From a virus (taxonomy: Duplodnaviria; Heunggongvirae; Uroviricota; Caudoviricetes): DNA of 64,000 bases. Below the pieces are notes generated by a model that worked only from the letters and a program-made list of their open reading frames with translations, ran no database searches and was not told the origin of the DNA. Within the stretch, counting starts at the first letter, position 1. The number at the start of each line of letters is the position of its first letter. The DNA is taken from the IMG/VR virus record IMGVR_UViG_2939521961_000018; one strand, written 5' to 3'. The position numbers and the translations under genes are program-made. Positions 1 through 64,000 of this stretch are shown in pieces.

Positions 1-408
1 TTAAAAGTAATGAGTTAGTTGATGAACAGAAGCTTTCGGTAATTGATTTGAGAATCGGGTAGCATAAACAGCCATATAAACGAAACTACAACTGCCGAGA
101 GTATCAGCTTCACAGGTCAGCCCTTTTGCATACAGCGTGATGGTATGCTGATGGCGGGGATTCAGTTCACCGCTGGTGAGCATGAGTTCCAGTTGTTTCA
201 TCAGCAGTGGAAAGGCCTGGTCCAGATGGTATGCATCCGCATCGCTGAACCGGCCTCTGATACCGGCGCGGTCGGCAAGGTAATGCAACCGGTTACCTTC
301 CTGCACCAGACGTGCCCCGAAACAGGGCGTCACGGTGCAGGGCAGCCCCCACCAGGGGCGGTCGTGATTGTCGTCGGGAAGTGTTGTCCCGTGGAGTGTG
401 TCTGACAC
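1..408 (-). CDS. cbeA: CbeA/YeeU-family type IV antitoxin; partner toxin CbtA expected just beyond window start
   Basis: N-terminal ~100 aa (MSDTL.GTTLPDDNHDRPWWGLPCTVTPCFGARLVQEGNRLHYLADRAGIRG) matches recalled E. coli YeeU/CbeA; C-terminal ~30 aa diverge; sits downstream of yeeT as in CP4-44. Confidence 0.8.
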   Translation of the reverse strand: MSDTLHGTTLPDDNHDRPWWGLPCTVTPCFGARLVQEGNRLHYLADRAGIRGRFSDADAYHLDQAFPLLMKQLELMLTSGELNPRHQHTITLYAKGLTCEADTLGSCSFVYMAVYATRFSNQLPKASVHQLTHYF

Positions 409-481
409 GATAAAATCCTTACAGAAAATCGGCTAAGAATGGTCCGGTAGTGGCGATAATTCTGCTCATCAGAATTCCCAC

Positions 482-703
482 TCAGTTCAGGGTGACGCTC
501 ATCAGCCGGACATACGGACCAAAACTGTCCTTACGGCGTTCAGCAAACACGGCCAGCACACCGGGAATATCCTGCACTTCACGACCGGTATACGCTTCAG
601 CACTGCCGTGCCAGCGGTATTTACCGGTACAGAACGGAAAAAGACGGGATGTCGGATGTTGTTGGTGAATACGCATGGCTTCACCACGGGTGATAATTTT
701 CAT
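482..703 (-). CDS. yeeT: YeeT-family protein (DUF987)
   Basis: 73-aa ORF MKIITRGEAMRIHQQHPTSRLFPFCTGKYRWHG matches recalled YeeT; conserved position between radC-like gene and cbeA. Confidence 0.8.
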   Translation of the reverse strand: MKIITRGEAMRIHQQHPTSRLFPFCTGKYRWHGSAEAYTGREVQDIPGVLAVFAERRKDSFGPYVRLMSVTLN

Positions 704-765
704 AATGGGATACCTCTGAAGACAGAAGATAAAAGTGAAAACAGGTGTGATGTGGTTGTGACGGG

Positions 766-1257
766 TTAAAGCAGACCATGTTCGGCAAAGGAGAAAACCT
801 GGTTGCCACCGACTATCAGATGGTCCGGCACCCGGATATCCACCAGGCCCAGTGCCTGTACCAGACGTTCGGTGATAAGCCGGTCTGCCTTACTGGGTGT
901 GACTTCACCGGACGGGTGATTGTGTGCCAGTACCACGGCAGCGGCATTGTGGTACAGGGCGCGTTTAATCACTTCCCGGGGATGGACTTCCGTGCGGTTG
1001 ATGGTGCCGGTGAAGAGGGTTTCACCGGCAATCAGCTGATTCTGGTTGTTCAGATACAGCACCCGGAATTCTTCACGCTCCAGTCCCGCCATGTTCAGAA
1101 TCAGCCATTCCCGTGCTGCACGGGTGGAGGTGAAGGCCACGCCGGGTTCATGAAGATGGCGGTCCAGGGTTTTCAGGGCCCGTTGAATGAGGCTGCGCTC
1201 GCCGGGCGTCATCTCTCCGGGCAGAAAGGAAAGTTGTTGCATTGTGCTTCTCTCCAT
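766..1257 (-). CDS. yeeS: RadC-like JAB-domain protein (YeeS/YfjY family)
   Basis: JAB/MPN motif HNHPSGEVTPSKAD near C-terminus; island synteny. Confidence 0.8.
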   Translation of the reverse strand: MERSTMQQLSFLPGEMTPGERSLIQRALKTLDRHLHEPGVAFTSTRAAREWLILNMAGLEREEFRVLYLNNQNQLIAGETLFTGTINRTEVHPREVIKRALYHNAAAVVLAHNHPSGEVTPSKADRLITERLVQALGLVDIRVPDHLIVGGNQVFSFAEHGLL

Positions 1258-1743
1258 TCAGTCGATGATGCGCATAATGGCGCTGCATTCCGGATGCTGC
1301 AGGGCGTAATCCCGCAACCGGTAATAATGGACCGTCATGGCATAATTCTCCATACGACAGGCATGATGACTGTACGTCATCAGACAGGCGGCAATACCGG
1401 CGGCTTCCGGGCTCATTTCAGCGCGGTTACCGTTCATGGCATTGAACAGTACCCATGTTTCGTCATCATCGTCATCCGGTTCGGGTGCCATAAATGCCCC
1501 GCCGTTGTTCAGGGTGTACAGATTCCAGATACCACCGCAGTAGTCTTCGCACAGACGGTCCATCCAGCCGAAGACACGGGGCTCCAGGGTCACCCACTGT
1601 GGAATGAGGCCAAAATGCTGCGGCCAGAAGCTGATGCGCTGTTCATCAGGGACGAGAGTAGCAACCAGCTGAGGTGGGTTATTCCCTGATGCAGCGGTTA
1701 CGGAAACAGAAGGTGTGGTGGAATTATGCGTAACGGTTGTCAT
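1258..1743 (-). CDS. KlcA/ArdB-like antirestriction protein (YfjX/YafX family)
   Basis: 161-aa ORF with acidic DDDDDE patch, immediately upstream of radC-like gene as in CP4-type islands; family assignment from memory. Confidence 0.65.
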   Translation of the reverse strand: MTTVTHNSTTPSVSVTAASGNNPPQLVATLVPDEQRISFWPQHFGLIPQWVTLEPRVFGWMDRLCEDYCGGIWNLYTLNNGGAFMAPEPDDDDDETWVLFNAMNGNRAEMSPEAAGIAACLMTYSHHACRMENYAMTVHYYRLRDYALQHPECSAIMRIID

Positions 1744-1834
1744 GAGATTATTCCTTATAAAAAGTAAATGAATGGAAGAATGTCCGGAGGCAGGGACGGA
1801 AGTGAGTCAGGACTGCGCTTTCAGGGAAAAGGCA

Positions 1835-2653
1835 TCAGCGCATGCTCTCCAGCAGTGTTTCTGCCATCACCCACAACGCCCGGTTGAGCTTAATGTCGGT
1901 GTCGATGCTGTGAATGGTACGGGTATGGATACGTTTTCCTCTGGCACTGCGACCGGAAATCCCGCCTTTCAGCATATTCTCCTGGATGGTCTGATAAGCA
2001 CTCCACAGGTCCTTACCGTAATCCTCCCGGCGTCGTGGCGTCAGAATGTCGGCGGTGGTGACGGGCTGATGTTCGTCACCATAACGGTAAGTCAGTGCCG
2101 CCTGTGCCAGCGCCTGGCGTGACGGTGGCGGCAGGACCAGCGACTGCATGGCATCACGCTTCTCCTCTATCCGGTCAAACACGCCCACCACCTCGTAAGC
2201 CCCTTCGATAACTTTCTCCACCACATTTCCCCGGTGTGGAACACGCACTTCCCCCAGAGACTGGCCACAGACGCACCCGTTCTGGCAGACGAACCTGAAG
2301 TAACCCGGCAGCATCTGGTAGCTGGAAGTACCGTCATGGGAGTTCAGCAGGATGATTTCAGGGACATGTTGTCCGTTTATCTCCCCGTCACGGCGCAGAC
2401 GCAGCATGTGTTTGGTGTATCCCCGGCGGCCCGGGTCGCGCACGCGGATCTGGTAGGCGAAGAAGGGCTGAAAGCCCTCCCGCTGCAGGCTTTCTAGTAC
2501 GGTGATGGTGGGAATGTACGCATAGCGTTCACTGCGGGAGGTATGCCGGTCTTCCCCAAAAATACTGGGCACATAGTGCATCAGTTCTTCATGTGTCAGC
2601 GGGCGGTCACGGCGTATCTGGTTTACATGACCAAAACGACTTGCTAATCGCAT
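1835..2653 (-). CDS. DUF932/DUF945-family protein (YfjQ-like)
   Basis: 272-aa ORF in the conserved position upstream of the antirestriction gene in P4-type islands; family assignment from memory. Confidence 0.6.
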   Translation of the reverse strand: MRLASRFGHVNQIRRDRPLTHEELMHYVPSIFGEDRHTSRSERYAYIPTITVLESLQREGFQPFFAYQIRVRDPGRRGYTKHMLRLRRDGEINGQHVPEIILLNSHDGTSSYQMLPGYFRFVCQNGCVCGQSLGEVRVPHRGNVVEKVIEGAYEVVGVFDRIEEKRDAMQSLVLPPPSRQALAQAALTYRYGDEHQPVTTADILTPRRREDYGKDLWSAYQTIQENMLKGGISGRSARGKRIHTRTIHSIDTDIKLNRALWVMAETLLESMR

Positions 2654-2859
2654 TATTTGCTCCTTATGAATGAGTTAGCGGTATAAATGAAAAAGCCGCG
2701 TCTCCCGGAGAAGACGCGGCCTGACAGATGAAATGAATGACGTTTATTGTCTGAGAAGCCCTCCACTGGTGAGCTGCGTATTTTCATGGAAGGAGTGAGG
2801 TAGCCTGAGTTTAACGGACACTCCTTCCTGAAATAGAATGGCATCAGAAGGAGCTAATA

Positions 2860-3162
2860 ATGAGCAGAAAAACCCAACGTTACTCTAAAGAGTTCAAAGC
2901 CGAAGCTGTCAGAACGGTTCTTGAAAATCAACTTTCGATCAGTGAAGGCGCTTCCCGATTATCTCTTCCTGAAGGCACTTTAGGACAATGGGTTACCGCC
3001 GCCAGAAAAGGGCTCGGTACTCCTGGTTCCCGCACGGTGGCTGAACTGGAATCTGAAATTCTGCAACTGCGTAAGGCGTTAAATGAAGCTCGCCTTGAGC
3101 GAGATATATTAAAAAAAGCAACAGCGTATTTTGCACAGGAGTCGCTGAAAAATACGCGTTAA
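2860..3162 (+). CDS. IS600 OrfA (HTH, leucine-zipper transposase N-terminal part)
   Basis: MSRKTQRYSKEFKAEAVRTVLEN typical IS3-family OrfA. Confidence 0.9.
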   Translation: MSRKTQRYSKEFKAEAVRTVLENQLSISEGASRLSLPEGTLGQWVTAARKGLGTPGSRTVAELESEILQLRKALNEARLERDILKKATAYFAQESLKNTR

Positions 3163-3197
3163 TCGAACAATGGCGACAACAATTTCCCATTGAAGCG

Positions 3198-4016
3198 ATG
3201 TGTCAGGTATTTGGTGTATCCAGGAGCGGTTATTACAACTGGGTACAGCATGAACCCTCAGACAGAAAACAAAGTGATGAGCGGCTAAAACTGGAGATTA
3301 AGGTGGCACATATCCGCACTCGCGAAACATATGGAACCCGGCGGCTCCAGACGGAGCTGGCAGAGAATGGCATCATCGTTGGTCGTGACCGACTGGCACG
3401 TCTTCGTAAGGAGCTAAGGCTACGCTGTAAGCAGAAACGCAAGTTCAGAGCGACTACGAACTCGAACCACAATCTGCCAGTTGCGCCAAATCTGCTGAAC
3501 CAGACGTTCGCTCCTACAGCACCAAATCAGGTCTGGGTGGCGGACCTGACGTATGTTGCCACACAGGAGGGATGGTTGTACCTCGCTGGCATCAAAGATG
3601 TTTATACGTGCGAAATTGTCGGCTACGCCATGGGAGAGCGCATGACAAAAGAGCTGACAGGTAAAGCTCTGTTTATGGCGCTCAGGAGCCAGCGCCCACC
3701 TGCCGGGCTAATCCACCACTCTGATCGAGGTTCACAGTACTGCGCATACGATTACCGGGTCATACAGGAGCAGTTTGGTCTGAAAACATCAATGTCGCGT
3801 AAAGGTAACTGTTACGACAACGCTCCGATGGAAAGCTTCTGGGGAACGCTGAAAAATGAGAGCCTGAGCCACTATCGTTTTAATAACCGGGATGAAGCCA
3901 TCTCAGTAATACGGGAATACATTGAGATTTTCTACAATCGTCAGCGTCGTCACTCTCGTCTGGGGAATATCTCCCCGGCAGCCTTCAGGGAAAAATATCA
4001 TCAGATGGCTGCTTAA
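3198..4016 (+). CDS. IS600 OrfB (DDE transposase catalytic part; made as OrfAB fusion by -1 frameshift)
   Basis: DDE integrase core (HSDRGSQY, CYDNAPMESFWGTLK); -1 frame relative to orfA. Confidence 0.9.
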   Translation: MCQVFGVSRSGYYNWVQHEPSDRKQSDERLKLEIKVAHIRTRETYGTRRLQTELAENGIIVGRDRLARLRKELRLRCKQKRKFRATTNSNHNLPVAPNLLNQTFAPTAPNQVWVADLTYVATQEGWLYLAGIKDVYTCEIVGYAMGERMTKELTGKALFMALRSQRPPAGLIHHSDRGSQYCAYDYRVIQEQFGLKTSMSRKGNCYDNAPMESFWGTLKNESLSHYRFNNRDEAISVIREYIEIFYNRQRRHSRLGNISPAAFREKYHQMAA

Positions 4017-4194
4017 AAAAAGAACAAATGGTAGTGTCCGCTATTGCCAGTACACCTCAGAGATCACCCAATATCCCCATCGGGATCGGGTAATAACTGG
4101 CCAGACTGTGATCAATTCAGATGCCATTTGGCAGTAAAAGGGTCTTCGGGCAATAAACGTGATGCACAACCCGGCATATCTGTTGATCCCTGAA

Positions 4195-4228
4195 AGTAAA
4201 AGGCCCCGGTCATAATGACCGGGGCCTG
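4195..4228 (-). terminator. Rho-independent terminator downstream of Ag43 gene
   Basis: GC hairpin GGCCCCGGTC-ataat-GACCGGGGCC followed by a short T-run on the minus strand, 20 nt after the stop. Confidence 0.5.
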
Positions 4229-4247
4229 AAGGGAAGTGACCTGATTA

Positions 4248-7094
4248 TCAGAAAGTCACGTTCAGTGTGGCCTGACCGTTATAACCTTCAGCGCTGCTGC
4301 CGCTGACACTGTGGGCATAACCGGCCTGAACGCCCAGGGTGATATTTTCCCGGACACGGGCTTCCAGTCCGGCCTGCAGGTCCAGTGACGTGCCATTCCG
4401 GGACGGTGAGAACGTCATGTTACTGCCGGCTGCGGCTGTACCCATGCTCATGTCTCCCCGGGAGCTGAAGGTGCGGATAACAGAAGGCTGTACCCACCAG
4501 TTCACCGGCAATTCACGCACACTGTGTTTGGCACTGTCGCGCAGGGTGTCACGGGATGAGGTGCCTTTACCAAAGTTCATATCGTTGTGGCTGCCCAGAC
4601 GGAAGCCGGCACGCACATGTTGTGCACTGCCATGCCCGAACTTCACATAACCGGCGTTATCCTGGCCGTCATCCAGGGAGAGTCCCTGCCAGGTGTACTG
4701 CAGTTGTGGCTCCAGCATCAGATTGTCAGTGATACTGAAGGGCAGACCGGTTTCCAGTGAGCCCAGCCAGCCCCAGCCCCGGGCGCGGAAGTCGTTATTG
4801 TCCGATGATGCTTTCATGCTGTGGCGGGTTCCCTGTGCCACAATGTCAGCCCACAGGCCGGAGGATGTGTGTACCAGATTCAGGTATCCGCCCAGACTGC
4901 CGGCATCATCCCGGACCGTGCCGGCGCGGGAGCCGTCATCATCCTTAACATCAACGGAAGAATGGCCTGCAGCACCATACACCCCTGTCGTCAGAGACAT
5001 ACCGGCAACCTCTGTTCTGAGCAGGTCACCCTCCAGACGGACGAAGCCATAGCTGCCGCTGCTTTCCGGCGTGGCCCCACGGGCAATACCGCCGTTGTTA
5101 TCGTGCCCGAGATGACCGCCCTGAATGCTGAGACGGACGCTGTTATTTTCACCGTTTACACCGGTCTGATGGCTGCGGGAGCCAGCCAGAATCCGGTCAT
5201 AGTCCATTGCCTGTGTCAGCATGGAGGCATACAGGGGGACTTCAGCACGATAAGCATTTTCACTGCGCAGGTACCAGTCTTCATCGCTGTCACGGTTCAG
5301 GGTGTAGTTAAAGGCGCCGGCCTGAAGCGGGCGGCTCAGGGCAAACGCACCTTCTTCTGTGGTGGCACCATTCTGTGCATCCACAACCCGGATACCCTGT
5401 CCGGTGGTTGCCACCCCGAGGTTACTGTTTCCGACATTTGTGAACGCAAGCCAGGTTTTGCCGGTTGCCTGACCACCATTAATCACCAGCTGGTCTGAGG
5501 TATTACTGCCATCAAGGCGAACACGCATATTGATGGTGCCGCCCTGACCAGTGAGGTTGGTGGTGGTCAGTTTATGGAACGTTACCGGGGAGTCGCCTTT
5601 TGCAACAGCACGGCTCAGCACGGCATCCTGTGTCGTCTGATTATCAAAGTGAATCTCTCCTGCGTTAACAATATCGCCGGTACTGACCACATCACCATTC
5701 AGTACCATACTGGCGCCTTTACTGAGCTGTGTTCTGCCACTCAGACTTCCCCCGGCAGCCAGCGTCAGTGTTCCACGATGTCCGACAGTGGTGTTGCCTG
5801 CCTGTCCCCCGGCATTAACCGTAAAGCTGCCGCCATTTTCCAGTAGCAGGCCGCTGGCCTGACCGGATATGCCATCAATACTGAACTTACCGCTGGCATT
5901 GGTCCCCTCAACAGTGGCACCACTGTCTGCTATCAGGGCACCACCGGATGTCATGGTGACATCTGTTGCCTTACCACCGGCAGACACTGCCAGGGTACCG
6001 CCGTCATCCACCCGTGTTTTCTGCGCTGAATGGCCTTCCAGTACATCCAGGCGACCGCCGGACTCCAGAACAACGCCGTCAGCCTTACCGTTTTCCACCG
6101 TGAAATTGCCCAGACGGTTGCTGCCAAGAACCGTTGCCGCAGTACTGGTGACCAGTGCTCCACCCTGTTTCAGGGTGACATGTGTGGCGGTACCACCGGC
6201 GTTCACCTGCAGTTTGCCTTTCTGGTTAACGGTGGTGAAATCCGCCAGACCACCTTCCTTGATAATCTGCCAGCCGTCACTGTTTACAACAGTGCCAGAC
6301 GCCGTACCGCCGTTGTGCACATACTGGTACCCCCCATTCAGCGTGGTATCCAGTGCGTGACCATGTACAGTCTGGTCGCCGCCGGCATAAACCACAGTGG
6401 TATTTGCCGTTCCTTCAGCAGCCACAATCTGACGACCATTTTTATTGATGGTGGTGCGTACGGCATCTCCGTAGACGTTCTGCCCGGTATCACCATTTTC
6501 TGCATCCGGTCCCCCTTCCGCGCCGGTATTCACAACCGTGTCGGTTGCCATTGCGCCGGATTTGACGGCCTGCCAGCCCTTCTCATTAATGACGGTAACC
6601 GTTGCAATCCCGCCTTCATGTACCCACTGCTCACCGCCGTTCAGAGTGGTGTTCACTGCCTGCCCCTGAAGGCTCTGTCCGCCTCCGGCACTGATAACCG
6701 TGTCTGAAACGCTTCCTCCGGCATTCACTCTCTGAAGACCACCACCGGTGACAGTAGTGTTGTTGGCGATACCGCCATTTTGTATCCATTGTCCGCCGGT
6801 ATTGGCCTCGTTATCCGGCCCATACTCCAGACCGGTACTGATGGTCATTCCGTTGGCCGTACCGAAGACAATCTGGTTGTCATGATTTGTCAGTGTTCCG
6901 CCGTTCACGGTTTCTCCCGCCTGTACAACCGTGTCAGCAGCCAGTGCCGGGACTGATGTGACAGCAGCAAGAGACAGCGCAACCGCCACACCGGCGCGTT
7001 TTCCCCGTGAGCGGGCCAGTTCGGAGGCCACCACCAGGGTGCCCGTAATGTGATTCCATACCAGCCTGTAGCTGGTGTTCAGATGTCGTTTCAT
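4248..7094 (-). CDS. flu: Antigen 43-type self-associating autotransporter adhesin
   Basis: Extended signal peptide MKRHLNTSYRLVWNHITGTLVVASELARS, long Gly/Thr/Asn-rich beta-helix repeats, C-terminal beta-barrel ending in F; ORF-track start moved 25 codons in to the MKRH ATG, which has an AAGGA RBS. Confidence 0.85.
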   Translation of the reverse strand: MKRHLNTSYRLVWNHITGTLVVASELARSRGKRAGVAVALSLAAVTSVPALAADTVVQAGETVNGGTLTNHDNQIVFGTANGMTISTGLEYGPDNEANTGGQWIQNGGIANNTTVTGGGLQRVNAGGSVSDTVISAGGGQSLQGQAVNTTLNGGEQWVHEGGIATVTVINEKGWQAVKSGAMATDTVVNTGAEGGPDAENGDTGQNVYGDAVRTTINKNGRQIVAAEGTANTTVVYAGGDQTVHGHALDTTLNGGYQYVHNGGTASGTVVNSDGWQIIKEGGLADFTTVNQKGKLQVNAGGTATHVTLKQGGALVTSTAATVLGSNRLGNFTVENGKADGVVLESGGRLDVLEGHSAQKTRVDDGGTLAVSAGGKATDVTMTSGGALIADSGATVEGTNASGKFSIDGISGQASGLLLENGGSFTVNAGGQAGNTTVGHRGTLTLAAGGSLSGRTQLSKGASMVLNGDVVSTGDIVNAGEIHFDNQTTQDAVLSRAVAKGDSPVTFHKLTTTNLTGQGGTINMRVRLDGSNTSDQLVINGGQATGKTWLAFTNVGNSNLGVATTGQGIRVVDAQNGATTEEGAFALSRPLQAGAFNYTLNRDSDEDWYLRSENAYRAEVPLYASMLTQAMDYDRILAGSRSHQTGVNGENNSVRLSIQGGHLGHDNNGGIARGATPESSGSYGFVRLEGDLLRTEVAGMSLTTGVYGAAGHSSVDVKDDDGSRAGTVRDDAGSLGGYLNLVHTSSGLWADIVAQGTRHSMKASSDNNDFRARGWGWLGSLETGLPFSITDNLMLEPQLQYTWQGLSLDDGQDNAGYVKFGHGSAQHVRAGFRLGSHNDMNFGKGTSSRDTLRDSAKHSVRELPVNWWVQPSVIRTFSSRGDMSMGTAAAGSNMTFSPSRNGTSLDLQAGLEARVRENITLGVQAGYAHSVSGSSAEGYNGQATLNVTF

Positions 7095-7304
7095 CAGCTT
7101 TTCCTTACAGAGGGTGAATAAAAAAGCCGGTACCCACAAAAGTGGATACCGGCAGGTACAAAACAGCATGGTCAGATAAAGTGGTTTTTCCCGGACATAA
7201 ATGTTTCCCCTCTCTCATCCGCCAGAGAAGTATCAGTCCGTTGTGTGCAATTCCGTTCTGCATGATGAAGAGATTCAGCTGCCTTTTCGCAGACCATTAA
7301 CCAC

Positions 7305-7350
7305 TATAAACGATCGATAGTAACGATCGATACCTGTTTTATCGATCGTT
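7305..7350. promoter_or_regulatory. agn43 phase-variation switch: three Dam GATC sites within the OxyR binding region
   Basis: GATC at about 7312, 7325 and 7344 in AAACGATCGATAGTAACGATCGATACCTGTTTTATCGATCG, 150-200 bp upstream of the flu start. Confidence 0.7.
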
Positions 7351-7462
7351 TTATTCTATTAACAGCAGGGAAGTCACGCAAGAGAAAGAGGTGGGTATGA
7401 GGGGGGGGCATGTTTTCAGTTGGTTAACGCAATGTAATCAGGCATTTCCCCTGGCAGAGTGT

Positions 7463-8335
7463 TCAGAAGAAAATCCAGTTCCATACCGCGCGGGCAACAG
7501 AGACCACCGAGTCACGGACGGCCCGCAGAACCGTGCGTGCAACAGAGGCAATACAGACGCTCTCCGCCGTGTCAAATATCCGGTCCACCGCACCGGTAAA
7601 CTGTTCACGGGCCTGACCCCGGACAGATTCCGTGCGCAGCTCGTCCTGCAGGCGGGTCATCAGGGGACTGGCGGCATGGTCGGGAAGCGCTGTCATGAGC
7701 GCACTGACCAGCGTATCCAGTTCCCAGCCGGTGCGGGCCGATACGGCCACAACCGGATGTACGGGCCGGAACAGACGGAATACCGCCTCCGTTTTTTCGC
7801 GAATATTCTGTGCCTGTGCGGGAGAAGGCTGAATACCGGCCATATCCCATTCATGGCAGGGCTCCGTTTTGTCGGCCTGCGTCACCACAAACAGCACCTG
7901 CTGATGTCCCCGGTGCAGGATGTGTCGCCAGAAATACTCATCCACAGACAGGGCGCGGTCATCGGCTTTAATCAGCCACAGCACCAGGTCCAGTTCGGGC
8001 AGAATGTCACGGTACAGGGCTTCATACTCTGCATCCCTGTCCCGGCTCTCGCCCACCCCGGGCAGGTCAGTGATAACCATGCTGTGACCGTGGCCACTCA
8101 GACGGAAGCGCCGCACTTCCCGGGTGCCGGCGTGAACATCACTGACCGGGGTGACCTCCCCCTGAAACAGTGCATTACAGAGTGAGGATTTACCGGCTCC
8201 GCTTTTACCCATAATGCCAATCACGGGTTCGTGACTGGTGAGTTTGCGCAGATGTTCCAGGATGTGACGGGAAAGTGAGTAAGGCAGGGAGGAGAGCGGT
8301 TTTTCAATTGCCTCAATGGCATCAGACGGATTCAT
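7463..8335 (-). CDS. yeeP: YeeP/YfjP-family GTPase (Era-like)
   Basis: G1 motif GKSGAGKSSL, G3 DLPG; start moved to MNPSDAIEAIEK; immediately upstream of flu as in CP4-44. Confidence 0.75.
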   Translation of the reverse strand: MNPSDAIEAIEKPLSSLPYSLSRHILEHLRKLTSHEPVIGIMGKSGAGKSSLCNALFQGEVTPVSDVHAGTREVRRFRLSGHGHSMVITDLPGVGESRDRDAEYEALYRDILPELDLVLWLIKADDRALSVDEYFWRHILHRGHQQVLFVVTQADKTEPCHEWDMAGIQPSPAQAQNIREKTEAVFRLFRPVHPVVAVSARTGWELDTLVSALMTALPDHAASPLMTRLQDELRTESVRGQAREQFTGAVDRIFDTAESVCIASVARTVLRAVRDSVVSVARAVWNWIFF

Positions 8336-8666
8336 ACATGTATTCCCGGTGAAAAAAGACAAAACCCCGCGCACCGGAAAGGTGGCGGGGGATTCACAAC
8401 GATAATATCTGTCTGAAATTATTTGGAATGCAGGTATATGTGGCTGATTTGTATCAGCTAATGAGTACAGGTCTGAATCTAATCTGACAGTCCGCTCTGT
8501 GCCAGAAGCGGGCGTTAGGTTGAGTAAAGAAAAGCCCATAAAATTCCCTGCGTTTGATAAACCCGGATATGAAAAATTATTACTTTCAGAGTATGATTAT
8601 CTTGCTTAAATTAACCTATATACGAAACCTCACTTTTTCGATTCATAAGAGGAATTAAAGAAAAAC

Positions 8667-9665
8667 ATGGATATGATACCTTCATATGAAAGCATGTATT
8701 TGACTTTAAGAGGGATACCAACTGACTCAATTGGAGGTGAGGACATTTACTTTATACATGATCCTCAAGGTGGATGGTACCCGAACAGAGGGAATCATCT
8801 TTATGCGATCGATGCATTATGCGTTAATATTCATGATGCTCTAGCTAATAGCATTTTTGATGGATTAGAAAACTACCACAAGTTCCTTTATATGGCCCCT
8901 GAGTTTTTATCAACAGCAGGTTTGAACTCTGAATCCGTAGTTTCAAAAGAAACATTTGTTTTATTTATTGATAAATTCAAAGGGCATACTGACGTAAATA
9001 AAGGCCTTTACCTTTTTGATTGCTGTAAAATTGTAAGTAGCATACAGGAATGCAGCAAGGAAGTGTTGCAACTACAAGGGGAGTTTTATTACACGTTGAA
9101 TTTTGAACCCTTGTTTTTCCCTAACATTGAAGAGGAGGACGGTATAAGATATGTTACATCTCCAGTCGTGACTAAGCTCTTTGCATTACTTGGATTTATT
9201 TATATCCGCATGTACAGTTTGCTCGACTACATAACAAAACTAGCTATAGAAATTGAAAATTTAAAAACACAGTTCTCTTCTTATGTTAAACTCACATCCA
9301 AGAACTCTCAATATGGTGATAAAAAGAAAGTGAGCTTAAATAATTATAAAGGATCTTTGTTTGAGCAATGCCCATTTATTAATGAAATAGAAAGTGTACG
9401 AAACCATATCATACATGATGGTCTTTTAGACGATATGCCAAAAGCATACAGAGTTATCCGGAACAACGCATGTATTGAAAAATATTTGCTTTTCCCTGAC
9501 CAAACATCAGAAGGACGTTTTGAATCGTATAAAAGTAGAAATTTATTTTATGGTGGTGATACCAAAATAAATAATCGACTCCCAGAGATTACCAATCAAT
9601 TTCAAGAGCGACTTTTGCTTACTTTGGGTAAAATATTTGATAAATTAAATGAAAAACAGAGTTAG
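8667..9665 (+). CDS. Hypothetical protein with HEPN-like Rx4H motif (candidate Abi-type effector)
   Basis: 332-aa AT-rich ORF; motif ESVRNHIIHDG; opposite strand to the island backbone. Confidence 0.5.
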   Translation: MDMIPSYESMYLTLRGIPTDSIGGEDIYFIHDPQGGWYPNRGNHLYAIDALCVNIHDALANSIFDGLENYHKFLYMAPEFLSTAGLNSESVVSKETFVLFIDKFKGHTDVNKGLYLFDCCKIVSSIQECSKEVLQLQGEFYYTLNFEPLFFPNIEEEDGIRYVTSPVVTKLFALLGFIYIRMYSLLDYITKLAIEIENLKTQFSSYVKLTSKNSQYGDKKKVSLNNYKGSLFEQCPFINEIESVRNHIIHDGLLDDMPKAYRVIRNNACIEKYLLFPDQTSEGRFESYKSRNLFYGGDTKINNRLPEITNQFQERLLLTLGKIFDKLNEKQS

Positions 9666-9801
9666 TTAATAGTTTTTAAAGTAATTACAATGGGTTGTAG
9701 GTTGTTTAGTTGAAGTTTAAAAGCAGCGCTTTAGCAGTTGATTGCGTTAAACCATTGTAATATACAAAGGGGAAATAGTATTTAGCCGTGGGGGAGTATT
9801 A

Positions 9802-10656
9802 ATGAATACAAATATCGGTATGAGATATATAGACGTAGTGGCAAATGGTAATGCCGGAGAGTTTTATTTTGCATACTGGATATCAAGTAATTTCATCTGG
9901 CCTTGCCGTATTCTTGATATTGATATGGGGTTAGATGCTCAAGTTGAAGTTTATGATGACCAAAATCATTCAACTGGAATGTTTATTGGTGTGCAGGTGA
10001 AAACAACCGCGACTACGCTAGAAGAAAACCCTAATGTTTCTGTACCCATGAAAAATATAGCTTATTGGGAAAGCATAAATGATCCAGTTGTTATTATTCG
10101 GACCTGTCTTAATAACAATTCAAAAGAGCCTAGCTTGTACTGGAAGCATCTTCCGAAAAGTGAATTAAGAAAATATTTAAATAGAGCCGAGGAAAAAGGT
10201 TATGAAACAGTAACCATAATGTTCGAGGAGGATAAGAACTCATTGCTGAAAACCGATAAGTCAGCATGGCTAAAGATATTTTTGAGCGATTATGATAAGG
10301 AAATCATTGAAAGTGTAGTAGGGATTAAAAGTAAACTAGATAAGTTAGGTAAATACTTAAAAGATAATTATATTGATGAGCAGTTTATTTGTGGGTTTCC
10401 AAGTGACGATTTCCCATCAGAACTGAACGATACTTTGAATAAATATGATGAATTAGCAGTTGCTGTTAAAGTAAACCCTCGACTAAAATATCTTTCGAAT
10501 GAAGTAAAATCAACTATTGATTCTTACAATTCATATATTAACCTTATACTGCTCTTTTTCAAAGAGGGATGGAGCACTGGGTCGATTAGAAATTCCGATT
10601 TTGATATTTCATCGACAATTAACCCTGCACTTCACAAAATTATCAATAGTTATTAA
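9802..10656 (+). CDS. Hypothetical protein, N-terminal restriction-endonuclease-like region (possibly DUF4365)
   Basis: 284-aa AT-rich ORF; N-terminal GNAGEFYFAYW...ILDIDMGLDAQVEV...GVQVK resembles a PD-(D/E)xK-type core; assignment from memory and uncertain. Confidence 0.5.
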   Translation: MNTNIGMRYIDVVANGNAGEFYFAYWISSNFIWPCRILDIDMGLDAQVEVYDDQNHSTGMFIGVQVKTTATTLEENPNVSVPMKNIAYWESINDPVVIIRTCLNNNSKEPSLYWKHLPKSELRKYLNRAEEKGYETVTIMFEEDKNSLLKTDKSAWLKIFLSDYDKEIIESVVGIKSKLDKLGKYLKDNYIDEQFICGFPSDDFPSELNDTLNKYDELAVAVKVNPRLKYLSNEVKSTIDSYNSYINLILLFFKEGWSTGSIRNSDFDISSTINPALHKIINSY

Positions 10657-10956
10657 CCCAATGGCATAGGGTTCACCATCGTTCAGTGAGCCCTAAGTTT
10701 AGATGTTAGGGAATGCTATGAATTTATTTCACAAGTACTCCGTAGGCTAATATGACATTTCTCTTCATCTTCGACACCATTTTCAACTAAAGTGATAATG
10801 AAAATTTATTATCATTTATTAAAGGGCGAAGTTCCGCTGTTCGCTCAAAGCCGCCGGTAACCTACTGTGAACTAATGAAGATATATAGACAGCCATTCTG
10901 CATACCTGGACAGAATTACTATTCTGTCCAGCCTAGAGATAAAAGCATACGAAGTA

Positions 10957-11451
10957 TCAGGGGGCAGTAGGCTCAAGCCAGGCGGTTACGTCACCGGCAC
11001 CGTTGATGAAGTCGAAAAGGATGATCAACTGCTCCACCGCGTAACAGGCATGGTCTAACTCACGCTCAAATGTGCGAATAAGTGCAGCTCCGTCTAAAAG
11101 CTGCTGTGTGACCGCAAAATTAGCAAGGAACTCGTGAGCCATCGTATTGCGCTGATCTTTGAATGACTTCAGGTAAGCATTATAGTCCGTGCGCAGCCCC
11201 AGCTTTTTAAGCTCAACGCGGGTCTGGCCTAATGTCAGCCTCTCTAATTTTTCTTCATCAAGGTTGTATCCCGGAAAAGAAACAAGAATTTTTTTTAGGC
11301 CAAACTCTAGCAACTGTGCCTTGCCCATAAACAGACCGAACCGTTCGATGAAGGGTTTACCCTCGTATATTTTGAGCCCAGCAAAAATCTTATCCCGAAG
11401 TTCCTGGCCACCCAGCGTATCAATATCCATGCGCGTTTCCTTTTTAGACAT
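10957..11451 (-). CDS. Hypothetical protein with Rx4H motif (possible HEPN-type)
   Basis: 164-aa ORF; motif DQRNTMAHEF; a palindrome follows the stop. Confidence 0.45.
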   Translation of the reverse strand: MSKKETRMDIDTLGGQELRDKIFAGLKIYEGKPFIERFGLFMGKAQLLEFGLKKILVSFPGYNLDEEKLERLTLGQTRVELKKLGLRTDYNAYLKSFKDQRNTMAHEFLANFAVTQQLLDGAALIRTFERELDHACYAVEQLIILFDFINGAGDVTAWLEPTAP

Positions 11452-11547
11452 TATTGGTAATGAAGTAACTTATTGAAGTTAGATGCACACATTATGTAAA
11501 GCTATTGGTAGTTGTGGACAGAAAACTCTTCTGTCCAGGTACAGGGA

Positions 11548-11868
11548 TTAATATGTAGTGAGGGGGGAACCGTACTCATCTATCACCCAGGAGGCCACAA
11601 CAAGGACTGATTGATCGTCGTCGTCAACAAAAATGAACCCATGCTTTTCATCTGCGCCATTCGTGAAGACTCGGGGATCATTTTTAAGTGAAACCCAGGA
11701 GGCGGTGTCTGGATCATGCCCTTTGTTACGGATGTTTCGAAGTGCCGTTCTGGCAGATTCCCACTGTCTCATGATGTGTTGATTTGATTCCACCTCATGC
11801 AACAAATACTGCTTCAAACGAGAAATGGAAAGGAGCTGATTTGGAGGTCTTCTGTAGACGTACATCAT
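11548..11868 (-). CDS. Hypothetical protein
   Basis: 106-aa ORF directly upstream of and co-directional with the 164-aa ORF; no recognisable motif. Confidence 0.35.
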   Translation of the reverse strand: MMYVYRRPPNQLLSISRLKQYLLHEVESNQHIMRQWESARTALRNIRNKGHDPDTASWVSLKNDPRVFTNGADEKHGFIFVDDDDQSVLVVASWVIDEYGSPLTTY

Positions 11869-12210
11869 GTTCCCGTATCTCTTTGTTATCTGGCAAAGGT
11901 GCCAGTTTCGATATTGGGAAGGACCGGAAGGTTTTCAATAGCCGATAGACATAAATTGCAGAACTTCCAGGCGGAACGTGAACGGAGCGGGTAATCAATG
12001 CCCGCTCCGTACCAGGAGCGTAAGTTGCTAACAACAGTCTGAGTTGATCAGCGGGGAGCAGGTCACTGGATTAGTTGAAAACTGGAACCTATTAGTTCCA
12101 GCCATTAATTAATAGCTTTCGAATTATTCTTGAAAAACAATCAAAAATAGTTGCCAAAACCAAATCAATTAGGACATATTAAACCCATGGTTTTTATTTG
12201 GAATTAGAGA

Positions 12211-13029
12211 ATGGAAATTCATGTTCCCATGGAAATGGTAGTAAGTGATGGAGAAGAAAGATTCACAGAGCTTGATTTTTACTATGGGTCAAAAGCACTT
12301 GAAGGCACGTCAGAGATAGTTACAGTCCTCACTAATACGATTCTAAATCGCGAAGTAGTTACTAAAATCCCATCAATCGAAGGCATAACCGCATCTTTTC
12401 GTACCAGTTATGAAGGGTCGTTTAGACAACGTTTCATGCTCAAGATCACAGGTGAGGAACAACGTAGAAACTATGGCGCAATCGGAGAGGGGGCATTTCT
12501 AGATGTTATGTCTTATTATCTTACAAGACCATTATTAACACCTTATAATTTCACATATAAAAGGGCTGCTAGAATTGTTAAAGAACTTGAGTCAGATTAT
12601 AGTTCATTAATGAAGAGGCTTTATGGCCCACTATTGAAGCTTCATAAGCCCATAGAAGAACAAAATTATACTGTTGAGCTGAAACGGAGAAGGACAAATC
12701 TTGCTCGGTATGATCACACGACCCTTGAAAATCTAATTGTTGAACGTGCCGATGATGAAAGGATCATTATTGAAGCTTCTATTACAAGATTTAATCGGCT
12801 AACGGGGACGGGAAGGCTCATTCTTGAGGAAGATTCTGAGTCTGTAAGTTTTGAACCTTCATATCTTTGGAGAGATTTTCCAGCAGATCAAAAACGCTGG
12901 CTATCTAGAAACTTAGACGTCAACACAGATAATGGTGATTTTACTCGTGTACGGCTAGAGGTGACATCAATCAGAAACTTTCTTGGTGTCATTAAAAAAT
13001 ATAGTCTTCACCGAGTTATAACGGATTGA
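12211..13029 (+). CDS. Hypothetical cytoplasmic protein, first gene of a coupled pair
   Basis: 272-aa ORF; stop is 1 nt before the start of the next gene. Confidence 0.5.
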   Translation: MEIHVPMEMVVSDGEERFTELDFYYGSKALEGTSEIVTVLTNTILNREVVTKIPSIEGITASFRTSYEGSFRQRFMLKITGEEQRRNYGAIGEGAFLDVMSYYLTRPLLTPYNFTYKRAARIVKELESDYSSLMKRLYGPLLKLHKPIEEQNYTVELKRRRTNLARYDHTTLENLIVERADDERIIIEASITRFNRLTGTGRLILEEDSESVSFEPSYLWRDFPADQKRWLSRNLDVNTDNGDFTRVRLEVTSIRNFLGVIKKYSLHRVITD

Positions 13030-13030
13030 T

Positions 13031-13765
13031 ATGATAAAGTATGTTGCCTTTTTAGTTATATCAGTTACATGGTTGATTTATTTCTTCAATTTCGATCCGT
13101 TAAATGGTTTTCCAATTGATAAGTCTGAATGGGGAACATTTGGTGATTTCGTTGGCGGCGTAACCAACCCCATTTTGACATTTTTTACAATGATTATGTT
13201 AATTAAATCAATAAACTTACAAAAAGAGGCTAACATCAGCATTATTAAACAAAATTTGCACATGCATGAGGTTTCAGAAAGACAAAAAGAAATTGATGAC
13301 TTGCGCTCTTTTGAATCATCGTTTTATAGCCTCGCTGAAGTATCTAGAAGAGAGTTTGATGCCCTCAGAATAACTGGTAGAAATAAAAAAAACTACTCAG
13401 CCTCAGATGCGGTAACCTATTTAGAGAGTTACATGATAAACTCATGTAAGTCAAAAAATGCAGAAGAATTATGCAAACAATTTTCTATTTTTGATAATGA
13501 ATCCTCTATGGCTCTCTTTTCTGCGGTTCGTAGTTTTTATATTCTATTTAAATTCACAAATGAATCTTGCCCAGAAAACCACAAAGAAAGATATTACGAA
13601 ATAGCAAATTATACTATGCCTGTGAAATTTCTTCATTTGGTATGTTTGGCATACGTATTTAGTGATTGGAAAATAATAAAAGACTTTGAAAGTTTCGGTT
13701 TTTTCAATCGCAAAGGATTAGATAAATACATCATGGATTTTATGGATGTAAAGAACTTTTATTAG
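13031..13765 (+). CDS. Membrane protein, 2 N-terminal TM helices; resembles AbiC-like putative abortive-infection proteins
   Basis: TM1 YVAFLVISVTWLIYFF, then WGTFGDFVGGVTNPILTFFTMIMLIKSINLQK (TM2); AT-rich; family resemblance from memory. Confidence 0.5.
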   Translation: MIKYVAFLVISVTWLIYFFNFDPLNGFPIDKSEWGTFGDFVGGVTNPILTFFTMIMLIKSINLQKEANISIIKQNLHMHEVSERQKEIDDLRSFESSFYSLAEVSRREFDALRITGRNKKNYSASDAVTYLESYMINSCKSKNAEELCKQFSIFDNESSMALFSAVRSFYILFKFTNESCPENHKERYYEIANYTMPVKFLHLVCLAYVFSDWKIIKDFESFGFFNRKGLDKYIMDFMDVKNFY

Positions 13766-14168
13766 TTATCAAGATAATTTGACCCTTTGCTAGCCGTTCC
13801 CCTATCATCATGATAGTAAGCCGTATGTTTAGATGGTTTATGTCTGAGATTTTGAGTATCAAATCTTTGGGTCTCGTAAAAAGGTTTGAATCGCTAAGGA
13901 TAATCTGGACGTCTCCAGGGTCGTTAATTAGACTGACCCCACCCCGATAGACGATCACTCCCCTATAGTAATAAGCACCATTTCGGACTTCCGCTTCTCG
14001 CTCACAACGGACCTTCAGCTCAGCCGCTCCGGCCGCTTCATGCAATGAATGTACGCAGCCAGTCAGAATATTAAGGTGCGGATTTCAGTTCACTTGTCAG
14101 CCCTGTGATGCAACAAGTTGCGGCTCCGGTTCGTGGGAGAGATGAAACGACGGTAGCTGAAGTTACTG

Positions 14169-15308
14169 GTAAGCGTGCAGCAAGAACCGTATTGACGGGG
14201 ATGTGTTATTCAGTCGGCAGTGCTACGCGCCAGGGGAGCAGTTCGCCGACCCGGTTTATCGGCCAGTCGGCTATGACGTCAAGGACATAGCGGAGGTAGC
14301 TTTCTGGCTCCACTCCGTTCAGTTTGCACGTCCCGATCAGGCTGTACAGCAGCGCTCCCCGCTCTCCTCCATGATCCGAACCGAAGAACAGGTAGTTTTT
14401 GCGGCCCAGACTGACCATCCGCAACGCATTTTCAGCGATGTTATTGTCCGCCTCAGCCCAGCCATCATCTGCATAGTACGTCAGCGCCGGCCACTGGTTC
14501 AGGGCGTATGCGAACGCTTTCGCCAGTTCTGAGTGTCGCGACAGGGTTTTCATCTTTTCACGCAGCCAGCTTTCCAGGGATTTCAGCAGCGGTTTCGTTT
14601 TCAACTGACGTTCGGCAAGGCGCTGCTCCGCCGTCATTCCCCTTATCTCTGCCTCGATGGCGTACAGTTCGCCGATCCGTTTCAGCGCTTCCTCCGTCAG
14701 GGCTGACGGGGTGCGAACGTGCACATCGTGGATTTTACGGCGGGCGTGAGCCCAACAGGCGGCTTCCGTTATCCGGCCATCCCGGTACAGCTCGTTGAAC
14801 CCGGCGTATGCATCCGCCTGCAGTACACCACTGAACCCCGCAAGATGGGTCTGCGGATGGATGCCTTTTCTGTCCGGGCTGTAAGCGAACAACACCGCCG
14901 GCGCCAGCGTTGACCCGGCGTTACGGTCGTCACGAACGTAGGTCCATAACCGCCCGGTCTTCGTTTTCTTATTGCCTGGCAACAGCACCGGGACAGGCGT
15001 GTCATCAGCATGGAGCTTACCGTCAGTCAGCACATAGTCCTGAAGCGCTTCTTCCAGCGGTGACAGTAGCCGGCAGCATGCATCCACCCAGCCCGACAGC
15101 AGTGAACGACTCAGCTCCACGCCCTGGCGGCCGTACATTTCAGACTGGCGGTACAGCGGGGTGTGCTCTGCATACTTTGAGATCAGCACGCGGGCCAGCA
15201 GCCCCGGTCCTGCGATACCCCGCTCGATGGGCCGTGAAGGCGCGGGGGCCTGCACGATGGCATCGCACTGAGTACAGGCATGCTTTTCACGTACAGTCCG
15301 GATAACCG
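14169..15308 (-). mobile_element. IS66-family element remnant (one end plus 3' two-thirds of tnpC)
   Basis: Terminal sequence GTAAGCGTGCAGCAAGAACCGTATTGA at 14169 resembles the end of the adjacent complete copy; tnpC lacks ~170 N-terminal codons. Confidence 0.6.
14206..15255 (-). pseudogene. IS66-family transposase TnpC, truncated (C-terminal 349 aa)
   Basis: Aligns with residues ~175-523 of the complete TnpC at 15338-16909 ([26 protein letters not shown]). Confidence 0.7.
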
Positions 15309-15337
15309 TAAGCGACTCGTCAGAACCGTATTGATAT

Positions 15338-16909
15338 TTACTGAGAGCTCAGATCAACTTTCCAGGGCAACAGATCGCGTACCCGGTTTGCCGGCCAGTC
15401 CTGGATATGTTCAATGACGTAACGCAGCCACTTTTCTGGCTCCACATTGTTCAGACGGCATGTGCCGATCAGCGAGTACAACACCGCCGCATGTTCACCA
15501 CCGCTGTCGGAACCCGCGAACATCCAGTTTTTCCGGCCTACGGCCACTCCCCGTAAGGCGTTCTCTGCGATGTTGTTGTCGATTTCCACCCAGCCATTAC
15601 TGCAGTACACGTTCAGTGCATCCCACTGTTTCAGCAGGTATGCGAACGCTTTTGCCGTATCTGAGTGACGCGACAGTGTTTTCATCTGTTGCTGTATCCA
15701 GTCATACAGTGACTGCATCAGTGGCGCGGCTCTGGCTTTTCTTGCCGCCAGACGCTGTTCTGCTGAACAGCCCCGGACCTCTGCCTCGATGGCATACAGT
15801 TCACCGATACGCTGCAGGGCTTCCGTGGTGATGTAGGTGGGCGCTCTTGCATGCACATCGTGGATTTTTCTCCGGGCATGAGCCATACACGCGGCTTCCG
15901 TTATTCTGCCGGATTCGTATAACGCCCGGTAACCACCGTAAGCATCGGCCTGAAGCACACCGCTGTAACCGGCCAGGTGATTTTGTGGATGGATACCTTT
16001 CCGGTCCGGACTGTACGCGAACCAGACCGCCGGGGGCATCTGTGAACCGGCGTTACGGTCATCACGGACGTAGACCCACAGCCGGGCTGTCCGGGTTTTA
16101 CCGCTGCCCGGCTCCTGGACCGGGACGGGGATATCATCAGCATGGACTTTACCGGGCATCAGCACATACTGGCGCAGGACGTCATACAGCGGCTCCAGCA
16201 GTTCAGCAACAGCACCTGTCCAGCGCCCCAGTGTGGCACGGCTCAGCTCCACTCCCTGACGACGGTATATTTCTGACTGGCGGTATAACGGCAGATGGTC
16301 TGCATATTTCCCGGTGACAACATGGGCCAGAAGCCCCGCTCCGGCATAACTGCGTGCAATGGGTTTTGAAGGTACTGGTGCCTGCACGATATGGTCGCAC
16401 CGGCAACAGGCCTGTTTCGGACGTTGTGTTTCGATAACCTTAAAGGCGCTGCTGATAAGCTCCAGTTGCTCTGACACATCACATCCCAGAGAACTGAGTT
16501 CACCACCACAGGCAGGACAGCATTCCTCTTCCGGCCGGATAACCCGGGTTTCACGGGGAAGTGAGGCCGGTAACGGTTTACGGGCTGAAGACTGGCGCAG
16601 GGCGGATGGCAGTACCGGGTCATATTGCTCACCCAGCGTTTCCGCCATTTCTTCCTGAAGTGCGCTGATTCGCTCCTGTGCTTCCTGTATCTGCCGTTCG
16701 GTTTTTGCACGAAGTTTTTCTGAGCTTTTACCGAACTGCATACGTTGCAGTTTCGCAACCAGCGCCTTCAGCCGGTTGATTTCGGAAGCATAAGCCGCCA
16801 CCCGCTGTGAGAGCAGGCGGTTGTATTCAGCCATCTGGCGGATGGTGTCCTGTTGCGTCTGCAACAGTGCCCGCAGGCGGGCGTTCTCATGAGCAAGTGA
16901 GGTGTCCAT
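15338..16909 (-). CDS. IS66-family transposase TnpC
   Basis: 523 aa with N-terminal coiled coil and conserved IS66 core. Confidence 0.85.
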
Positions 16910-16928
16910 ATCCTCACTTTACAACGGG

Positions 16929-17276
16929 TTATATGCGGATTCCAGCGCGTTCCGTTCGTTTCGGGTGCTTCCAGTTGATACCTTCAAGAAGCATGGATAA
17001 CTGAGCCGGAGTAAGGTGCACCTTGCCGTCACGGGTGACTGGCCAGACGAAGCGGCCCCGCTCCAGGCGTTTGGTGAAGAGGCACAGTCCGTCACTGTCA
17101 GCCCACAACACTTTTATCTGGTCACCCCGGCGTCCGCGGAAGATGAACAGGTGTCCGGAGAACGGGTCATCCTTCAGGACGTTCTGAACTTTTGATGCCA
17201 GGCCGTTAAAGCCATTTCGCATATCGGTGATACCTGCAACCAGCCAGATACGCGAACCTGCAGGGAGAGATATCAT
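16929..17276 (-). CDS. IS66-family accessory protein TnpB
   Basis: 115 aa, MISLPAGSRIWLVAGITDMRNGFNGL typical IS66 Orf2. Confidence 0.85.
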   Translation of the reverse strand: MISLPAGSRIWLVAGITDMRNGFNGLASKVQNVLKDDPFSGHLFIFRGRRGDQIKVLWADSDGLCLFTKRLERGRFVWPVTRDGKVHLTPAQLSMLLEGINWKHPKRTERAGIRI

Positions 17277-17923
17277 CAGTGGCTGCTCCCTTTTATTTCG
17301 CGGATAAGTGTCTGTAATAACGCCGGCGTCAGTTTACCTTTAAGCCTGAGAGTTCCGGCCGGCAGAACCAGCTCACAACACAGACTGTCGGACGGTGTAT
17401 TTATCTGCTCTGGTTCCTGTGCGGGGGCCGGGATTTTATTATCCGGCTCCGGCGTTAACGTCACGGGAAGCAGTGCCGGCATATTTTTTCCGGAAGGCAG
17501 CAGGCCACCTTTCCGGTATTGATGGCGCCAGTTGAAGAGCAGGTTATCGTTGATTCCGTTTTCCCGGGCGATCTGCGCCACACAGGCTCCGGGCTGCAGT
17601 GACTGCTCCACTAAGGCGATTTTAAACTCATAAGGGAAGTTGGGCCGCCGGGGACGTTTTTTTACCACGGGGGCTTCGGATATAACGGTGCTTTCAGGAC
17701 GTACGACTGGTACCGTGGAAAATTGTCCGTAAAGGCAGGCATCAAGTTCCTGCTCCGACATGCCTGCGGGCAAAGGCCACGAAAGGCCAGCTCTCCGAAA
17801 GCGCACGAACATACTACAAACTGTTGATTTTGGTACACCCAGGCGACGCCCGGCCACAACCCGGGGTAAATGTTCTTCAAAGTGAAGACGTAAAGCTTCA
17901 GTGATCCAGGTCCGGTGTTTCAT
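17276..17923 (-). CDS. IS66-family accessory protein TnpA (Orf1)
   Basis: First ORF of the IS66 operon, overlaps tnpB start; start chosen at MKHRTWITEAL (ORF track extends to 17953). Confidence 0.65.
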   Translation of the reverse strand: MKHRTWITEALRLHFEEHLPRVVAGRRLGVPKSTVCSMFVRFRRAGLSWPLPAGMSEQELDACLYGQFSTVPVVRPESTVISEAPVVKKRPRRPNFPYEFKIALVEQSLQPGACVAQIARENGINDNLLFNWRHQYRKGGLLPSGKNMPALLPVTLTPEPDNKIPAPAQEPEQINTPSDSLCCELVLPAGTLRLKGKLTPALLQTLIREIKGSSH

Positions 17924-18425
17924 ACGATAGTGTCCATTAAAAATGATGGACATTATTTTTGTAGAGCCGGAGGAAACAGACCAGACGGTTTAAATGAGCC
18001 GGTTACGACTTACTTGGCTTTAGTCCCGGAGTGTTGCCAGGAGTATCTTTATTATCTCGTCGGCGTTGATCTGGTTTTCCTGTCGATTTAGCAATTGGTT
18101 TTGGACCAGGTTTAAGACCCATGATAGTTATCCTTTTGAGATGTAAGAGGGAAGCCCTCAACATTGGTATATTGGATACTGAGAAATTTTTCAATGGGAG
18201 TGATAAACGGCCGAATGATTAACTCGATATTGTGATCAACGTCTGTTTTTTGCACACTGTAGACTGACTCTTGGAGCAGAAGGTTGCTCTGAGCGAGGAA
18301 TGGACAGTTACACTCATCACCAACGCCAATAGCCTCATTACGCGTATAAAGCTGTATTAATCATTGGGGAGCAGTTTAATGCGGGATTTTCGACTTATGG
18401 ACTTGATTCAGGTGTCAAAATTAAA

Positions 18426-19442
18426 ATGAGCAGTGTAAGGACAGACAAGTTCATTAGGTATGGTTTTGCGGTTGTGGCGATAGTTGCCATACTCATTACT
18501 ACTATCACAACCCCCAATCCCACACCTTATCAATATATAGTTTACCGAATAGTTCTGGTTCTGGCTGCCGGATGTATTGGTGCAGTTCTGCCTGGTTTCC
18601 TTGAAGTAAAATTTAATGGGTGGTTAAGAGCATCTGGCGCAGTGGCGATCTTCGCTATAGTGTTTTTCATAAGCCCAGATTTGCTTCAACAAAATCCTGA
18701 ATCTGCAAGTAAACCTGTACCGCCTACTGTGATTGATGCATATGCCGTTAATAGTTCCAATCGCGACAGATACCTCGAATTATTTCGAACAGGACAGTTC
18801 GGTCAGCGGGACAAGCTGCGCATCGGTTGTGTTGAGTGGAGTGAATCATCGTGCGTGGCTGCTGGTAATTTTTTGCGATTGTTAAGCGAAGCTGGCTGGG
18901 AAATCGATTCTGACGCTGTATTCAGAATGCAACCATCCGTGCCAGTTGAGGGGGTATCGATTGTAAGCCGTGGCGATGATCTGGTCGGTTTGCCAAAAGT
19001 ACCACCCCACATGGGCCGTTGGAGTCGATCAGACATTAGTTATGAAATTTTGACAGCGGCATTTAAATTGATGGGAGTTCCGGTTTATTTTTCCAGTGAC
19101 CCGACATTACAACCAGGTACTACCGGAGTGTACTTTGGACCGAAACCGAAACTGGATGCACCAGTCATGCAAAAAGATGAGAATGTGCGACGTGAGCTTC
19201 TCCGCTACGTCGGTTTGGGAATGACTATTCAGCGAGCCTGCTCTCAGCAGCCCGTCGAACTTTGTGGGGGTGAAATCTTTTCCTGGGAAACGTCGGTATC
19301 TTCGTTCCTAAGGCAGCAGAGATTCAACTCCGATGCCGTAAACAGATGGCTTGCCTTGCCGCAGGTTAATGCGGCTTCGGCAACTGCAGACATGAAAATA
19401 AAGCTAGATTTGTTAATGTCATTTGTTCTGGGCATCGAGTAA
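18426..19442 (+). CDS. Hypothetical membrane protein (about 3 N-terminal TM helices plus ~240-aa soluble domain)
   Basis: Hydrophobic segments FAVVAIVAILITTI, IVLVLAAGCIGAVLPGF, GAVAIFAIVFFI; same strand as and upstream of the NTPase gene. Confidence 0.5.
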   Translation: MSSVRTDKFIRYGFAVVAIVAILITTITTPNPTPYQYIVYRIVLVLAAGCIGAVLPGFLEVKFNGWLRASGAVAIFAIVFFISPDLLQQNPESASKPVPPTVIDAYAVNSSNRDRYLELFRTGQFGQRDKLRIGCVEWSESSCVAAGNFLRLLSEAGWEIDSDAVFRMQPSVPVEGVSIVSRGDDLVGLPKVPPHMGRWSRSDISYEILTAAFKLMGVPVYFSSDPTLQPGTTGVYFGPKPKLDAPVMQKDENVRRELLRYVGLGMTIQRACSQQPVELCGGEIFSWETSVSSFLRQQRFNSDAVNRWLALPQVNAASATADMKIKLDLLMSFVLGIE

Positions 19443-19590
19443 CTATACCTCTTGCGAGGATGATTGAGCGTCTAATGGACCAGCTTAGCCGTTAGCGCTA
19501 TTTGTTTACGTAAGCCTGTGGAATCCAACTAGTGCTTCTACGATGCGTTGTTTGGTGAAAAAAAAGTGTTGAAGCACTGGTTTTAGACAA

Positions 19591-19871
19591 CTAAAGCCAC
19601 GATTTGCTCATGCGTCGAAAATGTAGTCGTCTACTGTGTAGCACGGAGGCGATATTCGTACGCTTACACTTGCCGATAGGCCACTGGGGAGTGTTCTTGG
19701 CACTAAGCTGCCAGGCCCGAAGGTCTGCTATGAGCGAGGGGCTGACATTCCTATTGGCATTCGGTGTGAGTTATCGGGGGCGGTCATGCGGCATACTTCC
19801 GATACAGGCGTTTCCAGCTCTGCCTGTTTCAGGGTTATATTAATCTGCTTTAGAATTAATCGTGGCTTTAG
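19591..19871. repeat. GC-rich ~280-bp element bounded by a perfect 14-bp inverted repeat (CTAAAGCCACGATT / AATCGTGGCTTTAG)
   Basis: IR arms at 19591-19604 and 19858-19871; interior is GC-rich against an AT-rich intergenic background and contains imperfect internal inverted repeats. Confidence 0.4.
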
Positions 19872-20085
19872 CATCTGCACATCGTGCTGGAGAAACCTGA
19901 GTGAACTAAATCATATTCCCTTTCTTCAGCTAATCAATTGATAGTTATGCGGAAAAAGTTACTTTGCTTGTCAATAATCCATTTCACATCCGTTAATCCA
20001 ATGCTATGCGTCTTCGCATTAATCTGGAAAGGTAGTAAGTGAAATAAAAACTTAGCCAATGACTAATATCTGAGGATACTTTGTC

Positions 20086-22446
20086 ATGAAAAGTATGCAA
20101 TCAAAAACGGGCTCTCCACTCGTTCGAACTGAAGCCGAGCTAGAAAGCCGGCTTACTTCAGCACTAAACATAGCATTTCCTAACATTCCTCGCGAAGATC
20201 TTATCGAACAGCGCCATTTTACCGTTCGGCTAGGCCATGGAACTTACAAAATAGATAGCGCCGCACACTGGAAAAAATACGGGCGAGCGGATGTTTTGAT
20301 CTTTCATCGGGAGAGACCACTTGCGGTTATTGAACTGAAACGTGAAGACCTGACACTGACCCATGATGATTATGAACAGGCTCAAAGCTACGCTAACCAG
20401 TTAACACCACGTCCGCCTCTCGTTGTAGTTACGAACGGTAAAGATACGCGCGTTTATGACTCAAGTAATGGACAACAGTGGTCGGGTGGACAGGATGCCT
20501 CGGCAGCGGTAAACAAGATGCTCGCCAATTCTGCAAAGTTGGCGGCGGCTGACATGCGCTGGGCTATTGAAGCCTTGATGGGGCGAGAAACTAATGCTTG
20601 GGTGCCAGCTGTGCGAGAAGAAACAGCCCGGCTGCTGATTGATATAACTGATCAGCCTGGGCATTCAGAACATCCATTTGCCAACAACCTACTTTTTCCT
20701 CGCAAAATCACGTCTCTTGTAATTGAATCTGCTGTGATGGGTACAGCTTTCACTATCATTGAGGGTGATGCACAAAGCGGAAAAAGCAGTTGCCTCCGTG
20801 AAATTTCGCTAAAAACGGAAAGTAGCGATCTTTTGGCTGTCCTGATGTTACGAGGTTCCGGACCAGGACTATTTCAGGCTCTGGCCAATCTTTTTGCAGC
20901 TGAATTTGAATGGAATTTAACCTCAAATGATGCACGTAACTGGTTAAGACGAATGTCTAACTGCACTGAAGGTCCATCGCTTATGCTTGCTATCGACGAC
21001 GTTGAACCAGGCTCCCAAATGGCTACTGATCTTGAGGAACTTGCGGGTATACGTTTTGGCAACAGGCTGGTGGTTGTTCTGACGACCTATCATGCCAACG
21101 CGTTACTGAAAAATCCAAACGGACGAACTCCGTCTGCAATTGGTAGCCGGTCGAAGGTATTTAAAACATCGCCTATGTCCCTAGATGAATTTAAGCTGGC
21201 GCAACAGATTCTCTCGGACCAGCGGATAGTTTTTCAACAGGGAGCAGAATACGCCGATGACTACCGCTCGCCTTGGGTTCTTCGCACTATTTATGATGAC
21301 ATTGTGCGCAATCATCAATACCAGAAAACGGATCTTATCGCCTATCTTCCTCCATCACCCGGTATGGAACTTATAGATGCTGCGCAAAAGAGCTATGAGA
21401 GTCAGTATGATCTTCTTCGTTATTATCGGGTTCTTGCACGCTGCGCACTAGCTGACACAAACTCCCACTCAGTAGAATTAATGTTTGCTAAAGCGAATGG
21501 ATTTGTCGTGCGGTATGACGCACTTTCTGACGAAGCTCGTGGTGTAGTGAATGAGTTAAAACATATGGGGGCAGTTCGTATTTTTCGCCTTTCAGGATGG
21601 GAAGATGTTGTGGTGCCGACAGTTCCCGCAGCTTACCTTCTGGAACTGTCGGATGCTGTTTGTGATGAACTGGTTTTACGGGCAGAACAAGACCCTCAAG
21701 ACGCCGGGGCTTGGCTTGGCGAACGGCTAGACGCCACTTATCTTGGAGATATGATCGGTGCTCAAGCCATACGCCGTATGGCAGCTAAAGAGAGATATTT
21801 CAGCTTTGGAATTATTCAGGGCCTTCTCAGCATTGAGCCATATAAAGAACCTATAAAAAACGGATTGTTTACTTTAGCCATGCCAGACAACCAACAAGTC
21901 AATCTAAAGATTGAGGATGGATTAGCGTGGATTTCTAAACACGGGGATGATGCAAAGAGTGTTCTGGTGAATTTAGAGGATCAAATCCCAAAGGTCATTT
22001 CTAAATCAACCAGTTGGATGATACTCGGGCAACTAGCGAAACTGCCGTCAGCAGAGGTGGGTGACGATGATCAGCGTATAGACGCCTATATTTTACTGAG
22101 CATTGGGCGCTGCCCATTTCCTCTAATTCGCACGAATATAGAAGGATTGCCTTACTTTGAGCATAATTTTGGCGATCAGGGTGATGTTCTTTGCCTAGAA
22201 AAAGCGTCTATTGAAGTTGCTACTCAGGCGATGGCTGATTTATTTTCAGCCCCATGGCTCTATGCGGACCAGTGGGTGGATACAGCTATCGCGACCGGTT
22301 CTATACATTTACTGCATCGTTTGTTTGCTGCTTTAAACACAGTGATATTGCGTAGAATACCCGTGCAATCCGACTGGGCTAATGAAGCACTTAATCAACG
22401 TGTCTCACCAGCCCTTAAGGAAGCCATACGATCATTATCTTCGTGA
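20086..22446 (+). CDS. Nuclease-NTPase fusion: N-terminal PD-(D/E)xK domain plus P-loop (STAND/NACHT-like) NTPase plus C-terminal helical domain
   Basis: N-term GRADVLIFHRERPLAVIELKRED (D...ExK core); Walker A IIEGDAQSGKSS; Walker B LMLAIDDVE; then ~450 aa of unassigned sequence. Confidence 0.6.
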   Translation: MKSMQSKTGSPLVRTEAELESRLTSALNIAFPNIPREDLIEQRHFTVRLGHGTYKIDSAAHWKKYGRADVLIFHRERPLAVIELKREDLTLTHDDYEQAQSYANQLTPRPPLVVVTNGKDTRVYDSSNGQQWSGGQDASAAVNKMLANSAKLAAADMRWAIEALMGRETNAWVPAVREETARLLIDITDQPGHSEHPFANNLLFPRKITSLVIESAVMGTAFTIIEGDAQSGKSSCLREISLKTESSDLLAVLMLRGSGPGLFQALANLFAAEFEWNLTSNDARNWLRRMSNCTEGPSLMLAIDDVEPGSQMATDLEELAGIRFGNRLVVVLTTYHANALLKNPNGRTPSAIGSRSKVFKTSPMSLDEFKLAQQILSDQRIVFQQGAEYADDYRSPWVLRTIYDDIVRNHQYQKTDLIAYLPPSPGMELIDAAQKSYESQYDLLRYYRVLARCALADTNSHSVELMFAKANGFVVRYDALSDEARGVVNELKHMGAVRIFRLSGWEDVVVPTVPAAYLLELSDAVCDELVLRAEQDPQDAGAWLGERLDATYLGDMIGAQAIRRMAAKERYFSFGIIQGLLSIEPYKEPIKNGLFTLAMPDNQQVNLKIEDGLAWISKHGDDAKSVLVNLEDQIPKVISKSTSWMILGQLAKLPSAEVGDDDQRIDAYILLSIGRCPFPLIRTNIEGLPYFEHNFGDQGDVLCLEKASIEVATQAMADLFSAPWLYADQWVDTAIATGSIHLLHRLFAALNTVILRRIPVQSDWANEALNQRVSPALKEAIRSLSS

Positions 22447-22622
22447 CTAAGCAATGGGATTTTAATACATAACGAGCATCTGTCCACGCAAGTTAACAAT
22501 TGCCTTGGCTCGATATTTTGGTTTCTAGTGCATATATGCTGATCTTCTCTTCGTTGATCTGATCTTACCCACCAATAGTGGACACAGGACTAAGTGAGTA
22601 AACTCTCAACCAGAGGTGACTC

Positions 22623-22922
22623 ATGACAAAACCAGTATCAATCAGCAAGAAGCCCCGTGAACAACATTCGCCTGAATTTCGTAACGAAGCCCTGAAACTC
22701 GCTGAACGCATCGGTGTGGCCGCCGCAGCCCGTGAACTCAGCCTTTATGAATCTCAGCTTTATGCCTGGCGCAGTAAACAGCAGCAACAAATGAGTTCGT
22801 CAGAGCGCGAAAGCGAACTGGCCGCTGAAAATGTCCGCCTTAAACGACAACTGGCGGAGCAGGCTGAGGAACTGGCCATCCTCCAAAAGGCCGCGACATA
22901 CTTCGCGAATCGCCTGAAATGA
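22623..22922 (+). CDS. IS3-like OrfA
   Basis: [32 protein letters not shown] close to IS3 InsE. Confidence 0.85.
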
Positions 22923-23762
22923 AGTATGTCTTCATCGAAAATCATCGGGCAGAGTTCTGCATCAAAGCGATGTGTCGTGTACTTCGGGTTGCCCGCAGCG
23001 GCTGGTATGTCTGGCTCAGGCGTCGTCACCAGATGAGCCTTCGCCAACAGTTTCGGCTCACCTGCGATGCCGCTGTCCATAAGGCATTCTTTGAGGCAAA
23101 GCAGCGATACGGTGCTCCCCGCCTTGCTGACGAACTGCCGGAGTTCAATATTAAAACCATTGCCGCCAGCCTGCGTCGTCAGGGGCTGCGGGCGAAAGTT
23201 CAGCCCGGTCAGCTACCGTGCACATGGCCTGCCCGTATTGGAGAATCTGCTGGAGCAGGACTTCAGCGCCAGAGGCCCGAACCAGAAGTGGGCGGGTGAC
23301 ATCACGTACTTGCGTACCGATGAGGGCTGGTTGTATCTCGCAGTAGTCATCGACCTGTGGTCACGCGCCGTCATTGGCTGGTCGATGTCACCGCGAATGA
23401 CAGCACAACTGGCCTGTGATGCACTACAAATGGCGTTGTGGCGGAGAAGACGCCCGGAAAGCGTCATTGTTCATACGGACCGTGGTGGTCAATACTGTTC
23501 AGGGGATTATCAGGCGCTGCTGAAGCGACACAACCTGCGTGGCAGTATGAGTGCGAAAGGCTACTGTTATGACAATGCCTGTGTGGAAAGCTTCTTTCAT
23601 TCGCTGAAGGTGGAATGTATCCACGGGGAACGCTTTAGCAGCCGGGAAATAATGCGGGCAACGGTGTTTAATTATATCGAGTGTGATTACAATCGCTGGC
23701 GTCGTCACAGTGCCTGTGGCGGTCTCAGCCCGGAACAATTTGAAAACCATAATCTCGCTTAG
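22919..23762 (+). pseudogene. IS3-like OrfB transposase, frameshifted
   Basis: N-terminal part in frame 2 (22919-23299) and DDE core in frame 0 (23067-23762); the frames switch near 23200-23215, beyond the normal orfA/orfB slippery site. Confidence 0.7.
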
Positions 23763-25182
23763 GGCCGTGTCCACATTACGTGGGTAGGATCAATTTTCCT
23801 GATGACCCCATCGACATAGTATTTTTTCAAAGCAAGAATTGCCTTCTCGCTATGTATTCCTGATAGCTTGATCAGGATATCAAAGTCTCTTTCAGATATA
23901 TTCCCCTTTGTCATGTGTCACTCCATGAATCAAATTTCATAGTAATCAATCTTTCTTTGATCGACTTATAGATAATAAGATCAGAAATGATAAAAAAGTA
24001 ACGCATATTTCTTCTCGTCATGTCTACTTATAAAATTCAAATGAACTAACCTGAACTACTTACACTGGAATATCATTATATTGGAATAATTATAAAACTG
24101 AACAAAATGGTCAATGTAATCTGGTTAATTTATAAATATTTACATTGCGTGATGATATTTAATTCCAGTGTTAAGTAATGTCACATGCCTATTATTGGTT
24201 ACTACTTTGTAGGTGTTTTGGTTCGGCGTTAATATCATTGGTCATAATCACCTGTGAAAGTTTATTCTTGAAATGTTATAGGTATATTACTTGCAATTAA
24301 AAATGAGAAATTTATTATTATTGTGTTTTGCAAATATAATAATTAAAAATTTATTATAAATTATGATTAGAATTGACAATATAAAAGAATAATAAAACTC
24401 AATATGAAAATAATTATCATCTGGTTTGATACTTTTGCTGTTGATTACAGGAATAAAGTGTCAGAATAATATTGTTATTGGGTAAAAAAAGCCTCCACTA
24501 TATGTGGAGGCAAACCCTTAGATAGTTCTATTGAGGCAAGTATGTTATAAATCTGCCTTATCTTTTATAGCATATAAAGATATGTATGCTATATTTTTTT
24601 TGAAGAAATTTTTCCAGAAATTACAGTAATACAAGAAATATTAACTGGTGTGATTTTTGGATGTTTAATAAGTACAGTGTACTTATATTTTTGTAATAAA
24701 GATGAACGCGTCCTTTAGATAAACTGAAAAATATTAAGCATGTCTCATGTGGTTTTCTGAATCAAAACTCTTTTCAGTCTTTGATTTTTTGTTAAAAACA
24801 GGTTTATTGCAAGGGTGTTGTTGTGAAATGTGTTTTGGTGTCGTTGTGATTTTATGGTGATAATGTGAATTTTTATCCTTTCAAGATGGCTCCCTGGACG
24901 TTAAATACAGTGGAAATTTATATTAAGATATAAATATAACTATTGCGTTATTTAAATTATTGTCTATTACAGCTCCAGTTAATAGAGCCTGAAGTAATTT
25001 CTTAGTATTTCATCATAAGCGTTTATCTATCGTCTCTTTCTAAATTAACCGGTCGTATTACAAGGTGCTGAATCTGATTAAGGAATGATACTTAGGGGAT
25101 TATGGCTGACTTAATAATTAGATAACTGATAAATGACTATCAGGGGGATATCGTTAAGTCAGCCTTTAAAATCAAGCGATTA

Positions 25183-25623
25183 TATAGCTGGTGACTCTTT
25201 TCGAAGAGCATCAAGGTAGTCAGCGTACCATTGCATCATTTCTCGTCTTCCTTCAAGGTAACGAGCATGGTTGTATGTACCACGAATGCTGTTTTTGTCC
25301 GTATGTGCAAGTTGCATTTCAATCCATGCACTATTGAATCCTTGCTCGTGTAGAACAGTACTCATTGTATGACGAAATCCATGCCCGGTAGCTTTTTTGT
25401 CATAGCCAATCTTCTTCAAAACCATATTGACGCTTGCATCGCTGATAGGCCTGTTAACATCATTTCTTCCGGCAAAGATGTATCTGTATCTTCCAGTCAG
25501 TTCTTTGAGGATTTGCAGAGACTGGATTGCCTGATCTGACAGAGGGACGATATGCTCCTTCCTCATTTTCATCCGGGTCGGAGGAACTTCCCATATCTTT
25601 TGGGTAAAATCGATCTCACACCA
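25183..25623 (-). pseudogene. P4-type tyrosine integrase, 3' fragment (C-terminal 147 codons) truncated by IS600
   Basis: Catalytic C-terminus HGFRHTMSTVLHEQGF...IRGTYNHARYLEGRREMMQWYADYLD; reading frame enters from the IS600 end at 25624. Confidence 0.8.
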
Positions 25624-25666
25624 TGAGGTGTACTGGCAATAGCGGACACTACCATTTGTTCTTTTT

Positions 25667-26485
25667 TTAAGCAGCCATCTGATGATATTTTTCCCTGAAG
25701 GCTGCCGGGGAGATATTCCCCAGACGAGAGTGACGACGCTGACGATTGTAGAAAATCTCAATGTATTCCCGTATTACTGAGATGGCTTCATCCCGGTTAT
25801 TAAAACGATAGTGGCTCAGGCTCTCATTTTTCAGCGTTCCCCAGAAGCTTTCCATCGGAGCGTTGTCGTAACAGTTACCTTTACGCGACATTGATGTTTT
25901 CAGACCAAACTGCTCCTGTATGACCCGGTAATCGTATGCGCAGTACTGTGAACCTCGATCAGAGTGGTGGATTAGCCCGGCAGGTGGGCGCTGGCTCCTG
26001 AGCGCCATAAACAGAGCTTTACCTGTCAGCTCTTTTGTCATGCGCTCTCCCATGGCGTAGCCGACAATTTCGCACGTATAAACATCTTTGATGCCAGCGA
26101 GGTACAACCATCCCTCCTGTGTGGCAACATACGTCAGGTCCGCCACCCAGACCTGATTTGGTGCTGTAGGAGCGAACGTCTGGTTCAGCAGATTTGGCGC
26201 AACTGGCAGATTGTGGTTCGAGTTCGTAGTCGCTCTGAACTTGCGTTTCTGCTTACAGCGTAGCCTTAGCTCCTTACGAAGACGTGCCAGTCGGTCACGA
26301 CCAACGATGATGCCATTCTCTGCCAGCTCCGTCTGGAGCCGCCGGGTTCCATATGTTTCGCGAGTGCGGATATGTGCCACCTTAATCTCCAGTTTTAGCC
26401 GCTCATCACTTTGTTTTCTGTCTGAGGGTTCATGCTGTACCCAGTTGTAATAACCGCTCCTGGATACACCAAATACCTGACACAT
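25667..26485 (-). CDS. IS600 OrfB
   Basis: Identical protein to 3198-4016. Confidence 0.9.
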   Translation of the reverse strand: MCQVFGVSRSGYYNWVQHEPSDRKQSDERLKLEIKVAHIRTRETYGTRRLQTELAENGIIVGRDRLARLRKELRLRCKQKRKFRATTNSNHNLPVAPNLLNQTFAPTAPNQVWVADLTYVATQEGWLYLAGIKDVYTCEIVGYAMGERMTKELTGKALFMALRSQRPPAGLIHHSDRGSQYCAYDYRVIQEQFGLKTSMSRKGNCYDNAPMESFWGTLKNESLSHYRFNNRDEAISVIREYIEIFYNRQRRHSRLGNISPAAFREKYHQMAA

Positions 26486-26520
26486 CGCTTCAATGGGAAA
26501 TTGTTGTCGCCATTGTTCGA

Positions 26521-26823
26521 TTAACGCGTATTTTTCAGCGACTCCTGTGCAAAATACGCTGTTGCTTTTTTTAATATATCTCGCTCAAGGCGAGCTTCAT
26601 TTAACGCCTTACGCAGTTGCAGAATTTCAGATTCCAGTTCAGCCACCGTGCGGGAACCAGGAGTACCGAGCCCTTTTCTGGCGGCGGTAACCCATTGTCC
26701 TAAAGTGCCTTCAGGAAGAGATAATCGGGAAGCGCCTTCACTGATCGAAAGTTGATTTTCAAGAACCGTTCTGACAGCTTCGGCTTTGAACTCTTTAGAG
26801 TAACGTTGGGTTTTTCTGCTCAT
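26521..26823 (-). CDS. IS600 OrfA
   Basis: Identical protein to 2860-3162. Confidence 0.9.
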   Translation of the reverse strand: MSRKTQRYSKEFKAEAVRTVLENQLSISEGASRLSLPEGTLGQWVTAARKGLGTPGSRTVAELESEILQLRKALNEARLERDILKKATAYFAQESLKNTR

Positions 26824-27306
26824 TATTAGCTCCTTCTGATGCCATTCTATTTCAGGAAGGAGTGTCCGTTAAACTCAGGCTACCTCATATCTCCTTCGTT
26901 ACCGATTAATTCTTTCATCTGACGAATGAATTCTTCGTCTGACCAGTTATCTGTGAAACTCATTTCCTGCGATACCACGGAAGGTTGATAGCTGATTTCA
27001 TCGCTTTATTTGCTTCAAGCCACATTTTTGAATCACCAATAAATCTGGCTATTACTGCTTTGTTTTGTGCCGCACGAAGCATCTGGTGATTAATGGCTAT
27101 TTCATTGCGCATAACGCCTCCAGTTGTTTCTTTGCTGCTCTAATTAATTGTTTAACTCGGCGTGATAATTCAGATTCGTGCGGGTAGAAAGCGGACATGA
27201 CGCCGCTACCCGCGAGCTGAAAGTGCATCATGGGTAACTCCTTATATTTGATTGCATAACGAAAACGCCTCGAGTGAAGCGTTATTGGTATGCGGTAAAG
27301 CCGCGC

Positions 27307-27672
27307 TTAGGCGGCTGATGTTTCTTCTTTCAGGCTTTCGAGATATTTACGTGGGTCGTCGTAACATTGGCATTCGCTGTACCAATCCACCCAGCGATCA
27401 GTAAGCCCCACCTCTGATAAATCTTCATCGGTAAGGCTCTCATCCCACATCTCAAGGCCGTTAGCATTGCAGTAATCAGGCTTGATGTTGTTGTCATACT
27501 GAAAGGCGTCATAATCAGCCAGTGCGCCCATCAGGCGAACACCCTCTTCAACACTTGCCACTTCTGCAATGAACGGTTTCATAGGTACTTGCGGGATATG
27601 CCAGACACGTAATTTCATATTTCCTCCGTCAAAAAAATCGCCCTCACATTGGAGGGCAAAGAAGATTTCCAA
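27307..27672 (-). CDS. Phage early-left hypothetical protein
   Basis: 121-aa ORF; likely true start at MKLRVWHIPQVPM (about 27618); acidic C-terminus. Confidence 0.45.
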   Translation of the reverse strand: MEIFFALQCEGDFFDGGNMKLRVWHIPQVPMKPFIAEVASVEEGVRLMGALADYDAFQYDNNIKPDYCNANGLEMWDESLTDEDLSEVGLTDRWVDWYSECQCYDDPRKYLESLKEETSAA

Positions 27673-27761
27673 TAATCAGAACAAGTCGGCTCCTGTTTAG
27701 TTACGAGCGACATTGCTCCGTGTATTCACTCGTTGGAATGAATACACAGTGCTTATTCGTA

Positions 27762-28232
27762 CTAATAAAATACCCAATTTTCTGTTTCTTGGTTGTGTCC
27801 AAAGTTATATTCAATATCTGGTGTTGATGTATCAATATTTTTCATCCCATCAACAAGAGTTGATACAACAGCCAAATCTTGTTTTATTCTCATTAAATGG
27901 TATTTCTTCCGGCGCAATAAACTTTCAATAGCAAGTTTCTTCGTTGGGAATGCAAAAGATCTTTCTGCATTTTTTGCTACTTTCTTAATTGCATATCTAT
28001 TTCTCTTTTGTTTCCATTCCTGTAACCACTGATTTGGTGCTGGTTTAAAATTAACAATCCAATGCGCAGGAACCAACCATGCATAATGCTCTGTCTGATG
28101 AAAAGCTATATATTGAAGTGCGAATATTTTGATTCCATCTTCTTCAACTGTCGCCTGGAATCTCCAGAAAACAGGCATTCCATCATGTTCAGTTTCTGAT
28201 TCAGGAAAAGGTACGCTCCATGATTTTGTCAT
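27762..28232 (-). CDS. Hypothetical protein, AT-rich moron candidate
   Basis: 156-aa ORF, AT-rich, divergent from the 28433 gene. Confidence 0.45.
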   Translation of the reverse strand: MTKSWSVPFPESETEHDGMPVFWRFQATVEEDGIKIFALQYIAFHQTEHYAWLVPAHWIVNFKPAPNQWLQEWKQKRNRYAIKKVAKNAERSFAFPTKKLAIESLLRRKKYHLMRIKQDLAVVSTLVDGMKNIDTSTPDIEYNFGHNQETENWVFY

Positions 28233-28432
28233 ATCTCACCTCAAATAAGTGGTTTGCTGTCTAATTTCATTTTCTGGCGACCAACACAAGTCACACCCAT
28301 TTCACTGCGTGGCTTGCGGTAGTAAAGATTGTGCCTGTCTTTTAACCACATCAGGCTCGGTGGTTCTCGTGTACCCCTACAGCGAGAAAAATAGTAAAAT
28401 CCTCTTACCCCTACAGTAAGAGAGTAATTTAT

Positions 28433-28927
28433 ATGGATGTGTTATCTGGTATAACTGCCGCGAAACAGGCTTATGATCTGCTGAAGACAATAAAAGAAAC
28501 CAGAGACGATGCTGTTATCGCTAAAGCTATTGGTGATCTACACCAAAGAATAACTGACTTACAGATGCTTAATGCGGAGCTCTCTGGCCTTTATCAGGCC
28601 GAGAAGGAGATCGCAATGAAGCTTCGAGATGAAAATAGAAAAATCAAGATGTTTGTTGTGCAAGCTGAGAATTATGAACTTCATACAACTGAAGGTGGTT
28701 CTGTCGTGTATCGACCTAAGAGTCATTCCGATCCTTCTATTCAGCAGCATAACCTTTGTGCACATTGCTTCGGCGAACATAAAATATCGATACTTCAACC
28801 AAGCACGGTTACTATAAAATCTAATGGGTTCTTTGTGCATTCATGTCCTCGCTGTAAGAATGAATACCGGATGTATAGAGCGCCAGACCCTAAGCCTGTA
28901 TATGTACCGCCGCTGACAAATTATTAA
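28433..28927 (+). CDS. Hypothetical protein with coiled-coil N-terminus and C-terminal Cys4 zinc-ribbon-like motif
   Basis: CAHCFGEH...HSCPRCKNEY; opposite strand to the early-left operon. Confidence 0.45.
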   Translation: MDVLSGITAAKQAYDLLKTIKETRDDAVIAKAIGDLHQRITDLQMLNAELSGLYQAEKEIAMKLRDENRKIKMFVVQAENYELHTTEGGSVVYRPKSHSDPSIQQHNLCAHCFGEHKISILQPSTVTIKSNGFFVHSCPRCKNEYRMYRAPDPKPVYVPPLTNY

Positions 28928-28957
28928 TTTTATTCCTGAAATGGCCTCTTCACCCCC

Positions 28958-29320
28958 TTACTTTGTCAGGGGGATATCTCCTTCAGTTTTGACCATTCGC
29001 CTTAATACTTTCCTTAAGTCGATGTAAAGTTGAAGGTCTCCATTTGCTGCGGCATCAGCCATTTTTTGCCTGACAAGCAGTAATGTTTCATACGGCTCAA
29101 TAAGAATATCGTCATGAGTAATTAGGTGAAGCGTTGCCGCATCAACTATTCCTAGAGCTGCGCCAAGTATCAAAAATTCCCTGCTATTTTTGTCGCATGA
29201 GGAGATAAGCGTATTTAGCGCATACCTAATATTCTTTATAGCTGTTGTTAATGCTGCAATTTCTTCTATGGCGTCTTCTCCAATGAGCTTTTTAAGCTCA
29301 TATTTTTCTTCCTGACCCAT
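28958..29320 (-). CDS. Phage early-left hypothetical protein
   Basis: ORF-track ORF 28958-29404 trimmed to MGQEEKYELKK so that it starts just after the N stop. Confidence 0.4.
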   Translation of the reverse strand: MGQEEKYELKKLIGEDAIEEIAALTTAIKNIRYALNTLISSCDKNSREFLILGAALGIVDAATLHLITHDDILIEPYETLLLVRQKMADAAANGDLQLYIDLRKVLRRMVKTEGDIPLTK

Positions 29321-29322
29321 AA

Positions 29323-29595
29323 TTACCTCGCCGTCAGTTGTTTTGATTTCCGGTAGCCTGCCGCGTAAATGGCTACGTTTGGCAGGCAAATACTTCCACT
29401 GCATTCATCTGCCTTCTTGCAGCGAAGGCTTCCGAGTGATGCTGCTTTATCTGCTCTGACGCAACCAGAGAGCTTTAGCGCAATTTTTCGTGCCAATCGC
29501 TGTTCTTGCATTGCCTGTTCACGTTGAGCCTGTCTGCGTGCTCTGCGGCGATTTCTGGCGTTATCGTCAGCCAGATATGTAATGACTACTGTCAT
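29323..29595 (-). CDS. N-type transcription antiterminator (P22 gp24-like)
   Basis: Arginine-rich motif NARNRRRARRQAQREQ near N-terminus; C-terminus LPNVAIYAAGYRKSKQLTAR matches recalled P22 gp24 end; lies between OL/PL and the early-left genes. Confidence 0.7.
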   Translation of the reverse strand: MTVVITYLADDNARNRRRARRQAQREQAMQEQRLARKIALKLSGCVRADKAASLGSLRCKKADECSGSICLPNVAIYAAGYRKSKQLTAR

Positions 29596-29702
29596 GTTGA
29601 CCTCCGATGATTGACTTTGGCGGTGACGCGCCGCGTGCTTATCTTCCGGTTGCCGTCTTGCAGCTGCACTTCACGTCACCCCAAAGCCAACTACTCTTTG
29701 GT

Positions 29703-29750
29703 TCCCGCATTTCGGCGGGACAATCCCATCAATGTTAAAGAGCCTGCCAA
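29703..29750 (-). promoter_or_regulatory. nutL (boxB hairpin plus boxA-like GCTCTTTAAC)
   Basis: boxB UCCCGCCGAAAUGCGGGA (minus-strand RNA), same hairpin as nutR; boxA-like element 20-30 nt on the promoter side. Confidence 0.5.
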
Positions 29751-29792
29751 TCTGTTCCGTTTGGCTTCCAGCGTCCTGCTGATGGCTTAAAG

Positions 29793-29875
29793 ATAACTTA
29801 GGTTATAGGTGTGGTCAATAACCTAATTTATATTTTATGGTGAATAGGTTATAAGTGATGGATAACAAAGGTATT
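29793..29875. promoter_or_regulatory. OL/PL operator region with repressor operators of form ATAAC-N4-GTTAT
   Basis: ATAACTTAGGTTAT (29793-29806), ATAACCTAATTTAT and GATAACAAAGGTAT; same motif as in OR. Confidence 0.5.
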
Positions 29876-29992
29876 TTATTTTTGTAAATGTTGCTGATTG
29901 ATTGGTGTTTGAGGGCTTGCGTGCGGGGTGAAGGTGTTACCTTTGGCTTGATGCTTGTCTATGATGAGGATGGTTGATTGGGTGGTGAACGG

Positions 29993-30030
29993 CAGGAAAA
30001 GAAAACCCGGCGCTGAGGCCGGGTGTTTTT
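29993..30030. terminator. Bidirectional rho-independent terminator ending the cI operon
   Basis: Hairpin CCCGGCGCTGAGGCCGGG flanked by an A-run on one side and TGTTTTT on the other. Confidence 0.5.
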
Positions 30031-30325
30031 AGTCTTTTCTTTTGCTTAGCATTTCGTCGATTTCTAAGTCAATACGATATTGATCTATTGCTTTTCTCTC
30101 GTTTGGGGTTGGTATTTTATACTGTTCAATTAGATCTGTTGTGTATTTTATTTCATCTAATGTGATTTTTATATCAGAGAGAATCTCTTTTATATCAATT
30201 ATATGCTCTTCTTCTTTTGCACGATTAGAGCTATGTTCAATCATTTGAGATAGCTTTTTACTAATGCTTAGCAAAACAAAAAGAATGATGACCAAAACAA
30301 CAACAAAAACTATCAGAAATTCCAT
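30029..30325 (-). CDS. Small single-pass membrane protein in the rex/sie position downstream of cI (superinfection-exclusion candidate)
   Basis: N-terminal TM FLIVFVVVLVIILFVLLSI, charged coiled-coil-like remainder; AT-rich; co-directional with cI. Confidence 0.5.
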   Translation of the reverse strand: MEFLIVFVVVLVIILFVLLSISKKLSQMIEHSSNRAKEEEHIIDIKEILSDIKITLDEIKYTTDLIEQYKIPTPNERKAIDQYRIDLEIDEMLSKRKD

Positions 30326-30365
30326 TATCCCTCCGCACTTCCGTAAGTCTTCTTCTGATTATCGG

Positions 30366-31070
30366 TTACCAACTATGAGACGACCAGAATACTCTGCCAA
30401 TAATCCTTACGGTTTCATGAAATTCATCTCTATCCATTACTTCATCCGGGTACTCTTCGCGATTTATTGATCTGATTATCACCGATGTAGGGGTGGCGAT
30501 TAATGTTTTTACTCGTAACAAATCAGACTGGCAAATAGCGTAGGTTTTACCATCTCTGATTGTGGTATCTTGCGTGTTAACACCAACAACATCGCCATCG
30601 TGAAGCGTTGGTTCCATGCTTTGCCCTACAACCCTAACTAGCTTGGCTGATCTTTCAGATACTCCCATCTTTTTCAGATAGTGCTTTCTGAAAACCAAAG
30701 AGAACTCCGATGATTCCTCTAGCTCGCAGCTACCGCTTCCAGCTGAAAGCGAAACGTTAAGAAGAGGCAACGCAACAAACTCGTCATCGTTTCTTTTAAT
30801 GTCTTCCCATACCACAGCTTTTAAAGATGAATCACGGACATTGGATGGTTCTTCATGTGCACCATCCCTCATTTCACCAATACCAGAACTAAGCCATTCA
30901 GGGCGCACTTTTAAAGCATTGGCTAATTCAACCATCTTGCGAGATCCGTTTGTTTTACCGGACGACATCTTCTGTATGGCTGGCTGAGATATTCCAACCA
31001 TGTCAGCAAGCTGTGATTGTGATACCCCTGCTGAGCTCATGGCTGCATTTAGTCTTTCTGCGAATGTTTT
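30366..31070 (-). CDS. cI: CI-type prophage repressor (HTH plus LexA-like S24 peptidase domain)
   Basis: HTH LADMVGISQPAIQKM; autocleavage Ser in VVGQSMEPTLHDGD; start taken at MKTFAERL so the ORF does not overlap OR. Confidence 0.8.
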   Translation of the reverse strand, partial: KTFAERLNAAMSSAGVSQSQLADMVGISQPAIQKMSSGKTNGSRKMVELANALKVRPEWLSSGIGEMRDGAHEEPSNVRDSSLKAVVWEDIKRNDDEFVALPLLNVSLSAGSGSCELEESSEFSLVFRKHYLKKMGVSERSAKLVRVVGQSMEPTLHDGDVVGVNTQDTTIRDGKTYAICQSDLLRVKTLIATPTSVIIRSINREEYPDEVMDRDEFHETVRIIGRVFWSSHSW

Positions 31071-31083
31071 CATACCCACAAAT

Positions 31084-31145
31084 CTATAACTACGGTTATC
31101 CAAAGTAAAATAACAAAGGTTATTGCTATTTTTTATAACTTGAGT
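31084..31145. promoter_or_regulatory. OR operators (three ATAAC-N4-GTTAT palindromes) with divergent PRM/PR
   Basis: ATAACTACGGTTAT 31084-31097, ATAACAAAGGTTAT 31107-31120, ATAACTTGAGTTAT 31132-31145, spaced 23-25 bp, between cI and cro. Confidence 0.6.
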
Positions 31146-31178
31146 TATCTTTGGTTATAAGTAATGACCACAAGAGGT

Positions 31179-31409
31179 ATGCTCATGAATTTAGTAATTC
31201 AACGAGCCTTGAAAATTGTCGGTAGCCAAAAGCGCCTTGCCGACAAGTGTGGTGTAACGCAGCCAGCAGTACACAAATGGCTGAAAGGCGGGTTGGTCTC
31301 TCCAGAGAAAGTTACCGCCATCGTTAACGCCACTGGAGGGCAGATCAAGGCTTACGAAATTCGCCCCGATTTGCCACACCTGTTTCCAAAACCGAATCAG
31401 GCAGCATAA
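31179..31409 (+). CDS. cro: Cro-like HTH repressor
   Basis: HTH QKRLADKCGVTQPAVHKWL; divergent from cI; start chosen after the AAGAGG RBS (ORF track starts at 31164). Confidence 0.6.
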   Translation: MLMNLVIQRALKIVGSQKRLADKCGVTQPAVHKWLKGGLVSPEKVTAIVNATGGQIKAYEIRPDLPHLFPKPNQAA

Positions 31410-31416
31410 GTAACAC

Positions 31417-31460
31417 CGCTCTTTAACAGTCATGGTCCTCATTCCCGCCGAAATGCGGGA
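31417..31460 (+). promoter_or_regulatory. nutR (boxA CGCTCTTTA plus boxB hairpin)
   Basis: CGCTCTTTA at about 31417-31425 and boxB UCCCGCCGAAAUGCGGGA at 31443-31460, between cro and cII. Confidence 0.55.
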
Positions 31461-31518
31461 ATACAACGCGCATAAGTTGATGCGCATAACTTCTTATTTG
31501 TTAAGGAAATACTTACAT

Positions 31519-31797
31519 ATGGAACTTACAAGTACTCGCAAGAAAGCGAATGCAATTACAAGCAACATCCTGAATCGAATTGCTGTACGTGGTCAGCGAA
31601 AGGTTGCTGATGCATTAGGGATCAATGAATCGCAAATTTCGCGATGGAAAGACAGCTTTATCCCAAAGATGGCCATGCTTCTGGCTGTGCTGGAGTGGGG
31701 TGTTGAAGACGAGGAATTAGCGGAGCTGGCAAAGAAAGTAGCCATGGTGCTGACAAAAGAAAAGCCTCAAGACTGCGGCAACAGTTTTGAGGCCTGA
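31519..31797 (+). CDS. cII: CII-like transcriptional activator
   Basis: ESQISRWKDSFIPKMAMLLAVLEWGVEDEELAELAKKVAMVLT resembles lambda CII; start at MELTSTRKK. Confidence 0.7.
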   Translation: MELTSTRKKANAITSNILNRIAVRGQRKVADALGINESQISRWKDSFIPKMAMLLAVLEWGVEDEELAELAKKVAMVLTKEKPQDCGNSFEA

Positions 31798-31980
31798 TTG
31801 TAGAAAGACTGTATCAATCCACAGGAGTAATTATGACAAAACGTCGTAAGAAATACCAGGAAAAAGAAGAGATTCGACACCCTGATTCACCTGAGGGATT
31901 AGTGGTAGCCGCAGCAAATAACAGGGCGTTCGCAGAGCGCCTTGTTGGTGTTTACAGACTAGCCAAAGCAGGAGTGAAAC

Positions 31981-32802
31981 ATGGGCGTCGTTAAGTTAGC
32001 TGATTACAGGCCTCAACTGGAGGTCGTGGAGCATCGCGTGGCAGATACCGAAGATGGTTTCATGCGCGTTGCTAACGAGATTATCGACAGTCTGCTGATG
32101 GCTGATTTAACCGTCCGGCAGATGAAGGTGATGCTCGCTATCATGCGCAAGACATACGGATTCAATAAGCCGATGGATCGACTCACAAACACGCAGATAG
32201 CAGCCATGACAGGTATTCATCACACTCATGTTTGCGCTGCCAAGCGCCAGCTTATTGAGCGTAAATTCCTCATTGCTGATGGCGTGAAAATCGGAGTGAA
32301 CAAGGTGGTTTCTCAGTGGATTAGCCAGGACAGCTTAACATTAGCTAAAACAGCTAATAAAACATTAGCCGAGTCGGCTAATGGGTATAAGCCAAGTCAG
32401 CTAAACACAAAAGACAATATACAAAAGACAATAAATACAAATACCCCCTTACCCCCTAACGGGGGCGGCGATGGGCAGGTTAAACCTGAACGTCGCAAGG
32501 CAGAACGAATCGACTACGAATCCTTCCTGAACGCCTACAACACCGAAGTCGGTGACAGACTTCCACACGCTGTTGCGGTCAACGAGAAACGAAAACGCCG
32601 CCTGAAGAAAATCATCCCGCAACTGAAAACGCCAAACGTGGACGGTTTCAGAGCGTATGTCAGGGCGTTTGTGCATCAGGCCAAGCCGTTTTACTTCGGA
32701 GACAACGACACGGGCTGGACGGCAGATTTTGATTACCTGCTGAGGGAAGACTCGTTAACGGGAGTTCGGGAAGGGAAGTTTGCAGACAGGGGGATTGCAT
32801 GA
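31981..32802 (+). CDS. O: Replication initiator O (lambda O family)
   Basis: N-terminal [33 protein letters not shown] resembles lambda O; iterons lie inside the gene. Confidence 0.8.
32331..32456 (+). other. Phage origin of replication: four TTAGC-N6-GCTAA iterons followed by an AT-rich tract
   Basis: TTAGCCAGGACAGCTTAA, TTAGCTAAAACAGCTAA, TTAGCCGAGTCGGCTAA, GCCAAGTCAGCTAA, then CACAAAAGACAATATACAAAAGACAATAAATACAAATAC. Confidence 0.55.
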
Positions 32803-34175
32803 GACAGGATATCGAAGCGAGCGTTATCGGTGGCTTGCTGATTGGTGGATTAACACCAACCGCCAGCGACGTTCTGGCAACGCTGGAGCCGGAAGCGTTT
32901 TCAATTCCGCTCTACCGGAAAGCCTTCGAAGTTATCCGTAAGCAGGCGAGAAACAGAAACCTAATCGACGCGCTGATGGTTGCCGAGGCGTGCGGAGAGG
33001 AGCATTTCACGTCAATCCTGATGACCAGCAAAAACTGCCCGAGTGCCGCAAACCTGAAGGGATATGCCGGAATGGTCGCGGATAACTATCACCGCCGTCT
33101 GGTGCTGGAAATCATGGACGAAATGCGTGAACCAATTCAGAGCGGAACCATCGATACATCGAGTCAGGCGATGGACGAGCTTGTAAAGCGTCTCTCAGCC
33201 ATCAGAAAGCCCCGTGACGAGGTTAAACCTGTACGGTTAGGGGAAATCATCACTGACTACACTGACACGCTTGACAGGCGTCTGAGGAACGGAGAAGAGT
33301 CAGATACCCTGAAGACCGGAATCGAAGAACTTGACGCCATCACCGGAGGGATGAACGCGGAAGACCTGGTGATTATCGCCGCTCGTCCTGGTATGGGGAA
33401 AACCGAACTGGCGCTGAAGATTGCCGAAGGTGTTGCAAGCCGCGTTATTCCTGGTTCTGACGTCCGGCGCGGAGTGTTGATTTTCTCGATGGAAATGAGC
33501 GCATTGCAGATTGCAGAGCGGAGCATTGCCAACGCCGGGAGGATGTCGGTTAGCGTACTGCGAAATCCTGCATCGATGGATGACGAAGGCTGGGCGCGTG
33601 TTGCTAACGGCATGAGTCAGCTTGCAGATTTGGATGTATGGGTAGTCGATGCCTCGCGGTTATCGGTAGAAGAAATTCGCTCAATCGCAGAGCGGAACAA
33701 ACAGGAAAATCCAAACCTGTCACTCATCATGGCGGATTATCTTGGCCTGATTGAGAAGCCGAAAGCAGACCGCAACGACCTCGCAATTGCTCACATCTCA
33801 GGAAGCCTGAAGGCGATGGCGAAAGACCTGAAAACGCCTGTTATCTCCCTAAGTCAGCTTTCGCGCGATGTTGAGAAGCGACCAAACAAACGCCCGACAA
33901 ACGCAGATTTGCGTGATTCAGGAAGCATTGAGCAGGACGCAGACTCAATCATCATGCTCTATCGGGAAGCGGTATATGACGAGAACAGTAGCGCCGCACC
34001 ATTTGCTGAAATCATTGTGACGAAAAACCGGTTTGGCCCACTTGGTACGGTTTACCAGCGGTTCTGTAACGGACACTTTGTTGCATGTGACCAGGATGAA
34101 GCCAGACAGATTTGCACAGCATCAAATGCACCTGCTTCGCGTGGCAGACGATATGCACAAGGGGCTGACGTATGA
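32799..34175 (+). CDS. DnaB-family replicative helicase (P22 gene 12-like)
   Basis: Walker [13 protein letters not shown], DnaB C-terminal motifs; overlaps the O stop. Confidence 0.8.
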
Positions 34176-34261
34176 CCATCTACATCACTGAGCTAATAAC
34201 AGGCCTGCTGGTAATCGCAGGCCTTTTTATTTGGGGGAGAGGGAATTGGAGGCTTTAAGAA

Positions 34262-34477
34262 ATGAGTACGATAGCTGAGCTTGTCAGGGCTAATTTTCGT
34301 GAAGAGTTGGTGCGTTGGTATCGGTATCGTTCATCGTCCAGTTTGCCGATTGATGAGTTGTATGAGCATTCACCTGCTGCACGACGCTATCCGCGTGACC
34401 GTGTCCTTCGACGGTTGTTCAAACTCAACAATGAGTTTCAGCGCAACAGAATAATCCGGAGTCTGGATTTAAAGTGA
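34262..34477 (+). CDS. Hypothetical small phage protein
   Basis: 71-aa ORF between helicase and nin region. Confidence 0.3.
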   Translation: MSTIAELVRANFREELVRWYRYRSSSSLPIDELYEHSPAARRYPRDRVLRRLFKLNNEFQRNRIIRSLDLK

Positions 34478-34481
34478 AGGA

Positions 34482-34673
34482 GTGAGCATGAGTCGAAGAA
34501 GTAGCTTTTTGGGGTTTGTAATATTCCTGTCCTGCACTGGTTACATCGTAATCTGGTCAATTTCGAACATTGACCGTGGCGGGGAATATCTCATTGTAAT
34601 GTTCTTTCCTTTGTTTCTTGGGTGGTACGCCGCAAGGTTGCTGGAAGAATGGGGTTACAGGCATAAAAAATAA
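34482..34673 (+). CDS. Hypothetical small membrane protein
   Basis: 63-aa ORF with two hydrophobic segments. Confidence 0.3.
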   Translation: MSMSRRSSFLGFVIFLSCTGYIVIWSISNIDRGGEYLIVMFFPLFLGWYAARLLEEWGYRHKK

Positions 34674-34930
34674 AGGAGTGTTCAGTGAAGCAAACCCTTT
34701 TTTATTGGATTAAGAGCGAGGGGTAAGTACCGATGGTAAATGCATTTATTTGTAGTTTATTTCTTGTCGCGATTTTTCATGGATTCCTTCTGATGATGAG
34801 TTTTGTTCTCTGGAATAATGGATATCGCATATTGGGAGTAGGTTTTGTTTTACGGTTTTCAGTTGTCTGCGCGTTGCTACCGATAATTATGGCGACTATC
34901 AAATATTATTGGTAACCCAAAAAATCATCG

Positions 34931-35299
34931 ATGGAGAGTGATATGGACGAATCAAGAAAGCAGTTTGAGGAATACGTTGCCAAAAAATTGAGATTACCAT
35001 TCGAGATGATAACCGAGGCAAGAAATGGTGATAGGTACTTCGCATTTTCAAGCATGGATATTCGTCACTCCTTAAATGAGTGGTGGACTTTATGGCAGGC
35101 ATCGCGAGCAGCTATTGAACTGGATATCGACTGGCCAGAATCGAATGACGACTTTTGGAAAGATGGTGAAGAAGGTGCTTATGCGATGGGTTATGAGGAT
35201 GGGCGTGACAAAACGGTAATTGCAGTAATGAAAGCTATCAGAGCCGCTGGAATTAAAGAGAAGAATTTCGATGAAGCAAACAATATTCCTCCGAACTAA
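34931..35299 (+). CDS. Hypothetical phage protein
   Basis: 122-aa ORF upstream of ninB. Confidence 0.4.
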   Translation: MESDMDESRKQFEEYVAKKLRLPFEMITEARNGDRYFAFSSMDIRHSLNEWWTLWQASRAAIELDIDWPESNDDFWKDGEEGAYAMGYEDGRDKTVIAVMKAIRAAGIKEKNFDEANNIPPN

Positions 35300-35681
35300 G
35301 CAACAACAGCAAGCCGCAATCAACGCCATCCTCGCAACACCACTCGATAAAGACAAGCCAGTCACCATCCGCATTACTGACTACAAGCGCAACCTTGACC
35401 AGAACGCAAAATTTCACGCGATGCTGGCGGATATCGCACGTCAGGTTCAATGGTGCGATAAGTGGTTAAAACCAGAACAATGGAAGGTTTTGTTGATTAG
35501 CGGTCATGCAGTGGCAACAAAGCAGGAAGCTGATGTTTTGCCCGGCCTTGAAGGCGAATACGTCAACATTCGCGAAAGTAGCGCGCAGATGAGTGTGAAG
35601 CGTATGGCAAGTCTGATTGAGTACACGACAGCATGGGCTATTGGTCAGGGCGTCAGATTTACCGACAGGAGGTACGAATGA
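35271..35681 (+). CDS. ninB: NinB recombination protein
   Basis: 136 aa; lambda NinB-like, conserved nin order. Confidence 0.8.
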
Positions 35682-35854
35682 GACGACAGCGACGAAGTAT
35701 CACCGACATAATCTGTGAAAACTGCAAATACCTTCCAACGAAACGCTCCAGAAATAAACGCAAGCCAATCCCAAAAGAATCTGACGTAAAAACCTTCAAC
35801 TACACGGCTCACCTGTGGGATATCCGGTGGCTAAGACATCGTGCGAGGAAATGA
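35678..35854 (+). CDS. Nin-region small protein (NinD/NinE-like)
   Basis: [34 protein letters not shown] start/stop overlap with ninB. Confidence 0.55.
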
Positions 35855-36258
35855 CAATGCTTTTAATTCAACCTGGATTTGGACTTAGCATCAAAAAAGG
35901 CCACATGTTTGGTGAGAAAGAGTCACAACGAAAAATGGTGTCTATCCGGTTGCCATTTATCAGTATTTATTGGCTAAACAGGGAGGCAACAAATTATTGG
36001 TATACATGCGCCAGAGCAGCATTTAACGACCCTGACTGGTTTGTGAAAAACCACCACGCAGTTCGTCAGGCAAAGAGAAAGGCCAATATGACATACATGA
36101 AGGCGTATCAAAAAGCATGGAAAGAACACCGCGATCGATACCAACAAGACATGGAAAAGCTTGAATCAGAAAACATGGAATTAAGACGAAAGCTCGGTGA
36201 AGCAAAACGAGACATTGATGCTTACAAGCGACTTTTTAATGGTGAAAGCCATGCTTAG
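35851..36258 (+). CDS. Nin-region hypothetical protein
   Basis: Start [12 protein letters not shown] overlaps previous stop (ATGA); C-terminal coiled coil. Confidence 0.45.
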
Positions 36259-36427
36259 CCCATCCCAATCCCTTCAATACCAGAAAGAAAGCGTCGAGCG
36301 AGCTTTAACGTGCGCTAACTGCGGTCAGAAGCTGCATGTGCTGGAAGTTCACGTGTGTGAGCACTGCTGTGCAGAACTGATGAGCGATCCGAATAGCTCA
36401 ATGTACGAGGAAGAATACGATGGCTAA
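36251..36427 (+). CDS. ninF: NinF
   Basis: [40 protein letters not shown] matches recalled lambda NinF. Confidence 0.8.
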
Positions 36428-37025
36428 ACCAGCGAGAAGGAAATGCAAAATATGCAAGGAATGGTTTCACCCGGCATTCTCAAATCAGTGGTGGTGCTGC
36501 CCGGAACACGGAACTCAATTAGCACTCGAACGACGAAGTAAAGAACGCGAAAAAGCGGAAAAAGCAGCAGAGAAGAAACGACGACGAGAGGAGCAGAAAC
36601 AGAAAGATAAACTTAAGATTCGAAAACTCGCCTTAAAGCCCCGCAGTTACTGGATTAAACAAGCCCAACAAGCTGTAAACGCCTTCATCAGAGAAAGAGA
36701 CCGCGACTTACCATGTATCTCGTGCGGAACGCTCACGTCTGCTCAGTGGGATGCCGGACATTACCGGACAACTGCTGCGGCACCTCAACTCCGATTTGAT
36801 GAACGCAATATTCACAAGCAATGCGTGGTGTGCAACCAGCACAAAAGCGGAAATCTCGTTCCGTATCGCGTCGAACTGATTAACCGCATAGGGCAGGAAG
36901 CAGTAGACGAAATCGAATCAAACCATAGCCGCCATCGCTGGACTATCGAAGAGTGCAAGGCGATCAAGGCAGAGTACCAACAGAAACTCAAAGACCTGCG
37001 AAATAGCAGAAGTGAGGCCGCATGA
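36420..37025 (+). CDS. ninG: NinG (Rap-like)
   Basis: 201 aa, lambda NinG-like. Confidence 0.8.
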
Positions 37026-37228
37026 CGTTCTCAGTAAAAACCATTCCAGACATGCTCGTTGAAGCATACGGAAACCAGACAGAAGTAGCACGCAGACTGA
37101 AATGTAGTCGCGGCACGGTAAGAAAATACGTTGATGATAAAGACGGGAAAATGCACGCCATCGTCAACGACGTTCTTATGGTTCATCGCGGATGGAGTGA
37201 AAGAGATGCGCTATTACGAAAGAATTGA
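37022..37228 (+). CDS. ninH: NinH
   Basis: 68 aa [26 protein letters not shown], lambda NinH-like. Confidence 0.8.
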
Positions 37229-37871
37229 TGGCAGCAAATACCGAAATATTTGGGTAGTTGGCGATCTGCACGGATGCTACACGAACCTGATGAAAAAACT
37301 GGAGACGATAGGATTCGACACCAAAAAAGACCTGCTTATCTCGGTTGGCGATTTGGTCGATCGCGGTACAGAGAACGTCGAATGTCTGGAATTAATCACA
37401 TTCCCCTGGTTCAGAGCTGTACGTGGAAACCATGAGCAAATGATGATTGATGGCTTATCAGAGCGTGGAAACGTCAATCACTGGCTGCTTAATGGCGGTG
37501 GCTGGTTCTTTAATCTCGATTACGACAAAGAAATTCTGGCTAAAGCTCTTGCCCATAAAGCAGGTGAACTTCCGTTAATCATCGAACTGGTGAGCAAAGA
37601 TAAAAAATATGTCATCTGCCACGCCGATTATCCTTGTGACGAATACGAGTTTGGAAAGCCAGTTGATCATCAGCAGTTAATTTGGAACCGCGAACGAATC
37701 AGCAACTCACAAGACGGGATCGTGAAAGAAATCAAAGGAGCGGACATGTTCATCTTTGGTCATACGCCAGCAGTGAAACCACTCAAGTTTGCCAACCAGA
37801 TGTATATCGATACCGGCGCAGTGTTCTGCGGAAACCTCACATTGATTCATGTACAGGGAGAAGGCGCATGA
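37206..37871 (+). CDS. ninI: NinI Ser/Thr protein phosphatase
   Basis: Metallophosphatase motifs GDLHG, GDLVDRG, GNHE; start [12 protein letters not shown]. Confidence 0.85.
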
Positions 37872-38491
37872 GACTCGAAAGCGTAGCTAAATTTCATTCG
37901 CCAAAAAGCCCGATGATGAGCGACTCACCACGGGCTACGGCTTCTGACTCTCTTTCCGGTACTGATGTGATGGCTGCTATGGGGATGGCGCAATCACAAG
38001 CCGGATTCGGAATGGCTGCATTCTGCGGTAAGCATGAACTCAGCCAGAACGACAAACAAAAGGCTATCAACTATCTGATGCAATTTGCACACAAGGTATC
38101 GGGGAAATACCGTGGCGTGGCAAAGCTTGAAGGAAATACTAAGGCAAAGGTACTGCAAGTGCTCGCAACATTCGCTTATGCGGATTATTGCCGTAGTGCC
38201 GCGACGCCGGGCGCAAGATGCAGAGATTGTCACGGTACAGGCCGTGCGGTTGATATAGCAAAAACAGAGCAGTGGGGGAGAGTTGTTGAGAAAGAGTGCG
38301 GAAGATGCAAAGGCGTCGGCTATTCAAGGATGCCAGCAAGTGCCGCATATCGCGCTGTAACGATGCTAATCCCAAACCTTACTCAACCCACCTGGTCACG
38401 CACTGTTAAGCCGCTGTATGACGCTCTGGTGGTGCAATGCCACAAGGAAGAGTCAATCGCAGACAACATTTTGAACGCGGTCACACGTTAG
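37868..38491 (+). CDS. Q: Late-gene antiterminator Q (lambda Q type)
   Basis: 207 aa [29 protein letters not shown]...[12 protein letters not shown]...[10 protein letters not shown], near-identical to recalled lambda Q. Confidence 0.9.
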
Positions 38492-38533
38492 CAGCATGAT
38501 TGCCACGGATGGCAACATATTAACGGCATGATA

Positions 38534-38562
38534 TTGACTTATTGAATAAAGTTGGGTAAATT
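38534..38562 (+). promoter_or_regulatory. Late promoter PR' (with qut region)
   Basis: TTGACT-N17-TAAATT in TTGACTTATTGAATAAAGTTGGGTAAATTTGAC, as in lambda. Confidence 0.65.
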
Positions 38563-38702
38563 TGACCCAACGATGGGTTAATTCGCTCGTTGTGGTATTG
38601 AGATAAAAAGAGGCGGCGCTTACTACCGATTCCGCCCAGTTGGTCACTTCGACGTATCGTCTGGAACTCCAACCATCGCAGGCTGAGAGGTCTGCAAAAT
38701 GC

Positions 38703-38762
38703 AATCCCGAAACAGTTCGCAGGTAATAGTTAGAGCCTGCATAACGGTTTCGGGATTTTTTA
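38703..38762 (+). terminator. tR' terminator (end of the 6S-type short late transcript)
   Basis: ATCCCGAAAC...GTTTCGGGAT hairpin followed by TTTTTTAT, as in lambda. Confidence 0.6.
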
Positions 38763-38771
38763 TATCTGTGT

Positions 38772-39126
38772 AACAGGTAAGAGCATTCTCCCTTATGGGG
38801 CTTGGCTTAAATGCACCGAGTGCTCTTATCGTTGTGGCAGCACAACGATAGTTTTCGTCAGAGTTGGCGACTTTGCGGTTTTTTAGAAACTGACCACAAA
38901 GATAAATGCAAACGATGATGTTGTTCTGATGGCGGCGTAATAGCCTGTAAGTCAGCAAGGTCTTCCGACTCCTTGTAAACAAATTCGGCGCACTGGCCCG
39001 GTGTGATTAATAATGGGCACACAACAGGTAAGAGCATTAAAGAACTGGCAAAGAGCTTAACGGTCTGCGAAAGCATTTCTTAGTGGCACAACTGGCCGGT
39101 ACAACTGAGTGCTCTTTCCGGTGTGG
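38772..39126 (+). repeat. Two diverged copies of a stem-loop module (AACAGGTAAGAGCATT ... GAGTGCTCTT[AT][TC]CG[TG]TGTGG) in the late leader
   Basis: Module A 38772-38837, module B 39023-39126; in each TAAGAGCA pairs with TGCTCTTA. Confidence 0.4.
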
Positions 39127-39562
39127 TGAATGCGCAGGCTGATGCGCGCAGGAGAGCTTCGGAAGAACAAGGTGCCTGTATACAAGCCGGAGATCAGCGC
39201 CGGCCACCACAGCCAAATCCACCCAGAGCAAAACCGTTGTTCATCCTTACCATTCACTCAGTATTTTGGGCTACACCATCAGCCCATTTTTTAAAGCGTA
39301 CTTCCACCAAGAACCAGACCTAACCAACTCATTGCTGACACTCTGTGGATACGGTTGTCTAGTACGCTTTAAAAAAGAAAACCCAGCATCAATGGCTGGG
39401 CTTCGTGATATGAGCGGCATGTATTGTTGGCGCAATCCACGCCTGATTTGCTCATGAATGCGGTCACGAACAAACCCGTTACAAATCAACCGTAACCCGG
39501 ATTTGTTCAAGCGACCATATCCATAATTCCTAATTTGAACAGATCCCCTTCTGGGGTAAGAC

Positions 39563-39886
39563 ATGAAGATGCCAGAAAAACATGACCTGTTAGCCGCTAT
39601 TCTCGCGGCAAAGGAACAAGGCATCGGGGCAATCCTTGCGTTTGCAATGGCGTACCTTCGCGGCAGATATAATGGCGGTGCGTTTACAAAAACAGTAATC
39701 GACGCAACGATGTGTGCCATTATCGCCTGGTTCATTCGTGACCTTCTCGACTTCGCCGGACTAAGTAGCAATCTCGCTTATATAACGAGCGTGTTCATCG
39801 GCTACATCGGTACTGACTCGATTGGTTCGCTTATCAAACGCTTCGCTGCTAAAAAAGCCGGAGTAGAAGATGGTGGAAATCAATAA
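39563..39886 (+). CDS. S: Holin S (lambda S107/S105 type)
   Basis: [31 protein letters not shown], dual-start Met1/Met3. Confidence 0.9.
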
Positions 39887-40346
39887 TCAACGCAAGGCGT
39901 TCCTCGATATGCTGGCGTGGTCAGAGGGAACAGATAATGGACGGCAGAAAACCAGAAATCATGGTTATGACGTCATTGTTGGCGGAGAGCTATTCACTGA
40001 TTACTCCGATCATCCTCGCAAACTTGTCACGCTAAACCCAAAACTCAAATCAACAGCCGCCGGACGTTACCAGCTTCTTTCCCGTTGGTGGGATGCCTAT
40101 CGTAAGCAGCTTGGCCTGAAAGACTTCTCTCCCAAAAGCCAGGACGCTGTTGCGCTGCAGCAGATTAAAGAGCGTGGCGCTTTGCCGATGATTGATCGCG
40201 GTGATATTCGTCAGGCAATCGACCGTTGCAGCAATATCTGGGCTTCACTGCCGGGCGCTGGTTATGGTCAGTTCGAGCATAAGGCTGACAGCCTGATTGC
40301 AAAATTCAAAGAAGCGGGCGGAACGGTCAGAGAGATTGAGGTATGA
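39870..40346 (+). CDS. R: Endolysin R (lytic transglycosylase)
   Basis: 158 aa [34 protein letters not shown] matches recalled lambda R. Confidence 0.9.
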
Positions 40347-40780
40347 GCAGAGTCACCGCGATTATCTCCGCTCTGGTTATCTGCATCATCGTCTGCCTGT
40401 CATGGGCTGTTAATCATTACCGTGATAACGCCATGACCTACAAAGAGCAGCGCGATAAAGCCACATCCATCATCGCTGATATGCAGAAGCGTCAACGTGA
40501 TGTAGCAGAACTCGACGCCAGATACACAAAGGAGCTTGCTGATGCTAACGCTACTATCGAAAGCCTTCGTGCTGATGTTTCTGCTGGTCGTAAGCGCCTG
40601 CAAGTCGCCGCCACCTGTGCAAAGTCAACGACCGGAGCCAGCAGCATGGGCGATGGAGAAAGCCCAAGACTTACAGCAGATGCTGAACTCAATTATTACC
40701 GTCTCCGAAGTGGAATCGACAGGATAACCGCGCAGGTTAACTACCTGCAGGAGTACATCAGGACTCAGTGCCTGAAATAA
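40343..40780 (+). CDS. Rz: Spanin inner-membrane subunit Rz
   Basis: N-terminal TM then coiled coil; overlaps the R stop. Confidence 0.85.
40536..40727 (+). CDS. Rz1: Spanin outer-membrane lipoprotein Rz1 (embedded in +1 frame of Rz)
   Basis: Lipobox LVVSAC, proline-rich mature region; fully nested in Rz. Confidence 0.75.
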
Positions 40781-52002: not shown

Positions 52003-53421
52003 ATGCCTATTCAGCAACTTCCGCTTATGAAAGGTGTCGGCAAAGACTTTAGAAACGCCGACTATATCGACTATCTGCCAGTGAATATGTTGGCTACACC
52101 CAAAGAAATCCTGAACAGCAGCGGATATCTTCGCTCATTCCCGGGCATTGCCAAACGTTCTGATGTGAACGGCGTATCGCGAGGCGTCGAGTACAACATG
52201 GCACAGAATGCTGTTTATCGCGTGTGTGGTGGCAAACTGTATAAGGGCGAAAGTGAGGTCGGTGATGTTGCCGGAAGTGGTCGCGTATCAATGGCGCATG
52301 GTCGAACATCACAGGCGGTAGGCGTTAACGGGCAACTGGTCGAATACCGCTATGATGGCACGGTTAAAACCGTCTCAAACTGGCCTGCAGACAGCGGGTT
52401 TATGCAGTATGAGTTAGGTTCTGTTCGCGACATTACGCGTTTACGTGGGCGTTATGCGTGGTCAAAAGACGGCACTGATTCATGGTTTATCACTGACCCT
52501 GAAGACGAATCGCATCCTGACCGCTACAGCGCACAATATCGAGCCGAGTCTCAGCCTGACGGCATCATCGGCATCGGAACATGGCGAGACTTCATCGTCT
52601 GCTTTGGTTCATCGACGATTGAATATTTCTCCCTGACGGGGGCAACCACCGTTGGTGCCGCTTTGTATGTCGCACAGCCATCGCTGATGGTGCAGAAAGG
52701 CATTGCCGGGACTTACTGCAAAACGCCGTTCGCCGATTCGTATGCGTTCATCAGCAATCCGGCAACAGGTGCGCCGTCTGTGTATATCATCGGCTCCGGT
52801 CAGGTATCACCAATCGCCAGCGCGAGCATTGAGAAAATTCTTCGCTCCTACACTGCTGATGAACTGGCTGATGGTGTGATGGAATCGCTGCGATTTGATG
52901 CGCATGAACTGCTGATTATCCACCTTCCGCGCCACGTCCTCGTGTACGACGCATCTTCAAGCGCCAATGGTCCGCAATGGTGTGTGTTGAAAACAGGCCT
53001 GTATGACGATGTGTACCGCGCTATCGACTTCATTTACGAAGGAAATCAGATAACGTGCGGCGATAAGCTGGAATCGGTTACCGGGAAATTGCAGTTCGAT
53101 ATCAGCAGCCAGTATGGGCTACAGCAAGAACACCTGCTGTTTACTCCGTTGTTCAAAGCGGATAACGCCAGATGCTTTGATCTGGAGGTGGAATCATCGA
53201 CGGGTGTTGCTCAGTACGCTGACCGCCTGTTCCTCTCTGCAACCACTGACGGCATAAATTACGGGCGTGAGCAGATGATTGAGCAGAATGAACCGTTCGT
53301 TTACGACAAACGCGTTTTGTGGAAGCGAGTAGGGCGCATCAGGAAAAATGTTGGCTTCAAACTGCGCGTTATCACTAAGTCGCCTGTCACTCTGTCTGGC
53401 GCTCAGATAAGGATTGAGTAA
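52003..53421 (+). CDS. Tail hub protein (P22 gp10-like)
   Basis: 472 aa, same length and position as recalled P22 gp10. Confidence 0.55.
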
Positions 53422-54269
53422 TGGCGGATTCGAATCTCAATGTGCCGGTAATCATTCAGGCTACACGGCTCGACACATCAGTCCTTCCACGCAATATCTT
53501 CTCGCAGTCGTATCTGCTTTACGTTATCGCACAGGGTACTGATGTTGGTAATGTGGCTAACAAGGCCAACGAGGCCGGACAGGGCGCTTATGACGCACAA
53601 GTCAGGAACGATGAGCAGGATGTGATTCTCGCTGACCATGAGCAGCGAATTTCTGCTGCGGAAGCAACGCTTGTTAATCATGAGGAGCGAATCAGCCAGG
53701 CAGAATCAACTCTTCAGGAACATGAAACGCGAATCGCTCAGAATGAAAGCGATATTGCGTCGCTTGATACCAGAGTTCAGTCGCTGGAATCGCAGGTTTC
53801 AGACCATGAATCGCGCATTGATGCTCTGGAGTATGCCACTACTCGCAAGAAGTCAGAGGTTGTTTACTCTGGCGTATCTGTAACCATCCCGACAGCGCCG
53901 ACCAACCTTGTTAGCCTGCTGAAAACGCTCACGCCGTCATCAGGCTCGTTGGCACCATTCTTCGACACCGTTAACAACAAGATGGTTGTGTTCAACGAGA
54001 ACAAAACCTTGTTCTTCAAGCTGTCGATCGTCGGGACGTGGCCCAGCGGAACCGCCAACAGGTCAATGCAACTAACATTTTCCGGCTCTGTTCCTGACAC
54101 ACTGGTAAGCAGTCGCAACTCGGCGACAACGACCGATAACATCCTGTTAGCTACGTTCTTCAGCGTGGATAAAGACGGCTTTCTTGCCACAAATGGCAGC
54201 ACGTTAACCATTCAGTCAAATGGTGCGGCGTTTACTGCCACAACCATCAAGATAATCGCGGAGCAGTAA
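53421..54269 (+). CDS. Tail needle (P22 gp26 / Sf6 needle type)
   Basis: Trimeric coiled-coil heptads ([44 protein letters not shown]) plus C-terminal knob; 282 aa. Confidence 0.6.
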
Positions 54270-54724
54270 TGATTCAGTTCAAACCAACGCGAAACATCGA
54301 CCTGATAGAAGCAGTCGGAAATCACCCTGACATTATTGCCGGAAGCAACAACGGTGATGGATACGACTACAAGCCTGAATGCCGTTACTTTGAGGTTAAC
54401 GTGTACGGTCAGTTTGGCGGCATTGTTTACTATCAGGAAATTCAGCCGCTTACATTCGATTGCCACGCCATGTACCTGCCAGAGGTTCGTGGATTCAGCA
54501 AGGAAATCGGGCTGGCGTTCTGGCGATACATTCTGACTAACACCACCGTTCAGTGCGTCACATCGTTCGCTGCGCGCAAATTCCGCCACGGTCAGATGTA
54601 CTGCGCAATGATTGGCCTTAAGCGTGTAGGAACCATCAAGAAATACTTCAAAGGCGTGGATGACGTGACGTTTTACAGCGCCACACGCGAAGAACTAATC
54701 GACTTCCTGAATCACGGGAGATAG
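54269..54724 (+). CDS. Head/tail assembly protein (P22 gp14 position)
   Basis: Synteny only. Confidence 0.4.
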   Translation: MIQFKPTRNIDLIEAVGNHPDIIAGSNNGDGYDYKPECRYFEVNVYGQFGGIVYYQEIQPLTFDCHAMYLPEVRGFSKEIGLAFWRYILTNTTVQCVTSFAARKFRHGQMYCAMIGLKRVGTIKKYFKGVDDVTFYSATREELIDFLNHGR

Positions 54725-54726
54725 CT

Positions 54727-55419
54727 ATGTTATATGCATTTAAGCTGGGCAGAAAACTGCGCGGCGAGGAACCTTATTGCCCTGAAAAAGGCGGGAAAGG
54801 TGGCAGCTCTGATAAAAGCGCAAAGTATGCAGCAGAAGCTCAGAAGTATGCCGCAGACCTGCAAAATCAGCAGTGGCAGACGATCATGAAAAACCTTGCT
54901 CCGTTCACGCCGCTTGCGGAGCAGTATGTTAACCAGCTTCAGAATCTTTCCAGTTTAGAAGGTCAGGGGCAGGCACTTAATCAGTATTACAACTCTCAGC
55001 AGTATAAAGACCTTGCAGGTCAGGCTCGTTACCAGAGTCTTGCTGCTGCGGAGGCGACGGGTGGACTTGGTTCGACAGCCACAAGCAATCAACTGGCTAC
55101 GATCGCGCCGACACTCGGTCAGTCTTGGTTATCAAATCAGATGAGCAATTACAACAATCTGGCAAACGTTGGGCTTGGTGCACTGCAAGGTCAGGCAAAC
55201 GCCGGGCAGACGTACGCCAACAACATGAGCAGCATTGCACAGCAAAGCGCAGCACTTGCCGCTGCTAATGCCAATAAACCATCAAGTCTTCAGACTGCAA
55301 TTAGCGGCGGCACATCTGGTGCGATTGCCGGTGCAGGTCTTGCCAGCCTTTTGGGAACATCAACGCCTTGGGGCGCTGGCATTGGTGCTGGTATCGGATT
55401 GCTTGGCTCGTTGTTTTAA
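54727..55419 (+). CDS. Ejection (internal virion) protein, gp7 position
   Basis: Gly/Ala/Gln-rich, glycine-zipper C-terminus; synteny. Confidence 0.45.
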   Translation: MLYAFKLGRKLRGEEPYCPEKGGKGGSSDKSAKYAAEAQKYAADLQNQQWQTIMKNLAPFTPLAEQYVNQLQNLSSLEGQGQALNQYYNSQQYKDLAGQARYQSLAAAEATGGLGSTATSNQLATIAPTLGQSWLSNQMSNYNNLANVGLGALQGQANAGQTYANNMSSIAQQSAALAAANANKPSSLQTAISGGTSGAIAGAGLASLLGTSTPWGAGIGAGIGLLGSLF

Positions 55420-55428
55420 GGGGTAATC

Positions 55429-56835
55429 ATGGCTACTTGGCAAGGAACAAACGGCGGATTGTTGGCTGGTATCGGCGGCGTCAACTCAAACGCTCCGAGC
55501 GTAAATGACATCGGCAATACGCTTCAGCTTATCAGGCAGAACAATGATATTGATCGTTCAGGCGCTAACAATGTTGGGCTGACTGCTTTGCAAGGCCTTT
55601 CAGGTATTGCAGGGGTGTTTCAGCAGGAAAAGCAGGCTCAGCGGCAGAAAGAATTTCAGCAGGCGTACGCTAATGCTTATGCGTCTGGTGATCGCGGTGC
55701 TTTGCGTCAGTTGGCTACTCAATATCCAGACCAGATTGAATCCGTTCGTAAAGGCATGGGATTCATTGATGAAGACCAGCGTAATTCTATCGGCACCTTA
55801 GCGGCTGGCGCACGCCTTGCGTCATCGTCTCCAGAAGCAATGCAATCATGGCTGCAAAACAACGCCAAGGAACTGACTCGCGTCGGTGTTGACCCTAACA
55901 GCGTTGCTCAGATGTATCAGCAGAACCCTTCAGGATTTGGTGAGTTTGTTGATCACCTTGGAATGGCTGCTCTTGGTCCAATTGATTACTTCAATGTTCA
56001 GGACAAGATGGCTGGTCGTGAAATTGACCGAGGCAGACTGGCAGAGACAATCCGCAGCAATCAGGCTGGAGAAGCACTTCAGGCGAGAGGGCAAAACCTT
56101 TCCTATCAGTCAGCAATGACTGGGCACAATATCGCAGCACAACGCTTGGCTCTGGATCAGCAAGAGTTCGGGTTTAAGATGCAGCAAGCGCAGGAAAAGG
56201 CTCAGCAGTTGATTAGCGAAGCACCTAAGCTGTCAGTAAACATGGAAAAAGGCATCGAGACGGCTGTAAACAATGCTACAGCATCATCAAACTCAGCCAA
56301 TTCTATGAGTGCGCTTGCTCAACAGTTCAGAGCAGAAAAACCAACGACAGGTTTGTTCGGTAACGCACAGAACATGTTCGCAAAACTTACCGGAAGCGAT
56401 ACAACATTGCGTGATTTGCGCATTCGCCAAAATGCCCTTGTTAACAGTCAGGTTCTTAAATTCCTACCTCCCGGCCCAGCAACGGATAAAGACGTTGAGA
56501 TCGTTCGACAGGGTGCGCCAACTGACATGGATAACCCTGAGACGGTCGCAAGATGGCTTGATGCAATGGCAAACCTTGAGCGACGAAACGCGCAGTTTAA
56601 TGAGTTTAAAGCCGAGTGGATGAGCGCGAATGGCAACCCTGGACAATCGCGTAATGGCGGTCAGATATTGGGGTTGGATGTTAAAAAAGGTGAATCATTG
56701 GGGAGTGCCGTTAAGCGGTATATGTCAATGAATACTGACGCAGCGCCAGCACAAGATTCGACACCTTCAGGAGAACCACGGAATCAGGTTGGATCATATA
56801 CCTCAAAATCAGGCATTCAATTTACGGTGGAATGA
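55429..56835 (+). CDS. Ejection protein, gp20 position
   Basis: 468 aa, synteny. Confidence 0.45.
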
Positions 56836-58679
56836 TGAAAGTAACTGCAAACGGTAAGACATTTACCTTTCCTGATGGTACGAGCACCGAAGATATTGGC
56901 ACCGCCATTGATGAGTATTTTGCTGGTCAGGCTGTTCAGCAACAAACAGTTAATCAGGCCAATAATGCACCAACACGGGACGAACCATCATTGATGCAAC
57001 AAGCTGGCGATTGGCTCACTGGTGGTCAAAGTGCAGGGCAAATTGCAGAACAGGCTGGTCGTGGTCTGGTAAACATACCATTTGACGTATTGCAGGGTGG
57101 CGCAAGTCTGATTAATGCAATCAGTCAGGGGCTTGGTGGGCCAAAAGTTTTGGATGATGTTTATCGTCCAGTAGACAAACCGACAGACCCATACGCACAA
57201 GCCGGTGAAACAATTGGTGGGTATTTAGTTCCAGGAGTTGGAACGGCAGGAAGCATGGCTATTGGATCGCTGGCAGAGGCCGCAAATCAGAAAGGCGATT
57301 TCGCACAAAATGCAGCTAAAAATGCCGGAGTTAACCTTGCCGCTCAGGGTGTTCTTTCCGCAGCAGCAAAGGGAATAGGGCGTGGAATAACGGCTATAAA
57401 AGGTGATATTGCGCCAGAAGTGGCGAAGAAAATTGCCACATCAGAATCGATGGGCGTGACACCAATGACATCTGATGTTATCCCGCCGAAAAATGCTTTC
57501 ACTCGCGGCCTTACTCAGGATGCCGAGGGGGCTTTGCTCGGGACGGGCTCAAAGCGAGCAGAGCAATATGCAACGCGTAGTAAGCTGGTAAGCAATTATT
57601 TTGACCGTTTTGGTGAGTACAACCCTGATGATGTGGTGAAATCTCTGACCACCACGTTAAGGGGGCGGAAGGATGCTGCTGGCGCTGTTATCAATGACGT
57701 CACCAATAAAATGGGTAATGCCGCAGTTGATACTACAAATACCATGAATGCTCTGAATACAGCGATCGCAAGACAGGAACGGCTTGGGACTTCAGCCAAT
57801 CAAAGCCTGCTTACATCCTTGCGTAACCTGCGTGAAGAATTAGCAAACCCTGCAACTGATTTGGATGTTACGTTTGATCTCTTGCGTCAGCACAGAACAG
57901 CATTTAGATCTAATGTTCAGGGAGATGCTATGGTCTTCCCCAACCAGGCAAAAGCAGCTACCAATATGGTAGAGAATGCAATGTCAAAAGACCTTCGTAA
58001 CGCAGTTGCAAAAAACCTCGGTGCGTCAGACGCAGCAAAATACCTTAAAGCAAATTCCGATTATGCAAACGTTTATAATAAGGTGCTTAATAAAAACATT
58101 GCTAACAAGCTCAACAAGGCAAGCAGTGAAGCCAGTCCTGAACTTATAAATACTGTTGTATTAAGCAGAAAACCATCTGACGTGAAACGAATCTGGAGCG
58201 CATTGGATGATAAAGGGAAAGATGCTATGCGTGCAGCTTACGTCAGCAAAATAGCGGAAAAGGCCGGTGACTCTCCAGCCAAGTTCATCACTGAAGTTAA
58301 TAAGCTGAAATCTCAGTCAGGTGGTGAAATTTACAACACTATTTTTTCTGGAAAGCACATGAAAGAGCTTGATTCTCTTCATGAAGTTCTACAGAAAACA
58401 GCAAGGTCAGACACCGCAAATGTAGTAACTCAGACTGGGCAATCGCAAGCCAACAGGATAAGGACGATTGGCGCAACTGCGACTCTTGGCGTATCAATGG
58501 GGCTTGAGGCTGGTTTCGGTGCAATGATGCGCTTGTATGAGTCCAAAGCAGCAAGGAATGCTCTCTTACGTTTGGCAAACACCAAAGCAGGAACACCAGC
58601 CTATGAAAGAGCGCTAAATAATGCTGCAAATGCGATACGCCCTATACTCTCAAGCCAAATTACAGCAGAACAGCAATAA
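56832..58679 (+). CDS. Ejection protein, gp16 position
   Basis: 615 aa, synteny. Confidence 0.45.
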
Positions 58680-58693
58680 AAGATAAGATGTAA

Positions 58694-59179
58694 CTACCTG
58701 ATATTACTGCTACTGTTGCATGTTACCGTGTTTCCAAATCCTGAATTGCAGTTTGTATATGTGTCAACGCGTGTTGGGTAAGGTTGAGTTATAACAGGCT
58801 GGCGCGCTTTTTGCTCGATCGCTTGCATTGTGTTTACAGCCTGATAATTCAATAAAGCCTGCTGGAATGCTTGGCTTTGTGCTATTTGTTGGGCTTGTTC
58901 TTGGCTTTGTAATTGAACATAAAGATTCTGAAGCTCAAGTCTTGCCTGTGCGTCACTTATCTTGCCTTCATCGACACCTTTCCCGAGCATCTTTGCAGCA
59001 AGGACATACAGCTTAGGTGTTGGTGCTGATGCCATGCGTGAGTCGTTCTTCACACTGGCATCAAGGCAATTAGCCATATCGCTAAGCTTTTGATAGCGTT
59101 GTTCGCAACTTGCTTGATAGTCACTTACTTTTGCGCATCCAACCAGCAGAAACGGGATAATTAACAGTGATTTTTTCAT
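58694..59179 (-). CDS. Lipoprotein moron in the immI-equivalent region
   Basis: Signal peptide plus lipobox MKKSLLIIPFLLVGCAKV; Gln-rich coiled-coil C-terminus; opposite strand to the virion genes. Confidence 0.5.
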   Translation of the reverse strand: MKKSLLIIPFLLVGCAKVSDYQASCEQRYQKLSDMANCLDASVKNDSRMASAPTPKLYVLAAKMLGKGVDEGKISDAQARLELQNLYVQLQSQEQAQQIAQSQAFQQALLNYQAVNTMQAIEQKARQPVITQPYPTRVDTYTNCNSGFGNTVTCNSSSNIR

Positions 59180-59249
59180 ATGGTTAACTCTCCTTAGTTT
59201 TTCACAGGATATCATGAAGGCAATGCCATTTTAGCCGGAAACTAGATTT

Positions 59250-59516
59250 CTATGTTTCCTTTTTATTATTGCTATACATGGTCTTAAGCGTTTCAAAAAC
59301 CATTTTCTTAACCATATCAGATTGTTGTTCTGCCATACGCTCTGCATCATCAATGTAAACGGATGCAGAGCTTTGTTTAGCCAACGATTCTTCAATCGCT
59401 GCAATTATCTCTGAGTTCAGCGACCTGTTATTCATCTTCGCGCGCTGTTTAATTTTCGCGTGGAGTTCATGCGGAAGTCTCAAGTGAAACTGCGCCTCGT
59501 CGTATTTGCTGTACAT
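59250..59516 (-). CDS. mnt: Mnt-like ribbon-helix-helix repressor
   Basis: RSLNSEIIAAIEESLAK...DDAERMAEQQSDMVKKMVFETLK aligns with recalled P22 Mnt; start at MYSKYDEAQF. Confidence 0.65.
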   Translation of the reverse strand: MYSKYDEAQFHLRLPHELHAKIKQRAKMNNRSLNSEIIAAIEESLAKQSSASVYIDDAERMAEQQSDMVKKMVFETLKTMYSNNKKET

Positions 59517-59637
59517 CCTTGATGCCTCACCAGTTGGGTGGAATGGCATCGTAACCTACTGGATAAATACTCAATAGTACCATTTCGGTATGCAATCACA
59601 TCATGGTTGCATCATATCATTCTTCTGGAGCAATGAA

Positions 59638-61761
59638 ATGTCAGATATCACCGCAAATGTTGTGGTCAGCATGCCTTCGCAACTCTTCACTATGTCTCGC
59701 TCTTTTAAAGCCGTAGCCAATGGAAAAATTTATATCGGTAAAATTGACACTGACCCGGTAAATCCAGAAAACCAGATTCAGGTTTATGTGGAAAACGAAG
59801 ACGGTTCTCACGTTCCTGTTTCGCAACCAATCATCATTAACGCTGCTGGTTACCCTGTATATAACGGACAGATTGCCAAGTTCGTAACTGTGCAAGGCCA
59901 TTCTATGGCTGTTTATGATGCATACGGTGCGCAGCAGTTCTATTTTCCGAATGTGCTAAAGTATGATCCAGATCAGTTTAAGGGCAATCTCCTGAGCGAA
60001 GATCACTCACTTGGCGACTCTCTAGTCATGCATAACCCACAGTTTGTCGATAGCACATCGACCATTCTCTCAAAAAAGCTAACTATCGACCTGAGGACGC
60101 TTACAGACTACGGGTTTGCTGAGGGAAACACCGGTGCTCAGAACAAAGCTGCATTTCAGAAGGCTATTGATGATGCTACGTTGCCAACTGAGATTGTTAT
60201 ACCAGAGGGGGCGTTCATTGTTGACCCTGGTATTACGATTAAGAATACTGTCACCATGATACGAGGTGCTGGCGCATATCAGTCCAGAATTTTCTCTACG
60301 GGTACAGCGGCACCGATAATCACGCAACAAGATGGGGTAATTACGTTCTGCGAGTTCAGGGACTTTGGTCTTGACGGAAATGGCTACGCAGCTAACGGCA
60401 TCAGTCTTACTGAAGCCAACCACATTAAAATAGAAAATATTGACGTGGTTAATACTAATAACAACGCAATATTAGTTAACGGTTACTCCATTGACATCAT
60501 TGGGTGCCGGTTGTTTCAAAACGCCGGTAACGGTATTAATGTTGGTGGTTACTGCAATAATATTAATATAATCAACAGCCGTATCTATGGTAACGGAGCC
60601 GGTGGAGTTTTACTTACGCCAGCTTACGCTGAGGGCGGTATGAGCGTCAGAGTTAATGGCAACAATATAGAGCAAAATAAGTTCTACGGACTTTTGGCTT
60701 ACGGGGTTAAAGGCCTTAACCTTGATGCTAACTATTGGGAACGCAACGGTGAGATTGGTTACCCGTATAGTGTACCTGAGTCTATTACAGTACGTGCGGA
60801 TATCCACCTTATCGCGAACAATTTTACATTAATTCCTGACCTTTCAAAAATTAATGATACCGTATCTATTCGCGGGAATCAGCAGACCGCGATTGGCTAC
60901 GCCAGCGCGCTACCTAACCAAGACGGATTTATTTTCACGAACTATGCGAAAAACCTGACGATTGAAAATAATCAGTTATTAGACGCATCGAAAGTGAATA
61001 ATTTATTAGCAATGTACCACAATAATCTTTCGTCCAAAGTTACTGACAGGCTATATCTTGCCAACAACACAGTGAACTCCATCGGATACGTTGGTAGTTA
61101 TGACCCGGCGACACAAAACCCTGACACTGCGCATTTAATAGATATTGCGAACAGAGAGTTAACTGCTAACTATCTTGATCGAAATATGTTGCTCTGGACT
61201 GCGGCATCTGGAACTACAGGAACATTGATAAAAACTCAAAACATCTATGCTGGTAATTATTCATTCTTAGTTACGACAGGAGATAGAGTTTGGGGACGAA
61301 CGATAGACCTCAACAAATCACCAGAACTAAAAGGGAAATTTGTATGGTTTGGTGCGTGGGTCAATGACCAGGGATCAGCGTCAAAACTTATGTTTATAAT
61401 TAATGGTGCAGGACAAACAGACTCTACAGCACCTTTAGCTGGTAATGGGAAATGGAGCTATGTTAGTTGTGGTGTGTATATATACGAAACTGATACAGCT
61501 ATAAATGTTGGTATAAGAAATTATGGTTCAGGAAATGTACTCATAAACTCACCTTCTCTATGTGCATATGGAATGCCATCAAACGCGTTGCAAGTTGAAA
61601 AAACAACATTTTATCTTTCGTCAGTACCTACATCCGGTTTCTGGGATATAGGTGAGCGTGTTATCAATAGCGCACCTGCTTCAGGACAACCAAAGGCATG
61701 GACATGCAATATTCCAGGTGGGCCAGGAACCTATTCTTTCTTATCAGAGGGAAACTTTTAA
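59638..61761 (+). CDS. Tailspike: P22/Sf6-type head-binding N-terminus with a divergent beta-helix receptor-binding domain
   Basis: N-terminal ~115 aa [60 protein letters not shown] as in Sf6/P22 tailspikes; remainder not recognisably the Sf6 endorhamnosidase. Confidence 0.8.
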
Positions 61762-61831
61762 AAGACCTATGTATTGAAATGATTACTTTGATCTGGTATG
61801 TTTAAAAAAAATCAGTAAAACACATTTTGAT

Positions 61832-62974
61832 ATGGAAAGAAAAACAAATAAGTTAGACTCTATTCAAGTCCTTAGAGGGATCGCGGTACTTCTAGTCATT
61901 GCGTTTCACTTTAGAGTATATTTAAATGGAGTGTATGCCCAAAAGGACTTGGGCGACATTCTTTTTGGTATAGGTGAGGTTGGTGTTGATATATTCTTTG
62001 TTATAAGTGGATTTATCATTACTTATTCTTCAATGAATAAGGCAAAAAACCGGCCAATGGTGTTTGCTGCTAAGCGTTTTTTTAGGTTGTACCCTGTTTA
62101 CTTTATAATCCTTACTCTGGCTATATACCTCAACTATGAGGCAATATATACATCATCACAAATAATAAAGAGCTACTTGCTCATACCAATTGACTATAAT
62201 TTTATAGGGCCATGGTCAGGTTATAGTATAATAATACCTGCATGGACACTAACGTATGAAATTTGGTTCTATGTGGTTTTCTTTTTTTCATTATGCATCA
62301 GCCATAAATATAGAACTGCGATCGCATCATTTCTTCTCATCATTATTTGCGTTCTTGGTCAACTGTACTTTCACGGAGATGTTTTTCTAAATCCTATCGC
62401 GCAACCGCCATCTGGTGATGGAATTATTCGTAATCTGGTATTTGTATCAAATCCAATAATATATGACTTTATTTTGGGGATGATTATTGCAGAGGCCTAC
62501 ATTAGGCTACCTTCTAGACTTATAAATAAAATGCCTGTTGTTCAATTTCTTAATATTACATTAGCGATTGCCTTGCTTTTTTTATGTCTAGGGTTAAGGA
62601 ATGGACCTGGAATTGTAGCATGGGGGGCTTATTCATTTATGATTATAGCCCCAATAGTCCTTATTTCTAAGTGTAGGGATGTATATAGAAATAAAATTCT
62701 AACGTATGTTGGTGAAATATCCTATTCACTTTACATTAATCATATGGTTGTATACAGTCTTGCTGTTTTATATCTCAAACCGTACGGGGTATTGGATAGT
62801 AAAGGATTTGGTGTTTTTCTAGCTATGATTTGCGCTACTTTTATTATATCAATCATATCTTATAACTTTATTGAAAAACCATCAGTATCCATAGGGCATG
62901 CCATCGCTCGTAGAATGCAAAAAAAATCAGATGTATCTTCAATTAAAACTGAATCCGTTAGAGAAGCACCTTGA
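61832..62974 (+). CDS. Acyltransferase-3 family membrane protein, O-antigen O-acetyltransferase-like
   Basis: 380 aa, about 10 TM segments, N-terminal LRGIAVLLVIAFHF, very AT-rich; directly downstream of the tailspike as oac is in Sf6. Confidence 0.7.
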   Translation: MERKTNKLDSIQVLRGIAVLLVIAFHFRVYLNGVYAQKDLGDILFGIGEVGVDIFFVISGFIITYSSMNKAKNRPMVFAAKRFFRLYPVYFIILTLAIYLNYEAIYTSSQIIKSYLLIPIDYNFIGPWSGYSIIIPAWTLTYEIWFYVVFFFSLCISHKYRTAIASFLLIIICVLGQLYFHGDVFLNPIAQPPSGDGIIRNLVFVSNPIIYDFILGMIIAEAYIRLPSRLINKMPVVQFLNITLAIALLFLCLGLRNGPGIVAWGAYSFMIIAPIVLISKCRDVYRNKILTYVGEISYSLYINHMVVYSLAVLYLKPYGVLDSKGFGVFLAMICATFIISIISYNFIEKPSVSIGHAIARRMQKKSDVSSIKTESVREAP

Positions 62975-63218
62975 TAAATAGAGCAATAGCCAGATAGCAC
63001 CTAACCGATTTCGTACTCATAGGGTTGTCACTTTACCAAACTGAGAGGAAATACACTGATAACAGTTGGTTATGAAGTACTGGGTGAGGTGGATGTGAAT
63101 GGTATTTTGATGCATTTCATTAACCTGTACGCCTAAGAAAGCAACCCTGAAATCTAAGACACACAAGCTTTGCACTGGATTGCAAGGCTTTGTGCACTTC
63201 GATAGTGGTTAAGGTGGT

Positions 63219-64000
63219 TCACTCCACCTTTTCATCAAGCCAGTCCGCCCACCATTGCATCATTTCTCTGCGCTTATCGAGATACTGAGCATGGTTGTAA
63301 ATACCGCGCACAGATCCGCCGTTGGCATGTGCCAGTTGCACTTCAATAGCGTCAGCAGGCCATTCGTGCTCGTTCATAATCGTGCTGAATTCATGCCTGA
63401 ATCCGTGACCGCTTTCCAGACCCTCATAGCCGATTTGTTTGATCACAAGTAGCACCGCGTTCTCGCAGATTGGCTTCTTCTTATCGTTGCGCCCGGCAAA
63501 AACAAATTCTGATACTGGTTTGGTGATGGAGCTTAACGTAGTGAGAAGTTCAACCACCTGGTCCGACATCGGGACAACATGAATTTTGCGTCCCTTCATC
63601 ACATTGGCGTCAATGGTGATAATCCTGTTTTCAAAATCGACGTTCTTCCATTGCATGGAACGAAGCTCTTTTGTTCTTAGGGCTGTGTAGCGTAAAACCT
63701 TGGTGGCAATGAGCGATACGATACTTCCTGAAAATGTTGCCAGTGCTTTATTGAATGCCGGGATCTGGTCTGCAGGAAGAAACGGGAAGTTCTTCTTGCG
63801 GTATCCCCTCATGGCGTCAGCAAGGTCAGGTGCCGGGTTATATTTAGCCCTGCCGGTGACAATAGCGTAACGGAAAACCTCGCCGCATCTTCTGCGGGCT
63901 TTATTTGCTCGCTCCATTGCACCGCGATCTTCAAATCTGCGGATTACTTCCAGCAGTTGCATCGGCTCAATATCCTGAATTTCAAGGCCGCCGATGATAG
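63219..64000 (-). CDS. P4-type tyrosine integrase, partial (5' end beyond window)
   Basis: LRTKELRSMQWKNVDFENRIITI, HGFRHEFSTIM, RGIYNHAQYLDKRREMMQWWADWLD; the frame stays open upstream of the first ATG to the window edge. Confidence 0.85.
   Translation of the reverse strand, partial: IIGGLEIQDIEPMQLLEVIRRFEDRGAMERANKARRRCGEVFRYAIVTGRAKYNPAPDLADAMRGYRKKNFPFLPADQIPAFNKALATFSGSIVSLIATKVLRYTALRTKELRSMQWKNVDFENRIITIDANVMKGRKIHVVPMSDQVVELLTTLSSITKPVSEFVFAGRNDKKKPICENAVLLVIKQIGYEGLESGHGFRHEFSTIMNEHEWPADAIEVQLAHANGGSVRGIYNHAQYLDKRREMMQWWADWLDEKVE

Follow-up and report, generated by a model that had tools for sequence, protein, structure and literature searches.

In a P22-like prophage occupying the argW site of E. 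coli O26, the region that separates the DNA-ejection genes from the tailspike gene is interpreted here, with slightly better than even confidence, as a reduced "ant moron" (immI remnant). This remnant would consist of two separable modules, an exclusion lipoprotein moron and an orphan Mnt cassette. The arrangement as such is ordinary; both the variability of "ant morons" and the occurrence of orphan mnt genes are known from earlier work. All coordinates refer to the window, i.e., the whole 64-kb stretch of DNA that was analyzed (64,000 nucleotides).

Genomic Context and Comparison with the P22 immI Region

The last late gene ahead of the moron region encodes a gene 16-type DNA-ejection protein (56832..58679, plus strand). 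Its product has 74% identity to P22 gp16 and matches phrog_770, annotated as "DNA transfer protein" (6e-279). The tailspike gene (59638..61761, plus strand; 707 aa) is preceded by a GGAG ribosome-binding site at 59627-59630. In the encoded protein, a head-binding domain of the P22 type (Pfam Head_binding, 2e-67) precedes a beta-helix (Pfam Beta_helix), and 60% identity was found to the N-terminus of P22 gp9. The interval from the DNA-ejection genes to the tailspike gene contains a lipoprotein gene and a mnt homologue, both on the minus strand, with gaps of 70 bp from the lipoprotein gene to mnt and 121 bp from mnt to the tailspike gene. At least 106 complete E. coli genomes, those of O26 Shiga-toxin-producing strains (STEC) among them, have the identical 1.1-kb lipoprotein-mnt-tailspike layout. 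The lipoprotein is also present in AIEC LF82, in a different layout. An apparently truncated integrase gene at the window end was rejected as such: its frame runs past the window edge, and strain RM10386 has an intact copy.

The immI region of P22, or "ant moron," has the order sieA-orf59a-mnt-arc-sar-ant (Villafane et al., 2008, PMC2629481). The region analyzed here lies, like that of P22, between gene 16 and the tailspike gene, and shares with it the orientation of mnt, divergent from the downstream gene, and a prophage-expressed envelope gene adjoining gene 16, the expression being shown for the orthologue in prophage Gally. The first-pass annotation had proposed that this slot is the immI equivalent and holds Mnt and a lipoprotein moron without arc, ant, or sieA, and this proposal was confirmed. 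Thus, tblastn searches of the 64-kb window with P22 SieA, orf59a, Arc, and Ant gave nothing meaningful at E ≤ 10, the best hit for Ant being no better than E = 2.5. The same search gave no remnant of the degraded ant pseudogene that might have been overlooked, and none could be hidden in the region since the gaps comprise only 70 and 121 bp. There is likewise no space for the sar antisense RNA. Judged by sequence, ant, arc/sar, and the strong Pant overlapping Pmnt, all parts of a functional P22 immI, are wanting here. Further differences from P22 include decayed Pant hexamers, altered DNA-contact residues of Mnt together with an altered operator sequence, and a predicted outer-membrane lipoprotein in place of the polytopic inner-membrane SieA.

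A Mnt without an antirepressor to control had been regarded as unusual, which proved not to be the case. Among 90 surveyed lipoprotein-bearing loci, 64 have mnt without ant, and 17 bear ant. Regions with mnt only have been described for the phages L, ST64T, ST104, and Para1 (PMC8022706, PMC2629481), and the same layout was found in the records of Sf101, IME10, VSe13, and Gally. Like Sf101, IME10, L, ST64T, and ST104, the prophage has retained mnt but neither arc nor ant. As is the case here, mnt is directly divergent from the tailspike gene in Sf101, IME10, and VSe13, and the mnt-tailspike spacers of Sf101 and IME10 are ~97% identical to the present one. In contrast to the present region, Sf101 and IME10 have no lipoprotein gene, so that mnt abuts gene 16, whereas in L, ST64T, and ST104 another small gene, orf62, is present and Mnt is closer to that of P22.

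Mnt Homologue, Its Candidate Operator, and the Spacer

The longest open reading frame for the mnt homologue spans 59250-59549 on the minus strand. The start is likely Met12 at 59516, giving a gene of 267 bp (59250..59516, minus strand) and a protein of 88 aa, in agreement with the PGAP call (WP_000287055.1). The assignment as a Mnt-like repressor is borne out by the N-terminal ribbon-helix-helix domain (Pfam Arc, PF03869, E = 1.1e-14, residues 18-60 of the long reading frame), by the C-terminal tetramerization helix (Repressor_Mnt, PF11423, E = 3.9e-12, residues 68-92), and by 47% identity to P22 Mnt over 76 aa. The Mnt proteins of Sf101 (gp14) and IME10 are much closer (~91-92% identity). His6, Asn8, and Arg10 of P22 Mnt, which we take to be its DNA-contact residues, align with Gln9, His11, and Arg13, respectively.

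A candidate Mnt operator of 17 bp, AGTACC-ATTTC-GGTATG (AGTACCATTTCGGTATG), was found at 59576..59592 by alignment with the P22 Mnt operator, and it follows the same conserved CTCAATAG motif as the latter. Binding of Mnt to this site is suggested by the alignment and by the association of the two, the operator being found beside this mnt type and upstream of the tailspike gene in 16 of 16 IMG/VR loci. In one locus (L023), the operator is a perfect palindrome, CATACCATTTCGGTATG, and the conserved block stops right after it. The right half-site is mutated in several lineages (e.g., the L029 group of five, L087, and L037), which suggests a relaxed constraint on the Mnt cassette. With up to three mismatches allowed, no second operator was found in the 64-kb window; a TACC-N5-GGTA sequence at 57959, inside gene 16, was rejected as being within chance expectation.

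Hand alignment with the annotated P22 sequence identified a promoter region homologous to P22 Pmnt/Pant at 59543..59574, and this block is conserved across all loci with the W-type mnt. The candidate Pmnt, on the minus strand, consists of TTGAGT (59569-59574) and TACGAT (59548-59553) separated by a poor, 15-nt spacer. An alternative extended -10 promoter, TGGTACTAT (59574-59582, minus strand), overlaps the operator. On the plus strand, the putative counterpart of Pant is decayed, having ATGGCA (59543-59548), a 15-nt spacer, and TAAATA (59564-59569), vs. TTGACA-17-TATATT in P22. It has 7 of 12 consensus matches, and the final -10 position is not T. No plus-strand sigma-70 promoter, either at this site or leading into the tailspike gene, passed the consensus scan.

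The spacer had also been described as a palindrome-rich region of 120 bp. This description did not withstand randomization, as the observed count of inverted repeats in 59517-59637 was reached by 0.15-0.21 of dinucleotide shuffles under all stem settings. The repeat search found an imperfect inverted repeat, ATGCAATCA..TGGTTGCAT (59590..59612, plus strand), which is predicted to form an RNA hairpin (-13 kcal/mol for the fold of 59585-59640). This repeat falls in the lineage-variable part of the spacer and is missing from the loci L001, L023, and L030. Insertion of an HNH endonuclease gene between the operator and the tailspike gene is tolerated among the surveyed loci.

Lipoprotein Gene and Its Product

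The longest reading of the lipoprotein gene (58694-59215, minus strand) encodes 173 aa. The earlier description of a 173-aa lipoprotein was correct as to the lipoprotein signal and incorrect as to the length. The true start is almost certainly Met13 at 59179, because an AAGGAG ribosome-binding site (59190-59195) is located 10 nt upstream, the homologues in the various genera all begin with MKK, and PGAP calls a precursor of 161 aa (58694..59179, minus strand; WP_000749284.1). The signal peptide, MKKSLLIIPFLLVG, ends in front of the lipobox Cys. The lipobox LLVG|C fits the pattern [LVI][ASTVI][GAS]C, and among 31 divergent members of the family, at least 90% have kept its Cys. The residues at +2 and +3 are Ala and Lys. 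As Ala rather than Asp occupies position +2, sorting to the outer membrane is predicted, and Asp at +2 was also absent from the 30 remote homologues listed and from every row of the alignment of closer homologues.

The mature protein of 146 residues is predicted to comprise a helical N-terminal domain with the conserved Cys25 and Cys38, a Gln-rich linker, and a C-terminal two-Cys hairpin (Cys144/Cys154). The Gln-rich stretch noted earlier was verified, with 15 Gln among the 44 residues at positions 84-127. The proposed coiled coil was not upheld: AlphaFold2 predicts helices in this part at pLDDT below 50, and the model as a whole is weak (mean pLDDT 61), being usable only for residues ~18-95. 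A spanin or lysis role for the protein was rejected, since the lipoprotein gene runs antisense to the late operon and is separate from the lysis cassette, which is at 39563-40780.

The protein belongs to the unannotated family phrog_6067 (E = 1.6e-110, residues 1-161 of 161), as do all 31 members of the divergent-family alignment. No match was found in Pfam, NCBIfam, PADLOC, or PDB with either the single sequence or the profile; a match to GspK was spurious (18.8 bits vs. a cut-off of 130). No characterization of the lipoprotein was found in the literature searched, and the databases searched give no annotation.

In Enterobacterales, 94 homologous lipoprotein clusters were found. In a family comprising 244 clusters, five Cys are conserved, namely that of the lipobox and four others. 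The gene is under strong purifying selection, with dN/dS of 0.04-0.07 at dS of 0.21-0.58. In P22-like prophages of at least 10 enterobacterial genera, the phrog_6067 lipoprotein gene adjoins gene 16, a slot corresponding to the sieA position of P22. It is convergent with gene 16 in 80 of 80 IMG/VR loci, whatever the gp16 type, tailspike type, or other moron content. The same orientation was found in Providencia and Tatumella, as well as in prophages of Morganella and Yersinia, where the lipoprotein gene is the sole gene in the slot. A GTDB scan for relatives gave only five loci because this set contains one genome per species. One lipoprotein allele pairs with very different gp16 types, and thus no co-variation points to gp16 as the target. 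One prophage, although IS-disrupted and partly deleted elsewhere, has kept the lipoprotein with 100% identity. The lipoprotein is also frequent in pathogenic lineages, such as O26 STEC and AIEC LF82.

The first-pass annotation had allowed that the lipoprotein might match a housekeeping family. This holds insofar as the remote relatives (24-46% identity) have ordinary chromosomal neighborhoods and are not phage-borne; on the other hand, the wider chromosomal family is likewise unannotated.

Expression of the Lipoprotein Gene

The lipoprotein leader (59180..59249, minus strand) contains a candidate extended -10 promoter, TGATATCCT (59206-59214, minus strand), overlapping the ATG of the 173-aa reading. 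A conserved upstream block of ~45 bp, CATG[AG]TATCCTG..AAAACTAAGGAGAGTTAA, which contains TG-n-TATCCT, is common to lipoprotein loci with unrelated sequence farther upstream. A promoter-like site was also found ahead of the lipoprotein gene in Morganella, where the tailspike gene is its only neighbor. A scan for a terminator after mnt found none; the weak hairpin GGAAAC..GTTTCC (59237-59259), identified by the inverted-repeat search at the junction of the leader and the mnt end, is not an evident terminator since it has no T-run. The lipoprotein gene is probably transcribed from its own small promoter, and read-through from mnt may also occur.

Transcription was previously analyzed for the Gally prophage of LF82, which carries a 96%-identical orthologue, GALLYPH_13. 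In LB, RNA-seq gave a value of 70 for this gene against a prophage median of 15.6 (PMC9928086, S1 table), i.e., 4.5-fold over the prophage background. In DMEM and macrophages, its level is log2 8-10, vs. log2 2.5-4 for the adjacent injection genes (PMC9928086, S1 table), with a peak of log2 10.3 at 1 h and an induction log2 fold change of 2.55 (q = 5e-27; PMC9928086). Falling just below the 5-fold cut-off of the authors, GALLYPH_13 was not counted as a moron (PMC9928086). The lipoprotein orthologue is thus transcribed from the repressed Gally prophage.

Possible Functions of the Lipoprotein

The sieA slot, the predicted sorting, the purifying selection, and the transcription of the Gally orthologue together argue for a prophage-expressed envelope function. 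As a committed guess, this function would be superinfection exclusion of P22-like phages, which is plausible. The gene, located beside gene 16 and oriented against the late operon, would be expressed by the lysogen and not in lytic growth, and the product would probably be stabilized by two disulfides. It may act at a post-adsorption step, either outer-membrane penetration or assembly of the trans-periplasmic conduit of gp7, gp20, and gp16, and would thus be a positional and functional substitute for the inner-membrane SieA. P22 SieA occupies the same slot in the same orientation and has its own promoter (Leavitt et al., 2024, PMC10883804), as is proposed for the lipoprotein. The two never co-occur in the surveyed loci: SieA was found in 0 of 93 lipoprotein loci, with P22 SieA type A as the sole tblastn query, and one locus (L196) has SieA and a related Mnt but no lipoprotein. 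In sequence, tblastn detected no similarity between SieA and the lipoprotein, whose exclusion activity is hypothetical. Searches by sequence or fold also gave no similarity to known exclusion or defense proteins.

Like T5 Llp, phi80/N15 Cor, lambda Bor, and TP-J34 Ltp, the lipoprotein is small, expressed in the prophage or early, and predicted to act in the envelope. Unlike them, it has a helical domain, a Gln-rich linker, and a Cys hairpin, and no sequence or fold similarity to any of the four was detectable. Cor and Llp block FhuA, and a similar mode of action, in which an outer-membrane receptor is obstructed by the lipoprotein on its periplasmic face and adsorption or irreversible binding is prevented, would agree with the predicted sorting and with expression of the orthologue in the prophage state. 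OmpA or OmpC, the secondary receptors of Sf6-type phages, would be a plausible target. We regard this reading as improbable, given the lack of homology to Cor or Llp and the build of the mature protein, whose 146 residues include a long Gln-rich linker, in contrast to the small and compact Llp and Cor; moreover, none of the data point to a receptor. Somewhat more credit, though still as a tentative alternative, is given to a host-fitness or lysogenic-conversion factor comparable to lambda Bor, acting in envelope stress, serum, or intramacrophage survival and unrelated to other phages. The induction of GALLYPH_13 in DMEM and macrophages fits such a host-adaptation role equally well, and the chromosomal nature of the remote homologues, the unchanged copy in the IS-disrupted prophage, and the frequency in pathogenic lineages are also in its favor. 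No similarity to Bor, TraT, or virulence families was found, however, and a phage-directed role accounts more readily for the strict confinement to the ejection-gene slot in many genera.

Returning to exclusion, a broader generalization appears possible, if rather doubtful: phrog_6067 lipoproteins may represent an unrecognized, widespread superinfection-exclusion or envelope-remodeling factor, situated in the outer membrane or periplasm and directed against the ejection conduit or a secondary receptor. Such a factor would be the outer-membrane counterpart of SieA, recruited from chromosomal proteobacterial lipoproteins.

Possible Functions of the Mnt Cassette

The cassette of mnt, operator, and Pmnt would be a leftover of the loss of arc-sar-ant. 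Mnt with its changed DNA-contact residues would bind the operator, which now precedes the tailspike start by 46 bp, and would thereby regulate itself and silence residual rightward transcription, with no antirepressor left to control. Given the decay of the P22 ant promoter here, Mnt is most likely an autoregulated orphan.

P22 Mnt acts in trans on superinfecting genomes, and Mnt might likewise have been kept as trans-acting immunity, repressing the ant promoter of incoming P22-like phages with the same operator and guarding the prophage from induction by a foreign antirepressor. The conservation of an intact mnt with its operator in many lineages and the circulation of ant-bearing immI regions in the same prophage population are consistent with this role. 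It is nevertheless very unlikely, as this Mnt type and its operator precede the tailspike gene, never arc/ant (all 16 IMG/VR loci; 41/41 W-type loci), while the ant-bearing loci have other Mnt types, 33-50% identical, with operators that are unlikely to match. Alternatively, the cassette could be a relic that has no function and decays slowly, persisting only owing to its position between the lipoprotein gene and the sequence for the head-binding domain of the tailspike, two conserved blocks that recombine often. The authors of the phage L study consider the same for their mnt as a possibility. The point mutations in the right half-site, the decayed Pant counterpart, the tolerated HNH insertion, and the lack of a phenotype of the Gally mnt deletion in the one assay done (PMC9928086) all agree with a relic. 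We nonetheless consider it unlikely: the mnt reading frame is intact in all of the 41 W-type loci, with 94-100% protein identity, Gally mnt is transcribed and 40-fold inducible (PMC9928086), and the boundary of the conserved block falls exactly after the operator.

Significance

The point worth following in this region is the lipoprotein, a conserved protein under purifying selection with an orthologue transcribed in a repressed prophage and no database annotation. If it excludes phages, it would constitute a second, outer membrane-based exclusion mechanism for short-tailed phages and would have a bearing on phage therapy and phage typing of O26 STEC and AIEC pathogens. If it instead aids survival in the host, it would be a candidate fitness factor.

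Gene Content Between Gene 16 and the Tailspike Gene

The slot between gene 16 (56832-58679, plus strand) and the tailspike gene (59638-61761, plus strand) holds a lipoprotein gene and a mnt homologue, both on the minus strand. The lipoprotein ORF spans 58694-59215. The first-pass annotation gave it 173 aa, but the protein almost certainly starts at Met13 (59179) and has 161 aa, since an AAGGAG ribosome-binding site lies at 59190-59195, every homologue from other genera starts with MKK, and PGAP calls this form (WP_000749284.1). The mnt ORF spans 59250-59549 and encodes 88 aa from the Met at 59516, the start called by PGAP and, for a homologue, in the annotation of phage VSe13. This form is supported by both candidate mnt promoters (see below), since transcripts from either would begin at or after the alternative ATG at 59549. 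Pfam recognized a ribbon-helix-helix domain of the Arc type and the C-terminal domain of Mnt.

In P22, this slot carries sieA-orf59a-mnt-arc-sar-ant. P22 SieA, orf59a, Arc, and Ant, used as tblastn queries, had no match within the 64-kb window, and the intergenic gaps, 70 bp (lipoprotein-mnt) and 121 bp (mnt-tailspike), leave no space for a pseudogene. The earlier observation, that Mnt and a lipoprotein replacing SieA are present without arc or ant, is largely correct. It had also considered Mnt without ant unusual, whereas this is the norm and the gene arrangement is ordinary. The slot has been described as a hyper-variable "ant moron" in which ST64T, ST104, and Para1 have only mnt and one unknown gene (Villafane et al., PMC2629481), and phage L is likewise mnt-only (Zaworski et al., PMC8022706). 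In the sequenced phages Sf101, IME10, VSe13, and Gally (a P22-like prophage of E. coli LF82), mnt is directly divergent from the tailspike gene.

In total, 93 lipoprotein-carrying loci were surveyed (80 of them IMG/VR contigs, the others from genomes and phages), and the tailspike gene was visible in 90 of them. The window's mnt type without ant was found in 41 of these 90 loci; 4 have extra DNA before the tailspike gene, including an HNH endonuclease gene in 3. Another mnt type without ant was found in 23 loci, neither mnt nor ant in 9, and ant or an ant fragment in 17, with a complete P22-type mnt-arc-ant in 2. The sample is redundant and dominated by E. coli, but within it the window's arrangement is the commonest.

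Prophage Context

The window matches chromosomes of E. coli O26; over the 1.1 kb around the lipoprotein and mnt genes, it shows 100% identity to RM10386 and to numerous further O26 strains. Among 5,426 complete E. coli genomes, 106 have at least 80% of this 1.1 kb. The element is a P22-like (Lederbergvirus-type) prophage with the order gene 16, lipoprotein, mnt, tailspike, an O-antigen acetylase-like Acyl_transf_3 gene (61832-62974), and the P4-type integrase IntS (63219-64000, running off the window end). In RM10386, tRNA-Arg (argW) lies just past the corresponding position, and the layout resembles the tailspike-oac-int-argW order of Sf6. Morganella relatives have an extra DNA polymerase III theta (HolE-like) gene after the tailspike gene.

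The window's copy is defective, being damaged in three places relative to the intact copy in RM10386: an IS600 within the scaffolding gene (46726-47989), an insert of ~1.3 kb at the scaffold/coat junction (48798-50103) that carries IS629-like ORFs (108 and 296 aa), and a second IS600 (25624-26887) bordering a ~6.6-kb deletion in the early-left arm. Despite this damage, the stretch 50104-59265, which takes in the lipoprotein gene and the 3' end of mnt, matches the RM10386 copy at 100% identity. The sole antirepressor-like gene of this prophage encodes a Rha-family regulator (40932-41495) with 43% identity to P22 Rha. It is located between the lysis and terminase genes, where P22 has rha too.

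Candidate Mnt Operator and mnt Promoters

The mnt-tailspike spacer was aligned manually with its counterpart in the annotated P22 sequence. The P22 spacer, TATATT-CTCAATAG-GTCCACGGTGGACCT, corresponds to TAAATA-CTCAATAG-TACCATTTCGGTATG in the window. By this alignment, AGTACC-ATTTC-GGTATG (59576-59592) lies where P22 has its Mnt operator, with the same 6+5+6 geometry. The version in the surveyed locus L023, CATACCATTTCGGTATG, is perfectly palindromic. No second copy with up to three mismatches was found in the window. All 19 distinct spacer variants are conserved from mnt through the candidate operator, and the sequence to its right varies with tailspike lineage, which places a module boundary directly after the site. 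A hairpin (59590-59612) falls in this variable part; a shuffle test does not bear out the description of the spacer as palindrome-rich.

In all 16 IMG/VR loci with the candidate operator beside the window's mnt type, the tailspike gene comes next and arc and ant are absent; L175 alone has ~600 bp in between, probably an HNH insertion. Genes for HNH/AP2-type homing endonucleases (179-180 aa) were found between the operator and the tailspike start in the IMG/VR loci L024 (2969-3508), L038 (3990-4532), and L049 (3993-4532), with the first five tailspike codons (MSDIT) duplicated at the junction.

Mnt residues Gln9, His11, and Arg13 align with the DNA-contact residues His6, Asn8, and Arg10 of P22 Mnt, which is compatible with altered DNA specificity. 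Single-base changes turn the right half-site GGTA into TGTA, GATA, or GGCA in L029 (a group of five), L087, and L037, possibly reflecting relaxed constraint on the candidate site of an orphan repressor.

The counterpart of P22 Pant (TTGACA-17-TATATT) is ATGGCA-15-TAAATA in the window, and a consensus scan found no plus-strand promoter in the spacer. Two candidate mnt promoters lie on the minus strand: TTGAGT-15-TACGAT (59574 to 59548), which corresponds to P22 Pmnt, and an extended -10, TGGTACTAT, inside the candidate operator (59582 to 59574), whose TG and T-A-x-x-A-T pattern is retained in VSe13 and L023. The mnt cassette would thus be an autoregulated orphan repressor, a remnant after loss of arc-sar-ant. 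In published data on Gally, whose Mnt is of a different type, mnt, the tailspike gene, and the next gene are co-induced in macrophages with the late operon silent, so some late-independent transcription of this corner exists; mnt deletion was without effect on survival.

The Lipoprotein Family

The lipobox of the lipoprotein reads LLVG/C, and Ala at +2 predicts sorting to the outer membrane. Two conserved pairs, Cys25/Cys38 and Cys144/Cys154, suggest two periplasmic disulfides. The Gln-rich stretch noted earlier was confirmed (34% Gln over residues 84-127). AlphaFold2 gave a moderately confident helical domain (residues ~18-95, pLDDT ~80), followed at low confidence by helices and a C-terminal beta-hairpin. 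In the profile search suggested in the first-pass annotation, the sole match was phrog_6067, annotated "unknown function", and none was found in Pfam, NCBIfam, PADLOC, or PDB. Fold comparison yielded no informative match.

Homologues form 94 clusters from Escherichia, Citrobacter, Serratia, Cronobacter, Klebsiella, Pectobacterium, Yersinia, Morganella, Providencia, and Tatumella. Wherever the context is readable, the gene is convergent with gene 16 of a P22-like prophage, and no other gene separates gene 16 from the tailspike gene in the Morganella and Yersinia prophages. SieA was not seen together with the lipoprotein in the surveyed loci. The dN/dS values against diverged alleles, 0.04-0.07, show selection on the gene.

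By profile search, the wider family comprises 244 clusters (50% identity), mostly lipoproteins of 125-140 aa that have the N-terminal domain and the C-terminal Cys hairpin in common. Three remote homologues with readable context (34-41% identical) are in ordinary chromosomal neighborhoods with no prophage: L100 (6208-6633) near uvrC/udg, L101 (9001-9411, Pectobacterium) between dsbB/holE-like and ycgN/minCDE, and L102 (2783-3181) after homoserine dehydrogenase and threonine synthase. Because of these locations, the phage lipoprotein looks recruited from a cellular, itself unannotated, lipoprotein family.

Expression and Possible Role of the Lipoprotein

About 45 bp upstream of the lipoprotein gene, with TG-n-TATCCT and the ribosome-binding site, are common to loci with unrelated sequence farther upstream; the Morganella gene has its own promoter-like site. 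In LB, the 96%-identical LF82 orthologue, GALLYPH_13, is expressed at 70 against a Gally median of 15.6, second only to the repressor. It climbs to log2 8-10 in DMEM and macrophages, while adjacent injection genes stay at log2 2.5-4 (PMC9928086, table S1); its log2 fold change is 2.55. This pattern suggests that the lipoprotein gene behaves as a moron, although it narrowly missed the 5-fold moron threshold of the Gally authors.

Gally (L002, 4120-4539) and 11 further surveyed loci have an additional moron lipoprotein (139 aa, MKRIIGVVAGAILLSGC...), divergent from the phrog_6067 one. By its sequence it is possibly PEGA-like. In LF82 this gene, GALLYPH_14, lies upstream of the tailspike gene in the same direction and is expressed above GALLYPH_13 (log2 ~10-11).

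From its predicted outer-membrane location, the lipoprotein would hinder superinfecting P22-like phages post-adsorption, at outer-membrane passage or conduit assembly. What points to such interference is the slot shared with P22 sieA (Leavitt et al., PMC10883804), the neighborhood, the predicted compartment, and the expression. The lipoprotein did not co-vary with gp16 type among the surveyed loci, which gives no pointer to a target. A role as a host-fitness factor is nearly as likely, given the induction in macrophages or DMEM and the chromosomal relatives. The arrangement itself being ordinary, the point of interest here is the lipoprotein, which represents a widespread, unannotated prophage family.

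Follow-up and report, generated by a model that had tools for sequence, protein, structure and literature searches.

A tailspike and acyltransferase gene pair in an argW prophage of Escherichia coli O26:H11 as a putative module for recognition and modification of the O26 O-antigen

Tailspike-acyltransferase loci in P22-like and related phages

In the P22-like phage Sf6, whose host O-antigen is that of S. flexneri Y, an AT3-only acyltransferase gene, oac (gene 15), lies between the tailspike gene (gene 14) and an IntS-type integrase gene at a tRNA-Arg, on the strand opposite the tailspike gene and with a mapped promoter and terminator. AT3 genes are also found in the corresponding slot in Sf101 (oacB, again on the opposite strand, between tailspike and integrase genes), in Salmonella phage SI8 (between tailspike and integrase genes), in Escherichia phage vB_EcoP-611R6, where the gene is co-oriented with the tailspike gene and located at argW, and in TL-2011b, a Uetakevirus-type phage (O103:H25), where the tailspike gene, a 70-nt gap and a co-oriented AT3 gene follow one another. 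Here, we describe a locus of this type in a prophage of E. coli O26:H11. It resembles Sf6 in its P22-like setting, in the AT3-only gene between the tailspike gene and an IntS-type integrase gene at a tRNA-Arg, and in the N-terminal domain of the tailspike, which is ~90% identical to that of Sf6; unlike in Sf6, the acyltransferase gene is co-oriented with the tailspike gene, the receptor-binding domain (RBD) of the tailspike is unrelated past a weak beta-helix similarity, and the host O-antigen is O26. The RBDs of Sf101, 611R6 and SI8 differ from that of the O26 prophage and the AT3s of 611R6 and SI8 are 26% and 32% identical to the O26 acyltransferase, respectively, while TL-2011b has a PF18668 virion anchor and an AT3 that is just 25% identical. 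Within the phage collection, the tailspike nearest to that of the O26 prophage is the tail protein of Escherichia phage N7, which is 65% identical overall and nearly identical over residues 1-180, whereas its RBD is just ~60% identical and no acyltransferase gene lies downstream.

The RBD had previously been catalogued in silico as a putative O26 receptor-binding protein (RBP) by Pas et al. 2023 (PMC10408124), whose O26 RBP subtype is the same tailspike, comprises the RBPs of the RM10386 Lederbergvirus prophage and the E2865 Uetakevirus prophage, and was attributed to horizontal gene transfer between genera; in a text search, the acyltransferase downstream was not found to be discussed in that study, and our literature search found no paper on the acyltransferase gene. 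The link between this tailspike and O26 has, thus, already been published in silico, and the acyltransferase is the uncharacterized gene. We suggest, with a probability of roughly 0.6, that the two genes constitute an Sf6-type receptor-recognition and receptor-modification module in an O26 prophage. Because the mechanism is that of the standard Sf6-type arrangement, the conceptual novelty of this suggestion is small.

Organization of the locus

The locus lies in the right-hand part of the window, i.e. the whole stretch of 64,000 nt that was analysed (IMG/VR record IMGVR_UViG_2939521961_000018; Table 1), and NC_013361.1 (E. coli O26:H11) and RM10386 each match the region with 100% identity. In the RefSeq annotation of NC_013361.1, the order is ejection proteins, Arc/Mnt, tailspike, acyltransferase, intS and tRNA-Arg (argW), with yfdC beyond the tRNA, and capsid, portal, terminase, lysis and replication genes are present in the remainder of the prophage. 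The best reading is a P22-like (Lederbergvirus) prophage at argW that is for the most part intact. DNA similarity to Sf6, Sf101, N7 and 611R6 ends at positions 59978-59982 and resumes in blastn at 63150 (611R6), 63157 (Sf101), 63183 (N7) and 63226 (Sf6), placing two mosaic junctions around the RBD and acyltransferase genes. The GC content is 0.344 for the acyltransferase gene and 0.422 for the RBD compared with 0.478 for positions 1-59000 of the window, in agreement with the initial annotation, which had described the 380-aa acyltransferase-3 protein next to the tailspike as markedly AT-rich; the gene is best read as a horizontally acquired, AT-rich moron.

Table 1 Features of the tailspike-acyltransferase locus (positions in the window)
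Feature	Position	Strand	Basis
Tailspike, 707 aa	59638-61761	+	Homology to Sf6 and RefSeq annotation
Tailspike N-terminal head-binding (particle-binding) domain, residues 1 to ~115	59638..59982	+	Pfam PF09008
Tailspike RBD: right-handed beta-helix and C-terminal beta-sandwich	59983..61761	+	Pfam, AlphaFold2 model
Promoter-like element (TTGAAA, 17 nt, TATGTT, TG before -10), putative own promoter of the acyltransferase gene	61774..61802	+	Consensus scan
AT3-only integral-membrane O-acyltransferase, 380 aa, putative O26 O-antigen O-acetyltransferase	61832..62974	+	Pfam PF01757
Spacer with right-hand mosaic junction	62975..63218		Blastn similarity to other P22-like phages resumes
IntS integrase, 3' part, gene runs off the window	63219..64000	-	Pfam Phage_integrase and Phage_int_M; tRNA-Arg adjoins in source genome

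Although a longer tailspike ORF could begin at 59590, we set the start as given in Table 1 because Sf6 homology and the RefSeq annotation agree there. The tailspike has the conserved particle-binding N-terminal domain ascribed to it earlier: the Pfam Head_binding domain (PF09008) matches residues 1-113 (E=2e-67), residues 1-117 are ~90% identical to the Sf6 tailspike (gp14), and PDB chains of the Sf6 and P22 tailspikes match residues 1-115 (E<=1e-45). Past residue 117, a gapped alignment to the Sf6 tailspike at ~25% identity extends to ~residue 311 and no alignment was found beyond it. Pfam detects a Beta_helix domain (E=1e-8), and the AlphaFold2 model of the RBD (pLDDT 83) is strand-rich throughout. 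The best Foldseek matches of this model are CBA120 TSP4, K2-2 TSP, Sf6 and HK620, all with TM-scores of at most 0.41, and because of these low scores no specificity or active site is transferable to the RBD; as far as the predicted fold goes, the matches are to generic beta-helix tailspikes/depolymerases only. Four acidic residues (D169, E228, E251 and D271 in RBD numbering) are invariant in the RBD alignment. No NCBIfam model matched the tailspike or the acyltransferase.

The tailspike and acyltransferase genes are both on the plus strand and separated by 70 nt. A scan of this gap revealed no terminator-like site, and an evident Shine-Dalgarno sequence is lacking. Because the consensus scan for promoters and terminators gave no more sites in the region than in shuffled sequences, the case for a putative promoter in the gap rests on conservation and recurrence: a contig (L014) that is collinear with the RBD, gap and AT3 at 72% nt identity keeps the same element (TTGAAA, 17 nt, TATGGT with TG) even though the adjacent coding sequence has a dS of 0.7, and TATAAT-like boxes occur in the same gap of most related cassettes. 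We infer that the acyltransferase gene is probably transcribed from its own putative promoter in the lysogen.

The acyltransferase, whose gene is ECO26_RS17390 in strain 11368, matches the Pfam domain Acyl_transf_3 (PF01757) over residues 9-344 of 380 (E=9e-29; 100.9 bits versus a gathering cut-off of 31) as well as PHROG 3333 'O-acetyltransferase' (E=3e-103), and based on the single Pfam domain and the length of the protein it is AT3-only, without a fused SGNH domain. The three motifs defined for AT3 proteins, i.e. R/K-X10-H in TM1, V-X-X-F-F-X-(I/V/L)-S-G-(F/W/Y), and RXXR in the first cytoplasmic loop (PMC9558356), are all present, as R15-X10-H26, V52DIFFVISGF61 and R82FFR85, respectively, and in 24 homologues R15, H26, V52, F55, F56, S59, G60, F61 and R82 are invariant and R85 nearly so. 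A crude Kyte-Doolittle scan gave at least seven strongly hydrophobic segments (the expectation for AT3 is ~10 TM helices). PDB sequence searches with the single sequence and with a 24-sequence profile gave no match.

Candidate substrate and role of the acyltransferase

Between galF and gnd, i.e. in the cluster of O-antigen genes of O26, there is no acetyltransferase gene. In the native O26 strain GTC 14605, partial O-acetylation on HexNAc was reported from MALDI in a 2026 preprint (bioRxiv 10.64898/2026.03.20.713141), and for glycan produced heterologously from the O26 cluster the assigned repeat unit carries no acetyl group (PMC12093740). In the mechanism that we propose for the module, the gp9-type N-terminal domain would dock the mosaic tailspike to the virion, and the swapped-in beta-helix RBD would recognize and bind, and probably cleave, the O26 O-antigen. 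[quoted passage not shown] The enzyme is probably an O-acetyltransferase of the O26 O-antigen. The receptor for tailspikes with the same RBD would thereby be altered, which may restrict superinfection as well as re-adsorption and give the cell a different antigenic surface. The initial annotation had spoken of a lysogenic-conversion or 'serotype-conversion' module; the anatomy of the locus and its position in the slot of oac, oacB and gtrABC agree with this, while strict serological conversion is not established because O26 wzx/wzy is present in strains that have the module and in those that lack it.

We also considered that the acyltransferase acts on another envelope glycan, such as enterobacterial common antigen (ECA), colanic acid or another exopolysaccharide, peptidoglycan or periplasmic glucans, and that the neighbourhood of the tailspike gene is simply the usual slot for morons. 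AT3-only enzymes have many acceptors (PMC9558356), among annotated phage homologues the nearest bear the label 'exopolysaccharide production protein ExoZ', and AT3s that are 55-62% identical pair with unrelated RBDs; in our view the ExoZ label is an automatic annotation, and it is no evidence for the O-antigen either. Similarity to Oac (28% over 120 residues, E=4e-5) and OacB (21-26%) is minimal. Comparison with these enzymes had been suggested as a check; at 21-28% identity over partial alignments the similarity reflects a shared superfamily and not orthology and, therefore, assigns no substrate, and clustering with Oac, OacB and OacD is uninformative because characterized AT3s are equally ~20-28% identical to each other and to the O26 acyltransferase. 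By contrast, in a small panel without peptidoglycan or exopolysaccharide enzymes, OacD, OafA, OafB, OatA and ExoZ, the clade profile matches the phage O-antigen-type AT3s D3 orf28 and TL-2011b and does not match E. coli WecH or OpgC. Moreover, bona fide O-antigen modifiers (oac, oacB, gtrABC) fill the slot in related phages, including a Citrobacter prophage that has gtrABC in the AT3 slot and an RBD of 79% identity, a Cronobacter AT3 homologue adjoins gtrABC, and the gene is confined to a single serogroup (see below). Together, these observations make a different acceptor glycan unlikely.

Alternatively, acetylation could create or tune the receptor, the tailspike preferring acetylated O26, or the AT3 could act mainly during lytic growth on the late tailspike transcript. 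The co-orientation with the late tailspike gene with no terminator-like site in between, different from oac and oacB on the opposite strand, speaks for such readings, as do prophages with the same RBD that coexist in AT3-positive strains. RBD DNA is found at 142 places in 105 genomes, and the 37 extra copies lie in second or third prophages without this acyltransferase; because they coexist with it, the acyltransferase did not bar these prophages, unless acetylation was partial, the prophages arrived earlier, or the copies stem from recombination between resident prophages. On the other hand, the AT3 and Gtr systems characterized in phages, such as Sf6 Oac and BTP1 OafB, block their cognate tailspikes (PMC9558356), promoter-like boxes recur just upstream of the AT3 gene in most cassettes, and the acyltransferase gene stays intact where an IS3-family element breaks the tailspike gene or where the prophage is degraded. 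We consider either variant to be quite unlikely.

The order of tailspike followed by AT3 is recurrent. Among 19 distinct loci whose AT3 shares 44% identity or more with the O26 acyltransferase, 14 have the AT3 gene 60-130 nt downstream of a co-oriented tailspike gene or remnant, and such relatives are found in other Enterobacterales. In Morganella, RBDs of 99% identity are joined to two unrelated anchors, and the AT3 that comes after them is identical. RBD and AT3 divergence correlate with a Spearman rho of 0.30 over non-independent pairs, and the Limnobaculum AT3 is nearer to that of Morganella than to that of O26. An obligate RBD-AT3 cassette was considered and dropped because strict co-divergence was not found, co-divergence being partial only. 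We tentatively put forward a looser version, which is possible although we would not yet favour it: RBD and AT3 may form a mobile recognize-and-modify cassette with its own promoter that moves across Enterobacterales between unrelated anchors, of the P22 head-binding and PF18668 types, and the O26 copy may be the missing gene for the partial O-acetylation of O26, in which case the O26 surface would vary with prophage content.

Restriction to O26 strains and implications

We searched 5426 complete E. coli genomes at the megablast level for the RBD and the acyltransferase gene. Each was found in 105 genomes, O26 wzx/wzy was found in 109, and every sampled carrier is O26. The sampled lists of carriers and of O26 genomes share 31 accessions compared with ~32 expected if carriers are nested within O26; based on the counts and this overlap, carriers are probably nested within O26, and neither RBD nor acyltransferase was found at the megablast level in any of the ~5300 non-O26 genomes. 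This distribution is in line with the earlier suggestion that the RBD has an O-antigen specificity different from that of Sf6.

The restriction to O26 could also result from clonal hitch-hiking from an O26:H11 ancestor, neither gene being tied to the O26 antigen. Most carriers are close EHEC/aEPEC O26 genomes from few studies, and their modules, including the acyltransferase gene across the 105 genomes, are at least 99.8% identical. Against this, the chromosomal flanks of FDN-24 and 11368 differ by 1.9% while tailspike and acyltransferase genes differ by just 0.18% (99.82% identical); the O26 strain TW01221, which shares the yfdC, fadL, yfdF, fadI, fadJ and yfcZ proteins with the FDN-24 flank, has an empty argW site; and an RBD of 98% nt identity is present, in O26 genomes only, on a second, unrelated prophage type, which is Uetakevirus-like, has an 873-aa tailspike with a PF18668 anchor, and lacks an AT3 gene, having an orphan gtrA only. 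Together with the absence from non-O26 genomes, these findings render clonal hitch-hiking improbable, and we count in favour of the receptor-recognition and receptor-modification module that the O26 distribution appears not to be just a matter of clonal descent.

The acyltransferase evolves under purifying selection (dN/dS 0.08-0.11 versus homologues that are 56-87% identical). WecH O-acetylates GlcNAc of ECA and could be an alternative source of the O26 O-acetyl group. That the acyltransferase is a functionless passenger, silent or inactive, with O26 O-acetylation stemming from WecH or another prophage AT3, would agree with the weak promoter match, the only partial O-acetylation reported and the split copy in one genome (strain SJ2D), but is highly improbable given the dN/dS of ~0.1, the retention of all catalytic motifs, and an unsplit copy in 57 of the 58 carrier genomes among those listed, degraded prophages included. 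Natural contrasts for the module exist in O26 strains with an empty argW, such as TW01221, in SJ2D with its split acyltransferase gene, and in 7_14_47A, where the tailspike gene is broken and the acyltransferase gene intact.

Among non-O157 EHEC, O26 is the leading serogroup. If the module acts as we suggest, the antigen on ~96% of sequenced O26 strains would not be the repeat unit given in textbooks, nor would it match recombinant O26 glycans made with the rfb cluster only. This would bear on glycoconjugate vaccines and antigens, on O26 serodiagnosis, and on tailspike- or phage-based detection, and it would explain resistance of O26 strains to phages with this RBD.

Architecture and source of the tailspike–acyltransferase module

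An ORF scan combined with a composition profile placed the tailspike gene and the gene for an acyltransferase-3 membrane protein (AT3) in the same orientation, separated by 70 nt. A longer tailspike ORF begins at 59590; the start was set at 59638 by homology and RefSeq. Pfam assigned Head_binding (residues 1–113, E=2e-67) and Beta_helix to the tailspike and Acyl_transf_3 (residues 9–344, E=9e-29) to the 380-aa protein. The initial annotation had described the acyltransferase gene as more AT-rich than the phage, and this was borne out: its GC content is 0.344, compared with 0.422 in the tailspike's receptor-binding part and 0.478 in the remainder of the window.

Features of the module and its flanks in the window
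Feature	Position	Strand	Details
Lipoprotein-like ORF	58694–59215	−	173 aa (161 aa in RefSeq)
Arc/Mnt regulator	59250–59549	−	99 aa
Tailspike	59638–61761	+	707 aa; ORF scan, Pfam
Promoter-like element	61774–61802		TTGAAA, 17 nt, TATGTT preceded by TG; within tailspike–AT3 gap
Acyltransferase (AT3)	61832–62974	+	380 aa; ORF scan, Pfam
IntS-type integrase	from 63219, runs past window end	−	

The alignments show that the tailspike is a mosaic. Residues 1–117 are ~90% identical to gp14 of Shigella phage Sf6, in agreement with the earlier claim of a conserved particle-binding N-terminal domain, and this domain was the only part matched by PDB chains from the Sf6 and P22 tailspikes. For the receptor-binding domain (RBD), which the earlier claim called unalignable to the Sf6 endorhamnosidase, a gapped ~25% alignment to gp14 extends to about residue 311, and no alignment was found past that point. 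DNA similarity to Sf6, Sf101, N7 and 611R6 stops at 59978–59982 and restarts at 63150–63226; therefore, the foreign segment is ~3.2 kb and comprises the RBD and the acyltransferase. Within the phage collection, the nearest match is the tail protein of phage N7 (65% identical overall, ~60% in the RBD), which, unlike that of the O26 prophage, has no acyltransferase downstream. AlphaFold2 modeled the RBD (pLDDT 83) as a beta-helix followed by a beta-sandwich, and Foldseek matched the model to generic tailspike/depolymerase folds only (TM≤0.41); the structure does not reveal RBD specificity.

E. coli O26:H11 strain 11368 (NC_013361.1) and about 100 other complete genomes contain the module region at 100% identity. 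The order in strain 11368 is P22-type DNA-ejection genes, lipoprotein-like ORF, Arc/Mnt repressor, tailspike, acyltransferase, intS, tRNA-Arg and yfdC. The P22-type genes further upstream, which include few pseudogenes, are those for capsid, portal, terminase, lysis, nin, replication and immunity. We conclude that the prophage is a largely intact Lederbergvirus type at argW, which is also the integration site of Sf6. The lipoprotein-like ORF (GC about 0.42) is flanked by the last DNA-ejection gene and the Arc/Mnt repressor, roughly at the position of P22 sieA, and its product shows a signal peptide of lipoprotein type with a lipobox (…LLVGC). It has no family in Pfam or NCBIfam, matches PHROG 6067 (unknown function), and could encode a moron lipoprotein, for instance one acting in superinfection exclusion. 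The regulator joins an Arc-like ribbon-helix-helix (residues 18–60) to an Mnt C-terminal domain (68–92); in contrast to phages N7 and 611R6, no arc or ant genes separate it from the tailspike, and the immI region is therefore reduced.

Relatives of the tailspike–AT3 arrangement

Sf6, Sf101, SI8, 611R6 and TL-2011b carry an AT3 gene in the same slot next to the tailspike gene as the O26 prophage, and TL-2011b shares its 70-nt co-oriented layout. A co-oriented tailspike or tailspike remnant lies 60–130 nt upstream of AT3 in 14 of 19 distinct loci with an AT3 at least 44% identical, a count biased toward phage contexts by viral-contig sampling; two of the others have larger gaps and three no tailspike. 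RBDs of two families, on anchors of at least two types, are represented in the related loci. Joint movement of an RBD and its downstream AT3 is clearly seen in Morganella morganii: in two prophage types (L008, 5898–9107; L009, 5967–9107), an identical AT3 protein follows 99%-identical 537-aa RBDs fused to unrelated anchors, PF18668 or the P22 head-binding domain. A collinear alignment at 72% nt identity spans RBD, gap and AT3 of metagenomic contig L014, and in a Limnobaculum prophage the RBD is 57% and the accompanying AT3 56% identical. RBD–AT3 co-divergence is partial (rho 0.30). In Citrobacter sedlakii (L119, 5001–10012; yfdC/argW), a tailspike with a 79%-identical O26-type RBD is followed by gtrC-like, gtrB and gtrA genes and no AT3, i.e. 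a different O-antigen modifier fills the same slot; this tailspike belongs to a siphovirus-like tail module. With related RBDs, another E. coli prophage has an opposite-strand AT3 in the slot, and a lytic-looking phage has an empty slot. We conclude that RBD and AT3 travel jointly in the short term, whereas long-term evolution reshuffles them.

A 50%-identical AT3 adjoins a gtrA-gtrB-gtrC operon in a chromosomal island of Cronobacter turicensis (L005–L007, 8001–12167) without phage structural genes; gtrA and gtrB are apparently truncated in L006. Escherichia sp. E1V33 (L004/L025) has an 81%-identical AT3 and a second AT3 gene at guaA-ppx, also without phage structural genes, at the chromosomal position of the Uetakevirus-like prophage of O26 strains; this pair seems to be what is left of a prophage that has decayed.

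Restriction to serogroup O26

Among 5426 complete E. coli genomes, O26 wzx/wzy were found in 109, the AT3 gene (at least 99.8% identity) in 105, and the RBD DNA in 105 at 142 places, i.e. with 37 extra copies across the 105 genomes. The two sampled accession lists share 31, with ~32 expected were carriers a subset of O26. We conclude that this RBD is confined to O26 genomes. In many of these, the same RBD is also present in an 873-aa tail protein anchored by PF18668 (Tail_spike_N) (~94% amino-acid and 98% nucleotide identity, the latter across window 60096–61727). It lies in a second O26 prophage at guaA/ppx (L011/L012, 7001–10121) and is followed by an orphan gtrA alone on the opposite strand, without gtrB, gtrC or AT3. 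In Pas et al. 2023, the RM10386 prophage tailspike and its Uetakevirus counterpart (E2865) are listed as putative receptor-binding proteins specific for O26 and spread by horizontal transfer (PMC10408124); the tailspike half has therefore already been described in silico.

A rival reading is that the O26 link reflects clonal hitch-hiking. Strain FDN-24 (4.8 Mb, chicken; L018) retains Arc, tailspike, acyltransferase and IntS in a degraded prophage, with the module 0.18% and the adjacent chromosome 1.9% different from 11368. TW01221 (L131/L132), which has O26 wzx/wzy, has an empty argW, tRNA-Arg being directly followed by dsdC. The two share the flank proteins yfdC, fadL, yfdF, fadI, fadJ and yfcZ. 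We conclude that the O26 distribution is not due to clonal inheritance alone. The genes retained in FDN-24 are joined to lambda-like remnants.

The acyltransferase and its probable acceptor

Three motifs serve to define functional AT3 proteins (PMC9558356); the O26 AT3 has all of them (R15-X10-H26, V52DIFFVISGF61, R82FFR85), and they are kept in 24 homologues. Its dN/dS is 0.11, 0.09 and 0.08 vs homologues 87%, 81% and 56% identical, respectively. AT3 is intact in the degraded FDN-24 prophage and in 7_14_47A (L125), whose tailspike is disrupted near codon 96 by an IS3-family element; in one genome, SJ2D, AT3 is split by a one-base length change. 7_14_47A and SJ2D are natural mutants. The dN/dS ratios argue against the rival in which AT3 is a silent passenger gene.

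The promoter-like element is conserved in L014 despite a synonymous divergence of 0.7 in the adjacent coding sequence, and TATAAT-like boxes occur in the gap of most related cassettes; in the promoter scan, sites were no more numerous than in shuffles. No terminator-like site was found between the two genes, and late-operon read-through into AT3 is therefore also possible.

AT3 is no orthologue of the known O-antigen acetylases (identity to Oac, 28% over 120 residues; to OacB, 21–26%). NCBIfam and PDB searches returned no match for AT3, PHROG 3333 'O-acetyltransferase' matched it with E=3e-103, and the profile of its clade matched D3 orf28 and the TL-2011b AT3 and did not match E. coli WecH or OpgC. 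Public names of the homologues are generic. The O26 galF-gnd cluster contains rfbBDAC, wzx, wzy, two glycosyltransferases, fnl genes and wbuC and encodes no acetyltransferase, and the O26-cluster glycan from a heterologous host was assigned as a plain trisaccharide (PMC12093740). Cluster content and glycan chemistry fit an accessory acetyltransferase outside the O26 cluster and are not tied to this AT3 gene. In one rival, its acceptor is another glycan. A further rival accepts acetylation and has it create the receptor rather than block it.

We conclude that the tailspike and AT3 genuinely form an Sf6-type module. For the whole chain, in which an O26-restricted RBD neighbours an AT3-only acyltransferase that most likely O-acetylates the O26 O-antigen, we estimate a probability of about 0.6. 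The tailspike side was known in silico; AT3 is an uncharacterised but readily testable candidate.
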